Part shown: piece by piece, positions 1-21,052 of the stretch
Numbering within the stretch: the first letter of the stretch is position 1
Layout of the letters: every line of letters begins with the position of its first letter
Source: an uncultured archaeon
GTDB lineage: Archaea > Asgardarchaeota > Lokiarchaeia > Sigyniarchaeales > SOKP01
Length of the DNA: 21,052 bases
Direction: 5' to 3'
Assembly: GCA_964525635.1 (NCBI GenBank)
Contig: CAZGJX010000082.1
Coordinates: 1 to 21,052 of the forward strand
The notes under the pieces: model-generated
What the model saw: the letters and a program-made list of their open reading frames with translations, nothing else
Told to the model about the DNA's origin: nothing
Database searches by the model: none
Made by a program: the position numbers and the translations under genes

Positions 1-12
1 GCTCATTATTTA

Positions 13-56
13 ATTTTTCTCATTTGGAGAAAAATACTATGTCGCCACGACATAGT
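13..56. repeat. Two abutting perfect 9-bp inverted repeats (hairpins)
   Basis: ATTTTTCTC-atttg-GAGAAAAAT (13-35) is directly followed by ACTATGTCG-cca-CGACATAGT (36-56). Confidence 0.8.
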
Positions 57-63
57 TTAAGGA

Positions 64-85
64 TGGACCTGACGGAAATCGAACC
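64..85 (-). other. Isolated tRNA 3'-end fragment (tRNA-Ala-like), possible att-site remnant
   Basis: Minus strand reads GG-TTCGATT-TCCGT-CAGGTCC-A: T-loop, 3' T-stem, 3' acceptor strand with U70, discriminator A73. No tRNA 5' half lies upstream. Confidence 0.55.
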
Positions 86-156
86 TATATTTTCTTTATA
101 TTGATATTTTTTTTAATAATTATTTTTCCTACAAATGATATAGAAATATAATATAA

Positions 157-210
157 TTTTCATGAAAAAAAAGGTTTTTTTAATGGAAAATTGAATTGAA
201 AGATTCATTT
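157..210 (+). repeat. Imperfect direct repeat, copy 1 (left of TA module)
   Basis: 40/54 ungapped identity to 1368-1421. The core 183-210 matches 24/28, including exact TGAAAGATTCATTT. Confidence 0.55.
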
Positions 211-533
211 TGCTAAAATCAATTTAATAAACAATAACGACTATATTATTAAAATATGAGAGGATTATCATATATTAAAGAAAATTTCATTAAGAATATT
301 AAAATTTTAAAGAAATTATTAAAAATATAAATTCAATTGTTCCTTAATTTTAAACCTTATATGTCTAATAGATTATATTAAAATATTATTAATGAAAATT
401 ATAGAATATTCAATTTTGCTATGAAAATAACTAATAATAATCTAATTCATTCTTCTTACGTTTAATAAATTAACAATAAATTTTTATTGATAATAATGTA
501 TTAATTTTATTGTGATTAATACATTAATTATGG

Positions 534-851
534 ATGATATTTAAAATGGCCAAAACAATAACAACACGCTTACCTGATGATATGGTCGAGGAAGTTGAAA
601 AAATAGCAGAAATTGAAAAAATTGATAAATCAAGTGTTATTAGAAGGCTTCTAAACAAAGCTATTCCAAAATGGAAATTAGAATATGCATCAAAATTATA
701 TCAAGATAAAAAGATTTCAATAGGAAAGGCAGCAGAAATATGTTCCTTATCAATTTGGGAGATTTTAGAATATTTTTCAAAAAAAAAAATCCCATTAAAT
801 TATGATTTAGAGGATTTTAATGATGATTTAAGAATTATTGATGAATTATGA
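534..851 (+). CDS. Antitoxin-like protein, RHH plus UPF0175 domain
   Basis: N-terminal RHH pattern (TITTRLPDDMVEEVEKIA...DKSSVIRRLL) and UPF0175-like C-terminus (LYQDKKISIGKAAEICSLSIWE). ATGA overlap with the PIN gene. The start may be ATG 546. Confidence 0.8.
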   Translation: MIFKMAKTITTRLPDDMVEEVEKIAEIEKIDKSSVIRRLLNKAIPKWKLEYASKLYQDKKISIGKAAEICSLSIWEILEYFSKKKIPLNYDLEDFNDDLRIIDEL

Positions 852-1351
852 AAGATTATACTATTATTTCAGATACAACTCCCTTATTAGCTTTTATTAA
901 AAAAAACGAGTTAAATCTCTTAAAAAAACTCTTTATTGAAATAATTATACCAGAAGCGGTTTATGATGAAATATTAAATATTCCTAAAAATTTGGGAAAT
1001 GAAATAAGAATTTTACAGGAAGAAATGAAAAAAAATTGGATTTCTAAAAGAAAAATAAAATCCCCAAAATATTCAGATTTAGGATTAGGAAAAGGTGAGA
1101 ATGAAGCTATAAATTTATGTACTGAATTTGAAAAATCGCTACTATTAATTGATGAAAAAAAGGGACGAAATATTGCAAAATCCTTGAATATAAAAATATT
1201 AGGAACTCTTGGTATTTTAAATTTGATAAAGAAAAAAGATCTAAAAAATAATAAAGAACTTATTCAAAATATTGATCTTCTTCTTAAAAAAGGATTTTAT
1301 CTTTCTAGCGAAGTAATTTTAAATTTTATTAATAATTTAGAAAACAAATAA
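848..1351 (+). CDS. PIN-domain (DUF3368-like/VapC) toxin
   Basis: IISDTTPL, IPEAVYDE, LGKGENEAI, LLIDEKKGR and GTLGIL motifs typical of DUF3368-type PIN proteins. Coupled to the upstream antitoxin. Confidence 0.85.
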   Translation: MKDYTIISDTTPLLAFIKKNELNLLKKLFIEIIIPEAVYDEILNIPKNLGNEIRILQEEMKKNWISKRKIKSPKYSDLGLGKGENEAINLCTEFEKSLLLIDEKKGRNIAKSLNIKILGTLGILNLIKKKDLKNNKELIQNIDLLLKKGFYLSSEVILNFINNLENK

Positions 1352-1367
1352 AATAGCGAAAATATCT

Positions 1368-1421
1368 TTTTCATAGAAAGATAATGATTTTCCATGGAAA
1401 ACGCAAGTGAAAGATTCATTT
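1368..1421 (+). repeat. Imperfect direct repeat, copy 2 (right of TA module)
   Basis: Matches 157-210 and contains the perfect palindrome TTTTCCATGGAAAA (1388-1401). Confidence 0.55.
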
Positions 1422-1662
1422 CACGTGCAATTATATGTATGAGCATATATGAGTTTTTAAAGTATTAAAATATCAAAAAAAAAACATAATTATGCTATTT
1501 TGTCAGCTAAGAACCAAAGATAATAAATATTTAATTCATAATTAATAAGAGTTAATAGATTTATCCATTATTTTCCTAAATCTAATAAACTATTTTTATA
1601 AAAATTAATAATATAACTAAATAAGACTCGATTATGATATATTAAAGTTATTCGAATTAATA

Positions 1663-2328
1663 ATGAAAAAAGATTTATTAAATAAAGATGAACAAATTAT
1701 CTATGAAATTATAAAGGAATATATAAAGAAAAAACCATTCAACAGATTAATTGATGTAATTGATTTTATAAATTATCGCTTAAAATCAAAAAATAATTTT
1801 AATAGGAATAGAATTGAGAAAATAGTTAAAAATCTAATTAAAAATAAAAATATTGTCATAGGAATTAGACTAACGAAAGATGATGTATTAGAATTACCTG
1901 TTCGAAAAAATATCTATGAATATATTTTAAAAAATCCTGGAATCAATATAAATGATATAAAGAAAGAATTTAATATAGGAAGTAATAGTGCTCAATGGCA
2001 TCTTAAAATCTTAGAAAACTTTGATTTTATTAGGGTACATGGTTTTGAGAGTCAAAAGAATCTTTTTAATTTCAGATCTAATCCTAAGAATGATATTTTA
2101 CATATAATTCTGAGGAATGAAAAAGTAAAATCTATATTGGAAGTATTAAAAACTAATGAAAAGCCTCTCAGACCAACAGTATTATCTGAAATGGTTTCAA
2201 TACATTATAATACAATTAAAAAATATTTAAAAAAATTAGTTGAACTAAATCTAATAAAAAAAGTAAATGGAGATAAGAAAAAAAGATATATTTTAAATAA
2301 AAATTGGAATAAAACCCTATATCTCTAA
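1663..2328 (+). CDS. Multi-domain winged helix-turn-helix transcriptional regulator
   Basis: ArsR-like wHTH (RKNIYEYILKNPGININDIKKEFNIGSNSAQWHLKILE), a second C-terminal wHTH (LSEMVSIHYNTIKKYLKKLVELNLI) and an N-terminal wHTH-like domain. Confidence 0.8.
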   Translation: MKKDLLNKDEQIIYEIIKEYIKKKPFNRLIDVIDFINYRLKSKNNFNRNRIEKIVKNLIKNKNIVIGIRLTKDDVLELPVRKNIYEYILKNPGININDIKKEFNIGSNSAQWHLKILENFDFIRVHGFESQKNLFNFRSNPKNDILHIILRNEKVKSILEVLKTNEKPLRPTVLSEMVSIHYNTIKKYLKKLVELNLIKKVNGDKKKRYILNKNWNKTLYL

Positions 2329-2420
2329 AATATTATAAATTAAAAAAAAAAAATATGAAAGATAGAGGATGATTTTATAAAGGTAAAAAAAAAAATAGAT
2401 TAAAAAAAGAGTCTAAAATT

Positions 2421-2442
2421 AAAAATTTCACTTTTGGTCCAA
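2421..2442 (+). promoter_or_regulatory. Putative operator motif, copy 1, just upstream of a TATA-like box
   Basis: AAAAATTTCACTTTTGGTCCAA, 19/22 identical to 6570-6591, followed by TTTAAAT at 2448. Confidence 0.45.
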
Positions 2443-2482
2443 AGCTCTTTAAATTTTATAAAAAAAATGAGTTATATGACTC

Positions 2483-2950
2483 ATGGTTTTAATAAAATCT
2501 AGAGTAATTAATTCGAATGGAATATTTTTGATTAAAAAAGAAGAAGAGATGAAAAATGAAGTAAAAATTATTTTAAAAAAAAAACAAAAAATGCCAATAT
2601 TTAAAATAATCAATCAAATGTACGATAATGGAAAAATCTCAGAGGATTTCAAAAGAAATGATATTGAAAGGATTTTAAAAGAAATGATAAGAAAGAAAAT
2701 GATTATTGTAGCCCCAGAATTAACAAAACAAGATATATTTGTATCAATAACGAAAAGAAATATCTTATCTTATATAAATAATAATCCTGGTAATACTATT
2801 GAAGATTTATTTGAAAACATTGGAATTAAAAAAAGTAAACTAATCTGGCATTTAACTATTTTAGAAAAATATCAATATATAAAATCTTTGAAATCCAACA
2901 GAAAAAAAGCATACTATATAGATAATCATACTACAGGAGGGATGAATTAG
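2483..2950 (+). CDS. Winged helix-turn-helix regulator, shorter paralog of 1663..2328
   Basis: RNDIERILKEMI, LTKQDI and RNILSYINNNPG...WHLTILEKY align with the first regulator, but the last wHTH is absent. Ends 2 nt before the next start. Confidence 0.75.
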   Translation: MVLIKSRVINSNGIFLIKKEEEMKNEVKIILKKKQKMPIFKIINQMYDNGKISEDFKRNDIERILKEMIRKKMIIVAPELTKQDIFVSITKRNILSYINNNPGNTIEDLFENIGIKKSKLIWHLTILEKYQYIKSLKSNRKKAYYIDNHTTGGMN

Positions 2951-2952
2951 AT

Positions 2953-5900
2953 ATGATAGAAAATCTAAGAAAGAACATTAAAAAAAATAAAAGAACTTAT
3001 TTCGTTATATTCATATTTTTGTCAATAATTATATCTCAAACAAATTCGATGAATTTGATTAAATTTGAAATAAATAATAAATCGAATTTAGATATTTCAG
3101 CAACTATTGAATCACCAATATTTATTAATGGAACGGCAACAGGTATTGGTGCTCAAAATTGGACATGGGCGAAAAATCAAACTTGGTGTACTGGGGAAGG
3201 CATAATTGGAGATCCTTATCGTATTGAGAATATTATCATTGATGGAAATGATATGGGAAGTTGTATTACTATTGTAAATTCTAATGCTCATTTAATAATT
3301 GAAAATTGTAGTTTTACATCTTCAGGTATTCTCCAAACTAATGCAGGTATTGAGATGATAAATGTAGGCAATACAATCATAATGAACTCTTCTATAAGTA
3401 GAAATGGAAATTATGGAATATATCTTAATAATTGCATTAATGTTACCATCGAGGATAATAACATAAAGATTAATAAAAAACATGGTGTTTATGTAGAATA
3501 CAGTAAAGATATAAATCTAAAATGGAATAAAATAAATTATAATGGAAATTTTTATAGTGATATTCTTGATGATGGAATTCATCTGTATTATACTAATCAA
3601 TCCAATGTCCAAGAAAATAATCTCAGTTTTAATGCAGATGATGGAGTTGAAATCTATTATAGTCTAAATACGGGTATCTTTAAAAATACAATATATAACA
3701 ATAGAAGTATACGTTCAATCAATACATTGCATATGAGTGGTGTCTCAACTTTTACATCTAATTATACAAAAATTAGAAATAATGATATTTATGATGTTAC
3801 ACAAGGTATAAGTACAGGTCATTATCACTCTATAATTGAAAATAATAACATTAGTTTAATAAATGCTTTTGGTATCAAAATTGGTAGTGGATATAACCAT
3901 TCAATTAGAAATAATTATCTTCAAGATATTGGTGATAGAGGTATATATATATCAACAGGTAATAAATCTATTGTCGAAGGAAATATAATTGATTATGTTG
4001 TTAATTATGGAATTGAGATATTAATGGATAATTGTACTATATATAATAATACTATTTCTCATAGTGTCCGTGCTATTAATCTAAAAATTACAGGATTCTG
4101 TAATATCTCATATAATAAAATGATGAGTAATGGTTATGGAATTTACTTTTATTCTAATGGTCATGATTATATTATAGAGGGGAATAATATGACAAATTGT
4201 GGTATTGGAATTCAGAATAGGCCTTATTTAGATTTCCTAACATCCTTTAATATAGATTTATCGAATAAAGTCAATGAAAAGACAATTTATTCCTATTATA
4301 ATACCTCAAATTTAGATAATTCAGATTTCTTAACAAATGGAGCTCCAGGTCAAATAATTTTAGTTAATTGTAATGATACAATTATCACCGATTTTGAAAT
4401 TACTAATAGTTCCCATGCTATTTCTCTGTTTTTCTGTAATAATGCTAGTATAATGAATTGTAATCTAAGTTATAATTCTCAAAGTGGAATTCTTAAATAT
4501 GGAGCAACAGATTATAAAAATAAAATCGTAAATAATACTCTCTCATTCAATTCCTTAGATGGGATTACTTCATGGTCATCTGGCAATCCTACAATAATAG
4601 AGGGTAATTATATAGAAAACAATACAGAACAAGGAATAAATATTGAAGGTGGAACATCCTATATTATTTACAATAATACAATTAGATATAATGGGATTAA
4701 TGGTATTTTTATTAATGCAGGAATAAATAATATTTCCCTAAATAAAATAATTGGTAATCGAGAGAATGGTATTTATAACCGCGGTGCTGAAAGTAATATT
4801 ACTTCAAACACTATTTCATATAATAATCAAAGTGGAATTTATAATGGAAATGCAAATAATAACAGTATTGTATCTAATATTATTTCCAATAATTTAGAAT
4901 ATGGAATTAATATTTTTAATTCACCTTACAGCAGTTTTTCTTATAATAATTTAAGTAATAATAATTATGGCGTACGTATTATATCTGGTATGGATTGTAT
5001 ATTTAATGATAACAATATTGAAAATAGTTCTAATGGAATTCAAATAGAATTTGATAACGATGGTTTAATTATCTCAAATAACTCTCTTATTAATAGTGAT
5101 ATCACTTTTGCTGAGGATATTGGTGAAATTTCAAATTTAATAATTCCTTTGACAAATACAATTAATGAAAAATTAGTCTATTGGTACTCAGATAAGAACT
5201 TTTTATCTTCAGATAATTTCACTTTTAAGGGCTTTCCTGGAAAAATAATATTGGCTAATTGTAATTATTCTACCATCGATAATGTAAACTTATTAAATGG
5301 AGCTGGAATAACACTATTATTATGTTCTAATATAACAATTCAAAATTGTGAAATTATCAATAATATCAATGATGGGATTTATTGTATTTTCTCCCAAGAT
5401 ATTGATATAATGAATAATACTATAAATAATAATTTTGGAAATGGAATTAGTTATATAAACACTGACATCGATATATTTGGAAACATTATAAGCAATAATA
5501 GTAAAATTGGGATTAAGGGTGATGGAGAATATAGTAGGATTATAGATAATAATATAATATATAATGAAGAATACGGAATATCATTATTGGTAAGAAATAT
5601 TGAATTAAATTATAATAATATCAGTTATAATAAAGAATTAGGTATTTATTTATATTATATTGATGAAGGTATAATTTTAAATAATTCAATTTCATTCAAT
5701 GGACAATATGGAATGTTATTATCCCAAAGTTATAAGTTATATATACAAGAGAATGATTTGTTCTATAATGATATTGGTATTATTATTTATGGTTCCTCAT
5801 CTAATAATACAATATATTTGAATAATTTCATAGGTAATATAATAAATGCTGTGGATAATTCTTCAAATAATTATTGGGATAATGGGTCAATAGGAAACTA

Positions 5901-6465
5901 TTGGGATGATTATAATGGAATAGATTTAGATAATAATGGTATAGGGGATACACCATATAATATTAGTGGAAGTGCGAATGCAGTTGATAACTTTCCTATT
6001 ATACTAAAAGAAATTACAAAAATTTCTGACAACCTAGTGATATTAATAATACCTCTAATAATTATTACTGGTCTAATTGGGATTGTTATCGTAGAGTATT
6101 TTATCTCTGATATACTTAAGAAAAAGAAAGTTAAAAAAAGTATAAAAGAACCTATATTGGATGGAACTACTCTTGAATTAATTGATGATTTTAATATAAT
6201 TTCACAATCAGAAGATAAGACCTTTGAAGCAATGTTAAAAACTATGCCAGATTTGAAAAATTATATTGAGTCTAATAAAATGATTAAAGATGTACCCAAA
6301 ATACATAATTATATGACGGGTATAATAGATTCATCTCTATTTGGAAAAATAGAACTACTTGATTTATCACTAGAAGAAAAAGGTCGCTTCATAAAAGAAT
6401 TATTAAATTTAGATTCAAAAGAAAGAATAAAACTTATAGATGAAATGCTAGAAAATAAAGAATAA
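2953..6465 (+). CDS. Membrane-anchored right-handed beta-helix (NosD/CASH-like) protein with cytoplasmic C-terminal domain
   Basis: N-terminal basic plus hydrophobic signal, many IxNNxIxxNxxxGI repeats, NosD-type end GNYWDDYNGIDLDNNGIGDTPY, TM helix LVILIIPLIIITGLIGIVIV then KKKK, and a charged tail of about 115 aa. Confidence 0.85.
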   Translation: MIENLRKNIKKNKRTYFVIFIFLSIIISQTNSMNLIKFEINNKSNLDISATIESPIFINGTATGIGAQNWTWAKNQTWCTGEGIIGDPYRIENIIIDGNDMGSCITIVNSNAHLIIENCSFTSSGILQTNAGIEMINVGNTIIMNSSISRNGNYGIYLNNCINVTIEDNNIKINKKHGVYVEYSKDINLKWNKINYNGNFYSDILDDGIHLYYTNQSNVQENNLSFNADDGVEIYYSLNTGIFKNTIYNNRSIRSINTLHMSGVSTFTSNYTKIRNNDIYDVTQGISTGHYHSIIENNNISLINAFGIKIGSGYNHSIRNNYLQDIGDRGIYISTGNKSIVEGNIIDYVVNYGIEILMDNCTIYNNTISHSVRAINLKITGFCNISYNKMMSNGYGIYFYSNGHDYIIEGNNMTNCGIGIQNRPYLDFLTSFNIDLSNKVNEKTIYSYYNTSNLDNSDFLTNGAPGQIILVNCNDTIITDFEITNSSHAISLFFCNNASIMNCNLSYNSQSGILKYGATDYKNKIVNNTLSFNSLDGITSWSSGNPTIIEGNYIENNTEQGINIEGGTSYIIYNNTIRYNGINGIFINAGINNISLNKIIGNRENGIYNRGAESNITSNTISYNNQSGIYNGNANNNSIVSNIISNNLEYGINIFNSPYSSFSYNNLSNNNYGVRIISGMDCIFNDNNIENSSNGIQIEFDNDGLIISNNSLINSDITFAEDIGEISNLIIPLTNTINEKLVYWYSDKNFLSSDNFTFKGFPGKIILANCNYSTIDNVNLLNGAGITLLLCSNITIQNCEIINNINDGIYCIFSQDIDIMNNTINNNFGNGISYINTDIDIFGNIISNNSKIGIKGDGEYSRIIDNNIIYNEEYGISLLVRNIELNYNNISYNKELGIYLYYIDEGIILNNSISFNGQYGMLLSQSYKLYIQENDLFYNDIGIIIYGSSSNNTIYLNNFIGNIINAVDNSSNNYWDNGSIGNYWDDYNGIDLDNNGIGDTPYNISGSANAVDNFPIILKEITKISDNLVILIIPLIIITGLIGIVIVEYFISDILKKKKVKKSIKEPILDGTTLELIDDFNIISQSEDKTFEAMLKTMPDLKNYIESNKMIKDVPKIHNYMTGIIDSSLFGKIELLDLSLEEKGRFIKELLNLDSKERIKLIDEMLENKE

Positions 6466-6569
6466 TTCTTCTCTATTTATTAATTCCCATGAAATCAAGT
6501 ATATAATTTCTACTGAGAATTAATTAAAACATTTTTTTTTTGAATTAGACGATATTAGATTATTAATAA

Positions 6570-6591
6570 AAAAATTTCAATTCTAGTCCAA
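6570..6591 (+). promoter_or_regulatory. Putative operator motif, copy 2, just upstream of a TATA-like box
   Basis: AAAAATTTCAATTCTAGTCCAA, followed by TTTATAT at 6599. Confidence 0.45.
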
Positions 6592-6648
6592 TGGGTTTTT
6601 TATATCATTCATAATGTGTTCTATTTATATAAACCAGAGTGAATTGAA

Positions 6649-9465
6649 ATGAAATCATATAAAAAAAAAAACATATGGATATTTGCTTTTTTAGCAATAA
6701 TCATTTCTAATCTTGTATTCATATCATTAGATATAGTTGAGACAGATTTACCAAAAGAAGAAAAAGAATTCTCTGTATATTCTTCTTATACTAGTGTATC
6801 TTCCATCTTTATAAATGGAACTGCAAACGGTATAGGAGCAAGAAACTGGACTTGGGCAGAAAGTCAAACATGGTGTTCTGGTAATGGTACTGTAGATGAA
6901 CCATATATAATTACAGGTTTATCTATAGATGGCCAAGGTAATTCAATACCTATATATATCATTAATTCAGATAAATATTTCAATATAACAAATTGTATTC
7001 TTTTTAATTCAATCGAAGCAGACTATGATAATCTATATAGAGCTGGAATTGTTCTTGAGAATGTTTTAAACGGAAGAATTAGAAATAATAATTGTTCTAA
7101 TAATAATGCTAATGGAATAAGTATCCGAAATTCTATAAATGTCACTATCCGAGACAACATTATGGATGCTAATTATTGGGGTGGCATAAGAATAAACGCG
7201 AGTGAGGATATGATTATACTCAATAATACTATTAAAAATAGTGATTATTATGATGCTTATGGTATTTATATGCATAATTCTAACAATTCATTTATTCTTG
7301 ATAACAAAATCAGTTTTCTCAATGATGGAATTTATCAGATTGGGAATGATTGTATTATAGAAAATAATACATTAGAAGATATTCAATATATTTCAATATA
7401 TATTGAAGGGAATAATATAAATATAAGAAATAATACTGTTAGAAATGTAATGGGCTTAGGTATATTTCTTGGTGCTCTCACACATAACGTAACAATTGAA
7501 AAAAATTTACTTGACAAAGGTGGTGACTATGGAATACTTATAAATGGAAATAATATAACTGTATTCAATAATACAGTTGGAAATTTTACATATTGCATTT
7601 ATCTCTGGGAAGATAGTGATCATGTCAATTGTACAAATAATATTATAAAGGGAAGTTTAAATACATACAATGTAGGAATTCGTTTGTATATAAATGGGAA
7701 ATTCTATACAATTGATGAAAATAAGATGATAAATTGTGGTATTTCTACTACTCCAAGATCAAATCAAGGAAGAATAAATATAACTACATCTAATACAGTA
7801 GATGATAAACCAATTTATTATTATTATAATAGATCTGGTTTAAATACTCTGGATTTCACACATATAGGCGCTCCTGGACAAATTATTTTATGGAATTGTA
7901 ATAATTCACAAATATCTAATTTTAAAATATCTGTTAATAATTTTACAGTTCCTATTATGGGATTCTACTGTAATGATCTACTTTTTTATAATAATACATT
8001 TAGTAATAATATTTTAGGTATTCATCTCGAATATTCCAATTTTCTAAATATATCCAATAATATATTATCCTATAATTGGAGACGTGGAATTAGTTTTGGA
8101 TGTTGTTATAATGTATCTGTTATAAATAATACGATTTATAATAATGGTGATGATGGTATATGGTTTTCAGATTCTACAATAGAAGTTATTAATAATAAAA
8201 TTTACAGAAATAAGGGGAGTGGTTTAAATGTTTATTCATTTAATGAAATACGTGCTGATTATAATAGAATATTGAATAATACAATTATAAATAATCTCGA
8301 AGATGGTTTAAAAATATCTACAAACTGTGAATTGAAAATATCAAACAATAATATAAGCAACAATAAATACTATGGAATACATTTCTCCAATGATAATTAT
8401 ACCTTAATTTTAAATAATACATTCTATAGAAATGGCGCAGAGGGTATTCGTTTTGTAAATGGAAAGATTGGTTTAATAAAAAATAATACATTCGAAGAAA
8501 ATGGAATCAGATATCCATCTTCATCATGTATCCTATTGCATGGACCTGACAATATTGAGATAACTGAAAATAATTTTATTAATACAGATGTAGGAGTCCA
8601 TTTAACAAGCTATTCTGAGAATAATACTATTTATCTAAATAAATTTATAGAGAACGACATAAATGCAATTGATGATGGGTATAATAATCAATGGGATAAT
8701 GGAACAATTGGAAATTATTGGGATGACTATATTGGAATAGATTTAAATCATGATAATATAGGAGATTTACCATATACTAGTATTGATGGCTCCGCCGATA
8801 GTCAAGACCGATATCCTATATGGAATAATAATGTTTTACCATCACCAATTTGGAACGAGATACCTATTAATCAAACAATTGAACTTGGTAATAATTTCTC
8901 TTATAGAGTAGATGCTTTTAGTCCTTTAGAAATTAATTATTATACATTAAATCTAACAATTTTTACTATCGATGCAAATGGGCTTATAACAAATGAAAGT
9001 ATTCTTAGCGTTGGTGATTATTGGATTAAAATCCATGCATTTGATATGTATAATCAAAATTGTACAGCAACAATTAAAATTACAGTTGAAGATACAATTG
9101 GACCTACATGGGATACCACTCCATCAGATCAGATTATTGAATATTATGATACCTTTATATACGATGTAGATGCTTCTGATCTTTCTGGGATAGAATATTA
9201 TTGGATTAATGATGAGGTTAATTTTAATATTAATAATATTACAGGACAAATAACAAATGCTACTGTTTTAGAAGCAGCTAATTATGAATTAGTAATAAGA
9301 GCTTATGATCCATATGGAAACTATTGTGAAGAAACAATCAAAATTACAGTTATTACCCCAGAAGAGCAAATTATTCCTGGTTATGATATACTATTTATTA
9401 TATCTCTAATTGGAGCTTTAACGATTTTGATTTTGCTTTATAAAAATCCTAAAATTAAAAACTAA
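6649..9465 (+). CDS. Cell-surface beta-helix (NosD/CASH-like) protein with two cadherin-like domains and IPGY-TM (Loki-CTERM/PGF-CTERM-like) sorting signal
   Basis: Signal sequence, the same N-cap as 2953..6465 (IFINGTAxGIGAxNWTWA), beta-helix repeats, GNYWDDY, two ~85-aa Ig/cadherin-like repeats, then IPGY, a hydrophobic helix and KNPKIKN. Confidence 0.85.
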   Translation: MKSYKKKNIWIFAFLAIIISNLVFISLDIVETDLPKEEKEFSVYSSYTSVSSIFINGTANGIGARNWTWAESQTWCSGNGTVDEPYIITGLSIDGQGNSIPIYIINSDKYFNITNCILFNSIEADYDNLYRAGIVLENVLNGRIRNNNCSNNNANGISIRNSINVTIRDNIMDANYWGGIRINASEDMIILNNTIKNSDYYDAYGIYMHNSNNSFILDNKISFLNDGIYQIGNDCIIENNTLEDIQYISIYIEGNNINIRNNTVRNVMGLGIFLGALTHNVTIEKNLLDKGGDYGILINGNNITVFNNTVGNFTYCIYLWEDSDHVNCTNNIIKGSLNTYNVGIRLYINGKFYTIDENKMINCGISTTPRSNQGRINITTSNTVDDKPIYYYYNRSGLNTLDFTHIGAPGQIILWNCNNSQISNFKISVNNFTVPIMGFYCNDLLFYNNTFSNNILGIHLEYSNFLNISNNILSYNWRRGISFGCCYNVSVINNTIYNNGDDGIWFSDSTIEVINNKIYRNKGSGLNVYSFNEIRADYNRILNNTIINNLEDGLKISTNCELKISNNNISNNKYYGIHFSNDNYTLILNNTFYRNGAEGIRFVNGKIGLIKNNTFEENGIRYPSSSCILLHGPDNIEITENNFINTDVGVHLTSYSENNTIYLNKFIENDINAIDDGYNNQWDNGTIGNYWDDYIGIDLNHDNIGDLPYTSIDGSADSQDRYPIWNNNVLPSPIWNEIPINQTIELGNNFSYRVDAFSPLEINYYTLNLTIFTIDANGLITNESILSVGDYWIKIHAFDMYNQNCTATIKITVEDTIGPTWDTTPSDQIIEYYDTFIYDVDASDLSGIEYYWINDEVNFNINNITGQITNATVLEAANYELVIRAYDPYGNYCEETIKITVITPEEQIIPGYDILFIISLIGALTILILLYKNPKIKN

Positions 9466-9480
9466 TTCTCTTTTTTTTTC
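9466..9480 (+). terminator. Oligo-T archaeal-type terminator
   Basis: TTCTCTTTTTTTTTC immediately after the stop codon. Confidence 0.45.
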
Positions 9481-9535
9481 AAACTTAATATAGATATATA
9501 TAGTAATTTTAACTATAAAAGCTTTTAAATCAAAC

Positions 9536-9907
9536 GTGCTTTCTGAAATACTTGCTTATCCTTTTGGTATAGTTCAGTTAATATTTACTGAGTATTATAT
9601 TATCCGTTCTATTAATAAACAGATTAATCAAGTTGATACTATATTGAATAAATTAATTAAATCTAGTTCAAATATGTCTATGAATGTATCAAATATAGCG
9701 ACAGAATTAGCTGGAAGTGCTAGGGAAGTGAATGCCGCTTCAGAAGAAATATCAACTACCACACAAGAAATTGCAGATATAATACAAAACATTTATTCGG
9801 TTTCAAGAAGTATTAAGGAAATTATGAATCTTGTAAACAGTATTTCGGATCAAACAAATTTATTGGCTTTTAATTATACAATAATTAAAATTAGAGATAT
9901 GTTATAG
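9536..9907 (+). pseudogene. Methyl-accepting chemotaxis protein fragment
   Basis: ATELAGSAREVNAASEEI...ISDQTNLLAFN is the start of the MCP signalling hairpin. The expected continuation (AxIEAARAGExGRGFAVVA) is missing and the N-terminus looks truncated. Confidence 0.7.
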
Positions 9908-9980
9908 AATGATAAATATAATTACTATCTGAAAGGGTGTTCCCAAATAAATAAACCAGATGATAATTCAGATAGAACAC

Positions 9981-10115
9981 TTAAAATGTGTAAGAAGCAA
10001 TTATATCATCATCTATAAGCCTTGTTTTTTTACATAAACAACATACTAATACCTTTTCATTATTAATTTTAGTTGGTAGCATAATAGCTCCACAATCATT
10101 ACAAAATTTTAACAT
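9981..10115 (-). CDS. Short Zn-ribbon protein like the TFS/Rpb9 (RpoM) N-terminal domain, possibly truncated
   Basis: MLKFCNDCGAIMLP...VCCLC. A strong RBS GGAGGTG (minus strand, 10123-10129) supports ATG 10115 rather than 10187. Only 44 aa, with no C-terminal TFIIS ribbon. Confidence 0.6.
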   Translation of the reverse strand: MLKFCNDCGAIMLPTKINNEKVLVCCLCKKTRLIDDDIIASYTF

Positions 10116-10471
10116 ATTTTCACACCTCCTACTTTTTTTGTAGAAAATATTATTTTCTCTATTTTTATTTTCTAAATTTCTGTACAAATATAGATTTCAT
10201 TTAAATCAATAATTCTTTTATTTTATATTTCTTTTTCTCGAGTAGTTATTAGGGAATAATAAATTTGATTTTTCCCGTGATATTATATTTTTCTTCCAAC
10301 AGTTATAGTATATTGAACATTATAATCGTGCTTAATCTCTATTATCTTTCATTATTTCACTCATAAATAATATCAACACTACATCTATAACTTTTTTTTT
10401 AATTCTATGAAAATTATAATCTACCATTTAAATTAGAATAATAATAAACAGTTCTTGATTAACCACTTTTT

Positions 10472-10723
10472 CTAATAAGATGCAATAAAAATTCTATTTG
10501 ATAATGAAAAATCTTTATATTTCGTATCATTAGGGGAGGGTTGTTTTTTTTGTTTATTTAAAAAAGGCATTCTTATTACAATTTTTTCTCGTGTCATATA
10601 AATATTATTAAAATATTTATTTGTTTTCTTATCATAATCTATGAACTTGTCGATGGATTTATCTTCCTGTAGAGTTATACCATTGTGATTTAACTTATTA
10701 TTTTTCCTTTTCATTTTACTCAC
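10472..10723 (-). CDS. Hypothetical small protein
   Basis: 83-codon ORF in very AT-rich DNA, with GTGA upstream of an alternative ATG at 10714. No recognisable motif. Confidence 0.3.
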   Translation of the reverse strand: MSKMKRKNNKLNHNGITLQEDKSIDKFIDYDKKTNKYFNNIYMTREKIVIRMPFLNKQKKQPSPNDTKYKDFSLSNRIFIASY

Positions 10724-11291
10724 TTTAAATATTTATTAATGAATAGATTTCTATCAAAAGATTATATTTTTCCTTATCTAATAATCTTATATGATATATA
10801 TTATAGAAGTAAAAAATTAACTTGATGATAAATTATTAAAAAAAAAAGAGATAGATTTCTTTCTAATTTTTTTATATCAATAATACTAAATATCATGCAT
10901 CGTATTTGATTCTTTGCTAAAGAAAAATAAAACTTTCGATTATTTAGCTCAAAAATTTAAAATCCTCTTTTCTTCAAGAAATAAAGTAAAATTCTTTCTT
11001 ACAAACCTATTATTTAATATTTTAAATGGTACTTAAACTTTTTTTCGATTTTATTTTACAATTTAAATTGTTATTTAATGATATCATGTTATATTCCTAA
11101 GATATTAATTTATAAAAAAAGATTTAAAATTGATTAATTATTGAATCTGATAAGATTTTCTCTATATTTCCTTTAGAAGGTATTTAATTTTAATTGATTT
11201 TATAATCAAAATATTATTTTTAATTGAAAAAATAAAAAATTTAGAAAATTAGAATTTTATCCAAATTGGGGATTTTGATAAATAGAGCAAA

Positions 11292-12302
11292 TTATGTAAA
11301 AATCTCTTTAATTAACCACTTTAAGGGTTCTATTAATAGTGGAGATTGCTGAGAAACATTTAGTGAATAAAATTTCAATGGAATATCTTTTTTATTTTTT
11401 AATTCTTTTAGCTTAAAAAATTTCTTAATTTCTTTTTCTCTTAAAGATGTCTTACTTTTAAAGGTATTATTTATAATTAAAAGTGGAATTTTACCAAGTA
11501 TTTTATTTAAATAAGAAGATATGAAATTCTCAATGAATATATTAACTTCATTAAAGCTATTTTTGTCTTTATTTTTAATAATATAAATTATTGCTTGAGC
11601 GTTCTCTAATTCAACATTACCTTCTGAAAATCTGGATGTACTTGGAATAATAATGTTATCAATTAAAACAGATAGAACTCTAGTGGAAATGTCCAATTTT
11701 CTTTGGCTATAAAATTGGATTGTTTCAATTGTTTTTAAAAAAGTATTTTTACCAGATCCTTTTGGTCCTAAGAGATAGACCTTTTTTTAAAGATTTATAT
11801 CTTGTGTAATAATTTTAATCTCTGATTCTGGAAATAATAAATTATAATAATTATCATAAAGAGAAAAAAATTCCACATTATCCTTTTTGCAATACTCAGT
11901 AAATTGTTTTATGGATGGATCTTTTTTATATTTATGCAAAACTAAGTTAAAATTTGGGAGATTTTTTAACTCAGATGCGAATTTTTCTAAAATGGATTGT
12001 TTTGAATTTAAATATTTTAGGATATCAGTGAGTTCATTTTTAAAATATGATGCTCGGATTATATAGGAAATCATTATTAAATCTTGCCCTCCTCTAGCAA
12101 GTTTAGATTCCATATAAAAAATAGTATTTATTGTCTGAAATTTTCGAAAAGAAAAAATAAATGTGCCTTCAACAGTACCAAATTCTAAAATTCTCGGTAA
12201 ATCGGGAAATTCATAAATATTTTTAATATCTAATTTACAATAAAGAATATTAGGACCTATACGCATGTCAAAATATGAAATAACTAAAAATTTTTCTATC
12301 AA
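11292..12302 (-). pseudogene. Longin/uDENN-like domain fused to a small GTPase-like domain, interrupted by one in-frame TAA (11787-11789)
   Basis: ORFs 11787..12302 and 11292..11696 share a frame. After the TAA the frame stays open as KKVYLLGPKGSGKNTFLKTIETIQFYSQRKLDISTR. The N-terminal part has SYFDMRIGP and LARGG longin motifs. Confidence 0.75.
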
Positions 12303-12649
12303 TTTTTTGTCTGGTATTTAATTTCAATTTAATAACATAATATAAGTTCATGATAATAGTTTTATCCTTTAAGAAATGTAAATCAATAATAAGGATCCTA
12401 AGAATCTTTCTTTTCAATATATCCAATAGATTAACTATAAAAAAAAAAGAAAAAAGCTCTAATAGAGTAAGGAAAAGTGGATAAAGAAGTCCTAAAAGAA
12501 CTTTAACTCTAAAATCATAAATATTTTAAATCAATTAAGAATTATTCTCTTAAAAATGCGATAATAAATCCAAAATTTAAAAGTTTATTTAATCTAAGAT
12601 TAATATTAAGAAAATTTAAAGATTTATAAAATAAGATTATTGATTATTT

Positions 12650-13063
12650 ATGTCTGAGGATTATATTAAAGGACAGATAAATTCAAAAGAAAGTGAAATA
12701 ACTAAAATTAATGAGGATGCATTTAGTAAATTAGCTTCTGCTGAAAAAGAAATTGAAGATGAATTTGATTCTCGTATTGAGAAATTAAAAGCTAAATTTG
12801 ATGAAGAAGTATAATTAAAAGATGAGGCTATTCAAAAGGCAGAGGAATGGACACAAAAAAAGAAAGAAAATATTTTATCAGCAAATACTGCTGGTAAGGA
12901 ACTTTCCCAATTGAAAAGTGAGAAAGAAAAAGCTAAAGCAGCTAAAATAAAAGAGATTCAAATTAATAAGCAAAATCAAACCAAAGAAGTTAAAAAAGAA
13001 ATAGTAGCATTAAAAAAACAAATAGCAACTTTAGAAAAAGAAAAAGCTAAAGCAGCTAAATAA
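12650..13063 (+). pseudogene. Charged coiled-coil protein (137 codons) interrupted by in-frame TAA at 12812-12814; missing from the ORF track
   Basis: MSEDYIKGQINSKESEITKINEDAFSKLASAEKEIEDEFDSRIEKLKAKFDEEV*LKDEAIQKAEEWTQKKKE...LEKEKAKAAK**. E/K/A-rich helical composition continues across the stop. Confidence 0.7.
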
Positions 13064-13427
13064 TAACATTTAATATTGCTGTTTTTATTCTTATCAAATG
13101 TAAAATTTCACATAGTTTATTAACTAACTCATTATTCATAGAAGAGATACTTAATATCTTATAAAGATTTATTGAAATATGAGATTAATAAAAGGAAATC
13201 AAAATTAAACTGATAAATTAATTATTTTTTTTCTTGACTAAACAAATCAATTAATTCCAATTCATTAATTTATTCTTTAAAGTCATTATTCATCAATAAT
13301 AATATATGCCAATTATACTAATATGTGGTCCTTTTAATAATTGAAGTGGTTATCCTATATTTTTGGATATTGTAAGATAAATATAATATCCCTTTTTTTA
13401 TATAAGTTTTTTTTATCCCCTATTCCA

Positions 13428-13800
13428 TTAAATATGATGAGGAGTAACTTCAAAAAAGACTCGCTTTCTACTTCCTATTTTGGAGAAAAATCCCATAATA
13501 CGAAATAAAATATATTTTTTCTTCAGATGTTTAATAGCTGTTTTTGTTTCGATACTTTCCAGAATTCTTGCTTTTCCCTCAAAGAAATCTCCCAAAACTA
13601 CTCCTCTAAATGTAGATGGATGAATTTCAACATTAGAATTATTTTGTATCCTTTTAATTTTCCATGCTTTAGAATCAGAGTAAAAATAAATTTTTCCCTC
13701 AGAGAATTTCAAACCACATCGGCGTTGGAACGCTTGTCCCATCCCTGCGAAACGTAGATAATAACATATCTTTTTCTCCCTTTAAAATATTCTCTGCCAT
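13428..13800 (-). pseudogene. PPOX-class F420-dependent oxidoreductase with a +1 frameshift near 13700
   Basis: ATG 13800 gives MAENILKGEKDMLLSTFRRDGTSVPTPMWFEIL*, containing the PPOX motif. The next frame gives EGKIYFYSDSKAWKIKRIQNNSNVEI...GKARIL. The span is 373 nt (3n+1). Confidence 0.8.
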
Positions 13801-13848
13801 TTTCATCATTTTTAATTTATTTCATTATTTTTTTTTAATTAAATACAA

Positions 13849-13969
13849 AGAGTTGTTTTTATTTAATTTCTCTAGGATCTCCTTGGTATTATCAATTCAA
13901 ATATCCTTATCTTTAAATAAAATATATACAATTTTCTCAACTAAATGATCTTGAACACTTGGTAATTTA
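13849..13969 (-). pseudogene. Degenerate duplicate of the HMG-CoA reductase 3' end
   Basis: 13862-13969 is 86/108 identical (ungapped) to 14581-14688. Translates as KLPSVQDHLVEKIVYILFKDKDI*IDNTKEILEKLNKNNS. Confidence 0.85.
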
Positions 13970-14034
13970 ATATTATTTAAATTAGCTCACTGAGCTTATA
14001 AATCAAATTTTTCTGAGCTTTTTTTTGATATTCA

Positions 14035-14475
14035 CTATTGAAGTAACTCATATAGTTTATTCTTTTCTGAAAAATAAAGAAGAAGCTCCTCTATATTTTC
14101 TGGTCCATTAAGTATATATTTATCATATTCATAAATTTTTTCTTTTATTGATTTAGAGAAAGACGCAAGTTGTTTTATTCTCGCGTTTCTATCCTTTTTA
14201 GGACCATCTGATCCAAAATATGAATTTATTTCTTGAATTATTTTAGCTATCTTATCTGCTCCAATTCTGCAGAGAGCAGAATGTAAATAAGTTGCGTCAT
14301 TACCAGTTGAATTATAGTAATACTGCATTAAACCACCATTACCAACTTCATAATCCATATTCATAACAATTGCAAACGTTTGCTCTGCATTTGTTAGATG
14401 ATCCCACCCAATAGATTCTTCACGCTCGGAAATTTTTAAATAAATCTGATCAACGCTATAATCTTTAGATGTCAA
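14035..14475 (-). CDS. DUF4375 / DMP19-family protein
   Basis: EVGNGGLMQYYYNSTG...ALCRIGA matches the EVxNGGFxQ(F/Y)xxNSxG...AL..IGA signature. TTG start with GTGAT upstream. Confidence 0.75.
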   Translation of the reverse strand: MTSKDYSVDQIYLKISEREESIGWDHLTNAEQTFAIVMNMDYEVGNGGLMQYYYNSTGNDATYLHSALCRIGADKIAKIIQEINSYFGSDGPKKDRNARIKQLASFSKSIKEKIYEYDKYILNGPENIEELLLYFSEKNKLYELLQ

Positions 14476-14561
14476 TTCAAATCACATATATAATTATTCC
14501 TTACAACTTAATAAGTTAAAATTATTCTTTCTTTATTTAATGTATTTTTTATTTTAAAAAA

Positions 14562-15842
14562 TTAAGGAGAATTCTTATCATTTAATTTTTCCAATATTTC
14601 TTTAGCATAATCGATTCGAATTTTCTTATCTTTTACTAAAATATTTGCAACTTCCTCAACTAAATGATCTGGAACACCTGCTAATTTAGCTATATTTCTA
14701 GAATGTAATGCCATATGTCCTTTTTGAATTCCCTCAGATGCCAAAGCTCTTAATGCTGCTAGGTTCTGAGCTAAACCTAGTGCTGCAGTAACTTGACAAA
14801 GTTCTTCAGTATCTCTAGTGTTTAGAATTTTTAAAGCTAATTTTGCCATAGGATGGATTTTTGTCATACCCCCAATTATACCTAAAGCAAGAGGTAATTC
14901 TATTTCTCCTACCAAATTACCATTTTCATCTTTATGATATATTGTTAAAGGAGAATATTGACCTTTAAGAGAGGCATATGCATGAGCTCCCGATTCGATG
15001 GCTCGCGTGTCATTCCCTGTAGCCAAAGTGAGGGCTATGATTCCATTCATAATTCCTTTGTTATGAGTTGCGGCTCTATAAGGATCTACTCTGGCAAATT
15101 CATATGCATTTAAGATTGCATCTACAACCTCATCACCACCTAATAATTCTTTATCAAAAGTAGCTGTAGACCTAGCTAATCGATGGGTTGCTAAATTAGA
15201 GACAATTCTTAGGAGGATTTTTCCATTAGTCAAATCTTCTAAATAACAAGTAAGAGCTTCGGCCATTGTGTTTACAACATTAGCACCCATCGCATCCAAT
15301 ACATCCACTAATAAATGAACTATTAACATATTACCAAAATTAGTATTAAATTTGCGAATTTCTATATCAATTGCTCCACCTCCTAATTTAATCAGTAAAG
15401 GATCTTGTTGATTTGCAATCTCTAATATTTTTTGTTTATTTGATAAAATCTTTTTTTCTGCTTCATCCATTTTTTCTAAATTAGTAATTTGTATTTGAGA
15501 AATCATTACAGATTTTACTTTATCTGATTGAAATCCGCCATGTTTTCTGGCAATTCTTGCTGCATTTGAGGCAGCAGCTACGACTGAGGGTTCTTCAATC
15601 ACCATTGGAATTAAATAATCATTTCCATTTATTTTAAAATTACAAGCAATACCCAGGGGTAATTGATAACTTCCAATAACATTTTCAATCATAGTATCTA
15701 ACTGTTCTGGTTTAAAATATCCATATTTTTTCAATAAATCTAATTCATCTTCATTTAATCTTAACTGGTCAGCTATAATCTTTTGCCTTTCTTCAATAGG
15801 TAATTTATAAAAACCAGATATTTTAGAATTAATTTCTTTCAT
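14562..15842 (-). CDS. mvaA: Hydroxymethylglutaryl-CoA reductase, class II
   Basis: ENVIG, EEPSVVAAAS, DAMGAN, RAATHNKGIMNG and GIQKGHMALH motifs. Confidence 0.95.
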   Translation of the reverse strand: MKEINSKISGFYKLPIEERQKIIADQLRLNEDELDLLKKYGYFKPEQLDTMIENVIGSYQLPLGIACNFKINGNDYLIPMVIEEPSVVAAASNAARIARKHGGFQSDKVKSVMISQIQITNLEKMDEAEKKILSNKQKILEIANQQDPLLIKLGGGAIDIEIRKFNTNFGNMLIVHLLVDVLDAMGANVVNTMAEALTCYLEDLTNGKILLRIVSNLATHRLARSTATFDKELLGGDEVVDAILNAYEFARVDPYRAATHNKGIMNGIIALTLATGNDTRAIESGAHAYASLKGQYSPLTIYHKDENGNLVGEIELPLALGIIGGMTKIHPMAKLALKILNTRDTEELCQVTAALGLAQNLAALRALASEGIQKGHMALHSRNIAKLAGVPDHLVEEVANILVKDKKIRIDYAKEILEKLNDKNSP

Positions 15843-16023
15843 TTATAAAATCACTTAAAAAATATAAAAATAACAAAATCTCATTTTATATGCTTTAATT
15901 TTACTAAATAGTCAAAATTTTATAATTTTTACTGATAATAAAATTGAGGAATTCCTTTTACTTAATGAAATAAAAAATAATTTAAAGAAAAAAGTGATTA
16001 AAATTAATGTTAATTAAGTAAAA

Positions 16024-17652
16024 TTAATCAATAATATGATTTGCTTTTATATATAATGGAGCCCAATTAAGGTAACCTCTCTGAATAGAAGCTTCATCTC
16101 CCATTTCTATTCTACGGATTTCATATTCTAAATTACTTTGTTTACTAACATTATCTGCGACTCTTACTAATCCTTTGTTTAAAAAGCTATAATCAAATGA
16201 GTTAGCATGAATTGGATCAGATATTAATTTTGCATATAATGGGAAAAATCTTTCATGAAATCCTTTATGACCTTTTGGACAATAATTTAATCCTTCTATA
16301 TTTGGAATTATACAACCATCATCACAGAATCTAAGGAAAAAACCTCTATTATCATTCAATTCATGTTCTTCTACTTTTCCTACAATAAAATCAGGTTTAA
16401 TTGTACCTTTCTTTATTAATTCATATTCTTCAACACTTTTTCTTTCTTTATTATGTCGAATAAAATCATTAATCTGTGGTCCCTTTTTAACAATGTCTTT
16501 GAATCCATATTTAACTTTTAACAATCCAGAAATGCAAGTAGCTCCAGATCCATAAGATCCAAAATAAATAGAATCATTTTCTTTAGCGAAATTTTCAAGT
16601 ATATAGATTATTTGAGCCCATACTGAAGCATTATACATATTACCGAAATGCATTGGCACTGAAAGATGTGGTAATATTCTTCCTTTTACACTAGAAACAA
16701 CCCAATTGGAGAGTTTTTCTAATTTTTCCGAGGAAAATCCTCTTTCTTTAAGATTTAGATAAACATATTCTGGTAAAACACTAATATCTTTTAAGAAAGA
16801 ATCCAATTTCCTGAATATTGAAGATTTTATTTCTTTTGTATTTATATTCAATAAATTGTTAAGATTATTACTCCATCTTTTTTCAATTATCTGTTGTACA
16901 ACTTTTAAAGGCATTTTTGAGAATGGTGCATGAAAAGCATAATAATCGGCATAGACATTCCCTATATTTTGAATTAAATCATCATATGCATCTAATTGAA
17001 GCTTTAAGTAACTGTCTAAAGAATATTTTCCAAAAACTTGTGCATTTGTTTCATTAGCAGGTCTCCAAAAATCATTAATATTTGCAGATACTTTCCCAAA
17101 TTTTTCACCAAAAGTAGCAATCCGAGGATTTTTTGTAAGAACTAGAGCAACTGCTCCAGAGCCTTGTGTTGGTTCACTTGGACTTTCTAACGGATATGAT
17201 GAAATATCTGCACTGATCACTAAAGCTTTATTAATCACACCTTTATCTATTAAGGCAATTGCATTCAAAACAGCTAAAGTGCCTCCAGCACATGCGTTAT
17301 ATATATCTTGAGTCAAACAATTAGGTGAAACACCTAATAGTTCAGCAAAAATATTTGAAACAGATTTAACGGCATAGGTTATTGTTTCTGTACCTACAAA
17401 AATAGCATCAATTTCTTTAGGATCTATATTACCTCTAAGCAATGCATGATAACCTGCTTTTAGACCGATTGAGACAATATCTTCATCTACTTCGGCTAAT
17501 CGCATTTCTTTAAGCATTAAACCTACTTTGAATTTATTCGGATCAATATTTCTTGCTTTAGCTAGTTCTTCTATATTAACATAATACCGTGGAGCATTAA
17601 ACCCCATTGAATCTATTCCAATATCTGTGAATAAATAATCATTTCCTATCAT
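16024..17652 (-). CDS. mvaS: Hydroxymethylglutaryl-CoA synthase with internal insertion and C-terminal Zn-ribbon/DUF35-like extension
   Basis: E89 (GTET), C121 (NACAGG), EPTQGSGAVA, DFWRP, H241 (FHAPF), GNMY and SYGSG motifs. Adjacent to HMGR. Confidence 0.9.
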   Translation of the reverse strand: MIGNDYLFTDIGIDSMGFNAPRYYVNIEELAKARNIDPNKFKVGLMLKEMRLAEVDEDIVSIGLKAGYHALLRGNIDPKEIDAIFVGTETITYAVKSVSNIFAELLGVSPNCLTQDIYNACAGGTLAVLNAIALIDKGVINKALVISADISSYPLESPSEPTQGSGAVALVLTKNPRIATFGEKFGKVSANINDFWRPANETNAQVFGKYSLDSYLKLQLDAYDDLIQNIGNVYADYYAFHAPFSKMPLKVVQQIIEKRWSNNLNNLLNINTKEIKSSIFRKLDSFLKDISVLPEYVYLNLKERGFSSEKLEKLSNWVVSSVKGRILPHLSVPMHFGNMYNASVWAQIIYILENFAKENDSIYFGSYGSGATCISGLLKVKYGFKDIVKKGPQINDFIRHNKERKSVEEYELIKKGTIKPDFIVGKVEEHELNDNRGFFLRFCDDGCIIPNIEGLNYCPKGHKGFHERFFPLYAKLISDPIHANSFDYSFLNKGLVRVADNVSKQSNLEYEIRRIEMGDEASIQRGYLNWAPLYIKANHIID

Positions 17653-18102
17653 ATTGGTTCAGATTTTTTAAAATTAGAGTATTTTTTTTATATTTTGGTA
17701 TTTTTTTTTTAAAAAAGTTATAAATAAAGTCGATTGATCTAATAAAAACAGCTTCCTATTTAACTCTTATCTTAGCATTTTTTTCTCAACTATTCATATT
17801 GTTAAAAATATCATTAATAATATATGGTTTAGTAATAAAACGTAATTATCTTAATTCTAAAAATCATAAGAAGAAGCGTCTAAATACTAATACAGAGTCA
17901 AATATGAAAAATATTAAATTGTTGATTTATTTTTATTAATATATATTTGTATTAAATGATCAAATATTTTTTAGTTTAATTTATAAAATTGGGTTTTTTC
18001 ATAAATAAGTATATGTTTAATGAGAAATTAAGTTTTTATAGCAATAAAGATTTCTGAATTTAGAATAAAAAAAATAGTGAGCGAGAATATAAATTTTTTA
18101 TA

Positions 18103-18840
18103 ATGGCGAGCAAATTAGAAGAACTTAGTAAATTGGCTAGTAAATTATTACCTCAACATGTAGGAATAATTCCGGATGGAAATCGCAGATGGGCTATGTT
18201 AAATAAAGTCAATACTGAGATAGGACATCTCAAAGGTTATAATAGTTTAAAAAAAATATTATATAGTTTTTTTGATGCAGGAATTCAATATTTAACAGTT
18301 TATGCTCTTTCTTTAGAAAATGCATACAATAGACCAAAGGAAGAACTCAAATATATTTATAAAATCATTATCAAAGCAATTGATACAATTATTAAAGAAG
18401 AAGATACTGTAAAAAATGAAGTAAGATTTAGAGTTATTGGGAGATTATCATTGTTACCTGAAGAAGTAAGACAAAAGGTTAATGAATTACATGAATTTAC
18501 TAAGAAGTTTAATAAGAATTTTGTAAACCTACTTATAATGTATGATGGTCAAGCAGAAATTGCTGATGCTGTTAAAGAAATTGTCAGAAAAAAAATAAAT
18601 CCTGAAGATATTGATAGAAGTCTCATTAAACAATATTTATACACTTATGATTTCCCTGAAGTTGATTATATTATACGAACAGGAATGAATGATGGAGCAA
18701 GAATTTCTGGATTTTTACTCTGGGATGCTTCATATGCAGAATTTAAATTTCATAATGAATTATGGCCTGAATATAATGAAAGTCTCTTAATTGAAGATTT
18801 AGAGGATTATGTTCGGAGAAATAGAAGAAAAGGGGAATGA
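18103..18840 (+). CDS. uppS: cis-prenyltransferase (polyprenyl/undecaprenyl diphosphate synthase)
   Basis: HVGIIPDGNRRWA, YALSLEN, IIRTG, RISGFLLW and C-terminal RxG (RRKG). Confidence 0.93.
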   Translation: MASKLEELSKLASKLLPQHVGIIPDGNRRWAMLNKVNTEIGHLKGYNSLKKILYSFFDAGIQYLTVYALSLENAYNRPKEELKYIYKIIIKAIDTIIKEEDTVKNEVRFRVIGRLSLLPEEVRQKVNELHEFTKKFNKNFVNLLIMYDGQAEIADAVKEIVRKKINPEDIDRSLIKQYLYTYDFPEVDYIIRTGMNDGARISGFLLWDASYAEFKFHNELWPEYNESLLIEDLEDYVRRNRRKGE

Positions 18841-19129
18841 TTCATTCAATAATTATTAAGTAATATTATCATTTTTTTCTATTTTATATCAGATTGCCGA
18901 TAAATAGAGAAGTACTACTTTTCTCATATAAATATACTATTCTTCTCGATTATATCATAAATATCCTTAATAAATTTTTCTAATCCAAATTTTAACAAGA
19001 ATTATCTTTTTATAGAATTTTATATTAATCTTAATTAATAATAAGAAGGGTAGAATAGCCAAAAATAGCTTTATAATTTTTAGTATAAGATAATATTGTG
19101 TGAATAAATTTTACTAGGTTTTAATAAAA

Positions 19130-21052
19130 ATGAAATATAAAAGTAAATTACAAAAAGTTGTTTTCTTTCTATTTGTTTCTAGCCTCGTATTTACTATAAT
19201 TTTTTCAAATATATCAGAGACTCTTAATATATCAACAGATAAGATTAACAATGATAAAAATAGTATAAACACTTCTGCAAGCGTTTCTCTACTTTGGAGT
19301 TATACTTTATCAGATGAAATAGATTCTTCTCCAGCATTAGGTGATTTAAATAATGATGGAAACCTTGATGTTGTAGTTGGATGTGATGATGGTCATTTAT
19401 ATGCATTCAATGGTCAGAATGGAGATCTTTTATGGAGTGATTTTTGGGGAAATACTCGTATAAGTTCTTCTCCTGCTTTAGCAGATATAGATGGCGATGG
19501 AAATCTTGAAGTAATTGTTGGATCAGATGGTGCTGATATATTAGCATTTAATGGACAGGATGGTTCAGAAATTTGGGCTAAATTTATTAATGGAGCATAT
19601 TTTCCTGGTTCTCCTGCTATAGCTGATATTGATGGAGATGGATTGCTTGAAATCGTAATAGGTTCTGATAATTTATTTTTTGGTAGTATGATTTATGCTC
19701 TAAATGCTGAGGATGGTTCTACACTCTGGTCTTATTCTTGTGATTCTTCTGTATATAGTTCACCAGCTATAGGTGATATAAATAATGATGGAAATCTAGA
19801 AATAATTGTAGTTAAATCATCTGATAGGATTGAAGCATTAAATGGTACAGATGGTAGTTGGCTTTGGACCTATATGACATCACGTAGTATAGCAGCTTCT
19901 CCTTCATTAGGAGATGTCGATGGAGATGGAGTATTAGAAGTAATAGTAGGTTCTAGTTCTACTTCAGCATACTATAATTATATGTATGCAATTAATGGTG
20001 AAAATGCTGGGCAACGATGGAGATGCTCATATACTTCTGAGATAGATTCATCAGCAGGATTAGGTGATATTGATGGGGATGGAAAACTAGAAGTTGCTTT
20101 TGGAGATAATGATGGAATCATATATGCGTTAAATGGTGAAAGTGGAAGTCAGATATGGAGTTATTCTACTGGAAATAGCATTTTATCATCTCCAACCATG
20201 GCAGATATGGATAATAATAATTTAGTTGATATAATTGTTGGAAGTAGTGATAATAACGTTTATGCTTTAAACGGATTGGATGGAAGTGTTCTCTGGACTT
20301 ACCTAACTGGAGGCGTAGTAAGGTCCTCTCCTGTATGTGGTGATCTAGATGGTGATGGTATTCTTGAGGTTGTTGTAGGAAGTAGGGATAATACATTATA
20401 TGCATTAGATCCGACACCTTCAGGAGAAATAATATATTGGCAAGGACTATCAGGAGATAATTCATTTAGAAGATGTAAGAGTCAAGATAAATTTGATCCT
20501 GATTTTGATCTTCTTTCATATAAGAATGAAAATCTTTATGGAACTGATGAATTAAATTCTGATACAGATAGTGATGGAATGCCTGATGGTTGGGAGATTT
20601 ACAATTCATTAAATCCTCTTCTAAATGATGCAAATAATGATCCTGATGGTGATTCTCTTAATAATATTGGAGAATATAATTATAATTCGGATCCTAATAA
20701 TATTGATACTGATAATGATGGAATTACTGACGGTGTAGAGGTTAATACTTATAATACGGATCCCACTAATTCAGATACGGATTCTGATGATCTTTCTGAT
20801 CCTGATGAATTATTTACTCATGGTACTGATCCTCTTAATGATGATACAGATGGAGATAATCTTGATGATGGAGATGAAATTAATATTTATAGTACAGATC
20901 CTAATAATCCCGATTCAGATTCTGATGGATTAAATGATAGACAGGAAATTATTGATTATGGCACAAATCCTAATGATAGTGATTCTGATAATGATGATCT
21001 TACTGATTATGAAGAAGTAAATACATATAGTACAGATCCTAATGATAGTGAT
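19130..21052 (+). CDS. Secreted FG-GAP/PQQ-like 8-blade beta-propeller with thrombospondin type-3-like Ca-binding repeats (3' end outside window)
   Basis: ATG 19130, open for 641 codons to the window end. Signal MKYKSKLQKVVFFLFVSSLVFTIIF, eight SSPAxGDxDxDGxLEVVVG repeats, then at least eight DTDxDGLxDxxE...TDP repeats. Confidence 0.9.
   Translation, partial: MKYKSKLQKVVFFLFVSSLVFTIIFSNISETLNISTDKINNDKNSINTSASVSLLWSYTLSDEIDSSPALGDLNNDGNLDVVVGCDDGHLYAFNGQNGDLLWSDFWGNTRISSSPALADIDGDGNLEVIVGSDGADILAFNGQDGSEIWAKFINGAYFPGSPAIADIDGDGLLEIVIGSDNLFFGSMIYALNAEDGSTLWSYSCDSSVYSSPAIGDINNDGNLEIIVVKSSDRIEALNGTDGSWLWTYMTSRSIAASPSLGDVDGDGVLEVIVGSSSTSAYYNYMYAINGENAGQRWRCSYTSEIDSSAGLGDIDGDGKLEVAFGDNDGIIYALNGESGSQIWSYSTGNSILSSPTMADMDNNNLVDIIVGSSDNNVYALNGLDGSVLWTYLTGGVVRSSPVCGDLDGDGILEVVVGSRDNTLYALDPTPSGEIIYWQGLSGDNSFRRCKSQDKFDPDFDLLSYKNENLYGTDELNSDTDSDGMPDGWEIYNSLNPLLNDANNDPDGDSLNNIGEYNYNSDPNNIDTDNDGITDGVEVNTYNTDPTNSDTDSDDLSDPDELFTHGTDPLNDDTDGDNLDDGDEINIYSTDPNNPDSDSDGLNDRQEIIDYGTNPNDSDSDNDDLTDYEEVNTYSTDPNDSD
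20495..21052 (+). repeat. Coding tandem repeats of about 23 aa (TSP3-like)
   Basis: For example DTDNDGITDGVEVNTYNTDPTNS, DTDSDDLSDPDELFTHGTDPLND, DSDSDGLNDRQEIIDYGTNPNDS. Confidence 0.85.

Follow-up and report, generated by a model that had tools for sequence, protein, structure and literature searches.

The locus studied here raises the question of how a surface protein of an archaeon might act on genes through DNA-binding proteins encoded beside it, with no kinase in between. The window, i.e. the whole stretch of 21,052 nucleotides analyzed, contains the following features.

1663-2328, + strand: wH1 gene, 221 aa (ORF call)
1663-1887, + strand: wN, the family-specific N-domain of wH1, aa 1-75 (profile and AF2)
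wH1 aa ~76-136, + strand: HTH_24 unit (Pfam)
wH1 aa ~150-215, + strand: TrmB/HTH_11-like unit (Pfam)
2421-2446, + strand: motif 1, operator-like, AAATTTCAC-TTTTG-GTCCAAAG (PWM 32.2)
2483-2950, + strand: wH2 gene, 155 aa (ORF call)
2953-6465, + strand: BH1 gene, 1170 aa (ORF call)
BH1 aa ~14-31, + strand: basic-hydrophobic signal-anchor (sequence, hydrophobicity scan)
6034-6105, + strand: BH1 transmembrane (TM) helix, aa ~1028-1051, followed by KKKKVKK (hydrophobicity scan)
6118-6462, + strand: BH1 cytoplasmic tail, aa 1056-1170 (sequence)
6238-6462, + strand: conserved C-terminal tail domain of BH1, helical, ~72 aa, aa 1096-1170 (HMM, E 3.6e-23)
6570-6595, + strand: motif 2, operator-like, AAATTTCAA-TTCTA-GTCCAATG (PWM 29.7)
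6649-9465, + strand: BH2 gene, 938 aa (ORF call and Pfam)

The genes for wH1, wH2 and BH1 form a single same-strand cluster (1663-6465), in which, as the initial annotation had reported, wH2 ends 2 nt before the 1170-aa beta-helix protein. Its statement that kinase and receiver domains are lacking also held: Pfam and NCBIfam scans of wH1, wH2 and BH1 detected neither. Neither Rfam families nor tRNAs were detected in the window. In our judgement the locus is probably a single copy of a transmembrane signalling module of Lokiarchaeia that works without a kinase and consists of a receptor and a docked transcription factor.

BH1 is predicted to be a type-I single-pass receptor-like protein with a right-handed beta-helix ectodomain. 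It scored 220 bits against Pfam Beta_helix (PF13229, E 1e-65) and 188 bits against NosD (PF05048, E 2e-55), and both BH1 and BH2 belong to the right-handed parallel beta-helix proteins; with 126 bits, BH1 stays below the cut-off of the NCBIfam NosD equivalog (300) and falls outside that equivalog. The hydrophobicity scan agreed with the single C-terminal TM helix and inner tail of about 115 aa described earlier. The public gene call for BH1 begins at a later Met (1138 aa), and the signal-anchor arises only from the 1170-aa start.

wH1 and wH2 align with 34% identity over 120 aa (E 2e-16) and are thus paralogs. As first noted, they have an N-terminal domain and an LTKxD stretch (LTKDD / LTKQD) in common; the similarity also takes in the first winged helix, HTH_24. 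The N-domain, previously regarded as an extra domain, is indeed present but is itself a three-helix winged-helix-like unit; there are thus three such units in wH1 and two in wH2. wH1 is predicted to be a soluble-type protein of 221 aa, and its AF2 model (pLDDT 90.2, pTM 0.79) displays the succession helix-helix-helix-wing three times. Profile scores and fold both place these proteins in the winged helix-turn-helix (wHTH) superfamily (HTH_24, TrmB): wH1 scored 37.4 bits against HTH_24 (cut-off 21.9) and 31.6 bits against TrmB (cut-off 25.6), and wH2 scored 29.4 bits against HTH_24 (cut-off 21.9). In the recognition helices of wH1, W112/H113 and T184/K187/Y188 are invariant. The wN profile matched wH1 (E 6.8e-24) and wH2 (E 9.5e-20), and wN was found in 13 ORFs of this genome.

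wH2 is composed of a diverged wN and one HTH_24 unit, and the third winged helix is absent. Short equivalents lie immediately 5' of a receptor gene at G000:C13, G001:C41, G001:C207, G002:C35 and G019:C32, mostly sharing a 4-nt overlap with it. The data on wH2 extend as far as a conserved short paralog, apparent receptor-coupled translation and a motif-bearing promoter upstream.

The initial annotation had tied its reading to a conserved tail that is linked to such wHTH genes elsewhere, and both proved to be the case. An HMM of the tail domain detected 15 copies across 14 ORFs in this genome; in public data, the matches at E<=1e-3 made up 303 representative clusters. Of the best 150 public matches, 146 carried the domain at the C-terminus, and 93 of 97 long proteins had a TM helix ahead of it. 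The terminal helical unit singled out earlier is the best-conserved core (..EK..FI.E...L...ER..I...ML, with E1142, F1146, E1157 and R1158 near-invariant), but the conserved part comprises about 72 aa, not merely the last 33. In the AF2 model, the core covers residues 30-72 with a pLDDT of 85-90. No significant match was obtained against Pfam or, with Foldseek, against PDB folds (best E 5), and the best ESM Atlas value, 0.84, was under the useful range. A word-limited homology search with the BH1 tail region returned BH1 alone.

In this genome, 10 of the 14 tail ORFs directly adjoin a same-strand wN gene and 12 of the 13 wN genes are situated in tail loci; simple arithmetic, assuming ~4000 genes, predicts about 0.1 adjacent pairs by chance. 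Among 41 relatives, 97 tail matches were detected in 25 genomes, and 67 of them had a nearby wN gene in the same orientation. Always on the strand of the tail gene, wN started no more than 600 nt downstream in 49 cases and lay 0.6-6 kb upstream, as in the window, in 18. The 28 matches without wN on the contig include many that are weak or on short contigs. Linkage spans at least 10 genera. When the module is defined as a C-terminal tail after a TM helix with an adjoining same-strand wN-bearing wHTH gene, the stretch 1663-6465 is one of its members. Together, the pairing of tail and wHTH suggests that signals may pass from the cell surface to genes without a kinase. Since neighboring genes are duplicated jointly, the many copies do not count as independent events; tail and wN trees would correlate regardless, and the mirror-tree idea was dropped.

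Tail and wHTH also occur in one chain. Four paralogs in G019, which belongs to another genus, are single ORFs of 985-1547 aa in which beta-helix, TM helix, tail, wN, HTH_24 and HTH_11 follow one another. Identity among their cytoplasmic parts is 50-60%, and the four fusions probably go back to one ancestral event. A word-limited search with wH1 among longer proteins returned no fused forms. When wH1 and the tail were submitted to complex prediction as the sole pair, ipSAE values of 0.09 and 0.16 were obtained (the tool's mark is 0.32), which count neither for nor against binding.

The fusions bring in a reading with the same players, in which regulated proteolysis would cut the tail, with its bound or fused wHTH, from the membrane after ligand binding, so that it acts on DNA. 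Such a route is exemplified by RsgI (RseP/ClpXP) and by Notch/SREBP. The fused wHTH is covalently tethered to the membrane and would have to be cut free or to bind DNA there. Moreover, the linker between TM helix and tail is poorly conserved (17-232 aa, median 57), and RsgI, the nearest functional analogue, needs autoproteolysis and intramembrane proteolysis (PMC10328401). However, a protease gene was conserved beside the modules in none of the loci inspected, and the common split form can do without cleavage. We therefore regard this reading as unlikely, and docking as the preferred one.

A bipartite, non-palindromic motif, whose half-sites TTTCA and GTCCA are spaced by about 11 bp, was found twice in the window, where the third-best PWM site scored only 8.0. 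Motif 1 lies 37 nt 5' of the wH2 start and is followed by a TATA-like run (~2448-2465); its invariant block is retained in five wH2 promoters (4 genomes, 2 genera). Motif 2 lies 54 nt 5' of the BH2 start and is followed by the TATA-like TTTTTATAT. The upstream region of wH1 itself showed no strong site in the PWM scan. Across the genome, the top ~20 hits of the PWM, which was built from 14 of the sites that it then ranks top, all lie just 5' of a TATA-like box ahead of genes for signal-peptide proteins, and include receptor genes of sister loci. At a PWM threshold of 12, 51 genome hits were counted vs ~24 in shuffles, so that only the high-scoring sites are meaningful. A first, loose regular expression had given 39 matches, mostly intragenic, and was replaced by a tighter core and the PWM. 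Other module subfamilies carry variants with equal motif architecture. Besides wH1 or wH2, other factors are also candidates for the motif reader.

The motif also stands ahead of GH5-dockerin, GH9-CBM3-dockerin and cohesin genes at two sister loci, C10 and C110. Together with the GH9/CBM3 heads on receptors of the family, this lends indirect support to the earlier suggestion that the receptor senses glycans. Within the window, BH2 is likely a surface protein and a target gene. Its Pfam matches are Beta_helix (173 bits), NosD (157 bits) and cadherin-like domains; its beta-helix is paralogous to that of BH1 (33% identity over ~700 aa), and its C-terminus is a 'PGYD + hydrophobic + basic' anchor from which the tail domain is absent. 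At the orthologous locus in G001, wH1 is 72% identical, BH1 is 55% identical with an equal tail, BH2 is 51% identical in equal position, and the motif is retained in both sequence and place, motif 2 included. The anti-sigma-like logic proposed at the outset is partly supported, the conserved motif before wH2-BH1 and BH2 giving it further backing at the sequence level.

In another reading, wH1 and wH2 would be plain local regulators without receptor contact, the linkage reflecting co-regulation and co-duplication only. The tail might then serve in oligomerisation, in anchoring to cytoskeleton or envelope, or in sorting. Indeed, regulator genes frequently adjoin their own targets, and paralogous cassettes that duplicate as units inflate adjacency counts. 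Genuine orphan tails also occur, such as C110 and the tail-only small proteins, and C39 and C10_8739 are orphans as well. We nevertheless give this explanation little credence. The wN-type regulator follows the tail and not the outer domain: tail and wHTH partner stay constant while the outer part changes (beta-helix, GH9/CBM3/FN3, unknown type). BH2 and other motif-bearing, tailless surface genes have no wH gene of their own, and a tail-wN fusion in four diverged paralogs is hard to account for without joint function. Moreover, standalone TM-anchored wH proteins without the tail also put the family at the membrane (one occurs in this genome, and four relatives have frames of comparable size, 349-390 aa). 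It is very improbable that the wH proteins are instead multi-winged-helix adaptors, as in ESCRT-II, ScpB and RPC34, that link the tails to another machine while something unrelated reads the motif: the nearest solved folds to the wH1 model in Foldseek are multi-winged-helix scaffolds and not classic regulators (RPC34, TFIIIC, ScpB, SelB, ESCRT-II), and Asgard archaea are known for ESCRT-type systems, but the TM-scores are low (0.25-0.36) and reflect the repeated fold alone, wH1 and wH2 match ArsR/TrmB/Lrs14-type DNA-binding families at the sequence level, and motif variants that differ between modules would need a DNA reader specific to each module.

For the preferred receptor-and-docked-factor reading, we infer tail-wHTH docking, DNA binding by wH1 and wH2, the nature of the ligand, what wH2 does and which way the switch works. 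The beta-helix ectodomain of BH1 would face outside, and its tail domain would be the dock for the neighboring winged-helix proteins, most likely via wN. A change in the ectodomain, probably when it binds a polysaccharide or surface ligand, would alter docking, and the factor would be released or captured. Free factor may then bind the TTTCA/GTCCA operator that abuts the TATA/BRE of the wH2-BH1 and BH2 promoters. Since the operator stands at both promoters, we propose that the receptor is autoregulated and that BH2 is the local output. wH1, with two DNA-reading winged helices, would be the effector, and wH2 a feedback modulator, made together with the receptor, that may compete for the tail or for one half-site.

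A wider reading, which we hold possible and on balance doubtful, is that Lokiarchaeia have their own modular family of kinase-free receptor-to-gene systems, in split and fused forms, serving a cellulosome-like surface system, with wH2 as a decoy providing negative feedback. The heads of the family would in that case be interchangeable, glycan-related or adhesin-like, the operator would be subfamily-specific, and wH2 would be a co-translated truncated paralog in the beta-helix branch. If true, this would be an archaeal counterpart of anti-sigma signalling and of eukaryote-style membrane-tethered transcription factors.

No published description of a tail-wHTH system was found in the literature. 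Asgard archaea are the closest prokaryotic relatives of eukaryotes, and little is known of how they sense their surroundings; the module would be a lineage-specific answer. It would provide 14 paralogous surface receptors in this genome, each kinase-free and with its own DNA-binding partner and promoter mark, and its targets appear to be surface and polysaccharide-degrading proteins. Its parts, all with predicted roles, are a 72-aa docking domain, a 75-aa partner domain and a 20-bp operator, and two domain families outside Pfam could now be named in annotation.

By analogy, the best reading of the system is RsgI/SigI-like working with unrelated parts. The SigI/RsgI pairs of Acetivibrio (Clostridium) thermocellum sense biomass and control cellulosome genes (PMC10328401). 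Both systems comprise paralogous pairs of a single-pass sensor with varied carbohydrate-related heads and a DNA-directed factor next door, with autoregulation via a pair-specific promoter element (here predicted), and the sister-locus genes with the motif include those for cohesins and dockerin enzymes. SigI is a sigma-70 factor, whereas its place is taken here by a triple winged-helix protein; to our knowledge, sigma factors do not occur in archaea. When wH1 and wH2 were scanned against Pfam and NCBIfam, wHTH families alone were detected and no sigma-70 regions. The dock is C-terminal on a type-I protein, whereas the anti-sigma domain of RsgI is N-terminal; no anti-sigma domain was detected in BH1, whose cytoplasmic part is C-terminal and matches no Pfam family.

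The bacterial HAAS-PadR-like wHTH dyads are likewise a proposed kinase-free alternative to two-component systems, in which a small helical membrane-linked domain always goes with a standalone wHTH (PMC11237479). HAAS has three helices and a GxP kink, is usually N-terminal on multi-TM proteins and has a PadR partner, whereas the tail is C-terminal on single-pass proteins, lacks GxP and has an ArsR/TrmB-like triple wHTH partner. HAAS (PF22564, DUF1700/DUF1129-like) gave no significant match to the tails (1 of 15 at E 0.073), GxP was not conserved in the tail alignment, and PadR was absent among the 23 Pfam hits of wH1 at E<=0.1. In Bacillus subtilis, the membrane protein SdpI captures the ArsR-type regulator SdpR on signal, without phosphorylation. 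Unlike BH1, SdpI is a multi-pass protein that lacks a large ectodomain. wH1 scored 25.9 bits against the SdpR model NF033789 (cut-off 100), so that the similarity is of a general ArsR-like kind only.

Finally, ToxR and CadC are membrane-bound one-component regulators; in ToxR, the DNA-binding part is N-terminal, of the OmpR-type wHTH, and the sensor is C-terminal and outside. The G019 fusions resemble them in holding sensor, TM helix and winged-helix part in one chain, but with reversed topology and another wHTH type, and the system in the window is split into genes. For membrane-tethered transcription factors of archaea, these fusions would be a natural experiment.

The window spans contig C82 (21 kb) in full; the genome measures 4.45 Mb and is very low in G+C. 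Two paired winged-helix genes (wH1 and wH2), a beta-helix receptor-like protein (BH1) and a beta-helix surface protein (BH2) follow each other on the same strand.

Genes of the winged-helix/receptor locus
1663-2328, + strand: wH1, winged-helix ORF
2483-2950, + strand: wH2, winged-helix ORF
2953-6465, + strand: BH1, beta-helix receptor-like ORF
6649-9465, + strand: BH2, beta-helix surface protein ORF

wH1 and wH2 are paralogs (34% identity over 120 aa, E 2e-16). In Pfam, wH1 matches HTH_24 and TrmB, both above cut-offs, and wH2 matches HTH_24 only, its final winged helix being absent. Among named public sequences, those closest to wH1 belong to Candidatus Lokiarchaeota / Promethearchaeota MAGs. 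Both BH1 and BH2 are of the right-handed beta-helix type and share about 33% identity across ~700 aa. BH1 consists of a signal-anchor, the beta-helix, a TM helix (aa ~1028-1051), a lysine run and a C-terminal extension of 115 aa; BH2 lacks such a tail and has a short membrane anchor at its end. No kinase or receiver domain was detected in wH1, wH2 or BH1 with Pfam and NCBIfam. ORF analysis, Pfam matches and the paralog comparison thus agree with the gene layout and domain anatomy described in the initial annotation, with small corrections only. The BH2 anchor (9370-9462) is of the type (P)GYD + hydrophobic helix + basic residues. A similar anchor ends several PKD-domain surface proteins located behind motif-bearing promoters on contigs C10 (locus L002) and C110 (L003). 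It is reminiscent of archaeosortase-type sorting signals; no PGF-CTERM match was seen in NCBIfam.

Searching the genome with the BH1 tail by tblastn gave four additional copies, and many unrelated membrane proteins encoded beside wH1 paralogs proved, on inspection, to share its C-terminal motif. The converged HMM of this conserved ~72-aa domain (hereafter the tail) detects 15 copies in 14 ORFs of the genome, none with a significant Pfam match. Near-invariant E, F, E and R residues lie inside the pattern EK..FI.E...L...ER..I...ML. AF2 predicts a helical fold in which confidence is high for a three-helix core and lower for the N-terminal part; usable matches were found neither in the PDB (Foldseek) nor in the ESM Atlas. 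At E<=1e-3, a profile search of 1.84 billion representative proteins gave 303 clusters; 127 remained at E<=1e-10. Among the best 150 public representatives, the tail is C-terminal in 146, occurs twice in 12, and is preceded by a TM-like segment in 93 of the 97 proteins of at least 200 aa. The search was extended to 201 genomes sampled from the phylum, at E<=1e-5. Of the 40 genomes from the window's own family, 32 had the tail; one other family gave weak matches in 2 of its 4 genomes, and no match came from the sampled genomes of 25 further families. Within the same order, weaker matches extend to other families.

Some tail proteins depart from the single-tail receptor. A 714-aa receptor at L004:4651-6792 (+), i.e. 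G000:C70:12651-14795 in the window's genome, has two tandem tails, which could allow docking of two factor molecules. Three soluble proteins of 87-95 aa (L012:4152-4436, -; L002:8739-8999, +; L005:2031-2306, +) consist of about one tail each, without TM helix, and could be decoys or competitors for winged-helix proteins. The promoter of one such tail-only protein (C8_2031) contains a CTCCA-type motif.

According to the initial annotation, the tail should be conserved and linked to winged-helix genes elsewhere, and the neighbourhood analysis bears this out. The family-specific N-domain of wH1 and wH2 (wN) was found in 13 ORFs of the genome. Ten of the 14 tail ORFs directly adjoin a same-strand wN gene, and 12 of the 13 wN genes lie within tail loci; the 13th encodes a protein with two TM helices of its own. 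The coordinates of every tail and wN match were then compared in 41 related genomes. A same-strand wN starts at most 600 nt downstream of 49 of the 97 tail matches (usual distance 30-65 nt) and lies 0.6-6 kb upstream of 18, giving 67 of 97 with a partner, although these module copies are related by duplication and hence are not independent events. For 28 of the 97, there was no wN on the contig. Two layouts therefore exist: either the receptor gene comes first and the winged-helix gene follows or, as in the window, the winged-helix gene (in some cases with a short wH2) precedes the receptor gene. The heads change between loci (beta-helix; GH9+CBM3+FN3; no known family), and the tail and its partner are constant. 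The tail-wN association holds across genera and across differing heads.

In G019, a genome from another genus of the same family, the whole system is found in a single chain. Four ORFs of 985-1547 aa encode, in order, a signal, a beta-helix (with PKD in one), a TM helix, the tail, wN, HTH_24 and HTH_11. Their cytoplasmic parts share 50-60% mutual identity, indicating that the fusion is old and maintained. As judged from sequence, these fusions are Rosetta-stone type evidence for joint action of tail and wN, and they would place the winged-helix protein at the membrane. In a 376-aa tail-less protein (L009:3276-4406, +; G000:C19:17276-18406), two TM helices lead straight into wN and the winged helices; wN matches in G001:C138, G002:C200, G003:C283 and G019:C48 fall in frames of comparable length (349-390 aa). 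Such a protein would represent a second, direct tether of the factor family to the membrane.

The wH1 structure predicted by AF2 from a 34-row alignment (pLDDT 90.2, pTM 0.79) contains three helix-helix-helix-wing units, and the wN HMM also weakly matches the third (E 5e-6). Foldseek retrieved tandem winged-helix proteins (RPC34, TFIIIC, ScpB, SelB, ESCRT-II) with low TM-scores, so wH1 is without a specific solved homolog. Helix H107-119 of unit 2 holds the invariant residues W112/H113, and helix H182-194 of unit 3 the invariant T184/K187/Y188; each is the third helix of its unit, in the recognition position. We read these residues as putative DNA contacts.

The regions before wH2 and BH2 share a motif, AAATTTCA(C/A)-N5-(G)TCCAA(A/T)G, with a TATA-like box 6-8 nt after it. 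At the sister loci C13, C10 and C110, it precedes receptor or wH2-receptor genes and neighbouring surface genes. A PWM trained on 14 sites gave scores of 32.2 and 29.7 for the two sites in the window, where the next-best reached 8.0; no strong site was detected in the window upstream of wH1 itself. Across the genome, each of the top ~20 matches sits at a promoter position ahead of a gene for a signal-peptide protein; among them are sites outside the training set on C76, C97, C47, C187 and C104. At a threshold of 12, there were 51 matches in the genome versus ~24 in shuffles, so strong sites alone count. The orthologous locus in genome G001 keeps the gene order (identities: wH1 72%, wH2 43%, BH1 55% with the tail, BH2 51%) and has the motif at both corresponding places. 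When five wH2 promoters, drawn from four genomes of two genera, are aligned, an invariant block lies exactly over the motif, the A+T-rich spacers being otherwise diverged; the BH2 promoter alignment follows the same pattern. Other module types have the same architecture with CTCCA, TACCA or TCCCA instead of GTCCA as second half-site, as would be expected from a family of paralogous readers whose specificity has diverged. The half-sites are ~11 bp apart and non-palindromic, an arrangement that would suit a single chain with two DNA-reading winged helices.

Short wH2 equivalents (diverged wN and one winged helix) occupy the same position at six loci (C13, G001:C41, G001:C207, G002:C35, G019:C32 and the window), always behind a motif-bearing promoter. 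The junction with the receptor gene is mostly a 4-nt overlap, with gaps of 2 nt in the window and 17 nt in G001:C41. From this promoter position and near-overlap, wH2 is predicted to be co-transcribed and induced together with the receptor, and probably co-translated. A decoy or feedback-modulator role fits these observations; the data are also compatible with wH2 as a heterodimer partner or as the true tail resident.

The suggestion that the system possibly senses glycans gained indirect support, from sister loci and the family at large. On C10 and C110, GTCCA-type motifs lie upstream of genes for a GH5 cellulase with dockerin, a GH9-CBM3-dockerin enzyme, a cohesin-bearing anchored protein and PKD-domain surface proteins, and GH9/CBM3 heads are found on other receptors of the family. 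It therefore seems that the family is linked to a cellulosome-like surface system that degrades polysaccharides. BH2, an adhesin-like beta-helix/cadherin protein, is the only output visible within the window. C110 and C10 carry near-duplicate surface-gene arrays with one motif copy per gene (six sites on C110). The 12.6-kb contig C110 encodes a tail-bearing beta-helix receptor and no winged-helix gene; this receptor may rely on the C10 factor.

The best reading, which we consider reasonably probable, is that the receptor docks its winged-helix factor, so that an outside event would be coupled to the motif-bearing promoters. Proteolytic release of a tethered factor seems unlikely. We give equally little weight to the winged-helix protein being merely a local regulator and the tail having another job. 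That the multi-winged-helix protein is a non-transcriptional adaptor is very improbable. A single complex prediction of wH1 with the tail scored under the mark and was weighed neither way for receptor docking.

The principle that a membrane sensor holds a transcription factor is known. As a working analogue, SigI/RsgI of Acetivibrio thermocellum comes closest, with paralogous sensor-factor pairs, carbohydrate-related heads, autoregulation and a cellulosome regulon (PMC10328401). Every defining feature of SigI/RsgI is lacking here: sigma factor and anti-sigma domain are absent and the topology is opposite. The closest described concept is the HAAS-PadR dyad (PMC11237479), a kinase-free helical-domain/wHTH pair, but domain, domain position and partner all differ. 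SdpI/SdpR and ToxR/CadC are similar in logic only. A full-text literature search found no paper on the tail-wHTH module; both domains and the module thus appear new with respect to the literature searched.

Other genes of the window
534-851, + strand: UPF0175/ribbon-helix-helix protein, first gene of a putative toxin-antitoxin pair
848-1351, + strand: second gene of this pair, weak DUF3368 match (E 1.8e-4, below cut-off)
9536-9907, + strand: 123-aa ORF immediately after BH2, hydrophobic start
11292-12302, - strand: 171-aa ORF (no family match) before a 134-aa Arf-like ORF
14035-14475: DMP19-like protein
14562-15842, - strand: HMG-CoA reductase
16024-17652, - strand: HMG-CoA synthase-like protein
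18103-18840, + strand: cis-prenyltransferase
19130-21052, + strand: large FG-GAP/beta-propeller surface protein with TSP3 repeats, incomplete at the contig end

The two overlapping small genes at 534-1351 resemble a toxin-antitoxin pair of type II. The 123-aa ORF partially matches a methyl-accepting chemotaxis signalling domain (E 1.7e-7, 31.7 bits versus a cut-off of 34.6); it could be a fragment, or else a small coiled-coil protein. The 134-aa ORF matches the C-terminal half only of the Arf small-GTPase profile (positions 80-173), and the region may contain a split or interrupted small GTPase gene. The genes between 14562 and 18840 form an isoprenoid-lipid cluster.

Follow-up and report, generated by a model that had tools for sequence, protein, structure and literature searches.

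An interrupted, probably recently inactivated in-paralog of a gene joining a longin domain to a degenerate Arf-like domain in a Lokiarchaeia genome

Analysis of a contig of 21,052 nucleotides (the window, taken at its full length) from a Lokiarchaeia genome indicates, with a probability that we put at about 0.7, that the locus at positions 11292–12302 is an in-paralog, inactivated recently (or mis-sequenced), of a gene of ~336 amino acids that is conserved in Lokiarchaeia/Promethearchaeota and whose product combines a longin domain of the NPRL2/FLCN/SMCR8 type, a helical linker, and a degenerate Arf-like domain.

On the minus strand, positions 12302..11295 form a single reading frame of 336 codons followed by a terminal TAA (11294-11292) and broken by one internal in-frame TAA (11789-11787, codon 172), with the P-loop directly downstream of the latter. 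The ORF caller reported this frame as two pieces, 12302..11787 (171 amino acids, TTG start) and 11696..11292 (134 amino acids), the second being called only from 11696 because no ATG, GTG, or TTG occurs between the internal stop and that position. The uncalled stretch 11786-11697 encodes the P-loop segment KKVYLLGPKGSGKNT, and the motifs VISYFDMRIGPNILYC and IFYMESKLARGG of the N-terminal domain are found in the translation, the Arg70 codon being AGA at 12095-12093. The initial annotation, which had joined both open reading frames into one 336-codon frame, placed a P-loop in their uncalled gap, and located the N-domain motifs together with the Arg70 codon, is thus reproduced in all these points. 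Its proposal of a one-polypeptide product fails for the window copy, since the frame holds a nonsense codon that no homolog carries. The features that define the locus are the following:

11292..12302, minus strand: the whole interrupted gene, in-paralog of an intact 336-amino-acid gene on contig C20 (84% amino acid identity, without indels, dN/dS 0.23).
12300..12302, minus strand: start codon TTG, which is ATG in the C20 paralog and in the same-genus ortholog (Met at this column in 37 of 41 aligned homologs).
11787..11789, minus strand: in-frame TAA at codon 172, where CAA (Gln) has become a nonsense codon, with Gln in 29 of 41 aligned homologs and a stop in none.
9978..13170, no strand assigned: segmental duplication of 3.2 kb, with 84.9% nucleotide identity to contig C20 18070-21297.

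The interrupted frame is not a chance one, because the codon is CAA in the C20 paralog, Gln stands at the position in 29 of the 41 homologs, and the C-terminal half passes the Pfam Arf threshold. The paralog, encoded in the same genome, is an uninterrupted ORF of 336 amino acids, in which CAA (Gln) stands in place of the window TAA and ATG in place of the window TTG. Across 31 related genomes 18 matches to the gene were retrieved, the window copy being the only interrupted one and the other 17 being uninterrupted, and 44 database proteins of full length were found as well. Judging from these sequences, the presence of the longin and the Arf-like G domain in one chain is the conserved state among homologs, and the longin–GTPase fusion put forward by the initial annotation stands on the intact paralog, the full-length homologs, and the uninterrupted matches. 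When the intact paralog was used as query at E<=1e-30, no match appeared outside the window's own family-level group.

The 3.2-kb duplicate comprises the longin–GTPase gene, two small ORFs, and a divergent coiled-coil gene, the latter also bearing a premature TAA (AAA to TAA), and C20 contains nothing that corresponds to the remainder of the 21-kb contig. That the contig under study (C82) might be a strain variant of C20 from a co-binned population was considered and rejected, only 3.2 of 21 kb being common to both and the flanks being different. By dS, the two copies (0.33) are closer to each other than to the same-genus ortholog (0.46). No conserved neighbours were found that could be proposed as functional partners: the coiled-coil gene is absent beside the same-genus ortholog, and synteny with this ortholog covers only the two small downstream ORFs.

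The internal stop arises from a single C-to-T difference relative to C20, and the two copies align without indels. The change of CAA to TAA at codon 172 would end the product just past its longin-linker part. The dN/dS between the window and C20 copies is 0.23 overall, with values of 0.21 before and 0.24 after the stop, a similarity from which it follows that the break happened recently or is a sequencing error. A relative-rate test found no clear excess of change in the window copy that would speak for relaxed selection, the unique amino acid changes being 30 for the window and 20 for C20.

The second of these options, in which the gene is intact in the organism as a normal 336-amino-acid fusion and the TAA is an error of sequencing, assembly, or population consensus, is regarded as unlikely. 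In its favour count the low dN/dS past the stop, the absence of indels, the retention of all family-conserved residues, the single base separating TAA from the paralog CAA, and the draft state of the genome, which consists of 245 contigs. However, the same 3.2-kb duplicate also exhibits the ATG to TTG change at the start and the AAA to TAA change in the neighbour, and three independent errors within 1.5 kb are improbable, while decay is what would be expected in a redundant duplicate.

Very improbable is a functional stop, with the gene either split into a longin and a separately translated G domain or read through at TAA to give short and long products: stand-alone longins of the family do exist (one of 158 amino acids in the same genome) and purifying selection persists on both halves, but the interval from the stop to the P-loop contains no ATG, GTG, TTG, ATA, or ATT, translation from the first available start (TTG at 11696) would lose the P-loop and helix 1, no homologs are split at the stop position, and TAA is the main terminator of the genome. 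Independent translation of the G half was accordingly rejected for lack of any canonical or ATA/ATT start in that interval, and, with no start codon available for the P-loop, no functional G domain is possible from the window copy. Recoding of TAA was likewise rejected; this codon ends 1126 of the 1557 long ORFs genome-wide and most genes of the window, so the internal TAA is not recoded. To our knowledge, no mechanism of TAA read-through has been described in archaea. Recent inactivation of a redundant in-paralog is retained as the preferred reading of the locus, and the encoded domains are described below for the family to which it belongs:

11913..12302, minus strand: longin domain, residues 1-130 (AF2 model with pLDDT 90.1 and pTM 0.86; Foldseek and VIA-wide matches).
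12252..12257, minus strand: GP motif Gly16-Pro17, at the turn directly before strand 2 (16-22), with G in 101 of 101 and P in 96 of 101 diverse relatives.
12090..12098, minus strand: Ala69-Arg70-Gly71 in the loop joining strands 4 and 5, candidate arginine finger (A in 89, R in 97, and G in 98 of 101 relatives).
11805..12032, minus strand: helical region, residues 91-166, comprising the longin C-terminal helices and a subfamily-specific helical linker (predicted secondary structure).
11295..11786, minus strand: degenerate Arf-like G domain, residues 173-336 (Pfam Arf, VIA, and motif columns).
11742..11768, minus strand: P-loop GPKGSGKNT (motif columns).

The list of matches to the full-length model in VIA was filled by Arf-family chains, and the N-terminal domain was hence folded and searched alone. 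DSSP assignment on its AF2 model gives strands 4-12, 16-22, 46-52, 55-65, and 73-83, and helices 35-41, 91-99, 102-113, and 118-124, so that the predicted chain displays the longin topology of two strands, a helix, three strands, and C-terminal helices packed on one face. In Foldseek, the top 24 PDB matches are chains of NPRL2, NPRL3, Npr2, FLCN, FNIP2, and Lst4 (GATOR1, SEA, and FLCN-FNIP complexes) together with a Lokiarchaeota longin. The VIA-wide structure search, which covered 48,161 chains, returned the Lokiarchaeota longin 8yqg_B (Z 10.2, rmsd 3.1, 116 residues), FLCN 6nzd_H (Z 9.3, rmsd 2.6, 112 residues), the SEA-complex chain 8adl_S (Z 9.3), and NPRL2 8fw5_B (Z 8.3). Ordinary longins follow with VAMP7 at Z 8.0 and Sec22 at Z 7.9, GAP-type chains scoring higher by only ~1 Z, which is treated as a tie; ligand-binding domains of GAF, LasR, and IclR score Z 6-7, and SRX is absent from the top 50 fold matches. 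On the basis of these models the N-terminal domain is a longin fold, as had been proposed at the outset, its best solved matches being the Lokiarchaeota longin, Npr2/NPRL2, and FLCN (Z 8.3-10.2).

Signals at the sequence level are fainter and concordant. Pfam gave no significant match for the N-domain of the window copy and its paralogs, and neither the family models Folliculin PF11704 and NPR2 PF06218 nor PDB sequences matched it significantly. When sub-threshold matches were admitted (E<=10), three of the 37 members matched Afi1 (0.031) and one matched Folliculin (0.051). An 8-sequence profile run against solved structures produced only spurious matches to designed proteins, and a 37-sequence profile reached NPRL2 at a non-significant E of 0.3, amid coiled-coil noise, the alignment covering exactly the GP-motif stretch. 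The sub-threshold sequence signals thus agree in pointing to NPRL2, Afi1, Folliculin, and NPR2.

For GAP-type longins, a GP motif closing the loop that leads into strand 2 has been defined, and its pairing with an Arg is their published signature (PMC12290439). Both elements are present here, and the conservation of Arg70 that the initial annotation had predicted is borne out, the residue being kept in 97 of 101 diverse relatives and in all 42 close homologs, where Ala-Arg-Gly (69-71) is invariant. In the eukaryotic GAP longins the catalytic arginine fingers are FLCN R164, NPRL2 R78, and SMCR8 R147. Colinear alignment of model residues 2-121 with NPRL2 6-121 puts R70 near NPRL2 residue 75-78, as a comparison of ranges and not a residue-level superposition. 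R70 is therefore a candidate equivalent of FLCN R164 and NPRL2 R78, as suggested by motif, loop position, and colinear ranges. Arg70 is equally conserved in relatives devoid of a GTPase domain, such as PAS/histidine-kinase fusions and stand-alone proteins, a distribution that is also compatible with a role in structure or ligand binding.

The C-terminal half matches Pfam Arf with 27.6 bits (cut-off 22.3), and in VIA its G domain scores Z 15.1 against Arf6 and 14.4 against the Asgard GerdArfR1 over 143-150 residues. Its nucleotide-binding motifs are nevertheless degenerate, as had been noted from the first reading: for the G1 consensus GxxxxGK[S/T] the window shows GPKGSGKN-T, with D at the N position in 30 of 41 close homologs; for G3 DxxG(Q) it shows IDNII, N216 being present in 41 of 41 homologs; and for G4 NKxD it shows IINNTF, or IINN[TV]F among homologs. 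The GKD/GKN P-loop resembles the Ras S17N / Arf T31N class. The N-terminal amphipathic helix of Arf proteins is also absent, the longin domain and helical linker standing in front of the G domain. With neither the Mg-binding Ser/Thr nor the NKxD of guanine specificity, stable GTP binding appears doubtful, and the domain is probably a pseudoGTPase. The P-loop lies near residue 180 in the subfamily of the window gene, and near residue 157, ~25 residues earlier, in sister fusions that keep DxxG and NKxD; of 37 sister fusions, 23 combine GK[ST], DxxG, and NKxD.

Among 141 representatives of the wider longin family, about a quarter are small-GTPase fusions (Arf 37, Ras 31, Roc 23), these GTPases being the most frequent single fusion partner; other partners of the N-terminal longin are PAS (~28), HATPase_c (10), and TIR (2). 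Pfam SRPRB matches 17 family members, and a source gives the name 'SRP receptor subunit beta' to one homolog. The recurrent fusion of the same longin to Arf-like and Ras-like G domains supports a functional link between longin and GTPase. For the intact family we infer, by analogy with GATOR1, FLCN, and C9orf72-SMCR8, that the longin domain would be a platform for interaction with GTPases, its Arg/GP surface being directed at the nucleotide pocket of a small-GTPase partner. In the sister fusions with canonical Arf-like G domains the fused domain may itself be the partner of the longin, and in the degenerate subfamily it would more likely be a pseudoGTPase scaffold or pseudo-substrate, with the Arg surface acting in trans. 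The GAP-like longin tethered to a (pseudo)GTPase that was originally suggested is thus supported as regards the longin fold, the GP/Arg70 pair, the fusion, and the degenerate G domain, and falls for the window copy, which is interrupted.

Possible, yet in our view doubtful, is that the N-terminal domain is not a GAP but a sensor or dimerisation module on a longin/roadblock/GAF-like scaffold, whose GP-N-S-ARG surface binds a ligand or partner and signals to the following output domain. The variety of outputs that it precedes (the PAS, HATPase_c, and TIR domains counted above, besides small GTPases), the retention of the Arg whatever output domain follows, and the GAF, LasR, and IclR matches at Z 6-7 all speak for this reading, and the same fusions have been read as links to two-component signalling (Liu et al. 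2020, 10.1101/2020.10.19.343400). Against it, the best structural matches are GTPase-regulating longins and not GAF or PAS domains, GP plus Arg is the published GAP-longin signature, and the commonest fusion partner is the small GTPase.

A more specific form of the GAP-type platform, tentative and quite unlikely as a whole, is that the subfamily with the P-loop near residue 180 (window gene, intact paralog, and ~44 database homologs) is a single-chain GAP longin plus pseudo-Arf, its G domain being a built-in pseudo-substrate or scaffold and its Arg70/GP surface acting in trans on free Arf-related GTPases. If true, together with the canonical sister fusions it would offer Rosetta-stone evidence for Arf-type, and not only Rag-type, GTPases as ancestral clients of NPRL2/FLCN/SMCR8 longin GAPs. 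Even less probable is a GAP acting in cis, with Arg70 completing the active site of the G domain on the same chain in a self-contained switch. The whole subfamily is devoid of catalytic Gln and DxxG, other GTPases without the catalytic Gln need an external Arg, and the covalent tether is conserved among homologs; but the G domain also lacks the Mg-binding Ser/Thr (GKD/GKN) and NKxD, and the full-length model has a pTM of 0.51 with low inter-domain confidence. The conservation of the Arg where no GTPase domain exists, together with the degeneracy of the G domain, argues against such a simple in-cis GAP. Complex prediction of longin 1-128 with G domain 173-336, GTP, and Mg scored 0.00 in both runs, which speaks neither for nor against such a complex. 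For the GAP-type platform in general, the intact C20 paralog and the canonical sister fusions are better test candidates than the broken window copy; the window locus itself illustrates no more than the loss of a young duplicate.

At the eukaryotic lysosome, Rag and Arf GTPases are controlled by the longin GAP complexes GATOR1, FLCN-FNIP, and C9orf72-SMCR8, whose ancestry is currently being followed back to the Asgard archaea. Asgard longins of the NPRL2/FLCN type with GP and arginine finger, as well as longin–GTPase fusions, are already published (10.1101/2020.10.19.343400; PMC10933270; PMC12290439). The NPRL2-like or Folliculin-SMCR8-type longins of these reports (Liu et al. 2020, 10.1101/2020.10.19.343400; PMC12290439) resemble the present family in phylum, longin fold, GP motif, conserved Arg, and fusions to two-component signalling domains and GTPases; in contrast, the ~336-amino-acid degenerate-Arf subfamily is not singled out there, and the window copy is interrupted by a stop. 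The choice of partner between ArfR and Rag GTPases was left open in the 2025 Traffic paper (PMC12290439). In Ca. Prometheoarchaeum syntrophicum MK-D1, 26 of 74 small GTPases have roadblock or longin domains, and its L-G architectures likewise carry an N-terminal longin fused to a Rag/Arf-like G domain, although these architectures are predicted and neither the GP/Arg signature nor G-motif degeneracy was analysed in that study (Tran et al. 2024, PMC10933270).

With eukaryotic NPRL2 (GATOR1), FLCN (FLCN-FNIP), and SMCR8 (C9orf72-SMCR8-WDR41) the window gene shares the longin fold, the GP before strand 2, and an Arg in an A-R-G loop; their client GTPases belong to the Rag or Arf family. Unlike them, it has an Arf-like G domain in place of the DENN or NPRL2-specific C-terminal domain, its GTPase-like domain is degenerate and part of the same chain, and the sequence matches between both groups stay below significance. 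The SRX longin of SRalpha is also paired with an Arf-like GTPase, SRbeta, but the two are separate chains, and we know of neither GP motif nor Arg signature in SRX. Finally, the Arf family, including Asgard ArfR (GerdArfR1, PDB 8oum/8oun), has the same G-domain fold, recognized here by a Pfam Arf match above the gathering score, whereas in the window family GKN/GKD replaces GK[ST], DxxGQ and NKxD are absent, and the longin domain with its linker takes the place of the amphipathic helix.

A single 336-codon frame (12302-11295, minus strand) spans both annotated ORFs, as the initial annotation had proposed, with one internal TAA (11789-11787) and a terminal TAA (11294-11292):

12302..11787, minus strand, ORF 1, 171 aa, TTG start
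11696..11292, minus strand, ORF 2, 134 aa

ORF 2 is called late only because a start codon is absent after the internal stop, and the 30 uncalled codons behind that stop indeed encode the P-loop KVYLLGPKGSGKNT; the motifs quoted for the N-domain and the R70 codon (AGA, 12095-12093) also lie at the positions given in that annotation. Pfam assigns the C-terminal half to Arf (27.6 bits for a threshold of 22.3), and the same search returned no family for the N-terminal half. No start codon, canonical or ATA/ATT, occurs between the internal stop and the P-loop, which excludes a separately translated functional G domain. TAA terminates 72% of long ORFs genome-wide and is therefore not recoded.

The genome is a 4.45-Mb draft (27% GC), of which the window is the entire 21-kb contig C82. 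Contig C20 of the same genome carries an intact paralog of 336 aa, 84% identical in protein to the window copy, with ATG in place of TTG at the start and CAA (Gln) in place of TAA at the internal stop. Upon database search, this intact paralog matched 44 proteins, mostly full-length (329-347 aa), nearly all annotated as hypothetical, from MAGs labelled Lokiarchaeota, Promethearchaeota, Hodarchaeota or Thorarchaeota. Another paralog of this genome, also intact and 348 aa long, lies on contig C57. The stop occurs only in the window copy, the other matches in 31 related genomes being uninterrupted (17/17), and its column in a 42-sequence alignment shows Gln for 29 homologs and Lys for another 6. 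Thus, the longin-GTPase fusion that had been claimed is real in paralogs and homologs, though not in the window copy, and the locus carries an in-paralog, broken by a nonsense codon, of an Asgard architecture that was already known.

Positions 9978-13170 (3.2 kb) are the sole stretch common to C20 (18070-21297), at 84.9% nucleotide identity and with four genes in the same order, the surrounding contigs being otherwise unrelated; sharing limited to 3.2 kb indicates a segmental duplication and rejects a co-binned strain variant. A dS of 0.33 between both copies, lower than the 0.46 of either copy relative to the single same-genus ortholog, makes the duplication younger than the split from that ortholog. 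Values of dN/dS between the copies are 0.21 upstream of the stop and 0.24 downstream, with zero indels, and purifying selection acted on both halves during most of the time since duplication. Lineage-specific amino-acid changes number 30 in the window copy and 20 in that of C20, not a clear excess. The TAA may reflect an error of sequencing or consensus; read most simply, the window copy is a redundant duplicate of recent origin whose decay has just begun.

The duplicate also contains:

12650-13063, plus strand, coiled-coil, Lys/Glu-rich gene, divergent from the longin-GTPase gene
10472-10723, minus strand, 83-aa ORF, downstream of the longin-GTPase gene
9981-10115, minus strand, small Zn-ribbon ORF, ~44 aa, internal ATG start, MLKFCNDCGAIMLP..., two CxxC pairs

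The coiled-coil gene has a premature in-frame TAA (12812-12814; AAA in the intact 133-aa C20 counterpart), the second premature stop within these 3.2 kb. The 83-aa ORF is a recurrent neighbour of the longin-GTPase gene: small homologous ORFs adjoin that gene in the C20 duplicate (93 aa), on the same side in a genome of the same genus (110 aa), and on the opposite side and strand in a genome of the same family (80 aa). The Zn-ribbon ORF, similar to the ribbon at the N-terminus of TFS/RpoM-type proteins, is kept in the C20 copy and beside the same-genus ortholog.

Residues 1-130, folded alone with 101 relatives, gave a confident model (pLDDT 90.1, pTM 0.86) with longin topology, namely two strands, a helix, three strands and then helices. 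The first 24 Foldseek matches in the PDB comprise GATOR1 (NPRL2/NPRL3), the yeast SEA complex, FLCN, FNIP2, Lst4 and a Lokiarchaeota longin, with TRAPP and adaptor sigma longins ranking below. A second, independent all-against-representatives fold search gave the following Z-scores:

8yqg_B, Lokiarchaeota longin, Z 10.2
8adl_S, SEA complex, Z 9.3
6nzd_H, FLCN, Z 9.3 (rmsd 2.6, 112 residues, 19% identity)
8fw5_B, NPRL2, Z 8.3
2vx8_A, VAMP7, Z 8.0
3egd_C, Sec22, Z 7.9

Together, modelled topology and both searches establish the predicted longin fold, in agreement with the initial annotation. The apparent leaning towards GAP-type longins is consistent between methods, yet small in Z. Sub-threshold sequence signals point the same way: NPRL2 at E 0.3 (37-sequence profile), over exactly the first hairpin with the GP motif; Pfam Afi1 and Folliculin at E 0.03-0.05, in a few members of the family; and, as a lead only, Pfam NPR2 on 19% of members of the nearest named Atlas cluster.

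A profile built from eight N-domains of this genome (E<=0.001) retrieved 565 cluster representatives of 87 to 2317 aa, the longin domain being nearly always N-terminal, and at the extreme N-terminus in some of more than 1000 aa. In a set of 141 representatives examined with Pfam, the partners include Arf (37), Ras (31) and Roc (23), together with PAS (~28), HATPase_c (10) and TIR (2). Of 151 genomes drawn from across the phylum, 65 have the domain, among them all 29 of the window's own family-level group. Among 101 diverse members G16 is invariant, and P17 (96), N59 (99), S66 (90), R70 (97) and G71 (98) are conserved, the arginine as had been anticipated. Five more GP/Arg-longin paralogs lie on other contigs of this genome:

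L004, 1492-2769, plus strand, GP/Arg longin
L005, 1498-2652, plus strand, GP/Arg longin
L006, 964-1842, minus strand, GP/Arg longin
L007, 1492-2655, plus strand, GP/Arg longin
L008, 1300-1776, minus strand, GP/Arg longin

In two of them the longin is fused to PAS domains, the C-terminal regions of another two (425 and 292 aa) are uncharacterised, and the fifth, stand-alone (158 aa), adjoins an ABC-transporter ATPase gene.

The G domain has an Arf-like fold (Z 15.1 to Arf6, 14.4 to the Asgard ArfR GerdArfR1) and is degenerate, as first described: in the window's subfamily GK-N/D-T replaces GK[ST]T in the P-loop, G3 reads IDNI (N216 in 41/41 homologs) and G4 IINN[TV]F. Replacement of the P-loop Ser/Thr by Asn/Asp is the class of change of the nucleotide-binding-defective Ras S17N and Arf T31N mutants. 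Distant members of the subfamily keep GKT/GKS and NKxD-like motifs, and none has DxxG; among the family representatives, fusions with the P-loop near residue 180 lack DxxG and NKxD. A second fusion class, with the P-loop ~157 residues from the N-terminus, has canonical G motifs, with GK[ST], DxxG and NKxD together in 23/37 and many showing the Arf-typical GLDxAGKT. Judging from these motifs, the window's subfamily is a degenerate derivative in a family whose other members join the same longin to apparently active Arf-like GTPases, and its G domain is most likely a pseudoGTPase.

Many Asgard longin fusions to two-component signalling domains, as well as longin-GTPase fusions, have been described (Liu et al., 10.1101/2020.10.19.343400). 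In MK-D1, 26/74 small GTPases have roadblock or longin domains, with longin-GTPase architectures within a Rag/Arf-like class (Tran et al. 2024, PMC10933270); the GP motif was defined in a 2025 Traffic paper (PMC12290439), and ArfRs bearing additional domains are mentioned, though not described, in the ArfR paper. Since Asgard GP-motif longins and longin-GTPase fusions are already published, the initial idea is a rediscovery of a known kind of architecture. The increment may lie in explicitly linking the GP/Arg longin to Arf-like domains in one chain, and in the split into canonical and degenerate G domains.

Fold, motifs with their conservation, recurrent small-GTPase fusion and G-domain degeneracy are directly supported. 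The initial observation holds, and its interpretation as an analog of eukaryotic DENN/longin-Rag/Arf regulation is supported in part: for the longin fold, the degenerate G domain and the family-level fusion, not for an intact window copy. A serious rival takes the longin domain for a general module of sensing or dimerisation, as the arginine is equally conserved where the domain stands alone or is fused to PAS/histidine kinases. A strict in-cis GAP, with the longin arginine acting on its own fused G domain, is less likely given that this G domain has lost nucleotide-binding motifs; the full-length two-domain model (pTM 0.51) is too low in confidence to fix inter-domain geometry. In the GAP-like reading, the fused G domain would rather be a scaffold or pseudo-substrate, the arginine working in trans, and the GP/Arg surface would face the nucleotide pocket of a GTPase in the manner of GATOR1, FLCN and C9orf72-SMCR8.
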